A stretch of DNA of 64,000 bases, taken from the NCBI RefSeq assembly GCF_963921235.1, contig NC_086097.1:71488001-71552000 (forward strand), given 5' to 3'. A program made the translations under genes and the position numbers. Positions 1 through 64,000 of this stretch are shown piece after piece. The notes below the pieces were generated by a model. That model was not told where the DNA came from. It saw only the letters and a program-made list of their open reading frames with translations, and did not search any database. Source of the DNA: Mobula hypostoma (taxonomy: Eukaryota). Position 1 is the stretch's first letter. The number at the start of each line of letters is the position of its first letter.

Positions 1-118
1 GTTAGGCAAGTGACAATAGCTTTTCAGTGTGGTAGAGTGAAAGACGGGGTATTTAAGGAACACACATCAAAGTTGCTGGTGAACGCAGCAGGCCAGGCAG
101 CATCTCTAGGAAGAGGTA

Positions 119-156
119 CAGTCGACGTTTCAGGCCGAGACCCTTCGTCAGGACTA
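119..156 (-). ncRNA. Minimal type-I hammerhead ribozyme in Penelope-like repeat
   Basis: Reverse complement reads UAGUC CUGACGA A GGGUCUCGGCCU GAAAC GUC GACUG: both core boxes present, stem I AGUC/GACU, GUC cleavage triplet. Confidence 0.8.
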
Positions 157-963
157 TCTGAAGGAAGAGTGAGTAAGAGATTTGAAAGTTGAAGGGGGAG
201 GGGGCAATCCAAAATGATAGGAGAAGACCAGAGGGGGAGAGATGGAGCCAAGAGCTGGACAGGTACTTGGCAAAAGGGATACGACAGGATCATGGGACAG
301 GAGGTCCAGGAAGAAAGACGGGGGGGGGGGAACCCAGAGGATGGGCAAGAGATATATTCAGAGGGACAGAGGGAGAAGAAGGAGAGTGAGAGAAAGAATG
401 TGTGTATAAAAGTAAGTAACAGATGGGGTACGAGGGGGAGGTGGGGCATTAGCGGAAGTTAGAGAAGTCGATGTTCATGCCATGAGGTTGGAGGGCTCCA
501 GCTTCCTCTCACCCCAACCCTCCCCTCTCCATTGACACCCCCAGCCTTCCCCCTCCCCCCTCTGATCCCAGCTCTCATCCGTGCCAGGTCTTTACCATCC
601 CCACTGACCTTCAACTGTTGGAGGCAGAATGCTCTGTCCTCAGTAAGGGCCTCACCTTTGTCCCCCTTCGCCCACACCTCAGCGAGTTCTGCATTCGCCA
701 TGATGCGGAACTCTTCTTCCGCCGTCTCCGTCTCCGAGCCTACTTCTTCTCTGTCCCTCTGAATATAGCCCTTGCCCATCCTCTGGGTTCCCCTCCCCCC
801 CGTCTTTCTTCCCGGACCTCTGTCCCATGATCCTCTCGTATCCCATTTGCCAATCACCTGTCCAGCTCTTGGCTCCATCCCTCCCCCTCCTGTCTTCTCC
901 TATCATTTTGGATCGCCCCCTCCCCCTCCAACTTTCAAATCTCTTACTCACTCTTCCTTTAGT

Positions 964-1001
964 TAGTCCTGATGAAGGGTCTCGGCCTGAAACGTCGACT
1001 G
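964..1001 (+). ncRNA. Minimal type-I hammerhead ribozyme in Penelope-like repeat
   Basis: TAGTC CTGATGA A GGGTCTCGGCCT GAAAC GTC GACTG: canonical CUGAUGA/GAAA core, stem I AGUC/GACU. Confidence 0.8.
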
Positions 1002-1390
1002 CACCTCTTCCTAGAGATGCTGCCTGGCCTGCTGCATTCACCAGCAACTTTGATGTGTGTTGCTTGAATTTCCAGCATCTGCAGAATTCCTGTTGTTTGT
1101 GTATTTAAGGAAAGTGGCTTCCTGACAATGCCTTTAAACTGGCCCACCCATAATTGTGTAATTGTTATATATGCTATTAACCATGGCCAACATTGCTTTG
1201 TCATAACTCCTTCATGTATCTCTATATTAATATACTTCGACAGTCCTTGTGTAGACTGTCAAAAACCCAGAGTTTGTTATTGATCTACCGATTCGACAGT
1301 TAATGAATTCTTGCCCACTGCACAATGAGAAGGAAGCAACATCTAATGTATGCAATTTCCATCTACATGGTGGCTATGTATTTAGTCACT

Positions 1391-1680
1391 TAGCCATACG
1401 GCGTGGAGTAGGCCCTTGTGGCCTTTCGAGACATGCGTCCCAAAAACCCCACAACCCTGATTAACCCTGATTAACCCTAACCTCATCATGGGACAATTTA
1501 CAATGACCAATTAACTCTGTCTCTGTACTGTGGGAGTAAACTGAAGCATCTGCAGAAAACACATGCATTCCATGGGGAGGACATACAGCGACCCCTTACA
1601 GGATGGTGCCGGAATTGAACCTTGAACTTCGGAATATCACAAGCTGTAATTGCATCGTGTTAACCTTTGTGCTACCTTGG
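1391..1680 (-). mobile_element. HE1/V-SINE-like tRNA-derived SINE
   Basis: Reverse B-box (GGAATTGAACC), V-domain-like core (TGTGGGAGTAAACTGAAGCATCTGCAGAAAAC..., GGACAATTTACAATGACCAATTAAC), CR1-like 3' tail (GTAGGCCCTTGTGGCC). Confidence 0.65.
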
Positions 1681-1689
1681 ATCAAGTAT

Positions 1690-2280
1690 TAATGATCTCA
1701 TAGCTGGGACTTCCAAATAACGTGGCTTGCATTCAGGAGAAGTTGTGGAGAGTGTTGCATGCTTTATACACATGCTTTGAGACGAGGAAATCTATAATAT
1801 CTTAGAGTTTTGCCATTGAGCATATGGAAATGCAGAAGATGTCTGCATACTGCACCTTGAATAGTGGCTGACCTTGGTTCTGGGGTGTACTCATCATCGC
1901 TCTGAAGCTTATATCACACCTAGAGGATGTTTGTTGGAGGCGAGGAGCGATAGTGTGGTGAGAAAGACTGCATAAAATGATAGAACAATTTTGCACCCTT
2001 GTTTAACACAGGATTTCAGTGAGACTGCTTCTGATGTAGATAAATTGGCTTGTCCTTCATTCTGGAACAAGTGTAAGATAAGACCAATTTCAGCAGGCAG
2101 CTGAGATTGAGGAGGGCGCTCCACAGTTCCACTCATTTTAAGGTATTAATGAGGTCAAAGAAGACCATGAGTTGTGGCTGGTACTACTCCCTACATTCTT
2201 CTTAGCATTGAAGAACAATGAAGATCATGCCCACTCTGTCTCAGGATGGCCAGGTAGTTCCCTTTAATCACAGTTCTTAT
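1690..2280 (-). pseudogene. Decayed RTE-clade LINE reverse transcriptase fragment
   Basis: Minus-strand peptides 'ECRE*YQPQLMVFFDL', 'SCVKQGCKIVLSFYAVF' and 'VQYADIF' resemble RTE RT motifs (EKCREQ..FIDL, GVKQGC, YADD); broken by stops and frameshifts. Confidence 0.65.
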
Positions 2281-3099
2281 TTTAGTTTTAAATCAACAAC
2301 TTGCATGTGGACAAGAACTGAACATTAAGACTTTTGATGCTGGCAGTCTTTAAAATTCTTCATCGACATTCACAGTTGCTGAACCCATCAAGTCACGCCT
2401 TTTCCCTGTAAATATATTGTAAAGGGTTTCTCAGAAGAGTAAACACATAAATAAGTCTAAGACTGCATATGTAAATACTAGTTAAATCAAACATCAATAT
2501 TGTATTTCACTGTAAAAAAACAAAAATTGTGTGAAATATAGATGACATATTTGGGTCATTGGTTGAATTGGTTCCAGTTTTTAGGTTATTGAGGAATATT
2601 GTATTCAGATATCCCAAAAATCATGATGTAAATTCATTAATTGGGGACAATAATGTAGTAAAGTATAGGGTGCAATGTTCATACTCATGTCGTCACAGAC
2701 AATTAAAGGTTTAAAAAGAAAATGGAACATACAATCAGTTGGAAGCTGCATTAAAGGAACAAAGAAACCAATCAACACAGCAGTCAAAATAAATATATTC
2801 CCAAAGTTTTACATGAGGATGATGGGGAGAGAGAGCAGGTGGAAGAAAGAGATGACAATCATCAAACAGCTCAAGATCAATTTATAGTAATTTATGGTTT
2901 TGTTACAGATAAATTTGCATTCTCTATTACAGCAAGAGTATTAAAACTACAGAACACGGCCCATGATTTCATCAGGATCATGAGAGAGACAAGAAAATAC
3001 ACTTCCTAAGGAAAACAGGTTTCTGGCATTACACAGACAGAAGGCAGCTGAATCTTCATCCCTCAAGAAACATTTGTAAAATAACTATACAGAATATTA

Positions 3100-3199
3100 G
3101 TCCTGAAGAACAGTCTCAGCCCAAAGTGTCGACTGTTTATTCAGTTCCATAGATACTGCGTGAACTGATGAATTCCTCCAGCATTTTGTGCACATTACT
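3100..3199 (+). mobile_element. 100-bp solo Penelope-like terminal repeat starting at a decayed hammerhead
   Basis: Begins GTCCTGAAGAACAGTCTCAGCCCAAAGTGTCGACTG; flanked by 10-bp direct repeat CAGAATATTA (3090-3099, 3200-3209). Confidence 0.75.
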
Positions 3200-5369
3200 C
3201 AGAATATTATCGTGTTTTTCAATATTATTGACAAAATTTATCAATTTTAATCACTGACTATTTGTTTATATCACAAGGTCTATGAGAAATTAATGGCAAA
3301 TTCACTCACAGAAAATGGGAGGATGGACAGTGCACTTGGAAATTTTGACAACTACACTCCAACCTACCATTCTCTGAAGCATGCTTCATTCAAACAATTT
3401 TGGAACTCAGTGTAAACGCAATGTAGAGATAATGGCTTCAAAGAATAAGTTCCTCAAAAACCTACAGACAATGTCTTTGAATAATATTAAAGGGCAAGCA
3501 GATAAATTATTTTCTAATACTTCCATCTGCAAATAACAGGCTACATTGAGATATTTTTGAAAGATCTGGAAATGAAATATTATAGCATTTTTCTTTTGCA
3601 TAAAAGCTAATGCTCATTTCTTTAACCATAAAGTAATTTGGGAAAGCCTGGACAGACTTAATCTCAAGCATTACTGAAAATGGAATTGGGTGATTTTGTG
3701 GCATCAGTGCGTAGAGAACACCAGCAACTTATCACCACTTCCAGGGAGGAAAGGAGTCATAACAGACTTGATCAGCCGAAATAACAATGCATGGAATATC
3801 CCAGCAAGAATGAAGAAAGAGGACACAAATGTATTTATTAATCCTCATTAAAAGCTTACAGTTGATGTGAAACACTTATCAAAAAATTGCCATGAATAAG
3901 TAAGTTAGTAAATCAGTTATTCTGATATTTTAAAATTTAAATTTAGAATAGATATATTGCATTTTTTCCTAGTTAATGAAAAAGCACCAGTTGTAGTTGC
4001 ATTTGAGCTAGTGGCAGGTTCTATCCTGTGTAATATTGATTTCTTAGTTCATGTTATCTCATCTACGCTCAATACTAATGCCTACATGTCGTAGCTCATA
4101 ACCGTGAATTTCCTGCAATCTTCTTCATCAGTGGCTTATTGATTCTTTCAGCTTCTCTTCATCTTGGATACAGTCGTGAGTTTTCGCAATGGTTGGGCAA
4201 GATGTAACCAAACCGTGCTAAGTGATCCTTGTTTGGAGGAAAAAGTTATGGGGTAAATATGAATTAATATATTTTAAACATTCTGTGAGAAGTGAGTCAA
4301 TAAAAGGGAGGGGTGGCCGTTATAGATTATTGAAGTAAATTGCTAATGTAGTTCCTTAAAGTTGTTACAGATGTTTAAAATTATTTTGTGAGATTCACAA
4401 TTACAAATTGATCTGTCTGAAAGTTATTGATGTTACACAATGACAATAAGCTGCTAGTCTGAAATAGCCCAGCAGGGGCTCCTGTGTGTTTGCTAAACTC
4501 CCATGATTCCAGGTGGATAATTGGCCTGCGAAGTTTACATTAAAAACTGATTCATTTGCTTTGTATCTCCACTGGCAGAAACCAGGCTTACAACACTTAG
4601 TGCAAAAGCCCCGCTAACAATGCAGCTTCACAATTCTCTTAAAACAGAGTTTATATTTTCAGGTGCTTTATGGAAAATCCATTTACCAGTACCTCATTAA
4701 AAGGATGAAGGTTACAGTATAGGTTTGTTTGAAACAGAACAATTCTGACAAGTGAAAAGGCTTAATATGTTGCTCTGGGTATTGAAAACAGTGTGGCAAA
4801 ATCCCCTGTGAGTTTAATCATCTGCTTCTTTTTCTTCACAGGTTCCCATCACCCATTAGAATTGGAGATCCAGCTGCAAGCTGATGCTGATTACAATTCC
4901 AAAAGATTCAAGAGCACGGTAATTGTTTTGTTCAACAAGTCAATTAATTTTGGTTAATTTTAACAAACTTTACCAAATATCCTGTTGTTCTAATAATCAA
5001 ATATCCGGGCTGTAAATTCTGAAAAAAAAAACCAGCAAGAATCCCTGCTGAAGATATACTTCAATTTCAACCATAATCACTTCTGTAAATTAAAATTTGC
5101 TGTGAGACTACAATTAAGCTACCAGAAATCATAATATGAAATAGAAAGTTGTTAATGAAACTAAAAAAAAATTCTGTAGAAAAATAGCAAAACATTGCCA
5201 CAGATTTGGAAAGAACAGAAACTATTTTTATTATCTGATTTTATAGCTCTTTAAAAACTGAACGAACCGTAGAAGGTTTCTCTTGATTATATTTCAAAAC
5301 ATTGCATTTGAAGACATTAAAATAAAATGTTGCTGGCAAGTTCAGGTGCTTATTCCCATCCCTAATTAG

Positions 5370-5560
5370 GAACAATTCACAATGGTCAATTAACCCACCA
5401 AACCGCATGTCTTTAAGAAGTGGGAGGAAAGAAGAGCACCTGGAGGAAAAAAATAATATGGTCAGAGGTAGAACGTGAAAACTCCACACAGACAGCCCCT
5501 GTGGTCAGAATTGAACCTGAGTCTCCACTGCAAGCAGCAGCTGTACTAGCTGCACACATC
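5370..5560 (-). mobile_element. HE1/V-SINE-like SINE
   Basis: CAATTCACAATGGTCAATTAACCCACC...GTGGGAGGAAAGAAGAGCACCTGGAGGAAA...AACTCCACACAGACAGC...AGAATTGAACCTG, similar to 1391-1680. Confidence 0.65.
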
Positions 5561-5916
5561 CTGCCAATATATTTATAATCAGTGACAGCTTTTCTTTAAG
5601 TTTTTCCTCAGTTTAAAAAGTCAGCATTCATTATTTTAAATCACAATTCATTTCTTCATCCACAAAAACTGCAATAAAGATTGTTTGCATATACTCTTGT
5701 CGATTTAGAAGCAGAAGTTAAGTACCCAAGTTAAACCATAAACCAGTTTTGTTCAAGGTGTGGTCCTGCTCCACCCCTTCACCTCCTGCCTGCTATGTTC
5801 TGAATAAGGCCTCAGGCATTGAGGGATGAAAAACAAGCCAGTTGTGCAAAAATCTACACCAATCTAACTGTGCCACTGTGCAGCTAGCAGTAGAAATGAA
5901 TCGGGCTGCATTCACC

Positions 5917-6513
5917 TGGTCAGGCAGCATCTATGGAGAGGAATAAATTGTCAACACTTCCGGCTGAGCACCTTCACCAGGACTAAAAAAGAAGGGGGAA
6001 GCAGCCAGAATAATAAATTGGGGGAAGGGAAGGAAAACAAGCTGGCAGGTGACAGGTGAAGCCAGGTGAGAGGAAAGCTGGGCAGGTGAAGGGGAATGAA
6101 GTGAGAAGCTGGGAGGTAATAGGTGGAAAGGTGAAGGGCTGATGATGAAGGAATCTGATAGGAGAGAAGAATGAACTATGCCAGGAAAGGAAGGAGAAGG
6201 GCCACTAAAGAGAGGTAATGGGCAGGTGAGGAGAAGAAAGGGTTGAGAGGGCAGTCAGAACGGGGAAAAGAAAAAGAGAGAAGGAACAGGTGGGAGAAAT
6301 TACTGGAAGATAGAGAAATTGGTGTTCATGGTGTCAAGTTGGAGGCTACACAGATGGAATATGAGGTGTTGCCTCTCCTCCAACCTGAGAGTGGCCTCAT
6401 CCTAGCAGCAAAGGAGGCCACGGCCATGTTGGAATGAGAAGGGGAAGTAGAATTAATAAATCTCGCCTATTGTACAGGATGGAGCAAAGATGCTTGATGA
6501 AGCCGTCTCCTCA
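5917..6513 (-). mobile_element. Penelope-like 3' fragment
   Basis: GTCAGGCAGCATCTATGGAG, decayed hammerhead and purine-rich tract, followed by endonuclease-region sequence similar to 17523-18715. A short opposite-orientation arm lies at ~7430-7522. Confidence 0.7.
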
Positions 6514-7365
6514 TCAGAATTAGAATCAGTTTCATTGCCACTGGCATGTGTCGTGAAATTTGTTAACTTAGCAGTAGTAGTACAATGCAATACATGATAT
6601 ATAGAAAGAAAAAACTTAATAAATAAATCAATTACAGTAAGTGTACATATGTATGTTGAATAGATTAAAAATAGTGCAAAAACAGAAATAATATATATTA
6701 AAAAAAGAGTGAGCTAGCGTTCATGGGTTCAAAGTACATTCAGAAATCAGATGGCAGAGTGTAAGAAGCTGTTCCTGAATTGTTGTGAGTGCGCCTTCAG
6801 GCTTCTGTACCTCCTTCCTAATGGTAACAATGAGAAGAGGTGATGAGGTTCCTTAATAATGGACATTGTCTCTCTAAGGCACTACTCCTTGAAGATGTTT
6901 TGAGTACTACGAAGGCTAGTACCCAAGATGGATCTGACTAATTTTAAAATGTCCTGTAGCTTCTCTCTGCCCCTTGCAGTAGTTCCCTCATACCAGACAA
7001 TGAGGCAGCCTGTCTGAATACTCTCCACGGTACATCTATAGAAGTTTTCGAGTGTTTTAGTTGACAAACCAAATCTCTTCAAACTCCTAATGAAATATAG
7101 CCACTGTTTTGCCTTCTTCATAGCAGCATCAATATGTTGAGATCATGTTAGATCCTCAGAGATCTTTGCACCCAGGAACTTGAAATTGCTTATTTCATCC
7201 CCTTCTGGTCCCTCAATGAGGATTGGTATGTGTTTCTTCGTCTTACCCTTCTTGAAGTCCACAATCAGCTCTTTCATCTTACTGAAATTGAGTGCAAGGT
7301 TGTTGCTACAACACCACTCAACTAACTGGTATACCCTATACACCCTCTCATCTCCATCTGAGATT
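6514..7365 (-). mobile_element. Rex1-clade LINE 3' fragment
   Basis: Peptides 'QLVEWCCSNNLALNFSKMKELIVDFKK', 'FKFLGAKISEDLT', 'KKAKQWLYFIRSLKRFG...NFYRCTVESI'; (ATTCTG)n-type tail at 6514-6529. Confidence 0.8.
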
Positions 7366-9049
7366 TACAAAAACTAATCAACATACACCCCCCAACCACA
7401 TCTGTTTCCATTTCCCATTCTGGCTCCTCTCTTACCCCTTCTCTTCTCTTTACCTGCCTATCACCTCCTTTGGTTCCCTCCTCCTTCCCTTTCTAAGGAG
7501 GTTCTGCAGATTCTCTTGTGAAAATAACAACAAACATCCTTGAGGTGGAATAACCTGATAGCTTTGATATCTTCATCACAGACCAGGTAAGGACGTCACC
7601 TTTAACTCACACAGAAACATACTTCAACTAATTAAGGCCTGTTTCAGTGTGTGTGACATGTTCTGTGGAAAGTGTTGACAGAACATGTTCCAGGTGCCTG
7701 CAGTTTCCTTGCAAATTCATGAAGGAGTCAAGACAACTTTTCAAAGCTGCATGACCTGCAGACACACACAAACACAAACAGGAGCTAATCATTTTTAAAA
7801 ACTTGATTTTAGATTAAATTTGTCATAGAACAACACAATAATGGAATTAAACAAATGAAAATCCATTCTTTACAGTGATGATAATGCTCAATTTTAAAGG
7901 ACTCACGAGCAATGAATATTTAGGATAAAGGTAAACACAACTTTTTCTTCCTGTCTCAAAATTACATGGATTAGAATGATATTGGTTCATACAGTCAGTA
8001 AATTCTTTGCTCTTTCCAGTAAAAAAAACTTATATTATAGCAGATAATCCGATAGAACATTTATTTGCAAGTCCTAAAGAAATTTGTGAATGACCTTTTC
8101 CATGCTAAATAAAACCATTTCTTTCCATTGCCAAAGAACACAAGGAAACTTAAGGAATAGAGGATAAGGAAAGATCGCATTGTCCATCAAGCCCATTCTT
8201 TCCACTACCATCCACTCTTCCCTATCTCCAATTCTATACCACTTATACAATCCTGAGAGAGAATGTGCTGTGAAGAATTCTCCTTGGTATCCATTTACAC
8301 AAGCTTCTTAGCTCACTTGGCAACACCTTTGCCTTGAATCATTAGATCTGAGTACAAGAAAAACTTAAAGAGTTAAATACAGGGATAATTTTCCTATCTG
8401 TAAGGATCTCAGGTGCATTTGTTCATGTGATGTTATAATTCTTTTAACCTTTATTTCATCTGGAGCGTGGAAGCGCTACTTTGCTCATGTATAACATATT
8501 TTTAGGCATTCTGTGGTGAAATGGGCAGAATCATACAGTCCCACAAGTACAAGAAATGGATTAATTCAGCAATGTTCTGAAAGATTCTTTTTTTTTTGAT
8601 GGTATGTTTGACTTGCTCACTGCCATTCATGGACCTGCACCCAATGTCACAATTACTGGCACTATTAGTAAGCAGACAGAGAAATTATTTAGCTGTGGTG
8701 CTTAGAGAACTACTGAAGGAATTCCACAGAAGTGAACGGAACATGAGATGCACCACACCCATAGCAACACCTGCACACCTGCCTTGGCAGACAGATGATC
8801 ACACTTTGCTCCGTCTAACAGATGATTTCATTTTCCTTACAGGTTAGTGGTGCGGCTGGAATGTGTTTTGCCAGGATCTCTCAGGATAATGTAATAATCC
8901 CAACCTTAGGTAGTGGCAGCAGATCTAGTGTCATGAATACAGGTTGCGGTCAGTGGCTCTACAGAAGCAAACTAATTGCAGTAATTTAGCGTGCTTTCTC
9001 TGGCACTGCATAAAGACAAGTAAAATGATCGATAGAAATCAGAAGCATT

Positions 9050-10490
9050 TCAGGAGCGATGACACACTAGTGGAATGGATGGATAAATGGCAAACAAAAT
9101 TTAATGCAAAGAAACGCAAAGTGTTACATAGGTCGGAAGAACAAAAATAATTAACGTAAATAAGAGGAAACACTTTAAAGGGGATAGAAAAATTGAGTTG
9201 ATTGGGGATATCCATAAATAGCCAATTCAAAGTACTAGGACAAGCTGGAAAAGTGGCTGAGAAAGTATTTGCACTTTAGAAATAGAAGCATAGAGTATAA
9301 GGTCAAGGAACTCTTGATGATTGTTTGTAAAACCCTGGTTAAACTACAACTGCAGTGTTGGATCAGGGTGGTGCTTTAGAAAAGAAAGGAAGGCTTTAGG
9401 AACATAACAAAATCTGCAGATGCTGGAAATCCGAGCAACACACACAAAATGCTGGAGGAACTCAGCTGGCTAGGCAGCATCTATGGAAAAAAAAGTACAT
9501 TTGACGTTTCGGGCCATGGATGGACATATCAGAATAGGAATGGGAAGTGGAATTAAAGTGGGTGGCCACTGGGAGATCCCACTTGTTTTGGCAGATGGAG
9601 CGTAAATGCTCGATGAAGCAGTCTCCCAATCTGTCAAGTCTCATCGATATACAGGAGACCACACAGAGAGCACTGAACACAGTAAATGGCCCCAGCAGAC
9701 TCACAGGTTGAGTGTCGCCTCAGCTGGAAGGACTGTTTAGGGCCCTGAATGGTAGTGAGGGAGGAGGTGTTAGGGGCAGGTGTAGCACTTGTTCCACTTG
9801 CAAGGATAAGTGCCAGGGCGGAGATCAGTAGGGAGGGATGAATGGACAAGGGAGTCACGTAGGGAGCGATCCACGTAGAAAGTGGGGGGGAGGGAGGAGG
9901 GAAAGATGAGCTTGGTGTTGATATCCTGTTAGAGGTGGTGGATGTTTTGGAGAATTATGTACTGGATGCGGAGGCTGGTAGGGTGGTAGATGAGGACAAG
10001 GGGAACCCTATCCCTGGTAGGGTGGAGAGAGGATGGGGTAAGAGCAGACATGCATGAAATGGAAGAGGTGCAATTGCGGGCAGCGCTGATGGTGAAGGAA
10101 GGGAAGCCCCTTCTTCGAAAAAGTAGGACTCCTCCTTCGTTGCAACAGGAGGACAAAACAGAATGAAGAAAACATTTACTGAAAGGATTACTGGAATGAA
10201 CGACATTGGCAATGTGGATAGACTGGAAAATCTGGGGCTGTTCTCTTTGGAATACAGGAAGCTGATAGGGAATGTAAACCCTTGAGGATGTGGAGAGGAG
10301 GCAGAGATGTTTTTAGAACTATAGGACATATAAAAAGTGTTACTGGATAAAAGGACTAAAAGTGATATCAGGAAAAAAATTTTAAACAGCAAGTTGTCAG
10401 GAGCAGCAGTGGAAGCAGCTTTTGTTATATTTTTCAACACAAACTTGGTGGACTGAACAGCCTTCATTTGTAATCATTCTGTGACTCCAT
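9050..10490 (+). mobile_element. Old CR1 3' fragment split by a Penelope-like insertion
   Basis: 'LVEWMDKWQTKFNAKK' and TATAAAACCCTGGTT-like motifs at 9050-9400; CR1 sequence resumes at ~10150-10490. Confidence 0.6.
9400..10140 (-). mobile_element. Penelope-like element fragment (GIY-YIG endonuclease region)
   Basis: Peptides 'CESAGAIYCVQCSLCGLLYIDET', 'LGDCFIEHLRSI...DLPVATHFNS', 'DRVPLVLIYHP'; terminal repeat at ~9400-9515. Confidence 0.8.
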
Positions 10491-10758
10491 CCAGTAATTA
10501 GACAAAGACATTTCTGGATATCTCCAATTAGTGGGAAAGCAAGACAAATCTTCCCAAAGCAGTGCGAAGCAAAACAAGAATTAATATCATGCCCTTCGGT
10601 GGCTTTATATAAAACACCAAATGAGTGTTCTTGGAATGCAGCAAGAATCTGCTAATTAGTTATCTTAATGACCACTTCAAAAATGAACTCTCACTTTAAA
10701 CCCTTCAAATTTGGTTAAAACGCATTCCAAGCAGTAAAGTAGTAATTCAAGGCATCAC

Positions 10759-10783
10759 ATATATATATATATATATATATATA
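10759..10783. repeat. (AT)n microsatellite
   Basis: About 12 perfect AT units. Confidence 0.95.
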
Positions 10784-11941
10784 GACTGCATAATTTGAAA
10801 GCTTGCAATGGGCTGGAGCTGAGTTCCAGAAAATTAAGACTGGAGTAAGTGTGATACATTAAGGATAAAGAGAACGAGGCACAGAGATAGAAAAAGAGCA
10901 AGATTGTAAGCAACAACAAGGAAATGAGAACGGAATAAAAATAAATGTGTTGAATAACTAAAGCTAGAAAGAATAATAGTGGTACAGGTAAAAACATTGA
11001 ATAAAGCTAGAAATAATGATAGAGTAACAATAGAAACAGAGAAAGTACAAAACTCAAACAAGAGGAGATAAGAAAAGTAACATTTTCATAGATGAATAAA
11101 TAGGAAAAGTAGCAAATAGAGGCTGGAGCATGCTGACAAACTGTCATCAACAGAGGCAAAGAAAAATGAGAGAGATTAAGACAGCAGGACATTGAGGTAG
11201 TGAGATGAAATGCTGTCTCTGACCTACTGATCTCCATACTCTCTGGTTTTATTTTGATTTCTAAAGGAGTTGGTGTTATACATATAATTAATTGCTGTAA
11301 TGCGAAGACAGGCAACTATTGTGCAAGATCCTGTGCTCAAATCCCTAAACAAAGTAAAGTTTATTGTAATCTAAACCAAAAACAGCAAATGCTAAAAGGC
11401 TTAAATAAGAACAGAGAATGTTGGAAACACTCAGTAGGTCAGGCAGCACCTGTGGGTAGAGAGAGTTATTGTCTTCTTTGGAACTGGGAGGAAGGGGATA
11501 AAGTTGGTATTGAGTTGCAGAGAGTGGGGAAGTATAGAGTAAACAAAGGTAATATCTCTATTACAATCTGGGATGCTGATTACCATGGGGATAAATCGAG
11601 GATTAATTTATAATTTGTGTGACTTCATGAGGAAAATTAGAGAGATAACATGAAAAAAATGAATGCAAAAGCTATGAAATAAGGTCAAAGAGGGAGAGTG
11701 AAAGAACACATGATGTCTCATGTAAACTATAAAGTGTGGAGTGGTAAGAAATAACCAGCAGGTCAGACTGTGCTAACGGAGGGGGAGCAAAAGTATGCTG
11801 TTATTACGATGGACAAATGTCAGCAGAACCGGTCAATTCTGATACAAAAGGGAGCTAGCTGAGGAAACTGGTGTTGAATCCAAAAGGCTGAAACGTACCC
11901 AAGTGGAAAGTAAGAAGCCATTCCTCAGTTTAGTTTTTACA

Positions 11942-12876
11942 ATGTCTCCTGAGACGGTGATGTGCCTCTCATGTGAGATGTGGCAGTCTTGGGGGAACAC
12001 CCCTCTCCGGCACAGTCACATCTGCCAGAAGTGCATACGGCTGGGCGATCTGGAAGACCAGGTAAGGAATCTGGAGCAGCAGCTGGATGACCTTCGACTC
12101 ATAAGGGAGAATGAGGCAGTCATAGATGAGAGCTACCGGGAGGTAGTCACACCTAGGCTGTCGGAAGCAGGTCGTTGGGTGACAGTCAGAGGGGGGAAAG
12201 CGAAGGTGAGCAGACAGGTAGTGCAGAGCACCCCTGTAGCCATCCCCTGAATAATAAGTTTACCATCCTGGATACTGTTGGCAGGGACACAGCTGTGAGC
12301 CACAGTGGCAGGGCCTCCGGCACTGAGTCTGACCCTGTGGTGCAGAAGGGTGGGACAGAGAAGAGGAGAGCTGTCGTCATTGGAGACTCTATAGTCAGGG
12401 GAGCAGACAGGTGATTTTGTGGATGTGATAAGGACACCCGCATGGTTTGTTGCCTCCCGGGTGCCAGGGTCTGGGATGTCTCTGACCGGGTGCACGACAT
12501 CCTGGTACGAGAGGGAAAACAACCAGAAGTCATGATACGTGTTGGGACCAACGACATAGGCAGGAAGAGGGATGAGGTCCTGAAGTGTGAGTTTCGGGAA
12601 TTAGGCAGAAGGCTGAAGAACAGGACCTCAAGGGTGACGTTCTCAGGATTGCTGCCAGTGCTACATGACAGAGATGGTAAGAATTGGAGGAGATGGCAGT
12701 TGAATGCGTGGCTGAGGAGTTGGTGCAGGGAGCAGGGTTTTAGATTTTTAGATCATTGGGATCTCTTCTGGGGAAGGTGGGACCTGTACAGATTGGATGG
12801 GTTGCACCTGAACTCAAGGGGGAGCAATATCCTTGCAGGTAGGTTTGCTAGCATGGTTCGGGAGGGTTTAAACTAA
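11942..12876 (+). pseudogene. CR1 ORF1 (Cys/His zinc finger, coiled coil, SGNH/GDSL esterase), disrupted
   Basis: MCLSCEMW..HICQKC; LEDQVRNLEQQLDDL; VVIGDSIVR; VGTND; DGLHLN. Frameshift near 12243 and in-frame TGA at 12412-12414. Confidence 0.9.
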
Positions 12877-12959
12877 TTTACGAGGGGGATGGGACCCAGA
12901 GCGATAGAGCAGTGAAAGAAGTGCATGGAGTAAAGGCAGATCTAACATAGAGAGAGGCT

Positions 12960-15695
12960 TTGAGGAAAGAGAAGCAAAATAAACGGTGTAAAGACAGTAA
13001 GGTAGAAGGGTGTGTGTACCTCAATGCAAGAAGCATCAGGAACAAAGGTGTTGAACTGAGAGCTTGGATACATACATGGAATTATGATGTAGTGGCCATT
13101 ACAGAGACTTTGCTGGCACCAGGGCAGGAATGGATTCTCAATATTCCTGGATTTCAGTGCTTTAAAAGGGATAGAGAGGGCAGACAAAGGGGAGGAGGGG
13201 TGGCATTACTGGTCAGGGATACTATTACAGCTACAGAAAGGGTGGGTAATGTAGCAGGATCCTCTTTTGAGTCAATATGCGTGGAAGTCAGGAACAGGAA
13301 GGGAGCAGTTACTCTACTGGGGGTATTCCATAGGCCCCCTGGTAGCAGCAGAGATACAGAGGAGCAGATTGGGAGGCAGATTTTGGAAAGGTTCAAAAAT
13401 GACAGGGTTGTTATCATGGGTGACTTTAACTTCCCTAATATTGGTTGGCACCTGATTAGTTCCAAGGGTTTAGATGGGGCAGAGTTTGTTAAGTGTGTCC
13501 AGGATGGATTCCTGTCACAGTATGTTGACAGGCCGACCAGGGGGAATGCCATACTAGATCTAGTACTAGGTAATGAACCGGGTCAGGTCACAGATCTCTC
13601 AGTGGGTGAGCATCTGGGGGACAGTGACCACCGCTCCCTGGCCTTTATAATTATCATGGAAAAGGATAGAATCAAAGAGGACAGGAAAATTTTTAATTGG
13701 GGAAAGGCAATTTATGAGGCTATAAGGCTAGAACTTGCGGGTGTGAATTGGGATGATGTTTTTGCAGGGAAATGTACTATGGACATGTGGTCGATGTTTA
13801 GAGATCTCTTGCGGGATGTAAGGGATAAATTTGTCCCGGTGAGGAAGATAAAGAATGGTAGGGTGAAAGAACCATGGGTGACAAGTGAGGTGGAAAATCT
13901 AGTCAGGTGGAAGAAGGCAGCATACATGAGGTTTAGGAAGCAAGGATCAGATGGATCTATTGAGGAATATAGGGAAGCAAGAAAGGAGCTTAAGAAGGGC
14001 CTGAGAAGAGCAAGAAGGGGGCATGAGAAGCCCTTGGCGAGTAGGGTAAAGGAAAACCCCAAGGCATTCTTCAATTATGTGAAGGAAAAAAGGATGACAG
14101 GAGTGAAGGTAGGACCGATTAGAGATAAAGGTGGGAAGATGTGCCTGGATGAATACTTCTCTTCGGTATTCACCAATGAGAGGGAACTTGATGATGGTGA
14201 GGACAATATGAGTGAGGGTGATGTTCTGGAGCATGTTGATATTAAGGGAGAGGAGGTGTTGGAGTTGTTAAAATACATTAGGACAGATAAGTCCCCGGGG
14301 CCTGACGGAATATTCCCCAGGCTGCTCCACGAGGCAAGAGAAGAGATTGCTGCGCCTCTGGCTGGGACCTTTATATCCTCGTTGTCCACGAGAATGGTAC
14401 CGGAGGATTGGAGGGAGGCGAATGTTGTTCCCTTGTTCAAAAAAGGTAGTAGGGATAGTCCGGGTAATTATAGACCAGTGAGCCTTACGTCTGTGGTGGG
14501 AGAGCTGTTGGAAAAGATTCTTAGAGATAGGATCTATAGGCATTTAGAGAATCATGGTCTGATCAGGGACAGTCAGCATGGCTTTGTGAAGGGCAGATCG
14601 TGTCTAACAAGCCTGACAGAGTTCTTTGAGAAGGTGACCAGGCATATAGATGAGGGTAGTGCAGTGGATGTGATCTATATGGATTTTAGTAAGGCATTTG
14701 ACATGGTTCCACATGGTAGGCTTATTCAGAAAGTTAGAAGGCATGGGATCCAGGGAAGTTTGGCCAGGTGGATTCAGAATTGGCTTGCCTGCAGAAGGCA
14801 GAGGGTGGTGGTGGAGGGAGTACATTCAGATTGGAGGATTGTGACTAGTGGTGTCCCACAAGGATCTGTTCTGGGACCTCTACTTTTCGTGATTTTTATT
14901 AACGACCTGGATGTTGGGGTAGAAGGGTGGGTTGGCAAGTTTGCAGACGACACAAAGGTTGGTGGTGTTGTAGATAGTGTAGGGGATTGTCAAAGATTGC
15001 AGAGAGACATTGGTAGGATGCAGAAGTGGGCTGAGAAGTGGCAGATGGAGTTCAACCTGGAGAAGTGTGAGGTGGTACACTTTGGAAGGACAAACTCCAA
15101 GGCAGAGTACAAAGTAAATGGCAGAATACTTGGTAGTGTGGAGGAGCAGAGGGATCTCGGGGTACATGTCCACAGATCCCTGAAAGTTGCCTCACAGGTG
15201 GATAGGGTAGTTAAGAAAGCTTATGGGGTGTTAGTTTTCATAAGTCGAGGGATAGAATTTAAGAGTCGCGATGTAATGATGCGGCTCTATAAAACTCTGG
15301 TTAGGCCACACTTGGAGTACTGTGTCCAGTTCTGGTCACCTCACTATAGGAAGGATGTGGAAGCATTGGAAAGGGTACAGAGGAGATTTACCAGGATGCT
15401 GCCTGGTTTAGAAAGTATGCATTATGATCAGAGATTAAAGGAGCTAGGGCTTTACTCTTTGGAGAGAAGGAGGATGAGAGGAGACATGATAGAGGTGTAC
15501 AAGATAATAAGAGGAATAGATAGAATGGATAGCCAGCGCCTCTGCCCCAGGGCACCACTGCTCAATACAAGAGGACATGGCTTTAAGGTAAGGGTGGGAA
15601 GTTCAAGGGGGATATTAGAGGAAGGTTTTTTACTCAGAGAGTGGTTGGTGTGTGGAATGCACTGCCTGAGTCACTGGTGGAGGCAGATACACTAG
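12960..15695 (+). CDS. CR1 ORF2: APE endonuclease + reverse transcriptase (911 aa open; C-terminal frameshift near 15592)
   Basis: YLNARS, AITET, GGGVAL, MGDFN, LDLV, SDH (APE); KSPGPDG, YRPVSLTS, QHGF, DFSKAFD, GVPQGSVLGP, FADD (RT). True start uncertain. Confidence 0.92.
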   Translation: MRKEKQNKRCKDSKVEGCVYLNARSIRNKGVELRAWIHTWNYDVVAITETLLAPGQEWILNIPGFQCFKRDREGRQRGGGVALLVRDTITATERVGNVAGSSFESICVEVRNRKGAVTLLGVFHRPPGSSRDTEEQIGRQILERFKNDRVVIMGDFNFPNIGWHLISSKGLDGAEFVKCVQDGFLSQYVDRPTRGNAILDLVLGNEPGQVTDLSVGEHLGDSDHRSLAFIIIMEKDRIKEDRKIFNWGKAIYEAIRLELAGVNWDDVFAGKCTMDMWSMFRDLLRDVRDKFVPVRKIKNGRVKEPWVTSEVENLVRWKKAAYMRFRKQGSDGSIEEYREARKELKKGLRRARRGHEKPLASRVKENPKAFFNYVKEKRMTGVKVGPIRDKGGKMCLDEYFSSVFTNERELDDGEDNMSEGDVLEHVDIKGEEVLELLKYIRTDKSPGPDGIFPRLLHEAREEIAAPLAGTFISSLSTRMVPEDWREANVVPLFKKGSRDSPGNYRPVSLTSVVGELLEKILRDRIYRHLENHGLIRDSQHGFVKGRSCLTSLTEFFEKVTRHIDEGSAVDVIYMDFSKAFDMVPHGRLIQKVRRHGIQGSLARWIQNWLACRRQRVVVEGVHSDWRIVTSGVPQGSVLGPLLFVIFINDLDVGVEGWVGKFADDTKVGGVVDSVGDCQRLQRDIGRMQKWAEKWQMEFNLEKCEVVHFGRTNSKAEYKVNGRILGSVEEQRDLGVHVHRSLKVASQVDRVVKKAYGVLVFISRGIEFKSRDVMMRLYKTLVRPHLEYCVQFWSPHYRKDVEALERVQRRFTRMLPGLESMHYDQRLKELGLYSLERRRMRGDMIEVYKIIRGIDRMDSQRLCPRAPLLNTRGHGFKVRVGSSRGILEEGFLLREWLVCGMHCLSHWWRQIH

Positions 15696-16860
15696 GGAAG
15701 TTTAAGAGACTACTAGACAGGTATATGGAGGAATCTAAGGTGGGGGTTTATATGGGAGGCAAGGTTTGAGGGTCGGCACAATATTGTGGGCCGAAGGGCC
15801 TGTACTGTGCTGTACTATTCTATGTTCCATGTTCTATATTGGGTTTTATTATATTGGCGCAGGAGGCCACTGGCAAGGACAAGGGCAATTTGCGATGCCC
15901 CTGCAAAGCCCTCATCCCTTGAATGTATAAATTAAACAAAAAGGCAGATAAGTCAGAATGAGAGAGGGATGAAGGATTAAAGTGGTAGACAAACCCCTTT
16001 AGTAAGTGGTAAAACAATATTTGTTTTCTCCCTAGCGAGCACTGAATATAGCCCACCAGAATAAAAAAGGTGCAAGTGAATCACCGTTTCATGTGGAAGG
16101 ACTGTTTGGCACCCTGGGCAGTGGGAGGTGGAGAGGTCAACGGAAAGGTGCTGTGTCTCCTGCATGTAGCATGCCAGAGTTCATTGAGAAAGGGAGTAGT
16201 TGCTGGGTATGGAATGAAAATGTGTGGTAGAAGCTCATTGAAGATGGCAGAAATTGTGAGTCTTTACTCTCATTTGTGCCTTTAAAAAAGATGTAATAAT
16301 GTCTAAAAGAGTCACAGGCAAAGATGCATCCGATGTGTTACCTTGCCAACTCTGAGGTCTTTCCTCTTGTAGTACTTGTTTGTCAGCAGTACTGATGATA
16401 TGATATTTGGTACTCAATGGCAGGCCGGCCTTCCTTCATGGCAAGAGTGGATGGAGCTTTACAAGGCAAGTTCCAGCTCTCTCCTTACTGCTTTTACCAG
16501 TGGTTTTGTCGGTAGAGATTCTTGAAAATGCACTGTTTGATGAGACATCTAATGAAATGAGTGACACAAATATAACTTCCTTGGAATAGTTTGCGTACAA
16601 GTCTGCTATTGAAACATTTTTGAAAAAATATGTGCTCTTATCTCCATGAACTCAATAAGATTATATCTATTTAACATAGAAATTAGAGCAATAATTTTTC
16701 TGGAAAAATTACAAAGGAGCTTACAAAGTAAACTCATACATTAATCTCTCCTGACCACTCAGTGGTATAACTATTTCTCCCATTTGTTTAAAATAAACAT
16801 AAAATTATTGCAAGAAAATCCATTATAATTAAATATGCAAACATAAAATTACTGCTCAAT

Positions 16861-17019
16861 CCCTTACTCACTCTTCCTTCAGTTAGTCCTGACGAAGGGT
16901 CTCGGCCTGAAACGTCGACTGCGCCTCTTCCTATAGATGCTGCCTGGCCTGCTGCGTTCACCAGCAACTTTGATGTGTGTTGCTTGAATTTCCAGCATCT
17001 GCAGAATTCCTGTTGTTTG
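16861..17019 (+). mobile_element. 159-bp solo Penelope-like terminal repeat (young)
   Basis: Near-identical to 943-1099; perfect 15-bp direct repeat AAATTACTGCTCAAT (16846-16860, 17020-17034). Confidence 0.9.
16884..16921 (+). ncRNA. Minimal type-I hammerhead ribozyme
   Basis: TAGTC CTGACGA A GGGTCTCGGCCT GAAAC GTC GACTG. Confidence 0.8.
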
Positions 17020-17522
17020 AAATTACTGCTCAATATGATTTAGTGCACAACATTGCGGTGAGGGAAACACAGTAGTCATCGATGGCTAACAGCACTAAAA
17101 GTAACCAGATGTGGTTTATGGAATGTGGCAGAAAAGGAAGAAGGTGGTGATCCAAAAGGGAAGAAAAGAAATTGGTTTGTATTCTCCTTCTCATGATTTT
17201 GTCACGACTCAGTCATGGCTAGTACATTTCATCCAGCCTCATTAAACTTTGCCCCTTCTCTGACATTCTCAAATATGAAATCAGCCTCCGGCATTTCCGT
17301 TTCTACAGAATCTCTTGTAACAGGACTGGTTGTCCAGACACTATCAATGTTCTTAGACTTTGAAGTTACTTACCCTCTCTAATATTGCCAGATCCAGTAA
17401 TCCTTCTCTGAGCAGCTCCTGTGCATGTATTTGATTTCTTAGGAAAAGAATAACCAAATTATTTAACTCTGCAATTTCACACAAAATGTTATTTCTCAAC
17501 AACAAACAGCCTGTTCCCTATC

Positions 17523-18803
17523 ACAAACAAGAGAAGATCTGCAGATGCTGGAAATCCAAGCAACACACACAAAATGCTGGAGGAGTTCAGCAGGCCAGGC
17601 ATCTGTGGAAAAGAGTACAGTCGATGTTTCGGGCTGAGATCCTTCAGCAGGACCAGAGAAAAAAGGATGAGGAGTCAGAGTTAGAAAGGGGAAGGAGGGA
17701 GGAAAAAACACAAGGTGATAGGTAAAACTGGGAGGGATAGGGGTGAAGTAAAGAGCTGGGAAGTTGATTGGTAAAAGAGACACATGGATGGAGAAGGGGA
17801 AATCTAATAGGAAAGGACAGAAGGCCATGGAAGAAAGAAAAAGTAGGAGGAGCACCAAAGCGAGGCACTGGGCAGGCAAGGAGATAAGGTGAGAGAGAGA
17901 AAAGGGGACGGGGAATGGAGAAGGTGGGGGAGGGGGCATTACCGGAAGTTCGAGAAATCAATGTTCAGGTGTGACTCCCCCAGCCTGAGTGTGGCCTCAT
18001 CGCAATAGTAGAGAGGGCCTTGGATGGACATGTCGGAAAGGGAATGGAAAGTGGAACTAAAATGGGTGGCCACTGGAAGATCCTGCTTTTCTTGGTGGAT
18101 GGAACGAAGGTGCTCAGCGAAGCGATTTCTCAATCAATGCCTGGTCTCACTGACATACCAGATGCCATACCGGAAGCCCCGGGTAAAATAGATGACCCCA
18201 ACAGACTCACAGGTGATGTGTTGCCTCAACTGGAAGGACTGTTTGGGGCACTGAATGGTAGTGAGGGAGGAAGTGTAGAAGTGTAGCACTTGCTCCACTT
18301 GCAAGGATAAGTGCCAGGGATGAATGGACAAGGGAGTCACGGAATGCAGAAAGTGGGGGGGGGGGTGCGAGGGAAAGATGTGCTTGGTGGTAGGATCCCA
18401 CTGGAGATGCAGAAGTTACAGAGAATTATGTGCTGGATGCAGAAACTGGTGGGGTGGCAGGTGAGGACGAAAGGAACCTTATCCCTGGTGGGGTGGCGAG
18501 AGGATGGGGTGAGGGTATACGTGCATGAAATGGAAGAGATGCAGGTGAGGGCAGTGCTGATAGTGGAGGAAGGAAAGCCCCTTTCTTTGAAGAAGGAGGA
18601 CACCTCCTTCATTCTGGAATGAAAAGCATCATCCTAAGAACAGATACAGCAGAAATGGAGGAACTGAGAGAAGGGGATGGCATTTTTACAAGTAACAGGG
18701 TGGGAAGAGTTATAAAAGGAATAATGAAGGGTCACAGTCCGAAACAGCAACACTTTATTCCTTTTTATAGATGCAGTCTGACCTGCAGTATTTTGTGTGT
18801 GTT
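17523..18803 (-). mobile_element. Penelope-like element 3' part (RT thumb, Cys linker, GIY-YIG) with a short inverted arm at 18723-18803
   Basis: Peptides 'MKEVSSFFKERGFP', 'DKVPFVLTCHP', 'CESVGVIYF...YVSET', 'NRFAEHLRSI..DLPVATHF'; TYPCKWSKCY linker suggests Neptune-type; mutated hammerhead at ~17618-17655. Confidence 0.85.
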
Positions 18804-18924
18804 ACCAAGGTGCCTCATCCATTAACTCTTTCATTCCTGGAATCATTCTTGTAAACCTCCTCTGGACCTTTTCCAATGCCAGCATCACTTTCCATAAAGT
18901 TCCTTAAGATTGTTATAGCTGAGG

Positions 18925-19496
18925 ATGTTAATGAGGACAAGATCCTACTACCTATTAAATGCTCCCAATGGTGTGCACCTCAAGTAGCCTCCGACAACCA
19001 AGTCCAACTCCTGGCCTTCACATGTGGCTTAGCTACTAAGCCCGGCAGAACCGTTTCTACTGACAGGGGAAGGGGTGAAGGCAGGTTACTGGTGCCTTAA
19101 AACGAGTTGCTTTGGGCAGATGTGGCTCATTAGCCATGGTTGTCAGCTCATCTAGGAGAAGGAAAACTCTGATCTCAAACTTCCGCAGCCACTCATGGGG
19201 AACACATCAGGAGTAAACCCTGAGGGAAAAATCCAGAACTGGAGTCCCGAAGGCAGTTCTATATTGGGTTCAATGCTGACTGGAAACTCCTGCGATGCTG
19301 TTGGTACCAAACTGTATCAGTCTCTGCCGTTCCTTTGGGCTCATCAGCTGCATGGAGAGGGGGTGCTTGCTACATGAGCAACAGCTTGCCCTCCATATTA
19401 TACTGCCCGGGTCTGCATATCTACATAGCTAGAATGAAATATCTATGGTCGACTCTGACCGATAGAGACCTCAACAACTCAACAACTCAACAACAA
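18925..19496 (+). mobile_element. Non-autonomous RTE-type element (5'UTR-like part plus short 3' end)
   Basis: CATCTAGGAGAAGGAAAACTCTGATCTCAAAC motif of RTE-type 5' UTRs; ends GTCGACTCTGACCGATAGAGACCT followed by a CAACAACT/CAA repeat tail. Confidence 0.55.
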
Positions 19497-19604
19497 GTTG
19501 CTGCCTGACCTTCTGAGCTTCCCCCAGCATTTTGTGTGTGTTACTCTGGATTTCCAGCATCTGCAGAATCTCTTGTGTTTAGGCTGACTTGCCTCTGATG
19601 ATCT

Positions 19605-20020
19605 GGGTGTGTACTCACTGGAGTTTAGAAGAATAAAGGGAGCAATCTTATTGAAACCTACTAAATATTGAACAATCTGGATAGAGTGGACATAGAATGG
19701 ATGTTTCCAGTAGTGGGAGAGTGTAGGACCAGAGGGCACAGTCTCAGAATAGAAGTATGTCCCTTTGGAACAGCGATGAGGAGAAATTTATTCATCCACA
19801 GATGGTGAATCTGTGGAATTCATTGCTACAGACAGCTGTGGAGGCAAAGTCATTGGGTATATTAAAGCAAAGGTAGATAGGCTCTTGATTAGTAAGAGCA
19901 TCAAAGTTTGGGGAAAAGTCAGGAAAATGTGGTTGAGATGGAAAATAAATTAGCCATGATCAAATGATGTAGGCAGATTTGATGGGCCAAATTGCCTAAT
20001 TCTGCTTCCATGTCTGTGAT
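19605..20020 (+). mobile_element. CR1 3' fragment
   Basis: CTGGGTGTGTACTCACTGGAGTTTAGAAGAAT...GATGAGGAGAAATTT...GATGGGCCAAATTGCCTAATTCTGCTTCC. Confidence 0.8.
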
Positions 20021-20373
20021 CATATGTCTTTTTCCTATTCATCTACCTGAGAGGGATTACACTGCACCTCTTCTCCAAACTTGTCCCGTCTGTCTTTTCT
20101 TGCTTACAGCTGTAGTAATTACTGAAGCACTGCTGCTCTCCAGAGCAATTTACATAATCACTCTGGTGCATCTCATTCTGATCCTGGCCAACATAAATCT
20201 GTTTGTGAAGTACATCCACCCTGATACAAAACTAGATGCCATTTCCTAATGAACCTGGACAAGTCACCTGACTCTACATAAGCAGCCAGTTTCCTGAATT
20301 ATTCTGTGCCTCCTACCATTTATTAGTACTTGCCCTCATTCATGAGCACATCACCTCTGATTAAAAGGGAATA

Positions 20374-21425
20374 CAGTGGATTCTGGTTAATTGGGCAGCC
20401 ATTAATTTGGGACAACTCTCAAAGAATAAAAACTAAATCGAGAAAGTGGGCAGGATTCCCTTCATTTATTTGGGACACTATGCCAATTAATTAGGCCGGC
20501 TGGTGGCGCAGTGGCAACAGCGCCAGACTTCGGAGCGAAGGCTCCCGAGTTTGAACCCAGCCGGCTCCCCTGGCACGCTTTCCATCTGTGCTGGGTTGAG
20601 TGTCGAGCTAGCAACTCGACCTCGTAAAAAAGAAATTGTCTGCTACAGAAACATCAACAGCATAAAGTTGATGGCCTATGCTCTCTCGTGAGATTAAAAG
20701 GCAATTTCCTTTCTTTCCATGCCAATTAATTGGGACAGGAGACTGTTGCTGAACAGTTTCGAACTTGTGCCAGTCACGTACACTTGCGTGGCCGTTAGAC
20801 ACTATGCTGTGTTTACAGCAATCAATTTTTAAATAGTGTCAGTTGCATGTGCTGTGTTCTTAAAGCAGTGATTTTTGTCACAGATAGTTGAGGAGGGATA
20901 AACAGTAAGACAATTCAGAACTGTTTTGTTCACTGTGGTTTTAAGCATTTGGGGTTGGAGATGCCAGAAACAGCCAAGAGTGAAAACGAAATGATTTTAC
21001 TACTTCAACAGTTAAGAATTATGAACAATTTTTAAGGTTCTACAATCATCTTTAATGTTACAAAGATAACGAAGATTTGGAGGATGCAGTATGCTGAAGT
21101 ACTGTATGAAGGCCGTCCATTATTTGCACTAGGTGTCTGTGATTATGTTGTTCATTTTAGTCAATCAAAAGAACACAGCAGATAAATTCCTCTATCACTA
21201 ACTATTAGGAACTAATACACACTTCTATAGTACTGTAGAGGTATTGGTAGTGTTCCAATTTGTTCTGTATTTCATTTAAGTACATAAATAATTACTCACT
21301 TAAATGGTAGTTTGTCTTTATTTTAAACTTTTAACTATTTTTATGAAACTTCAGCTAATTGGGCAGCCACTTAACTGTGCAAAATATACTGGTCCTGATG
21401 TGTCCCAATTAATGGGAATCCACTG
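20374..21425. mobile_element. Tigger/pogo-like non-autonomous DNA transposon
   Basis: TIRs CAGTGGATTCTGGTTAATTGGG / CCCAATTAATGGGAATCCACTG, flanked by TA on both sides; homologous to 29866-30750. Confidence 0.85.
20493..20718 (+). mobile_element. tRNA-derived SINE nested in the DNA transposon
   Basis: A box TGGCGCAGTGG, B box GTTTGAACCC; 13-bp TSD ATGCCAATTAATT (20480-20492, 20719-20731). Confidence 0.9.
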
Positions 21426-24400
21426 TATTTTTAAGTGTTCTTAAGAATCTTCTGATAAAATAAAAATATGAGTCGAATTGAGAAGTTTGATTTTTATAAA
21501 CTAATCTTGAATCAATATCAAGATGCATGGAGAACTGAGAAAACATCTTCACACATGATTTATTCACAGCTCGAAGCCCATCCCTTCCAACATGAGAGCC
21601 TTTACTAACACAGTGATAATTCAGCTTTTTTTGGCCAATATCTCAACTTCCATTGCAAATAAATAACCATAAAGCATATTTTAACAGCTCAACTTCGTAT
21701 TTATAATCTGATTTAGTTATCAAGCATACAGGTTAACTACGGTGAAATGCATCATTTATGTTAACAACCAACACACCTAAGAATTTGTTGGGGACAGCTT
21801 GCAAGCATCGCCACACATTCTGGCTACAAGATAGCATGCCCACAATGCTTAGCAGAACAACACAGAACACAACAAAACAGAACACAGAGCACAACAAAAC
21901 AACATTAGCAAAGCAAGCCCCTTTCCTCCTCTCCACTTCCTTCCCACCTATGCACATACATACAGACTATCCTACAGCTCTAGAACTGGCCTCCAGACCT
22001 CTTGTCTCTAGTCTCCAGGCTTCATCTATAGAGTGTCAACTTCCAGACTTCCATATGACCTTTGACCTTTGTGCTTCAATCTTAGACATTGGCCCCTGCA
22101 CTGGGTGACAACAGGACTCCAAACTCCGGATGCACCAACTCACAGGCCCCCGGTGCTTCCTCATGCCTCCTGCTTGCACGGACAGTTGAGGCTGGGAATC
22201 ACCGACTTGAGACAGCCCAGCATCTATGGATGTCCTTTGTCACGCCTCCATATTGCTGGCTTACGAGTGGGAAGCGGATCAGCAACGCCCACATTAATGG
22301 ATTTCGAGCATGGAACAGAGGCCTAGACTGTGGAAGTCCTCCGTCACCCATCCACCGCCTGCCTTTAAATGTGGAATAAAGGAGTAATGCCCACATTGTT
22401 GGCCTTTGAGCACAGAGTAGAGGCCTTGAATACGTCTTGTGATTGTGGACAAGTAGAACTGGTTGTTTGAGAGTCCAGAGTTTGAGAGGGGAAAAAGGGT
22501 GAATGTGTTCAGCAGGATTATTAAATAAAAAGGGTACATACACGTCAGTTCTGAAGTGTTCCAGTGTTGGGAATAGATCTGGACTATGTCAGCACCAGAG
22601 GTGCGTTAGTAATATTGCTGAGATGGTTTTAAAGTTTATTTTGATTGTATGACCAGGATTAGGCTGACAACATTCAGGAACTAATGCTCGGGGTTTCAAA
22701 TGATTTTATTTGGACCCTGAAATCTAGCCATATTGCAAAAGAGTAAGATGCTTTTCAGTTGAACTAGGAGTGGGAATTTTATGTTTTGCTCACCGGGGAT
22801 AGCCAAGGATTGATTCAGTTGACACAGATGTTTGACAGTAATGGGAAGAAACACAGAAAATAAAAGCACGAGGATTCTATTAACAAAAATATTCATACAT
22901 TTAACCCAAAAGATTAGCACAAAGTGTTCTTTCAACCATCAATTGTTGTAAAGAAATTTGAAAAAGTTTCTTTTTGTAGAAATAAGCTGGGCTGAAAGAT
23001 GGAAGTAAAACTGTTTCGAAGCGAAGTCCCTCAAGTCCATAAACTGAAGGGTGCTTAGATATCACATGCCCTGTCTATACCATTATATTCAATACTGAAT
23101 AATGCATACCAGGTTTATCATATTCATTAAGCAAAAATGCTTTCATTAGTAAAGCTCTCTGTTTATTTGGAATGTTAAACTTATTTTTCTCTGCAAATAA
23201 TTTTGAAAATGAAAATACTCAAGTGATCTCTTTTTCTGACAGGTAATCTGAAGACTTTCTGGTGGATGCAGCTAATGGTTAACTTGGGAGAATTAGCCTT
23301 GATGCTTCCGGCATATTTATTCTGGCATTTTCTAATTAGAAGTGTAGAAGAATAAGGACTAAGTTATCAGTGATATGAAGGGTGGTATACAGCAGAGTTT
23401 GACCCATGTGCCATCATGGTGCCTTCTAATCAAGGAATTCACTGAAGTGGACAATAGCGCAATGTTCCAACAACAGAAAACAAAAGATGCAAAACTTTCC
23501 TTGTACTGTATAATGATATCAATATTTGCATGTTCAAGTAATTTTATTCATGACCTGAGATGTAAAGATATAGCTATTTGAGAGCACATGTGGCTGAATG
23601 CTTCAATCAACATAAAAAGTACTTTGCAGTTCAACAGCATCTTCTAAGAAACTCTCCATGGCACTAATCTCCCGGATGATTATTAATCAATAGCCTTAAA
23701 AGCCAACTTTCAGTAATGACAAATGATATAATTATCATTTGATATCTAACATTATTCAGAAAACTACCTGACAGATCCTTAAGTGCCAGAGGCAACAAAT
23801 ATTTGAGCATGTAGCTTGATATATCATATTAACAGTAACCAGTAGCATACACCTTCAAATACTTATTGAAAAATAGAGCCAATTTCAACGTATATACTGA
23901 ATGTCGCTTTAGATCAAGAAGATTTTAAAGACGTAATGCAACCAAATACTAATACATTGTCTGCATTCCTTCTGCATGCTCGTAAAACACACTTTTCTTT
24001 GTGAATTAATTATTGGCTGTTCACTTTACCTTGTATATCAGTACGGGCTCTGTGTAGGGAGAAGGTGGTCTTTAGCCACCAAGAGACTTTAAAGGAGGAT
24101 GATGTTCATGTACAACACTGTGTTTATGTACTCCCAAAAGTGTATTAAAGCTCAGATCCATAGAAATAAAAGAAAAGCCAAACAAAACAAGCATTAGACT
24201 GCAAAAAATAAAATACAGACAAGGCAAACAGGTGAGGCATTGTTTAGTTGCCTAAAGTAGATCAATATCTGTGCTTGCAAGCCAGGAATCCTACCTACTT
24301 TCCTCTGGTGCTGCAAGGATCATCTTACGGACTGCAGACAGACTGTCGCCAATATCCACTGACAGACAACCTATTCCACCTCTGCAAAATTCGTTCACAT

Positions 24401-27400
24401 CTTCATTCTTTGCGGTTCACTAAGAGAGGCTGAAGAATTTGCACCTAAATTTTCATTGCTTTTGTGCCCTTCAAAATGTTTATTTGATACTGCTTACAGT
24501 TTGCTTTGTAAGTTTTGTGCAATCAGTAGCAGCAAAACCCTAGTTCAGCTCTCTTCACTTGAATGCCAGCTTTCTTCTATGGTGAGTTGCAATTCAGTTG
24601 AAATTTCTGTAAAATAGCATGGTAATTAATTTGGCAACATTTGGTTGTAAATTGTTGATGTACTGAGAACATCATTGAGCTCTTGTGGATTCATATGACA
24701 AGAAGTTTGCAGCAAATCATGTTAGTATTTAACAAATTACTTCAGGCCTGTGAATATGATTTGAATGTGTCACTCAGTTCTGATAACCACCTGAGATTTT
24801 ATACATCAGCGGATGGCCAGAATTATCACAGCAGGAATCTCTCAATAAAGAAAAATAGATAGCCAACATTTAATCTCAACAGTAATTGTTCATACTATTC
24901 TTACTAATCGTACAAAAGTATGAAAAGTGCACAATAAATTATCTGTTCACTAGCATTAAGTAATTTACAAAAATAAAGGTGTATACTGTGTCTATTTATG
25001 TATTTATTTATTTGTATTATATACTGTATAAGTATATATGATTAAATGGAAATTCTTGTACAACGGCACTTCAATGGTACTCAGTAATTAACAGACCAAC
25101 ATATAATTTTAGAACTTATAAAAGGATCAGCAATTTTATTTTCTCACAAACACAAAAAAAATTATATTAGCAGCTGGGAAATATTAAGGATTTTTTATTA
25201 TTCATCCTGGTTATTGAAACTGGTTCCATCTACAAGAAGATGAGCAAGTGTGCCTTTCTGGCATTTGACAGACCATGTCAAACCAGAACTGTGACCAGGT
25301 TTTCACTGCTGATTATCCCTTTTGTCATGGCGGAAGTGCAATTTTCCTGTCAGATCAAAATCTTTGATTTAAATCCCTTTAAAGAAAGCATCTTAATGTA
25401 GAACATAAAATTTAAAATACTTACATCAAACTAATTGACAAAAAATGGCTAATTTTTGACAATGCAATTAGAAATCTTCATCTATAAATGCAAGGATCAT
25501 TATCCTTCTTAGTATACTGTTATTTTTCAAAAAAGTAAAAATGCAGATTAGTTATGAGATATATTAAAATTTTAAACTAATTTTATCTTTCAATCTATAA
25601 TAGATAAGTAAAGCTGTTGTAAGGAGTTGTTAATGTACACAAATTCAATTACTATTGTTTATATTTGTACACTTGCTTAATGAATTCTGATGATGACAGA
25701 TCTGAATGTTGTAAATTTTCTATGTTGCCAGATTACCATTAAAGACTATGTGATTTGAAACTACATTTTCATACTGTTTCTTCTTTTCAGTATGAAGCAG
25801 TAGTTGAAAAAATATGCCAGTAGACTCATCCTAAATTCTCCATAAAGCAGCAGTAATATCTTAAAAGCATCTTCGGTACTATATACTTCAAGGGTCACCT
25901 GCTAGGCAACTAGGTTACATAAAGTTGTTTGCTTTGCATCAAAGGGCCCCTGAAAAACATTAAGTTATATCAATACAAGCCACTTTCAATATATTACCAT
26001 AAACAGCCACTTTCAGATTTAAAAAATCAAAAACCTATTCAAATTAAGGTTTTCCATTAAGATAGCCACATGGTTTCAACATCCTGTCTTCTTTCTAAAG
26101 ACAAGTTTGATTGGAACTTCCTCAGCACTTACAGAATGACTGAACTAAATATCACTAATATTTAATTTACATTTTTCTGTTTTGTCTGTAGGGTACTGAA
26201 GTAGTCTTACAAAGGTTCGAGGTTCTTGTGTTACATTTAGTGTTAATGAGCTCTGGCAATGTGAACAAAATGTAGGATTAATACATAAAATCAGATGTGA
26301 TTAAAAGCTGCACCAGTTGGAGGGTGTTGGAAAACGTCAGTTCACTGAAAACTAATTAGTGCCTGCTATAGTACACATTACAGATAAAAGAAATCCTTGC
26401 AAAATGAGAAAATTACTTTCAACAGATGAGGAAATCTTTTAACAGGACAATTTCCCTAATCTATCTTCGCCATGGTGACACATAGTTTGTAAGTTAAAAA
26501 TCCAAAAGTCGAATGAATACAGTTATTATTTCTAAAACTATTAAAACACAGTTCAGTGGAATTTTCAGCAGTACTATTGATGCTTAATGTGTGCAAATTA
26601 TTACCAAGTAAGCCTTTAAAGGCATCATTTGTTATTTCCAACCCACATAAAATATTTGTTGTCACACACAACTACTTTATACGCTCGTGCAAGGCAGTCA
26701 TCCCCTAATATGCTTCAGTTCAAAGACAATATATGAATAAGGTTGTATGACCAATTGGACATTTTGATAAGAAGAGCTGGGGCAGACATAAGGGGTCAAT
26801 TGGCCTTCTTCTGTATTATATCAAACTGCAAATATAAAACACCTAACCTGGAATAAATCTCAGCGTGGAGACATTTGACATCCAGGCCTAGATTCTGCCA
26901 ACTATAATAATGGGAAAATGGTCTTGTTACTACACAATGAAACTGAAAGCAATATTAAGAATCTGTGGGTGCATAGATAGACATGAAAAAGGAGAATTTG
27001 AGTAGGAGTTAGTGATATTCTGTTTCTGCAGATGGTAGGTGAAGATAGAAATTTTTTGGGACTCTCTACATGGAATTCTTAATGCACAAATCCTGCTGCT
27101 AAGATGCTTTAATTTTTAAATCTTGAAACAAACCTTCATTATCGTAAAACATCTGGCTCTAAAACAAGCTTATTTTGTGTCAAGAGTTTAATTCTTTTAG
27201 AATCGTTATTTCAAAATGCCATGGTTAATTATATTTTCAAGTTTTTGATGAATAAGCTTCACTGTTAATTTCATGTATGTCCTCCTATCCTTATTTTGCT
27301 CTCTGTATAAAGCTTTAAAAGTTTGTACAAAACTATAAGGCATTCTACTTTCTGGTTTATTTTCTGGAAGGTTGCTGCTTACTAAACTGTTACTGGATAA

Positions 27401-28664
27401 TTGTGACTACCAAGTGTGTCAAAGGTGTAGTATGACTTCACTTATTGGCCTCTCATGTTAGTAATACGGGAGTCAGACACGTTGACCCAGGAGTACAACA
27501 GGAATTCCTAGGCAACATGGCCCAAGTTTCTAAGCAGGTCTCCAAAAAAAAGGAAAATTAGATGAGGAATGATGCCTCTATCACTGAAAATGCATTGGGC
27601 TAGCAAGGTGACTGAGAATAGCATTTACTCAGTTGAATTTTCTGAATGATGCAAATGATCTAGAACTGGCCCACACATGAAGAAAAAAAATATTGATTTG
27701 CAATTGCATGGAAATTAAGCTATCCAATTGCATTTGCAAGCTTAGTGATCAAATATTGCTGATGACATAGATAAGCAGCCACTGACATCACAGACCACAT
27801 TAGAACTTTGTAACAGCTTAGTAAAGATGAATGGCAAGAAGTCTTGCTTCATTGCTGTCTATAAAATCTGGACATGAATTAAATTTTAACTAATATATTT
27901 TCCACACTTAGATATTCTGTTGCTGTGGCATTGAAGTATTTATTTATCATACCTTGCAGCTTCTGATTACTTAAATTTATCTATTCACCTTATGATGTTA
28001 GACTTAAATTGCATATGGAGGATTCACTCTAGGAATTAAGACCGTTGTCTTTTCAGCAATTTAGAACGTAAACAACTGACAGGATCACATTTATTGAAAA
28101 ATATTGTAAGTGTGACCATGCAAGTTGATAGGCTTGTTAAGAAGTCATATAGTGTGTTGACCTTTATTAATCGGGGATGGGAGTGGGAAATTGAGGTAAT
28201 GTTACAGCTCTATAAAACCCTAGTTAGAACACACTTGAAATGTTGTATGCAGTCATGGTCGCCCCAATATAGGAAGGGTGTGGAAGCTTTAGAGAGGGTG
28301 CAGAGGAGATATACCAGGATGTTGCGTGGACAAGATTGCATGTCTTATAAAGATAGGTTGAGCAAGTTAGGGCGTTTTTCTTTGGACTGAGGGCCGGGGG
28401 GTGGGTGAGAGGTGACCTGATAAGGGTGTAAACGATGACATGAGGCATAGATATAGTGAATTGCTGGAGAATTTTGCCCAGGGCAGAAGTGGCTAATACA
28501 AGGGGACATAAATTTAAGATGATTGGAGGAAAGTATGGGGGTGGGAGTGTCAGAAGTAAAGTTCTTTATGCAGAAAGTGGTGAGTGTGTGGAATACCCTG
28601 CCAGGCATGGTAGTAGAGGCAGATACAATAGGGGCATTTAAGAAACTCTTAGATAGGCACATAC

Positions 28665-29305
28665 ATTCTGCCCATTATGCTGTGGGTTTTTTGGGCAGCT
28701 ATGAAGGTCCTCCATCTCTGGTGGTGTTCAGGGCTTCCTTCATCATGTCAGTCGCTTCCTCTCAGTTTTCATTATTGTTAGTCATGCAAGTCCCAGGTGG
28801 AGTCTCAGGAATGCCATCGCACTCAGATGTAGAAGGATTCTTCATTGCTGTTCCTGTAACAGGTTTGTTTTACCAGTCAGGGTTACTAAAAAAGGAAACT
28901 ACCTTTTCAACTCACAAGAGAGCACAGGCCATCAACTTTTTGCTGTTGATGTTTCTGTACCAGGCAATTTCTTTCTTTTACCGAGGTCGAGTTAGTTGCT
29001 AGCTCAACGTTCAACCCAGTACAGATGGAAAGTGTGCAAGGGAGCCGGATGGATTCGAACACGGGAGCCTTTGCTCTGAAGTCCGGCGCTGATGCCACTA
29101 CGCCACCAGCCGGCTCAATTCAGGGTTACTAGCCCAGACCTAAACTCCTGAACCTGGCGTTCCAATGAACCACTCGTAGTCTGGCTTCTACCCTTTGACC
29201 TGTTTGGCATGGATGACCCTAACAAGAGCCAAAGCCTTCAGTTAACATAGCTCCATGGGTCACTGAGGCATGCAAGCCTCCAAACCACCACATGGTTGTG
29301 GCCTT
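28665..29305 (-). mobile_element. Bipartite non-autonomous RTE (BovB/Expander-like 5' end fused to RTE 3' end)
   Basis: Minus strand starts GTGGTGGTTTGGAGGCTTGCATGCCTCAGTGACCC...AGGGTCATCCATGCCAAACAGGTCAAAGGGTAGAAGCCAGAC and ends AGATGGAGGACCTTCATAGCTGCCC...GCATAATGGGCAG; no RT between. Confidence 0.65.
28889..29119 (-). mobile_element. tRNA-derived SINE, same family as 20493-20718
   Basis: Reverse complement aligns along its length with 20493-20718; 12-bp TSD TCAGGGTTACTA (28877-28888, 29120-29131). Confidence 0.9.
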
Positions 29306-29865
29306 CATAGAAAAATGGAGAGTTATGTAGAAGAGAAGGGTTAGATTGATCTTAGAGTAAGTCAAAGGATTGGCACAACATCATGGATCAAATGGCCTGG
29401 ACTGTGCTGCAATGTTCTATCTGCCCATCCCATTTCAACTTTTAGACTCAAGAAAGGGAGATACATTTTCAATCATATGCAAATTTACAGAGAAATCGGA
29501 GAGGAACATTCCATACAAACTGGCTCTTTAAAGCATTGAAAATTGTATTATAGGCAGGAAAGGACAGGGAGGGAAATCGTAAGGACACTAAAAATACAGA
29601 ACTAATTTCACCATCTAATGATGGTCTACAGGGAGTTAATGATATTTTTACAAGACACAATTCCACAATGAATTTTATTCAGTCTATTGACTTGGGAATA
29701 GTATAGTTTGCAACAATATTTTCTAAAATCAAAAATAATAGTATGCTAATACTTAGCATTGAGTCGTATACTTGCTCTCACCTCTCACCAGGCTAACATC
29801 TTGACTGTTAACTTAAAAACCCATTACCCTTATTAATTGTCTGAAATACTGGAAAAATATAAGTA

Positions 29866-30750
29866 CAGTGGATTCCTGTTAATTGGGCCATTGGATAATC
29901 AGGACAGTGGCTTATTTGGGACCTATCCCACTTAACTGGGGCAGGACACTGTTGCTGAACAGTTTCTGGCTAGTGTCAGATGCAAGCACTTGTGTAGTGT
30001 TAGATACTACACCATGCTCAGAGTGAATCGTTTTTAAATAGCATCAGTTACGTGCACTTGTCTTCAAAAAGCATTGATATTTGTCATTGATAGCTGGCAA
30101 GAAATAAGCAGTAAGCAAATTAGAAAAGTTTTGTTCTCTGCAGTTTCAAGCATTCAGACTTGGAGATGCCAGAAACAGCCAGGAGTAAAACTAAAAGGAA
30201 TTCACTACTTCAACAAGTTAGAAACTATAAAGATTTTGAAGGTATTGACAATCATCTTGAATGTTTCAATGAAAATGAGGATTTGGAGGATACAGTTGTT
30301 GATAGCATTGCATGAAAGCAGTCCTTTATCTACACTAGGTATCTGTCAACACACATCAAAGTTGCAGGTGAACACAGCAGGCCAGGCAGGATCTCTAGGA
30401 AGAGGTACAGTCGATGTTTTGGGCCGAGACCCTTCGTCAGGACACAGTACCTGTGCTGATTTTGTTCATCTACGGTCAATCAAAAGAATGTAGCAGTCTA
30501 CAGGTACTTTAGATGAATTCCTGCGTTGATAACACTTAGGTACTAATACACAGCTTTGTAATAGTGTTGATAGGGTTTTAATTTGTTCTGTGTTTCATTT
30601 ACATACATAATTTGTAACTCAGTTAAGCAGTGGTTCGTCTTTTCTATACCTTTTTAACTATTTCCATGAAACTTCAAATAACTGGGGCAGCTGCCTAATT
30701 GGACCAAAATATACTGATCCCAATGTGTCCCAATTAACCGGTATTCACGG
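29866..30750. mobile_element. Tigger/pogo-like non-autonomous DNA transposon, second copy
   Basis: TA|CAGTGGATTCCTGTTAATTGGG ... CCCAATTAACCGGTATTCACGG|TA; internal homology to 20374-21425. Confidence 0.85.
30347..30443 (-). mobile_element. Penelope-like terminal repeat with mutated hammerhead, nested in the DNA transposon
   Basis: Matches 61-154; absent from the sister copy near 21140; core changed GAAA>AAAA and GUC>AUC (CpG-type changes). Confidence 0.85.
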
Positions 30751-31035
30751 TATTTAGTTAGTTCATCAATGCTAACAAGAAAAACTGTTGATGCTATAAT
30801 TTTACAATCCTAATTTCTATCTGCAAAGGAATAAAAGTGTTGCTTTTACCAGTTAATTCCATGAAACGATTTGCAAGTATGATGCAATACAACAGCTGCT
30901 AAAAGTGAAACTCTTAGTGGTAGTAATAGTAGCAAGTATGTTGTGAAGACAAATACAGCTTGCCGCATTCGAATTTGATTATTCACATATGTATCTCCAT
31001 ACATTCATTTTTTAATTTTAAGTGTCTACATTACA

Positions 31036-31307
31036 GTTGACCCGGCCGGTGGTGTAGTGGCATCAGCGTCGGACTTCAGGACAAAAGGTCCCTGGTTCGA
31101 ATCCAGCCAGCCGGCTCCCCTGCACGCTTTCCATCCGTGCTGGGTTACAAGCTGGTGATCTCTTTGGAAACTCACCTGGCAGAAGGCAATGGCAAACCAC
31201 TGCTGTAACTTGCCTCGTACGCGATTCCCCACTCCATCAGAGAGGCGTGGAGGGAAATCGCCTGCTAACCGGAGAAACCCCGGATGCGACGTACTTTTCC
31301 TTTTTTC
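31036..31307 (+). mobile_element. tRNA-derived SINE with RTE-5'UTR-like body
   Basis: A box TGGTGTAGTGG, B box GGTTCGAATCC; GAAGGCAATGGCAAACCACTGCTGTA motif; T-rich tail; 8-bp TSD ACATTACA (31028-31035, 31308-31315). Confidence 0.85.
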
Positions 31308-31599
31308 ACATTACATTTATCTTTCACAATGCTTTACTGCAGACCTCACACTATGATGGGAAATACAAAGAACAAATGTTATATTTTATTGTAATTACTT
31401 AAAGTCAATAGACTGGGAATTAGAAAAAAGTATTATGATGCTCCAATTCACCATCAATATTAAAAGAAGTCTGTACAAAACTGAGGGAACAGAACCAGAC
31501 TTGGCTGAGCCTATATAATTTTTTGGGAGTGCATCAAACACGTTTACTGCACCTGTGCATTTATTAGAAAGACAAATTGCATTGTATGCTATATTGGAC

Positions 31600-32072
31600 T
31601 AGAACATAAAAGTAAGGATGTAATGCTGAGACTTTATAGAGCACTGGCGAGGCCTCACGGAGTATTGTGAGCTGTTCTGGGACTCTTCTCTTAGAAAGGA
31701 TGTGATGAAACTGGAGAGGGTTCAAAGAAGGTTCACGAAAATGATTCCAGGTTTGAAGAGGTCTGATGGCTCTGGGCCTGTATTCACTAGAATTCAGAAG
31801 AATGAGGGGTGACGTCATTGAAACCTTTTGAATGATGAAAGGCCTTGACAGAGTGGATGTGGAGAAGATGTTTCCTATGGTGGGAGTGTACACAGCCTTA
31901 GAATAGAGGGGCATCCTTTTAGAAAGGAGATGAGGAGGAATTTATTTAGCCAGAGAGTGGTAAATCTGTGGAGATTGGGGCTGAGAAGAACATTAGGTCA
32001 TCCATGATGAAATGGTAGAGCAGATGTGTTGGGCCAAATAACCTACTTCTGCTGTTATTTCTTATGGTCTTA
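31600..32072 (+). mobile_element. CR1 3' fragment
   Basis: GTAATGCTGAGACTTTATAGAGCACTGG...GAGAGGGTTCAAAGAAGGTTCAC...TTTCTTATGGTCTTAT. Confidence 0.8.
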
Positions 32073-32559
32073 TATTGGAAAGAGTGCTATCCCATGTATG
32101 TTTATTAACAATGTACAGAACAGGTAGATTAGGATGTTAATCAGGATACTAAGTTGATTTGAATTTACCACTTTAGAGCTTAGCAGTCCAGCTGATTCGT
32201 TCTACTAACCTCAAACATCTTAACAAGTATACAGGAAGTTACTCCACCCATCATCTCAACTCATACCACAGAGCTCCTAAAAGGAGAACCCCTTTAATGT
32301 TCAAAGGATTCAAAAATCCATTTATTTTCAAAGTATACAACGCTGAGATTTTTCTTCTCCAGATAGCCACGAAACCAAGAAAAAAAAGAACAGCAACATG
32401 ATCACTAACCCCCTCCTCTGTACAAAATGCAACAAAAACATTGGCCCCTGTACACCCCTCTCCCTGCACAAAAAAAACTAACAAAAAAGACACAACAAGG
32501 ATATCGACCCCTAAATCCCACTTCCCTACTCAAAAAAAAACAAGAAAGAATGGGTGAAA

Positions 32560-32745
32560 ATATTTAAGACAAGTTTGGATAGATGTTTGTATAGTAGAGG
32601 AATTAAGGGTTATGGGGAAAAGATAAGAAGGTGGAGATGAGTCCATGGTCTGATCAGCCACAATCTTATTGAATGGCAGAGCAGGCTCGATGGGCCAGAT
32701 GTCCTACTCCTGCTCCTATTTCTTATGTTCTTATGTTATGTTCTA
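32560..32745 (+). mobile_element. CR1 3' terminal fragment
   Basis: GATGGGCCAGATGTCCTACTCCTGCTCC followed by (TTCTTATG)n tail. Confidence 0.8.
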
Positions 32746-33459
32746 ACATAAAAAACTATAAGACTGATAAATATCCATAGTCCATATCCATATCCATATT
32801 CATATCCAAAACACAGAAAACATCCTCCAGTTACCGTGGCAAGCCAATCAGGCTTCCCTCTCTGGCAGCAGAACAATTCCACCGGTGATCAAAAGGCAGG
32901 CAGCCGGCGTTCGCCTCGATGTTTCTATCTCCCTCTACAAGATCATTATCTCTGCTTTTTCTGCCATTCTGTAGAGTAATTGGTGTCGTATACCATAGCT
33001 CAAGTTGCAAACGTTCTCTGGCAGCAGTGAAGCAGACACTGAAAGTGCTCTATGCTGTCTGCAGAGCTCCTCCAAAACATGGGCATCATTTTTCATTCCC
33101 GTGGACCGACAAAGTGAGCGGAGGGCATGCAGAATAAGAAGAATTGCTGGAGGAGGGAGTAGGTAATCATATGTGCCCACCTGGCTCAGGAAATTATCCT
33201 CCTGCCTTAAAGCTCATTAAGGAACAACTTGAGTCTAACGTTTCAGTTATCACCCAACAGATTTCTTCTCCTGTGATTTTGTACTCTTGCACCTTATCAA
33301 CCAACTGTTTACACCAATGTATTCTACTCCACCTTCAACACCTTCATAGACTGCAAATTCCAAACATTAACTGAGATCAAGCAACTTTGTCTAATGCTAA
33401 TGACCAGTGCAAGGGTTTCAGCACAATGCAAAGGTGTGGTTCAATTAAGCAACAACTAA

Positions 33460-34398
33460 GGCTACATACACACTGGATAATTTTGAAAATGCCAGTTTCG
33501 CGCAAAAACGACAGGCGTCCACCCACCAGGCATTTTTGAAAATACCTCCATCCCCATTAAAACGGATATTTGGGCGAATCTCCTCCTACTGGGCATGTAC
33601 AGGACACACAGAAAACAAACGAAGAGGAAACGGTATACTAGGTACGCGTTTGTCCAGTTACAGACTAGAAAAACTTTAAAGGAAATTGCCAGACAAAAGA
33701 CCGTGCAGGTTTGTCCAGTTACAGACTAGAAAAACTTTAAAGGAAATTGCCAAACAAAAGACTTGGTGCGCATTCGTCCAGAAACATTTCCTACAGAACA
33801 TAGTCTCTTCCCCGATGAAAGGGACGACAGATACAACTAAATGCAATAAGGCTTGTTACGGAGCAAAAGTGAAATTTGCTGTTACATCATTTGATTGCCT
33901 TTACTCTTGTCATGTCTTTCTGTATTATTTTGCTGTATTTAACATGTGCAATAAAACAAATTACTGGGCAAAAGTGACAATTGCATCCATTGAATGTTTG
34001 CACAAGCAATACATTAATAAAGCACCTTGTTAAATGTATAAAACATGTCTGTATTAGTGTTATCTTGTATTTCCATACAATGCTACATTAGGATGTTACA
34101 CATCTATTGTCAGATATTGTTGTTGTGGTGTTGGAGGTTGTGTTCAAGAAAACCATGAAATGCTGCACAGCCACCACCATTTGTTCCGGCACGTCATGAC
34201 AGTGTTTTTAAAATTAGCTGGTTACCCCATACACACTACAACGGCCAACCGGCGTTTTCAGATTTAAACACTCCGTGGAGTGTTTTAGAAAAGATCCGTT
34301 TTCGGGGGATGAAAACGCCGTTTCAGTGTGGACGGAGGGTCAAAACGAAGAGAAAAAGCTTCGGTTGCGGATTTATCCGGTCTAGTGTGGACGTAGCC
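33460..34398. mobile_element. PIF/Harbinger-like non-autonomous DNA transposon
   Basis: TAA|GGCTACATACACACTGGATAA ... TTATCCGGTCTAGTGTGGACGTAGCC|TAA: imperfect TIRs with a 3-bp TAA TSD. Confidence 0.85.
33648..33762. repeat. Tandem duplication, 61-bp period
   Basis: GTTTGTCCAGTTACAGACTAGAAAAACTTTAAAGGAAATTGCCA(G/A)ACAAAAGAC starting at 33648 and 33709. Confidence 0.95.
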
Positions 34399-35059
34399 TA
34401 ATAAACTATCTAAAGAATGCTCACATTAAATGTGAAAGCAAAATGACATGCATTATTTTAATTTCATGTGCCTTCTCATGTTGGTCTTATCATGGTGTTT
34501 CACAATTCTCCCTTTTATTAAAATTGAGAAATGTGTTAATTGTGAAATTAGTTAAATTATTAACTGGTTTGATTCTCATTTTGGCTTGTTTTTCAAAAGT
34601 GATCAGCTACAGACAGTGATTAACACCTTTTAACTAGGGCGATTGGCAGTGATAATTTATTTTAAACTAGGTAAGTCAGTCGTCAAAAGGAATTTTGCTG
34701 GCAGTGGGAGAAGATAGTGGGTTGCAATCAGAAAGAACTGTGGCAATTTTAATTATTAAGGATAAGTAAACACTGTTAAATAGAAAAATAATTCATATTT
34801 AAGGGATTAGGATAACTTCTGGCATGATGTTCAGACTCCAGGAAAATCTTGAGGTGCCACACAGAAATAATAAGTTTGGGAATTTCTGGCCAACCCTGTC
34901 ATCAGAATGACTAGTGCTGATTTTGCAATGAAACCACTAACCAGCATGGATTTTGTACATTGTCTCCAACGTAATCAATAGGCTGAGGTCAGTTATGCAT
35001 TGTGGACTATTGGATTTAATAACAATTCAAAGTTGTGTGAGACCACAAATGGAGTCTTG

Positions 35060-35300
35060 GGATAAGGGTGAAAGTTGAAATGAGGGGAAACTTCTTCACT
35101 CAGAGGATGGTGATAATGTGGATGTGATTTTGATTTCAATGTTTAAGAGAAGTTTGGATAGGTGAATGGATGGGAGAGGTTTGGAGGGCCATTTCTGAGT
35201 TCAGGTCGATGGGACGAGGCAGTTTAAATGGTTTGGCATGGACTAGATGGGCTGAAAGACCTGTACCTGTACTGTACTTTTCTATGACTCTATCGCTCTA
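35060..35300 (+). mobile_element. CR1 3' fragment
   Basis: TGAGGGGAAACTTCTTCACTCAGAGGATGG...GATGGGCTGAAAGACCTGT...TTCTATGACTCTAT. Confidence 0.75.
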
Positions 35301-37974
35301 AAAATCCTAGAAGAATTACATAAATGAGATGGAAAATATTAATTTAAGTTCCTGCATCATAGTGGTGACTATGCTTCAAAAGTATATGATTGGCTCTTTA
35401 GAAACATATTGGAATATCATGAAGTAAGACAGTCATTAGAAAAGTGCAAGTCAATCTTTTATTAGCATAACCCCATGTCAATTTGGTCAAAAAGATCTAT
35501 TTTGTGTTTTCTCATTTCCATTGAGAGAGCAGCAATGGGTTTCCTACACAAAGATATATTTCAATTGCAGTGTTTACTTGCTCTGATATTTCAGAGTATT
35601 CATGGCAGTGAATAATCCTGGAAGAATTCTGACATATTGCTGAACATGCAGCCCATTCACAATTTTATCCTCCTCACCAAGTGGAAATGCACAGTTGACC
35701 GTGTGGGTTGTTGGGACACAAGGGACAGTCAGGACACCTGGAGAGTTTCAGCCTGGTTTCACTGAAATTGTCTCTGGATATGAGAGGCCATGCAAGAGAG
35801 GACTGCTAACCAAAGGCAGCAAAGGAGTAGTCAGGGCCCAGTTACAAGATGTACTCACATGAATCTAAATCTAGTAGGACATGACAGACTGAGTGGAAAA
35901 AATGCAAAAAAATTAATTACTTCTATGATGCTTTATAGAATAGCCAGGCTGGAGAAGGTATTTTTCATAAGATATTCCAAGGAATCCCTGGGCCTCTGCT
36001 TCTCCAGCCTTCCCATTGTCTTCCATCATCAGCTGCTCTTTGTAGATTAATCCACTTTCACTCCTCATCACTGTCTTCTGTTGTGGTGGTCATTCCCTTC
36101 TGTCCATCAGAGTGTTAACCGCTCACCTCATGCACCACATCTGCCCACCAGCATTATTCCTACCTAGTCTGATTGAATTAAATGGAAACAGCGTTATGTT
36201 CAGAGGGTTTCCTTCTGTCCATCAAAACCACAACCTTGATCACATCCTGTATTAATACTGTATTAAGGAAGTCCCATTTAATAAGTTATCATTTGACAGG
36301 AAGAAAATTGATTACAAAAGTACATTTAAAAACTTAAGAAACAGCAAATCCACTAAGGAGTGATTGTGATTTATCATCTCTGTTCAATAATGAGTAGAGA
36401 ATGAAATCAGAATGCAATTAGATGATTACTAAGACTGGTACCTCACTCCTTCATGTGTGGCCTTTCAATATCCATGCAGAATATTTATGCACTGCTCTCA
36501 TTTCATTCTTCTTGGAATCTTTTTCTGTTCAAAACAAAACAAAGTATGACAGAATAACAAAATATGTTACAATATAATATCACAAATTAGCCATTGTAAT
36601 AGTGACATCTTCTCAATCAAATCCTGGTCTTCAAACAATTGGTATCATTAGTAATCATAAGTGACTAAAAGTAAGAAATTCTGCTTTCAGTTTAGAATTT
36701 TGAAAAGTATGTGACAAGATGTCATGGAAAACAGTGACAATTGCAATGGTGCTACTTCCTGTGTTCACAGTACTCAGAACTGTCAGAATCAGAATCAAGT
36801 TTATTATCACAGACATACAGTATTTATGTTACTAATTTCCACGGTGCTCACCTTCACATGGTCCATGTCTGATTCTTCCCTTTCTAGATCTCAGGAGATA
36901 AGCTGAGACTAGTGTTTAATACAAGGAGTCTTCAGTGTGAAACGCTAGTTCAGTTTCTCTTTCCACAGCTGCTATCTGACTTACTAAGTGTTTCCGATAT
37001 TTTGTAGATTTTACATCACATTTCCAGCCTTTGCAGTTTTTTGGTTTTTACTATTTGTACTTCAGTAGGATGAACTTCCCGCCAGGAAGGTGCTGTCAGG
37101 ACTGGTACAGGATGTAAATAAGATAGAGGCAGTTAAAGGTCTCTTAGCTCAGCATGTGAATATGTAGAGAATGAACAGGTATGAACATTGTATTGGCAGA
37201 AGGGATTAATTTGGTTAGACATTCAATTACAAGTTTAACTAGTTTGACACAGCAACACAAGTCATAGAGCCTGTTCCTATGCTGTACTGCTCTATATTCT
37301 ATGTTTTATCCTTTAGAATAGAACTAATAATTTACAATATTAATTATATTAGTAATATTAATATTAAATTACAATCTACTAGCTGGACAGTTTAAGCTGA
37401 AATTTCTTAGCCTATTCCTTTTTAAGCAAAAGTTAGCCCATCAGTAACCTTCCTACTTTCTGGCAGCACATCTCTAGCCCAAGTTGGTTTAATAAACTAT
37501 AATCAGAGCCAGCACCATTTTCACATTTTTTTTCTTCTGGACCATGTTAAATATATTCTCTTTCCCATTGTTTATATGTCCAGTATTTTATTTTCTTCCT
37601 CTTTAATGTCAGTGATTATGTAACTTTCTTTCATGAAGGTGAATGACAAGCATTTATTTCTATCTGCAAGTATCTTTAGCTTCCACACTCAGTTTACAGA
37701 ATTGGTCTGTAACGGTGCCACTCTTTCCTTTGTCATATATTTCCCATCATGCATCCCTGCAGCCATCAGCCATCATACCCTGTAACCATCAGGCTCCTGA
37801 ACCAGTGTGGATAACTTCACTCAGCTCGACACTTAACTGACTCCACTACCTATGGAGTCAAGGACTCTACAACTCATGTTCTCTTTAGGTTAATTGGTCA
37901 TTGGAAAATTGTGTCTGATGACTCATTAGCTTCCCTGAACTGAACCACTTACTTAACCACTAACTTACTTAACT

Positions 37975-38494
37975 AAGAAAGGATGTGCTGACATTGGAGA
38001 GATTTCAGAGGAGATTCATGAGTATGTTTCCGGGCATGAGAAGGTTATCATATGAGGAGTGTTTGATGGCTCTGGGACTGTTCTCACTGGAATTTAGAAT
38101 AATGAGGGGGCAATCTCATTGAAACCTATCAAATGTTGAAAGGCCTAGATGAAGAGTGGAAATGGAGAGGATGTTTCCTGTGGTGGAGAAGACCACAAGC
38201 AGAGGGTTCAGTCTTATAATAAAGTGGCCTCCACTTAGAACGGAGATGAGGAGGAATTTCTTTAGCGAGAGGGTGGTGAGCCTGTGGAATACATTGCCAC
38301 AGGCAGCTGTGGAAGCCAGGTCATTGGGTATATTTAAGGCGAAGGTTAATAGGTTCTTGATTGGTCAGAGCGTGAAAGGTTACGGGGACAAGCAGAAGAC
38401 TGGAGTTAAGAAGGAGATGGATCAGCCATAATAAAATGTCGAGGCAGACTCAATGGGCCGAATAGCCTATATCTGCTCCTATGTCTTATAGTCT
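37975..38494 (+). mobile_element. CR1 3' fragment
   Basis: 'RTEMRRNFFSERVVSLWNTLPQAAVEARSLGIFKAKVNRFL'; 3' hairpin and CTTAT tail. Confidence 0.85.
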
Positions 38495-39759
38495 TAATTC
38501 AAAGGGTAGCACTTTCCATTTACCCTCCAGCCTTTCCTTGAGTGCCCCATCATGGAGAGTGCAATGTACCTTCAGAAACAGACAGTTTCCCCCCGGTCAA
38601 CATGTTGCTCTCCATAATTGCTCGAATTTGCTGCCCCCCATGCTACGTGTAGGTTGCTCTGCTGCAGTGCAAAAGAATAGATTCAGCTTCCTGATAGTAG
38701 TTATTGCTCTAACTCTGCTGCATATCCCCCAGACCAGATATTTAACCAACTTATTTCAACCCCCAGAGTAGAACTGTAGGTGTGTGCCTACAGTCTGTGC
38801 CATTCAGCATTTTGTGATGGAACTAATAAGGAGATCACTTCTGCTGGTCATGAATTTTGCCACCTTTTGCTAAACCACTTGCTTGATTTCACCTCTGCCC
38901 TGGGATTCTACAAGTGGATCAATAATCATCTCCTTTTCTTGCCCTTGGTTCCAGAATATCTGTTCACTTCCAAGGTGAAGGTAACTTTCCAACCGAGCCA
39001 GTGGTATCACTAACGTTGCCAGCGTATTTCATTTGCACTGATTTCATTCACCAATTCCTCATCAGTACATCATTTGGGATTACTGACATCTCTGGCTCAA
39101 TTGTAAATATCTACTTTGTTCTAAGTAATTATGCTTGCATGTTGATGGTGACACAAATTTGGTTTATTGGTGGCTGTCCTGAATTCTCTCAACCTGAATA
39201 AATGTTATACTATCTGCCCTGCCAAAACCTCCCCTGAGAAAGCACCTTTGAACATACAAACGTAATATTCTTTTGTTGTTCCACTGTTTTGAATGGAGCC
39301 AAAATGTTGTTATAATCTTGGAAGTTCTTCCGGTGTGGTGCTCAGTATGCATCCCTTAACCAAGACTAAAACATACTAAAATAATTATGGCTTATTTGAA
39401 ATACATGCATTTTAAATGGTAAGTACTGTTCTTACAGTAAATGGATATCAGAAACATTACTGAATAAACCACATGGAAATGAGACATTAACCAAAGCTGG
39501 TATTTGCTCAGAGAGGCAATGTAATAAACTGATTGTGAAATATTGTCTAAAAATAAGGCTTTTATAAATTATTCAATAAATTTATGCAGAGGCATCCAAA
39601 GAAATAATTGGCATAATGATGGCATTGAATAGGCAGAATATGTCTCCAATTTTTAATTAACGTGTTTTATTGTATTAGTTTGTGTTGGCTTACAGCACTA
39701 GGGAAACTCTGAAAAGTCCAAACCCTATGCTTTCAGCTTCTACCAGCAACTTCTCCATT

Positions 39760-40925
39760 ATAAGACCATAAGACCATTAGATACAGGATCTGAATTAGGC
39801 TATTTACCTATTGGGCCTGCTCCACCATTTCATCATGGCTGATCCAATCTTTCTCTCAGATTTCTCCTCATATTCCTTCATAACTTGATCAGTCAAGAAT
39901 CTGTCAAATTCTGCCTTAAATATACATAAAGGCTTGGTCTCCACAGCTGCCTGTAGCAACAACTTCTGGCTGAAGAGATTCCTTCTCATCTCTGTTCTAA
40001 AAAGATGCCCCTCTATCCCGGGGCTGTCTACAGACTACTTTATCATGTGCCTCCAAGTACCTGAAGACCTCATCCTTAATAATCCACTCCAACACCTTCA
40101 CAACCTTTCTTTCTTCTGCCTCTCTCCCTTCTTGAAGAGTAGAGTAACATCTGCAATTTTCCAGTCTTCCAGAACCATTACAGAATCCAGTGATTCTTGA
40201 AAGATCATTGCTAATGTTTCCACGATCACTTCAGCCACCTCTTTCAGAACTCTGGGGTGTACACCATCTGGTCCAGGTGACTTACTGTATCTACCTTCAG
40301 CGCTTTCAATTTCCAAGAATCTTCTCTCTAGTTATGCTAACTTCTGATACTTCATGACCTGGAACTTCCACCATACTGCTAGTGTCTTCCATAGTGAAGA
40401 CTGATGCAAAATACTTACTCAGTTTGTCCACTATTTTCTTGTTCCCCATTTCTATCTCTCTACCATTGTTTTTCAGTGGTCCAATATCCACTCTCACCTC
40501 TCTTTTTTACTTTATTTATCAGAAGAAACTTTTGGATTCCTCTTTAATATTATTGGCTAGCTTATTTTTGTATTCCATCTCAACCTTCTTAATGATTTTT
40601 TAGTTGTCTTCTAATGATTTTTAAAAGCTTCCCAATCCTCTAACTTCCCATTAATCTATGCTCTATGATATACCCTCTCTTTGGCTTTTATGTAGGCTTT
40701 GACTTCTCTTGTTAGCCTTAGTTGAGTTATCTTTCCTTCAAAATACTTGGTCCTGTTTGGGAATGTATGTATCCTGTGCCTTCCAATTTGCTTCCTGAAA
40801 TTCCAGCTATTGCTGCTCTGCCGTCAAACCTGCCAGTGTTCTTTTCCACTCAACTCTGGCCAACTTCCTTCTCATTCCTCTGTAATTCCCTTTACTCCAC
40901 TGTAATACTGATACATTATGACTGG
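39760..40925 (-). mobile_element. CR1 ORF2 fragments with large internal deletion
   Basis: 'KSPGPDGVHPRVLKEVAE..EDWKIADVTLLFKKG', 'KYFASVFT', 'RRNLFSQ..FKAEFDRFL'; tail TAAGACCATAAGACC. Confidence 0.85.
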
Positions 40926-42539
40926 TTTTAACTTCTCTCCAGCCTCTGTTCTGAGCTGATCTATTCAAATCTAAAGCAAATTTTATCCCCTCAAATTCTT
41001 CACATCCTCCAGTCTCTATCAACCTTTGCTAATCCAAAACTCCATTCTCTATATCCTGCCCTACCCTATTCCCACTGAACTTCAAATTTCAAAATTATCA
41101 TGATTGTCTTTAAGTCTATGACCTCTGGTATGATATGCCTCCAGTTCTTCTTTCCAAATGCCATTTAGCTGGCTCATTGTTCTTGGGCATCCTATTTCTT
41201 ACCAGTTCATTAATCTCAACATTGCCTTCAGCCTCACCAAGATCCAATGCGGCAGAATTCCCTTCTTTTCCATTTTTATCTCCTCCCTTTAAGACCTTAA
41301 AATCCATTTCTTGGTCCAAATCATTGGGTGCCCTTCATTAGGTTACCATGAGTTTTTTTTAAATAAGCCTTTGCAAAGTGGCAGAGATATGTCTTTCTCT
41401 ATATCAACGGCTCGAATTGAATGTGTTATAAATCGAAAAGGTGCTTGTATATATTTCTAAATTTCTCAATTAAGTTTTTTAAAAAGTTTTTTTTATTTCT
41501 CAGTTTTGATTTCAAAGCTTGCAATCCCACTTAAACTGCGAAATTTAGATGAAGAGTACAGGATTTTGAACGATTAAAAGATGTGCTTATATTGTATGAT
41601 AAGGTTAACCTTATAATTTATAGATGATTGTAGTTCATGAGTTCTGTAGTGTTAAAATGTAATAAATCTTCAATAAATAATTTATGTCACACCAGATAAG
41701 TTAACTGAACAGATAGTGCTTCAGATATTAATTTTAAATGTGAAATAAAATGCTTCGTCAGTTGTAGATTTTGTTTGGATATTCGGTGCTCTTTGAGCTA
41801 AGTCATACTTTCAGTAAAGACGTGATTTTCAAGAAATTTGTAATAATAAAGGTGGCATCAACAGACAGCTTCACTTCTTCCTGATGAGAAATGTCAGGGC
41901 TCAACAGCAACTTGGGTAGCAATCTAAACAAAAAATTAACAGGTAAGATATGTTTTAAAAGCTTCTCATGGGAATCCAAAGCAAGAAGTAATTTACACTG
42001 ACAATATTTGCTCTTCCACGAAGTCACACAATCAACAGAAACTGCTGTTTTCCCACCATGCAAGTCATTAGATATTGCCAAGTATCACTAAAATGTTGGT
42101 CTCCATAACACCATCTACAAATAGCAAAACTAACAAATGAAAAGCCATCAGATGTCCTTAACCATCAGTTGTGGAGCTGCTATTCTGATGAACCCACAAA
42201 ATGAATAACAATTCTAACCTGTTCTCTGCTCTGCTGCAATCTCAATTCCCTGTGGCACTGCAACAGCATTGATTATCTTCTCCTATCCTTTACGAAATTT
42301 GTCTCATTTCATCCTTCTCATACTTCCAACTTGTCTACAGTGCAACCAAATGTTATGTTTCAGCAAGCTTCATTTATTTCCCTCTAATTTAGTTTTTGTA
42401 TCAGCCGTGGCTGGTGTAGCAGCCCGCTGGGCTTGGAATCAGAAGATTATGAGTTCAAGTCCTATACTGGAGACTTCAGCAAGAATATCAATGTTGTTGG
42501 TACTAGCAGGGATGCAATTTGTCCCTCCCCACTAATCAC

Positions 42540-43175
42540 CCTCCTTGCAAACCTCACATTGCTCTACACCTGCCCATTCACCTCCTCCCTCACCTCCATT
42601 CAGGGCCCCTAACAGTCCTTCCAGTCGAGGCAACACTTCATCTGTGAATCTGCTGGGGTTGGCTACTGTGTCCGGTGCTCCTGATGCAGCCTCTTCTACA
42701 TTGGCGAGACGTGTCGTAAATTGGGGGATGGCATCGGTCAGCACCTCCACTCCATCTGCAAAAAGCAGAACTTCCTGCTGACCCAACCTTTTAATCGCAA
42801 TTCCCATTCCTGTTCTGACATGTCAGTCCATGGCCTCCTCTCGTGCCATGATGAGGCCACCCGCGGGGTGGAGGAGTAACACGCTGTGTTCCGTCTGGAT
42901 AACCTGAGGACATGAATATCAATTTCTCCTTCTAGTAAGAACATATTTTCCCTCCCCCTCCCCCTCCTGCATCTGTCCTCTTATCTCTTGTTACCTGCAT
43001 ATCACCTTCCCCTGATATCCCTCCTCCTTCCCTTTCTCCTATGGTCCACTCTCCTCTCCTATCAGATTCCTTCATCTCCAGCCCTTCACCTTTCGCACTC
43101 ACCTGGCTTCACCCATCACCTTCTATTCTCCTTCCACTGCTCCCACATTTTTGTTCTGGAATCTTCCCCCTTTTT
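42540..43175 (+). mobile_element. Penelope-like fragment (GIY-YIG region)
   Basis: CAGGGCCCCTAACAGTCCTTCCAG...CTACATTGGCGAGAC...CATGGCCTCCTC, same family as 9400-10140, followed by a pyrimidine tract. Confidence 0.8.
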
Positions 43176-43424
43176 TTTCATTTATCTGTTGCATACATTG
43201 TTGTAAATGCAGTTCCAGCCAGTGACAATAGTCTGTGTAATGTATTAGCTAATATTGAGAGTGTTTAATGTCGGGAGTTACTCAGAGCAGGTAAGGGTCA
43301 CTGAAGCATTGTTAACATCTCTTGAACAATTACACTCTTTGCCTTCAGTCAATGTCCACAGAGGTTTTACAGTCGCAGCAAGCTACAACAAAGCAGATAT
43401 GAAAGCAAGGACACTTTTTATATA

Positions 43425-43480
43425 CACTGAGTGGCCCCTTTATTAGGTACCTGCTGTACCTAATAAAGTGGCACTGAGTG
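43425..43480. mobile_element. Short palindromic Tc1/mariner-like element
   Basis: TA|CACTGAGTGGCCCCTTTATTAGGTAC ctgct GTACCTAATAAAGTGGCACTGAGTG|TA. Confidence 0.7.
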
Positions 43481-43909
43481 TATGTTCATGGTCTTCTGCT
43501 GGCTGTATGCCCATCCACTTCAACAACATTGACAGTGACAGCACTGTGTTGGTTTGCTGAACATCCTATAGGGGAGGGTGGTAGCTGCTGTGGTGGCAGT
43601 ACTGCAGCCTCTGGACACCATGCAGCAGATACTTTTGAAGATGTCTCATCGTGCAGAAGCCCTTATGCTCCTTCTTATGTTCCACTTCCTCTTTACATCA
43701 GAACTTCTTTGAATCTACAAAATTCAAATGGATTAGACATGCAGATATCATCTGTACCCTTCTTCTCAACATAACAAAGTAACAAAGTTTACTAGCTTTC
43801 CTGTATCCAGAAAGGCAAGAACTCATGTCTGGTCAGCTCCCCGTTGCATGTGCACTGCACAGCAAAGAGGGAGACAGACCATTATTTGATTTGACAGTTG
43901 CTCACTACT

Positions 43910-44024
43910 CAGGAGTTGGCATTCTATATACTACCAAGGATGGTTTCGGGGCAGAATCTTTTTATAAAAAAGATTCCTCAGTTAACGGTAGGGATCCATG
44001 GCATAAGAAGGTTGGGAACCCCTG
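43910..44024. mobile_element. hAT-like MITE
   Basis: CAGGAGTTGGCA...GGATCCATGGCATAAGAAGGTTGGGAACCCCTG; related to 50605-50684. TSD not evident. Confidence 0.5.
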
Positions 44025-45487
44025 GGGTAGCAGGTGCAAGGCATAGCCACACGTGAGTTTTATCCTCGAGTACTCTGGAGAGGAAGCAAAAGTAGTACTA
44101 TTGTCGTCCAGTCACAGTCCTTTCTTTTAGCCAATCAGCACAGAATTCTGTAGCTCTTGGAAAGGTGATTAATTGAAAGCTCCATTAAGACGATCATCCA
44201 TTATTTCATTGTTTATTGGCATCAATGAAGAATTTCATTTAAGGACCACCCCAGAATGCTTTTGAGAAGTTGATAAGATGCAGCTGTATTGGCCTGCTGT
44301 GGTGGATCGAGTGAAGGAACTCCTGAAGTGCTTTTAATAGGAAGATCTAGAAGTTTGCTCCAATGTAAAGTATCTCCTTCATTTGGAAGAATGTAAGTTC
44401 TATTGATATGGAAGTAAAAGTAGAAAGACAGAATTTTTTTAAATGATGAGAGACTCAAAGGTGTTTAAGATGACATGGGTGGCTGTGTTCGAGATCATTG
44501 AATGTAATCCTGTGGGTACTGCAAGAAATTGTGAGAATAAACAATACGTTGTTATTTATTTTGTGGATTTGAGCACCAGAGTAAGAGATGCCTTGCTCCA
44601 ATTATTTGAAACCTTAGTGAGAGCACATATGGATCATTGTGTACCTAAGGAATCTGACTAACCATTAAGTTAGTCCATCCATCTCCCTCTATATATTACT
44701 CCCATCACTGCCCTGCACAGTAGATGCTTTAAACCATTTTTATAAAGCTGGTTATACTGTAAATACATGTTGGTATTGATTTATTTATGCACATTTTATT
44801 TAATCTCTGTCCTTTAACCTCTAACTTTATTAGCTTTTTACATTAAATTCTTATCTTTATGATTGTTGAATGTTGTTTTTCGTTGCATGTCATGACCTAA
44901 CCAACACACCAGAGCGAATTGCTAATACATGTAATAAAATTGAATAAAATTGATCTTTGATCCTTGAAAGATACACTAGTGATAGGATTCAACTAAATTT
45001 ATCTAACTTACTTCATAACATGGAAAAAGTTGAAGTGCAGAGGACCTGAACACCCAAGTGTAAAGAAATAAGTGATGATCTCTTTGAGATTGGCAAAATT
45101 TTGGGACTTGATTTGGTGGAGATGGAGTCAATGTTTCCCCTAGCCTGGATGGCTGGAACAGGGAGTCATAAACTCAGAATGAAAGATGGAATGAATTGTT
45201 TTCAGCCAGACAGTAAGTCTTAGGAAGTCTTTACCCAAAAGAATTGTGGAAGCTCAATTGCTCTGTATATTAAAGATGCTTTCATAGATTTCTAAATATT
45301 AAGGCAATCAAAGGATGTTAAATTAGTTCAGGAAGATGGCACTGAGGTAAATGATCAGCCAGGAATTTATTAAATGGCACAAAAATATCAATGGTTACAT
45401 CGTCTTCTAAGTCTGTTGTGAATCAGGATGGTGTGTGACATTTTCAGCTTTGCCTATTTTTCATAATTCTATAATCTGTAATTTTAT

Positions 45488-45812
45488 CACAAACACAAGA
45501 AAGTCTGCAGATGCAGAAAATCCAAAGCAACAGACACAAAATGCTGGAGAAACTCAACAGGTCAGGAAGCAACTACGGAAAAGAATAAATAGTTTATGTT
45601 TAGAGCCAAGACCCCTCTTTAGGACCATAAGAGACCATGGGTTTGCAACTTTGGGAGGTGTTGTTAACAAACGTAGTGAATGGGCTTCACCTTTAGTTGA
45701 CAGCCTCCATCATAATGGAAGTGTTGGTCCTGAAAAGGGGTCTTGGCTCAAAACATCAACTGTTTTGTCTTTTCTGTAGATGCTGCCTGACAAGCTGAGT
45801 TCTCCCAGTGTC
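45488..45812. mobile_element. Inverted pair of Penelope-like terminal repeats around a ~100-bp spacer
   Basis: Arm 45488-45626 (minus) and arm 45726-45812 (plus), both bounded internally at the decayed hammerhead (GGTCCT(A/G)AA). Confidence 0.75.
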
Positions 45813-46639
45813 TGAAGTTTTAAGATTTTCAAGTACTGATCTTGAACTCATGTAGTTCTTATAATGAAGGTTCTCTTATATATGGTGAAGTACAGTGTTC
45901 CAGGACTTTTTCATTCAGCACCAATTAAGGACTGGGAACATATTACCAAATCAGTATACACTGGGAGGAAATTGCAGATGTTTCCTGCATGTGCTGCCCT
46001 TGGTTTTTATGTGCAAAATTTGTAACTTTGGGAAGTGCTATCAACAAACTTTGTGAATGAACTTCAATAACTTTATTTGATAGCCTTCGTGGTGCACCAT
46101 AATGGAAGTGTTGGTGTTGAGGAATCAACACTTATTTTAGTGGATGGTGTACCAATAAAGCATACTTCCCACTTTTAGATTACGTCAAGCATTTCAGCAT
46201 TGTTGGAGCTGTATTTATCCGGGAAATTGAAGAGTATCCCCATCTGCTCCTAATTCTCAGGCAGCTGCTAGGGATTAGATGAATTATTTCCATTCCAGTC
46301 TTGTTGCTTCAGAGGTGATTGATAAGGCTTGAGGTTCTGACTGGTTTCACTTTTCTGGGGCTCCTTCACGCAACGTTCAACCACAAAATGGGAAATTCTG
46401 GAAGGACACAGCCCGTCAAGCAGCATCTATAGAAAGTGAAACCACACAACGTTTCAGGTGGAAAACCCTTCATCAGAACTGGTGCTTCTCTTCACTCAAG
46501 TACTGCCTTATTTTCAAGGGTAGTCTCTCCCCAGTTCATCACTGGAATTCAGCTCTTCCATCCACTTTTGTACCAAGGTTATAGAGAAGTCAGGAGATGA
46601 GAGTCTGTAGTGAAGGCAGACACTTCTTTACTGTGATTA

Positions 46640-46950
46640 CAAAGAAGGATCTTATCTCTTCTCATTACTACCATCAGTGAGAAGGTACAGGAGTCTAAAG
46701 ACATGCACTCAAAATTTAGGAACAGCTTTTTCCCCTCTGCCATCAGTTTTCTGATCTGACAATAAACCCATTAATTCCAGTATTTTTGCTCTCTTTTTGC
46801 TTCTCTTTTTCATATATTATTGTTTTCATAGTATTCTATATCACATTTATAGTATATTTTATGTATTTCACTGTACTGCTGGCTCAAAACAACAAATTTC
46901 ATGACGTATGTCAGTGTTAATAACCTGTTATTGATTCTGATTCGGATTCA
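46640..46950 (+). mobile_element. Rex1-like 3' end
   Basis: TACTACCATCAGTGAGAAGGTACAGGAG...GAACAGCTTTTTCCCCTCTGCCATCAG...GATTCTGATTCGGATTC. Confidence 0.7.
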
Positions 46951-49288
46951 TCTTTCTTGAGCATGTTTTTGGTGTGTCAGTGCTGCTGAATAGCCCTATT
47001 AACAATTCCTATAACTTACTGCCTGCCTCACTGGAAATGGGTGTGGGGAAAGGGGAATATTGACACTTATCATTTTTGTATTCTCAATTGAGCTCAATGT
47101 TAATTTTTACCAATAAAATTTTACATAAACATGGATAACTCTTCTTAGAACATGATGGGTACTCATTTATCTCTTCTTCTGAAATCATTTTTCTGCAACC
47201 CTCTTTAATTCTGAATGCCTAATTCTCTGTTGGACACCTCACACTTATTTATATAGATTGGTTGTGACTTAATGTCATCAAAGGATCATAGATATTTAGA
47301 GCACTGATGGAAGCTACTTGGAGCAAATTTCAACTAAAGAGGAGATATGTGGACGAATCCTTTTGGCTTTGGTTGTTATCTTACCTGCATGTCCCAGTAA
47401 TTTCATGGATCTGGATATGTGCACAAAGCTCCCCCTTTCTGAATGTGCTACTCAATGTATCATGTGAGCAACTTGTACAGGAGAGTAATGACAAGCAGTG
47501 ACACATCTCTAACTAGAGAGACCCCAACACCTACCTTTGCCATTCAGTGGCATTGTCATTATTAAGCTCCCCCAGCAGCAAAGCCCATTGAGAACAGAGT
47601 CAACTGCAAGATCCACATAGATAGGGTGGCTATAAGAGCAGGCCATATTCTGGGTGTGCTGTGATTTATCTAATGACAAATCCACATCAACTACAAGACC
47701 TGTCAGGAGGATAATGGAATGTTCTTTTTATCAGTTAAATGGATATGTTCAGCTAAAGTAAGGCTTGATAAGCTTAGTAACCATTCAGAACAAAGCTGCC
47801 TGCCTGAACGGCACTCCATTCACAATTCTGAACCTTCATCCCCTTCACCGCCTGCATTGTGTGTCATCTGTAAAATGCACTGTGCTACTTGCCAGCTACT
47901 CTAACCGCATTTCTGAAATACAGAATTGTACCACAAGGAAGAGCCAAGGCAGCACAAAGCACCACCATCTGCAGATTCCCCTCTACTATACACCAGCCAC
48001 CCTTAAAAATAAACCACCAGAGCTTCATCGTCAATGGGTCTGACTCCTGGGACTCCATTCCAACGAGTCCTGTACGAAGTTCAAATTTCAAGGTTCCAAG
48101 TAAATTTATTATCAAAGTGCATGTATGTTATCATATACTACCTCGAAATTCAATTAAAAAAGACAAACTGTCAAAATACAGTAAACAAACAAACAAACAA
48201 ATAAATCAATAAATAAGTGAGTCCACAGGTTGTGGGATCAGTTCAGTGCTGAGGTGAGTGAAGTTATCCACGCCGGTTCAAGAGCCTGATAGTGAAGTGT
48301 AATAACTGTTCCTGAACCTGGTGGTGTGGGGCTTAAGGTTCTTGTACCTTCTTCCCAATGAATTCGGGATGGGCATTAAACACAGCTTTGCTACAGACAA
48401 AAATAGTGATAAATTAAATAGCATTACCTTGGTATTTTTGCTTTCCCTAATTGAATTACTTCAGACATCTTGGATGGGATTCCATTTGCCACTTTTCTAC
48501 CTAACTGACCAGACCTTTGATAGTTCAGTGCTATCTCCAACTTCCTTTCCCTTATTAGCCACAGACTAATTTTTATTTCATCAGAAACATTCTTAACCTT
48601 AATGTCAAACTTAAGTCTAACTCAGTTACATAATACATGAAAAGAATAGGGCCAAAACCAGAGCCTGGCAGAACTGCTGGTCGGCGAGAAAAACAACCCA
48701 AACCAAAAGCTGTGTTTGAACCAGGACATTCATAGTCCGGTGAGGGTTAGGTCTGCAGCATTCAAGGCCTGTGTTCCAAAACTATACAGAAGTCTAGATG
48801 CTACCTATGGAAGGCTATTTTAAGGGCAAAACACAATTCCAGTTGAGATTAGGGATAGAATCGAATGCACATCAGCTCTGGCAGGTTCTGCACCCATTAC
48901 TTTCTACAAAGCGAAGCCTAACATCATGAATGGCTGTGATGCTTCATTTCCAGATGAGCTCAAAGTATTTTATGCATGCTTTGAAAAGGAGAATAAAACT
49001 GCACGTGCAAATATCTGCAGCATCTGGAGACCCTATGATCTCTGTCTTGGAGGTCGACATCAGAACATCTTTCAAGAGGGTAAACCCTCACAAGGGCCTG
49101 ATGGTGTACCTAGTAGGATACTAAAATCCTGTGCCAATCAACTGGCGGGAGTGTTCAAATACACCTTCAATCTCTCACTGCACCAGTCAGAGTTTCCCAC
49201 CTGCTTCAAAAGGGTAACAATCATACCAGTGCCCAAGAAGAACACAGTGAGCTGCCCCATTGTCTATTGCCCAGTGCTACTCACATCT

Positions 49289-49424
49289 CACAAAATGCTG
49301 GAGGAACTCCGAAGTCGGGCAGCATCTATTGAAAAAAGTAAGCAGTTGATGTTTCAGGCCAAGACCCATCATCAGGACTTTTAATCAAGATTCCAGCGCC
49401 TACAGATTTTCTCATGTTTGTGGG
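49289..49424. mobile_element. Mini Penelope-like insertion with inversion, inside Rex1
   Basis: 10-bp TSD ACTCACATCT (49279-49288, 49425-49434); minus arm ends at CATCAGGACT (hammerhead 5' edge), then a short plus arm. Confidence 0.8.
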
Positions 49425-50604
49425 ACTCACATCTACTGGGATGAAGTGCTTGGAGAGGTTAACCATGGCTAAAATCAACTCCTGCCTAAGCAAGGACCTG
49501 GATCTGCTGCAACTTGTCTATTGCCACAATAGTTCTGCAGCAGATGTAATCTCATTGGCTCTATACTTGGCTTTGGATCACCTGGATAATAGTGATACCT
49601 ACATTAGGCTGCACTTTATTGATTACACCTCAGCATTCCACATACTCATACCCTCTTTTCTAAACAACAAGTTCCAGAACCTGGGCCTCTATACTTCCCT
49701 CTGTAACTTCATCCTTGACTTCCTCATCCAGAAACCACAGTCTGTGTGGATCAGAAATAACATCTCCTCTTCACTGATAATCAACACTGGCACACTTCAA
49801 GGATGTGTGCTTATTAGCCCACTGCTCTACTCTCTTTGTACCCATGACTGTGTGGCTAGGCACAGATCAAACAGCATCTATAAATTTGCTGACAACTCAA
49901 TTATTGTTGACAGAATTTCAGATGGTAACGAGGAAGTGTACAGGAGTGAGATAGATCAGCTGGTTGAGTGAATTTGCAGCAACAACCTTACATTCAACAT
50001 TGGTAAGACCAAGGAATTGATTGTGGACTTCAGGAAGGAGAAGTCACAGGAACACATACCAGTCCTCATTGATCAGCAGTGGAAAAGGTCAGGAGTTTCA
50101 AGTTCCTGGGTGTCAACATCTCTGAAGATCTACCCTGGACCCAACATACTGATGCAACTCCAAAGAAGGCATGACAACAACAATACTTCATTAGGAATTT
50201 GAGGGGAATTGGTATGTCACCAAAGACGTTTGCAAATTTCTACTGATATACCATAGAGAGCATTCTAACTAGTTGCATCACTGTATGGTATGGAGAGGCC
50301 ACTGCACAGGATCGGAAAAAACTGCAGAAAGTTGTAGAAGTCAGCCAGCTCCATCATAGGCACTAGCCTTCACAGGTTCGAGGACGCCTTCAAAAGGCGA
50401 TGCCTCAAATAGATGGCATCCATCATTATGGACCCTCATCACCAAGGGTATGTCCTCTTCTCATGGCTACCATCAAGGAGATATGGGTGTGTCTTCTGTG
50501 GGACAAGCCCTTGAACCTCAAGATTCGACATGCTGTGCGATCAGAGACGATCTTCTGCACCCCTCTCTTATAACGCATGGTCATCCGAGAGAGTGTGACA
50601 ACAA

Positions 50605-50684
50605 CAGGAGTTCCTGACCATTTTTATGTTATGGACTGATGCCATTAAGCAAGGGGTCCATGGACCTCAGGTTGCAAACCCCTG
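50605..50684. mobile_element. 80-bp hAT-like MITE
   Basis: CAGGAGTTCCTGACC ... GGTTGCAAACCCCTG imperfect TIRs. Confidence 0.55.
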
Positions 50685-51515
50685 AGGTATAGGATCCTGA
50701 AGACACACACTCAGCATTTCAGGAACAGCTTCTTCCCCTCTGCCATCAGATTTCTGAACGGACAATGAACCCATGAACAATACCTCATTATTTTGTTTTC
50801 GTTTTTCATTTTTTTTGTACTACTTATTTAATTTGTTTTTATTATTATGTATTGCAATGAACTGCTGCCGCAAAACAACAACTTTCATGCCATTTGTATG
50901 CCAGTGATATTAAACCTGATTCTGATTCTGACATTCAGCCACCATTACAAGTTGTACATTCCTCTGGGCCAATTTTGGATCAACCTTTCCAGTTTCCTTC
51001 AAATGCAGTAGCCTTTGCTTTTCTGACCAGTCCTCCAGCTGTGTATGTGTCAAAACCTTGCTAGAATCCACTTAATGACATCTAATCGTCTGATGATTCC
51101 ATGTGTGTTTGATTCATCTGTGCCTTTCAAAATGAGGATTAATACTGTCATTCAAAATTATTTCTAATAATTTGACTAACCCTGTCATTTAAGCAACTAT
51201 TCGTAAAGTAAACTCAGTTTGTGCTGGACAGGTTTGAATGAGCTGTGTTCAATTGATTTATCCCTTTCTTCCTTTTGAGTAATGGTCTCTCTCCTTTTAA
51301 CAGTGTTTCTTTCCAGGTCTTTATGTTCAGTTAGGCCTACCTGGGCTTGGAGTCACACAGCCGGTCACGGGCACTATCCACATATGTACACTTGGTTAAA
51401 ATATATTTCTCAGATTTTCTATTTGATGTAGAAAGATCTCATTCAGCCCATGTCTAAGGTGATTCTCAGAGAAAACACATCAATTACGCTTTAACATACA
51501 GCATTCTCTCTCAGT

Positions 51516-51682
51516 TTAACACAAGAGATTCTGCAGATGCAGAGAATCTAGAGCAACACACACAAACTGCTGGAGGGACTCGGCAACCTTGATGCAGGGT
51601 CTCGACCTAAAACGTTGACTGTTTAATCCCCTCCATAGATGCTGCCTGACCTGCTGAGTTCTTCCAGCAATTTGTATGTTTC
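51516..51682. mobile_element. Inverted mini Penelope-like repeat pair
   Basis: Minus arm AACACAAGAGATTCTGCAGATG... joined to a plus arm starting CTTGATGCAGGGTCTCGACCTAAAACGTTGACTG (decayed hammerhead). Confidence 0.75.
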
Positions 51683-54600
51683 TCACATGCCTATTAGCTC
51701 CACACACACGCAGATCAATTTTCCTTTCAGCCATCTACACTAGCAGAAATTTACAGAGCCCATTAACCTAACACCCGACAGTTGTGAGACGAAATTGGAG
51801 CACCCAGCTTAAATCCATGTACTCTCAACAAGAACGCACCAAGCCAACACACAAAGCACCCAAGGTTCAAACACAGTTGCTGGAAATCCAAAACAGTAGC
51901 TCTACCTTCCCTTTTTTTCCTCTTTATTACTTGTCTTGCTTCAATTTTATTAATCTTGTGTTTTCATGCAAATTGCCTGTGCTTTTATTCCTACCATTGA
52001 AGTTCATCCTTTTCACAAAATTTGCCACGATCAGAATTGCACTCCTTGCAACTCCCATTCTGAGAATTGGTGAGAAATTCATTGGGGGATCAACTGGAAA
52101 ATCTAATGCTATTTCTTTTGCAGCAATACATCGGATTGCTTTCAAAAGACTGACAAATTGTTTGAATCTATCCAAAGCTAAAGAGGTTTCTGCCATAATA
52201 CTATCATAATATGCAGGAAGTGTACCACCGAAAATAGCTGTTAGCTGTAAACCTTGCTGCAAGAAAAGAATTACAACCTAATATGGTGTATCCTGTTGAA
52301 ATACTGCACAATACTCCCTGGTAGCTTGAAAAATTAACATTAAGTTAAAGTGGTGTACAATGATATCAACATTTATTTTCATAAGGAGAAATTATGATTC
52401 CATGAAAAGAAACAACTGCATGTACAGTATATATTAGTTCATTGCAAGGTCTTAATGATGAGATACTTCAAGAAGTTTAATTGATAGATTATTTTTCACA
52501 TCCAATAATAGTTACAAACAATAACCACCAGCAATTAATTAATAAAGACTCACCAAAACTGTAAATTGACATGCATTTGAACTCCACAACGAAATTGTTC
52601 TTTAAATCAAAAGCATGTTAATGCTAAAAATCTGAAACAATATGGGGATATCTGGAGATTCTCGGCAGATCAGGCAGCATCTATGGAAAGAGAAACAATT
52701 ATCGATCCAAGCCCCTAATTCTCCATCAGAAAAAATTTAGTTCAATAAAGATTATTTATGCCTCAAAAATGCCTCAGGTCACCATTTACAATGCCATATA
52801 TGCTATTTCAACAAAAACGATTCAGTTAATCAAGTAGCTATGCAATAACTAAACACAACCTGCAATGAGCACGGCATAAACAAAGCATAACTAGTAGAAA
52901 CAACATAGGAAAATATTATAAAACCTTAGTTCTACAAGCCAAGTGTTTGATATCCCAGTTCTGATGAAAGATCATAGATTCAAAACATATCTCCAATATA
53001 TTGCTAACCCATTTAGCAATTATCTCCAGCATTTTCCATATGCAATTAATATACAGTATATCTCGTGCAATGGTTGAAATGGATCAAAGTTTAAATTCAC
53101 ATGCAAGAAAGCTCCAATCTCAACTAGAATATTCTAGGGAGCATAATGTTCCTAAGAAGGATATTTTGATTTAAAGAACTAAACAAATAGTTTCTCCTGA
53201 AAGAATGAGGAAAATCAGAGACAAATGATCTCTGGTGAAATCCTTTCTTGTTGCTCAAAACTTTAAGAACTAATTAACAATTATGAATGCATTATCTGCG
53301 TTTTCTCTCAGTTAGATAGATAGGATGTCTTTGGCCACTTTATTTTATCAAAAGAACTATTCTAACACAGTCTGTTGTTGGAATATAAGGCACAGAAACA
53401 ACAAACAAAAGCCAGGGAAATGCATCCCATTTTCATTCCCCTCACCACTAAAAAAATGACCTTGCTAGACAATTTCTCTAAACAGATTTGTACCAAATCA
53501 GTCTCAACATAAACTGAGTGTAAGAACAGCTGTTTAATATTACCTTTAAAAATAAACACAATCACCATTCCGTGAATGTTGAAAAGCATGACTTTTAAAC
53601 CATATATGTCATTATTGTTAGGTATCCTTCTGTAAACTGTGCACAAGAGTATCCAATGCACCACAAATGTAATAACTTGAGAACAGTAAGTAAAAAAAGT
53701 TAATCAGGTCAAATATAATAAATGGCTGAATGGAAATAGTTAATTTGTTTGCATTGTACATTTGTTCTGCATGTGCAGATTCCTGAATGTGTTCTTAATT
53801 AATTGCACTGTAAATAAATGTTAATAAATCACATTAAAAGCTTTGCTTGTGTAATCTCACACTTAATTCACAAAACAGGGAGAATGTGAATATGCAATTT
53901 TTAGTAAATACAGACCAAGGGTATTGTTTTATTTTATGAATGCAAAGACACAGTGCTAGATAAAGCAGTAGATTGTTAATTAAAACATGAGGTAATTGTT
54001 GGTTTTAACTTACTCAATATCCTCTATCTTTCAATGATGCCTACACATTCTCACATAAGTAATTAGCAAGCACTACACTATATACTTAAATTAGCATGTA
54101 TGGTGTTGCTTTCTAACCTGGTATCAGCTTCTTTATACTATATACGACATAATGAAATTATATTGATGTAGACATGAGCATTTATTGGCCAAACAATCAC
54201 GTTGATTGGGAAAATAACTAAATATATTATTTGATCAAAAAAGAGTAAAATACAGACCTTTTGTTTCAACTTGTTCTTACCTGCATTTTGATTTCATATG
54301 CATTTTAGAACTCCTAAGCATCCAAGTTTGTACATTGGGTACCATATCTTCTGTAGGTATGGTACTACATTTACTGTACATCTGAAAAAACACCGTTTGT
54401 CAATCTGCATGCCTGGAAATGTAGCAATGATGGTACAAAATAATAATGCACTTCAAGATAATGCATTAAACTGTTATTTTTTGCAACATGATATCTCTCA
54501 GCATCAAGAAAGCTATGTTAAAAATTACAAAATTGGAAAATTATTTTGTTTTAAAATATGAACTTAGTAATCATACATATTAAGGTATAATGAATCTATT

Positions 54601-55424
54601 AATTTATGCACTTTTAAATAAAATTGACTTTCTCATCTCCTTTATTTTTATTATGTAAACAAAACACTCTTGTTTGCCATATACATTATGGATACCATGT
54701 GGTGATCAGGATTTCACAGCAGAAATGTGCATTAAAAATAAAACAAAGATTGCCCATTCATCTCATACTATAATGTTATCTAACTGAAGTATGCACATTT
54801 TTGTTTTATAATATTAATTGTGAAACAGTTGGGTTTTCAAATTATGAAGAATGAGATGCTTTTTGTTGGATATCTTACATTTCGGAAGGAATTGGAACTG
54901 TTGTGTGTTCTGTGCCCAGCTCCAAGCATTTCTTGTCATACACTGACATTTCCACTTGCCACAGATCAAACCATCCACATGGCCAATGTGACTGAGACTG
55001 CTCAATTAGCTGCAATTGGTGCCAAATTACAGACAGTTTTGTGTAGTCAACTGAAATCCAATAAAAACTGGGATAATATAGCTCAAAGTTGTTTGAGTTG
55101 AAGAAGCAGCAAATTGTGCAGATGAATCATCCCATCTGTCTAAGCTTTATAATACCCCAGATTCCTTAGGTAAAAGAGTATTATTCTAAATCATACAAAA
55201 CCTATTCTAGAGAATGAGGTTTAAATTTATCTCACATTTAAATTTCTTCTAAAATTTATCAAATAATCTTTTTAAAAAATTCAGCCATATTAATCTTTTA
55301 CTATTTAGATTAAATATTACATTTGAATATCACTTATTTTGTTATACAAGAACTGAGCAGTGAGGTTCTGTTATGTTGTTCAGATTTAATTATGTTACCT
55401 TATGACTGATGAAGAAAAACAAAG

Positions 55425-55760
55425 ATAAATCTTCACAACCTCAGAACACCTCAAAATCCTTCATAACCAACAAAGCACTTCTTGGAATGGACTCAGGTTG
55501 CAGTGTAGGAAATCTGGTTGCCAGTTTGTACATGTTAGGCAGCAACGTGAAAGTGTCTGTATAATGTATTTTAGTGGCGTTAATTGAACAATGTGCATTG
55601 GCTAGGACATCAAGGATAATTTACTTGCTCTTCTTCAATTTTTTTTGCTACCTCAATACGATCTGAAACATCTGATCTGAAACATTGCACTTCTGACAGT
55701 GCAGTATTCTTATCATCCTGCATTGAGTGTCAGCCTATGTTTTTTTGTACTAAAGAGCTT
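55425..55760 (-). mobile_element. Ancient DeuSINE (SacSINE1/AmnSINE1-like) remnant
   Basis: TGTAGGAAATCTGGTTGCCAGTTTG...ATTGGCTAGGACATCAAGGATAATTTACTTGCTCTTCTTCAA...TCTGACAGTGCAGTATTC...GAGTGTCAGCCT resembles the reverse Deu-domain consensus as I recall it. Confidence 0.65.
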
Positions 55761-58700
55761 AGAGCAAAACAAAGAATCTTAACATTTCATAACTATATTT
55801 TAAAGATTATTCATCAAGGAAACTTTTAAAGTATCATTGTAATTTTTTCCTAAATAAATCTAACTTCTGCAGTCAATGTGCATCAAATAATGATTATATA
55901 TTTTCAGTACAAAAACAATCCTACGCTTATTCCACTACTTGTTAGCAATGGGAAGACTTCCAACTGCAGTTAGCTATTGTTTGATCTGCTTAGCTGCGTT
56001 AACACCATAGCGGAAAAAAAACATAGCCCGACAGCAATTGTACCTGTTTATTCCTGGGGGTGGGGGGAGGGGGAAACTTTCAACTGCAAAGTACTCAGAT
56101 GCAGCGAGCACTGAAACTGCATTTGATTATATAAACTACATTCAAATGTAAGTGTGTTTACGTTGAAATCTTAATGATGTTCAGATCTTGCCGCTCTTGT
56201 TCAAACATGCAAAGGCGTTTTAAAATCATTTTGTTCATTAAGATGGAAATAAAGTGTTCATAAACTCACCCAACATATATACATAAATCTATAATGGTTT
56301 TGACGTTTACGTTGGAAAAATCAGATTAAAAATATCCCTGAAAGCAATTACTGATCACGTGTGGGCAATGAAACGTCAACCGAGGTGACATATTTTGTAA
56401 TGTTATTAGGTGTTTTGTATGAATGCCAAACTTAACGGTAAGAATCGTGGAACGCTTCCCTCATACCAATTGGGAAGCGAGGTGAAAGACCTCTATTTTA
56501 CATTCTCAGTTAATTGGGGATTATTATATGCCAGTTAATTTCAAAGCAAACGTCAAGAAACTGTTTTGATAAGTAAAATTATAAATTTGAAAGACTCTCA
56601 ATGAAATGTGCTAAAATATTAGTATGCTGATGTTCTGTGAAAAAAAATTGAAGCAGTTGTGAAGATTGTGTTAACCGAGGTATGCCAAAAGCGGTAAAGA
56701 CTTCAATCTAATCAACAATTACGTTTAAAAAAAGATAAGCGATGATTATTCGAGATCATTATGTCCAACTGAAAAATCATACTGTGGAAGAGCATATTAC
56801 TTTATTCCCCCTCCCCCGCCAACATGTTTTTTGTAAGGGAGAAATTTGCGGCTGATCCACATCTGTTTACAGAAATTAAGCTCTTGATAACGTGAAACGT
56901 ACTCCAAAGTATTACCATGTTGCTTATAGTAAAGTAAGTTTGAAGAAATTATTAACAGTAAGCGGCTAGTACGTAATTTTAACTAGAACTAGAACAGTAA
57001 GTCAGCGTGAACGAGTTGGGCCAATCGTTTATTCCATGTTATGATCTATTCTCGGAAGATAAACTGTTACAAGTCAAAATACTTCGGTGGCAATTTCTAA
57101 TAACGCAACTCAATTACAGTTTATCGAATAACAAATAGGACACACATCGCATTATCACGTTATTATTGCGGCACTTGTTTTAAATGAAGCAAGAGAAATA
57201 ATCTTAAGAAATGTCTAAACAACACAAGATTAATTTCAGCAAATTTCAATGGTGATGCAATGCATATTTTATCAAGGGATGTGTTATTTTTAAAATCCTA
57301 AATAAAATGTAGTTAATGCTAAATGTGTTAATGCAACTGATACATAAAACTGTAACTGTACCTCGAAGATTGCTAGATTACCCCAGAGTTACTAGCGAAC
57401 TATTTTAGAGTTTAGATATACAATTTTTAAATGGGGGAAAAGAACTGACAGTTATTCTTACTGAAAATAAGTGAGTAAATGGACATCGATGTGTGTATAG
57501 TTGTGCATAGGTTTGATTATGTCAATTCGATAATGGAATACAACCTTTACTTCAGTCCAGGTTAAGGTTCGCTATTGTACAACGACATCAAACATATGTA
57601 AGGCACTTAAAACATTTTGTATACCGTTAAGTCTGGGGGAAAAAAAGAACCGAACAGACAGCAAACCCTCAGCTTCTGCTCTTGTGAACTTTAGATAAAA
57701 TGTTTCCTTTTAATACAGTAATTTTCAAAAACTATTGAACTGTTGCGAGAAGGGATACTTCAAGAAATTCAATCTCAAGAATGTCTCTAGCCTTTCTCCT
57801 TTATCTCACACAAGATTGCTTTAGCGTGTTTAACAATAGCAATTCCCACTCCGGCAGAGAGGTGCTATTTACCGTCCACAAGTAACGGCGCCGAAACATG
57901 CTTTTATTCTACAAGGGAGCACTTTATGCTATGGATGTCACATTTTTTCCCTGCACTATAACCAACATTTCATTCATCACATTCATCCTTTCTACGGACA
58001 ACATTTCTTGTTGTCTTAAGTTCGCTTCTATGACACCATCTCGGACAATAACTTCCATATCCTCCAAGCGAAAGCATTGCACCTAAATAATCACAGCGCC
58101 AGCGTGGTCATAAGGACATATTTAATTATGTTGAGAGAGCGAAGATACCTCTGGGCAGGTGCAATGACTTTAGAAAGAATCTAGCTTCACAGATTCGTCT
58201 GATGCCGGAGGAAGTATAAGTGAGAATTCATCCAACCCAGCAACGGAGCGCGGCTGCCGCCTCACGTCCTCTACTTGTGTGGCTGGATACTCCCGGCACA
58301 CCCGCCCGACACCAGGAATGTTTTACTTGTAATCTCCTGCATTTTCTTGCAGTTTGACGTGGGTTTAAACATTTGTATTTGTTTTTGCTAATCCGGGTAC
58401 AATATAAGAGAGCATTAAAGTTTACGTGGATGAAGGTGTTATTTGCAAATTGCTGGAATTTGAATAATAGCTTCATTTTAAAGCAATAAAGGCGGGGGCT
58501 GGTGGTGTTGGTAACATGAGTCGCGTTTTTGTACTGCAATTCTGTTGTCTAAACATTCGACGGCTCTGATGCCGTAAACAGGCGTGAGACTTACTTCTAA
58601 AGTTTAGACGTGAGAAACACTTTCAAATTACATAACATGTAGTCACATAGAAATGTGAGGGGAACATCTCCATTTTCCTTTTGCCTCTGAAACTCGCGGG

Positions 58701-61700
58701 TTGCCGTTGACGTGTTAAGAATTGTCACCGCCTGCTTCTGACGTTGTAAATGTTTTTGTTTCTGTAACCTGTTTTCACTTCAGCAAGACAAACGTTTCTT
58801 AAAGCACAGCTGTATTGTCGTAAACATATGTTAGTGCATTTTACTTACACAGCAAACCAGAGAAAACAAACAGCCAGATTAATACGCAATATTGGGTGTG
58901 AGCTTAGTACAAAAAAGACCGTGATTTCAGTCTTTTTCTCTGGTGTTGGTATGTGAACTGAAATAATTCCGAAATATCAGTCCCTTGTATTTCTACCACT
59001 TTTCTCAGAAAGGTCAGATCAAACAAGTTACATAATACGTCTACACCGTGTAAATCTTCAATTTGCTGGGACTGATTTTACGGTACCGTATAATTACTGG
59101 AATTCTGTCTGATCTGCTCACTTGGCAATATAATATTTGTATTATTTTTGAATTGTGTATGTCAAAATAAATATATTTAATAACAATTAGCAAAGTGTAT
59201 ATCCAATAATGCAGATTGTTTCATAAATAATAGTAAGTGTGGAAATAATAACAATGACTACTTTAATATCCACAGAGATCAAAAATATCTAGTGTTCTGC
59301 AAACTCTTTCTTTTCATGTTGACGTTTAATAAGCGTAATATTTCAACGATTATTCGGACAGATTATCCAATTCTTTGCAAAGACTATCACTTTACCAACA
59401 TTAAATGTAATTTTCAAATAGTTCTAAAATGACTTTCTAAAAATGCATACAAGCTCACGCAAACCGCCATGCTTCTCTTCAATCTTCAGGTTTAAAGTTG
59501 ACCAATATCTCGTATGGAAATTCACCAAAAAAGACCCGAGCAGTTAAAGTGGATTGCTTAAAAGCATTGTTTAATTTTCTGTAGGGTGTATATTCTTGCA
59601 ATTAATTTGAAGTATTTATTTCGATCTTATTGTCTCGAAATGAACCCCACCACGGTGAACAAAGTCTCCCAAAGTTTCAGACTTGGATTGTATTTTGGAA
59701 GCACGTGATTATTTGGAATTTAAGCATTTATTTGTGTGGAAATGTGTCTCAATTAGCTCCCAAGGCAAGATTTTACATACTGCGAATGTTTGAAATCCTC
59801 TCACCGTGTACTTCGCCTGGGTATAAAATATCAGAAATACCTCTTGAAGCTTTTCATCGGTGCCAGAGGAGTTTCATTGTACCGCCCACTCAACTGCTTC
59901 GATAAAGAAAATATACTAAATATGCGCATTCTTTTGATTAATACTATATCAATTTCTTGCCGTCTCTGGATTGGAACTATACTATGTGTTAATTTGGACT
60001 TTGATTAAAGACCGTAGTGCGATCACAAATCACCTTTTTGTCTGACTTGATGCTTGGCTAAACCACAGACTAACATTAAACAAGATCACATTCAAGTTAA
60101 GAAAATATTGTTATTTTACTTTAATTGGGACAATTGGACTCCCGCGTGTTGGAGCCTTGGTTTTAAGCAACGGAACGGAAAACTGGAATGACACCACTTT
60201 GCACTTTAACAATCGGATTACATCAGGGTACAAGTTGTTTGTTTAACCCGACAGCACTCTGCACCCCGTCGCATGCTTTACACACTCATTAAAACGATTA
60301 TTCACGACCTGTCGACTGTTTTCTAGTTCATTCACACGACGCCCTTAGCATTAGCTCAGGCTATTGGGCAAGCGAGTCAGCGGAAAGAAAAGATCAGTAC
60401 TTCCACCCACGCTGCCCAAGCCAGTCTCGGACTTTACAGGTCGGAACAGCCCAGGAGAATCGTACGCGCTCATGTGCGCGCATCCACCCTGCCCAGCAGA
60501 AATCGTAATTTGAGTGCCTTACAATGAAAGATAACATCCCCAACTCTGCAATACTTTCAACATGCTATCAGTCGAATATTCTCATTATACCTTCTGGTTT
60601 TGATCTCACTAGTATCAGTGATAATCACAAAAAGTAAAGCTAGTCTGCGTTAAACGTTTTGCTTGAGTATACTGCGGGCAGACACCAGAGATTAATAAGT
60701 GTTCCGGTGAAAAAAAATTATCACAATAACAATTTATAATTCAATAAAATGTGGCTAGAGATTAAGAACTGGTATTTAAAATAATCATCGGAGTCAATTA
60801 AAATATTTAAAGTAACAAAACAAACTGAAATGGTGCTGATTTCCGATTGCTGATCAATTATCTAATACAGCACAGAAAATGACATCAGCTTTACCATCAA
60901 CCGGCACAATTGCAAGTTTTCAAGTCGAATGACTCTTTTAATTGTTTATGGGATTAGACGTGGCGTATATTTTAAAGCGGCATTTCATATGATTCAGTTA
61001 TCGAAGGTTCATATGAAATACTCTATATTTCCCTTGTCTACTTTAAAATCGTACATCCAGAATCAAGCGGTATTATTCATTTGTTAAACGCAGTCATGTT
61101 TAACAGTGCTGCTACCAATATAATTAGTAGGTAAAAATACTTTTATGGCACGTTCCCTCGATTATAAGAGGCTTGTTTCAAAACAATACGGTAACATGAA
61201 CGCAAGCCAATGGCTATGGAAGTAATTGCGTAAAATATTTCATAAATAGATAAACACACAAGTCAATACAAACCAAAACCTGTGTAATTTGTGACCAGCT
61301 CCTGATAAATGATTCATTTTACATGTGTGGTTAACTTGTTTACCTATTGTTAGGAACGGACGTTTCATCGCACTACGCACATAGTTTCACTAAGTCAATT
61401 TCAGAGTCGATATAGTCTAGGCAACTGGAATGAGTAATTAAGTATAAGCCTAACAGAAAATGATTATTATTCTTTTTGGCTATGGGATCACCGCTTAAAG
61501 GACATGTAATTTGTCGCGGTTTGCATTGCAATAATAATTTTAAGTATCATGAGTCACAAATTCAAATTGTTAGCTCGCATACGGGTATTTAAATTAGGTA
61601 TTTGTTTGATATGAATGTGCTCAGAATAATTCTACTTTCAGCAATGAGTTTTAGCCAAGTATACTTTTCAACTATCTGTTTGATTTGAGCAAGTGGAATG

Positions 61701-62683
61701 TGTTTTCAACAACGTTATTTGCAAATGTGTGCAGCAGTCCGAGGTTTATGCACATTAAGTTTCCTGTCAGAGTCGAACCTTCTTGCATGCTTCCGCAAAT
61801 AAATCCCCACCGAGTCCCAAATGACTTATAGAATGCAATTGCATAGGGGTGTGCTCTCCATTTCCTGAACATATCAACTAATCAGAGTAGTAAATTCTTA
61901 CTTACGCTATGTCAATAATGTTTAATGCCGCTACTACTCAAAACGTGGGAAGCTCTTATGAGCATTTTAGCTAACTTCGTTTTTCTTATTTGGATCATTT
62001 CATAGTTAGGTCAACCTTCAGGGCAAAAGACAAAGCTTCTTTCTCTGTTTTCGCTCCATACTATAGAACGTATTAGCGTGGAAAACAGTTTGAATCTCTT
62101 TTAAAAGAAATAGGAATTGCAATGTTCATAAGAAAAATAAAAAATGTTATACATCATCAGAAACTAATTTGAGTAAGGGGAGAGTTGGGTCATTAGAGAA
62201 AATTATTGTAGAAAATTGCATGACGCAGTAACTATTAATGCAGTACGACAAAGTGTAGTCTAATTATTGAAGCAATTACCAGCATTTTATATTAAATATT
62301 GAAGTGTGAACTTTGCTGTGCTTCGGCAGCGTTCACGGCAAATATGAACGGTTTTGACATTTCAATGGGAACATTTAGGACAAGCTCTTGTACAGTACGC
62401 ATCTCATTGTTTTCTTGAACACTGAATTTGATGAAGCAAAAATGTTTTTTATTAGTTTGAAGATTTTCTTTCCGGCGTATTTGTGATGTAGCGCATACAC
62501 TTACACTTGAGTCTACAGCGCTTGACCTTCAAGTGTTTCGCAGATACTCATCAAAACAAAATTATAAATAATGAAACTGCAATTGACTATGTCATATTAT
62601 ATGAAAAATCAACTTCCATTCAGTTTCCACGGAATGCCTGAAATACGAAACGTTGACATACAGAGCATATATAGGGAGTAGGT

Positions 62684-62820
62684 AACAGATACAAAATGCT
62701 GGGGGAACCCTGCGGGTCAACAAATACAAAATTCCACAATTTCTAACACATACGTTATTCCCCCAGCATCTTGTATGAGTTATTCTGGACTTCCAGCATC
62801 TGCAGAAACTCCTGTGTTTA
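62684..62820. mobile_element. Inverted mini Penelope-like repeat pair
   Basis: ATACAAAATGCTGGGGGAA / TTCCCCCAGCATCTTGTAT inverted, ending TTCCAGCATCTGCAGAAACTCCTGTGTTTA. Confidence 0.7.
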
Positions 62821-64000
62821 GCGCGTGTTCACTCCACCGACTTTCCTACCAAAATCGTTGTGTCTTTCGATAGAAGGTGATCTAAATGAACTCCTCGCGT
62901 GAATATTCCTACACTGGGCGTGTGGTATCGCATCAACTTATTTCTTTTGTTTAAAAGGTCGCCTACATCTGCGTTCACACAGCAATCTTGTTTTATGTTC
63001 AGTAGAAGTGCGGATTCCTGGGCGAAATAATACTAGGCTTTGGCAAAACTGACTGATGAACGATTAATTCTTAAATAAACTTTCACAGTTAATGGAGAAT
63101 TCTCACTGAATTTATTCATAAACTCCAAATTCCAATTATAAATTAGTATCTGTAATTTTGTACCTAAACTATGACAGAATCGACAAAACCCACATTCACG
63201 CTGTTTTTAAAAAGTCCGATCCCTATCATGAAAATCATTGTTTTCTACTAAATGTCCTTTAAGAAGAAAAAACCATATAGCAACGATTTTTAGGAAATCT
63301 AACATTCGACATTTAGGGACGGTCGTGGTTGTGAAGTACCGTTAAAGTACATATTTGCGTCACCACACAGCATTTTATCTGCATTGTTAATCTGTCTTTA
63401 AAATCTATTTAGTGAACGTTTAAAACTCTTCGTTAATAATATAAATCGAGTTTTCAGTAGAATTTTTACATAAAAAAAGAACGATGGATTGCTGAGAAAT
63501 GACAGCGTGATTACAATTTAAACGATGAAAATGCGATTGCCTGAACGACATATGATATTCCAGATGTCAAAATATTAAGTGTTAATGAAAATGCAAAAAA
63601 AGGAAAAAAATAAATATGACGATATTAAAAATGTACCGATACGCGTTTAAATTATAGTCCAAATATATTTACATTCTAAAATGACACAGAATCTTTATTG
63701 CTATTAAATAAAAAGCCGAATAATTTTTAAAGATTAATGACCGGGCACAACGCGCAGTAAATAGTTTAAAATCATTTCTATAAAGCAAAACATTTGCTAA
63801 CAAAGATTTGCATGTTCGCATTCTACCAGCTGTCCAAATAACACTTATATTTTTATATATTTAAATAGGTTTGCGGGGAACCCCGGCAACAATTTTGGTT
63901 GAAAAATTGGGCATGTGAATTCTTTTGAAGTAATATTGAACTGTTGTTCAAACGGTGTAATGGTTCCTTAGTGTCGACCCGCCCTTGCCTTGTTAGAATA

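Follow-up and report, generated by a model that had tools for sequence, protein, structure and literature searches.

In the parts of the cited works drawn on here, minimal hammerhead ribozymes are described from the pseudo-LTRs (pLTRs) of metazoan Penelope-like elements (PLEs), including the fish elements Xena, Poseidon and Neptune, and solo minimal hammerheads are ascribed to truncated PLEs (Cervera and De la Pena 2014, PMC4209133). A single motif of this kind gave no cleavage and dimers gave low cleavage (PMC4209133), and PLE hammerheads are likewise reviewed as weak dimer ribozymes (PMC6765202). In the Poseidon element of Anolis, the motif cleaved only with the element's own protein, hammerhead mutants left insertion in vitro unaffected, and a tail of 30-40 nt lies between two internal start sites of the reverse transcriptase (RT) (Frangieh et al. 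2024, PMC11167929). An optional tail of 30-40 nt is also described in rotifers and other PLEs, and an inverted tail-less arm joined to a tailed arm is the published PLE layout (PMC3846280; PMC8557442). In most PLE insertions the 5' part is missing and a single terminal repeat is present, and animal retrozymes, which derive from PLE pLTRs, are tandem repeats in which two or more hammerhead units follow one another (Li, Clavereau and Pollet 2026, bioRxiv 10.64898/2026.07.22.740005).

The locus considered here is a 159-bp insert at 16861-17019 of a 64-kb stretch of DNA (the whole stretch analysed, hereafter the window). It is very probably a copy of an EN+ PLE that lacks most of its 5' part and was dead on arrival. 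Judged by its sequence, the insert is not a unit of its own; it is the 3' end of a PLE, made up of the end of the UTR, a hammerhead, the remaining pLTR and a tail. The kind is already published, solo pLTR-hammerhead fragments of PLEs being known.

With the complex EN+ PLE insertions as described by Arkhipova et al. (2013, PMC3846280) and Craig et al. (2021, PMC8557442), the insert and its relatives share high 5' truncation, an inverted tail-less arm, a tail at one end, target-site duplications (TSDs) of 8-15 bp, microhomology at the 5' junction and solo pLTRs, whereas the insert itself is a simple single arm. With the Poseidon element PAc of Anolis carolinensis, as reported in PMC11167929, they share two 3' end classes around a 30-40 nt tail, an AT-rich target, and a pLTR hammerhead whose cut site does not mark the insertion ends. 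PAc, however, belongs to the Penelope/Poseidon clade, whereas related copies here carry a Zn-finger-like Neptune/Nematis linker, and its ORF starts in stem II, where the insert has no ATG. Non-LTR retrozymes, as characterised in bioRxiv 10.64898/2026.07.22.740005, are like the insert non-coding, with a type-I hammerhead and PLE-pLTR sequence, but they are tandem, whereas the insert is a solo, TSD-bounded copy that ends at the PLE tail.

The target site and the age of the insertion

The insert is flanked by an exact 15-bp TSD (AAATTACTGCTCAAT; Table 1), and the 64-kb window has no other exact 15-mer direct repeat whose copies lie 100-300 apart. At the 5' junction the last three TSD bases (AAT) also match the PLE sequence expected there, a microhomology, and the alignment of the copy at 943 reaches 16858, into the left TSD.

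Contigs of four out of 23 runs were compared over 16300-17500: X1, the source run; X5, a second sample of the same organism; and X6 and X10, from two other organisms. Two of the four, X6 and X10, hold contigs that join 16845 to 17020, an empty site that omits 174 (159 + 15) bases and keeps one TSD copy, with 15 and 14 letters fitting either side. The flanks of these contigs differ from the window at 19 of 1027 (X6) and 49 of 1018 (X10) aligned bases. No empty-site joint is present among the rows listed for X1, and in X5 one contig crosses the right junction but reaches just 27 letters into the insert, short of the 31-letter threshold. Because both relatives carry the empty site with one TSD, the insertion is young; on these contigs, it is younger than the split from the ~2%-divergent relative, or else polymorphic across that split. 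Two claims of a first-pass annotation, made from the letters of the stretch, are thereby upheld: the perfect 15-bp TSD, by the repeat comparison and the two empty sites, and the recent insertion, by the empty sites.

Table 1. Coordinates (window numbering) of the insert, its parts and related PLE copies.
Feature	Coordinates	Strand	Basis or content
Left TSD, 15 bp	16846..16860		Repeat comparison; single copy at X6 and X10 empty sites
End of pyrimidine-rich PLE 3' UTR, ~23-24 nt	16861..16883	+	Matches 943-963 and 157-177(-), which continue upstream into UTR/ORF
Minimal type-I hammerhead motif	16884..16921	+	Both catalytic boxes, helices I/II; matches the definition given in PMC4209133
Rest of pLTR to proximal 3' end class	16922..16983	+	End region of the copies at 61, 30347 and 3199
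Optional ~35-nt PLE tail to distal 3' end class	16984..17019	+	Copies at 1099, 17524, 19580, 45490 and 62819 end here
Right TSD, 15 bp	17020..17034		Exact repeat of left TSD
Longer insertion of same young subfamily, ~1040 bp	61..1100		12-bp TSD at 49-60 and 1101-1112
Inverted tail-less arm of 61-1100	61-~495	-	GIY-YIG C-terminus, stop, pyrimidine-rich 3' UTR, pLTR without last ~35 nt
Plus arm of 61-1100	~495-1100	+	N-terminal ORF piece (~495-749), internal jump, 3' UTR, pLTR, tail
Older-subfamily PLE 3' part adjoining insert	17522..18808	-	RT thumb, CX4CxxC-type linker region, GIY-YIG, UTR, decayed hammerhead, tail
Inverted tail-less pLTR arm of 17522-18808	~18725-18808	Inverted relative to rest	pLTR arm without tail
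Short pLTR copies starting <=3 nt from helix I	3100-3199(+), 30347-30443(-), 45488-45627(-), 45726(+), 46481(-), 49289-49424

Relation to longer Penelope-like elements

In BLAST the insert is 96% identical over 157 nt to the 3' end of the insertion at 61-1100, and the two share the same 3' end. Contigs that continue before 16858 (X1, X6, X10) read as PLE 3' UTR, as at 905-942. Since upstream-continuing contigs read as UTR and the 3' end falls at the tail, the copy is taken to be a 5'-truncated PLE end. Such a copy was one of the options first offered for the insert, and it is the one sustained, as the same 3' end closes the ORF-bearing insertion at 61-1100 and related copies continue upstream. 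The window copies fall into two 3' end classes ~35 nt apart, near 16982-16984 and 17018-17019 in the coordinates of the insert; in contigs, loose-end clusters lie behind 16984 (X6), 17018/17019 (X1, X6) and 17019 (X5), among the rows listed. In the plus arm of 61-1100, the N-terminal ORF piece abuts the 3' UTR, the whole of RT and EN being skipped by an internal jump or a deletion.

The link to coding PLEs comes from protein comparisons. The N-terminal ORF piece of 61-1100 gave two matches among 31 candidates, both stingray proteins, at 85% and 78%, so that the host is probably a ray. One of these led to 58 longer homologs (among 1169 candidates), the majority of which have RT domains in Pfam and several GIY-YIG domains, and tblastn with three long homologs placed ORF remnants at 585-749, 9513-10174, 18017-18726 and 42565-42906. 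The ORF pieces joined to the pLTR at 61-1100 and 17522-18723 match full-length RT+GIY-YIG proteins. Pfam reported no PLE domain in seven window fragments or in P0001/P0002, and the identity rests on the homolog search and tblastn. A CX2-5CxxC linker between RT and EN is complete in an older copy near 9775, partial near 18280 and 42565, and present as a pattern in 35 of the 58 longer homologs; the region is absent from the young-subfamily copies of the window. A Cys linker in this position is given as a mark of Neptune and Nematis (PMC8557442), and by the linker in its older related copies the family is a candidate for the Neptune/Nematis type.

No full-length copy of the young subfamily lies in the 64-kb window, and its source copy would have been autonomous. 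Downstream of the hammerhead, the frame that begins at the first ATG is closed in the young subfamily by a 1-nt insertion (16937-16987 compared with 9401-9482(-) and 17524-17600(-)), so that a non-autonomous source is conceivable. In older copies this frame continues unbroken as far as the tail end; it weakly resembles homologous ORF starts and may be the ORF start.

Relatives are numerous. BLAST returned 16 matches in the 64-kb window, the insert included, and 20 of 22 nhmmer rows reached E<=0.001 (12 of these being training sequences), against E 0.094 for the best match in shuffled sequence; the earlier estimate of more than a dozen copies stands. The insert had been described as nearly identical to copies at 119-156(-) and 964-1001(+). 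Over the hammerhead 38-mer, these differ from it by 0 and 1 base, as was said, but they are the arms of one ~1040-bp PLE insertion and not short units. On the stretch, 101,226 X1 contigs were placed with depth heaped on the insert, which bears out "high-copy" in the sense of very abundant and is not a copy number; nor is the summed X1 depth on the insert, about a million times that of the flank. Among copies, TSD lengths are 15, 12, 10 and 10 bp, and inverted arms occur at 61-1100, 17522-18808 and 49289-49424. No TSD, or only a doubtful one, was found at 17522-18808, 45488-45627, 45726, 46481, 51521-51680, 19496, 62680, 9401 and 52651.

Several neighbouring elements were also seen. At 48824-49971(+), broken LINE RT frames are split by the TSD-bounded inverted pLTR insert at 49289-49424; at 45488-45812, two old pLTR copies, both from helix I, stand head to head with ~95 bp of unrelated sequence between them; and 42565-43178(+) is an older PLE piece with GIY-YIG and 3' UTR that ends just before the expected hammerhead start. 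An unbroken 914-codon frame at 12951-15695(+) with APE endonuclease and RT Pfam domains belongs to a young LINE, which we take to be CR1-like. Upstream of that frame, 12415-12876 is presumably an esterase-like ORF1 piece.

The steps of insertion can be drawn from published PLE biochemistry, set around the observed TSD, empty sites, identity with longer PLE 3' ends and two 3' end classes. A PLE RT/GIY-YIG protein would bind its own RNA and nick an AT-rich target with a 15-nt stagger; reverse transcription would start internally, at the distal start site that forms the tail end at 17019, and halt after 159 nt; and the cDNA would be joined to the target across the 3-nt microhomology. Short copies would keep the hammerhead because it sits, within the pLTR, no further than 135 nt from the RT start site, and it set neither end of the copy at 16861-17019.

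The hammerhead motif and the retrozyme alternative

The hammerhead string first reported for the insert is present, with its predicted cut, from the motif, between 16916 and 16917. Helix I (16884-16888/16917-16921) has 5 bp with a U.G end; the core CUGACGA occupies 16889-16895 and is followed, after A9, by an unpaired A at 16896; and helix II (16897-16900/16905-16908) has 4 bp and is closed by G.U, not the usual G-C. The GAAA box is present, and a palindromic ACGU at 16912-16915, with no loop, stands in place of helix III. The motif thus carries the defining CUGANGA and GAAA boxes, an NUH site, helices I and II and a palindromic 15.2-16.2, and its designation as a minimal type-I PLE hammerhead is supported by the boxes, the two helices and the palindrome without helix III. 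It makes up no more than ~38 of the insert's 159 nt, and the earlier description of the unit as "essentially a hammerhead" does not hold.

The PLE hammerheads described in PMC4209133 share with this motif the type-I layout, a helix I of 4-5 bp, an unpaired base between A9 and 10.1, a palindromic 15.2-16.2 without helix III and a mostly dispersed, single-motif distribution. They differ in that helix II, of 4 bp here, has 7-8 bp in the Schistosoma motifs, and in that the conserved G10.1-C11.1 pair is G.U in the young subfamily here. No chondrichthyan example was seen in the parts of that work drawn on here. Across 12 window copies the 10.1-11.1 pair is G.U in six, the insert among them, G-C in four and unpaired in two, and the conserved G10.1-C11.1 pair is therefore missing from the insert.

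The core is intact in 3 of the 12 aligned window copies that span the hammerhead. These copies are mostly decayed, giving low power, and in them none of nine pairs is altered on both sides, while 84.3% of helix cells are paired, the same as in shuffles; the stem covariation proposed as a check does not appear in them. Folding of the 159-nt RNA gives helices I and II a pairing probability of 0.001-0.003, the core being paired instead with the pyrimidine tract upstream of it; the stability of this RNA is unremarkable (z -1.17), the alternative pairing being preferred, and a helix III duplex between two copies is computed at only -3.1 kcal/mol. A covariance-model search, also proposed, gave no Rfam match at gathering score across the window and no hammerhead model around the insert even at E<=10. 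Two bacterial sRNA models at E<=10 near the insert are unrelated and were dismissed as chance. Viral, genome and metagenome contigs scanned for the exact pattern of the motif gave no match. The lone hammerhead copy without helix III is probably inactive; the hammerhead of the parent element probably cleaves weakly, as a dimer or helped by the element's protein. The predicted cut site was also considered as an insert end and was ruled out for this copy, which begins 56 nt upstream of it and stops 103 nt downstream.

An alternative origin for the insert is as a monomer shed by a non-LTR retrozyme, that is, by a tandem hammerhead repeat whose unit-length cleavage product is circularised and inserted anew. 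Vertebrates, one chondrichthyan among them, are reported to have retrozymes related to PLE pLTRs (bioRxiv 10.64898/2026.07.22.740005), and rare contigs do join 16982 back to 16858, or 16913-16923 back to 16874-16886. Monomers or circles would, however, join at the cut between 16916 and 16917, and no such joint is among those listed; no tandem hammerhead array was found, none of the eight TRF rows of the window holding the motif; and the insert ends at the PLE tail end while its neighbours carry ORF pieces. Such an origin is highly improbable. Head-to-tail joints of 16919 to 16885 occur in three, one and one contigs (X1, X6, X10), possibly from short tandem arrays elsewhere in the genomes, and the depths of back joints in the contigs of these three runs are 181 for 16913 to 16874 and 66 for 16982 to 16858.

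Neither a tRNA head nor, by a simple consensus, a Pol III A or B box was found in the insert, and the 5' ends of the window copies vary, with no fixed 5' end of the SINE type. The suggested fixed-length unit, retrozyme or SINE-like, is disfavoured by the missing tandem array, tRNA head and Pol III boxes, by relatives that continue into PLE UTR and ORF, and by ends that lie off the cut site.

Short copies that begin at helix I

The insert is best read as an ordinary truncated PLE copy, and a set of shorter relatives deserves separate consideration. Of 14 short window segments (a count that leaves out four long UTR-bearing copies, the internally deleted copy 9515 and weak nhmmer-only rows), six have 5' starts within 3 nt of helix I. 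All six lie at -1 to +1, for which the binomial P is ~5e-5, or ~0.002 after rough correction, in a post hoc calculation with two starts read by eye. Two of the six (3100-3199; 49289-49424) have exact 10-bp TSDs, and the 8-bp TSD of one other contains a single mismatch. Over the 60 nt that precede them, the six are 33-58% pyrimidine, compared with 75-88% in the four UTR-bearing copies. Within the insert, 16861-16886 holds a branch-point-like motif, a pyrimidine tract and an AG at helix I, which is a splice-acceptor resemblance only; the AG before helix I is missing in the copy at 17654.

The cluster could reflect a short non-coding RNA, ~100-135 nt long, with its 5' end at helix I. Such an RNA, produced by internal initiation or by splicing or processing at the AG, would be copied in trans by the PLE enzyme in a SINE-like manner, the 159-bp copy being a slightly longer relative. 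Random truncation predicts no such cluster, the upstream sequence of the six is poorer in pyrimidine than that of the UTR-bearing copies, and two of them are bounded by the exact TSDs given above; loose-end clusters of low agreement also lie before 16885/16886 in X1, X6 and X10. The intron 3' end of Drosophila Penelope maps to helix I (PMC4209133), and that element is described as having a transcription start site and an intron in the pLTR (PMC2377424), which makes a start or splice site one candidate cause of the cluster. Release of the RT at a refolding helix would be another, and such release on ordinary full-length RNA, with helix I refolding in the cDNA, would yield the same cluster. Moreover, the insert begins at -24, outside the cluster, and is without Pol III boxes by the simple consensus; the loose ends at 16885 are confounded, since it is immediately beyond the hammerhead that older subfamilies part from the query, and before 16885 the consensus still reads as pyrimidine tract; and five of the six copies are old and decayed, their ends being partly alignment ends. 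As an account of the 159-bp copy, a short RNA copied in trans is distinctly unlikely.

A broader proposal can be made tentatively, although it too is on the unlikely side. Many short copies would start at helix I either via a dedicated RNA of ~100-135 nt or because the hammerhead fold releases the RT there. In that case a defined mini-element headed by the hammerhead would be spread by the PLE enzyme to very high copy number, SINE-like, with a 5' end set by the fold and not by the cut; the insert, 24 nt longer, would be an ordinary truncation beside it. Clustering of PLE 5' ends at helix I was not found stated in the parts of the literature covered by a non-exhaustive search.

Read as a truncated PLE end, the insert at 16861-17019 offers a clean, if ordinary, example of a PLE insertion that is bounded by a TSD and dated by the empty sites of two relatives. 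It comes from an extremely abundant family, which is for that reason well suited to asking what role PLE hammerheads play: with tens of 5' and 3' ends in every 64 kb, one can see whether insertions ever end at the cut site or at a position given by the fold. Should the clustering at helix I prove true genome-wide, it would suggest that PLE retrotransposition involves a short template, or a termination step, not yet described.
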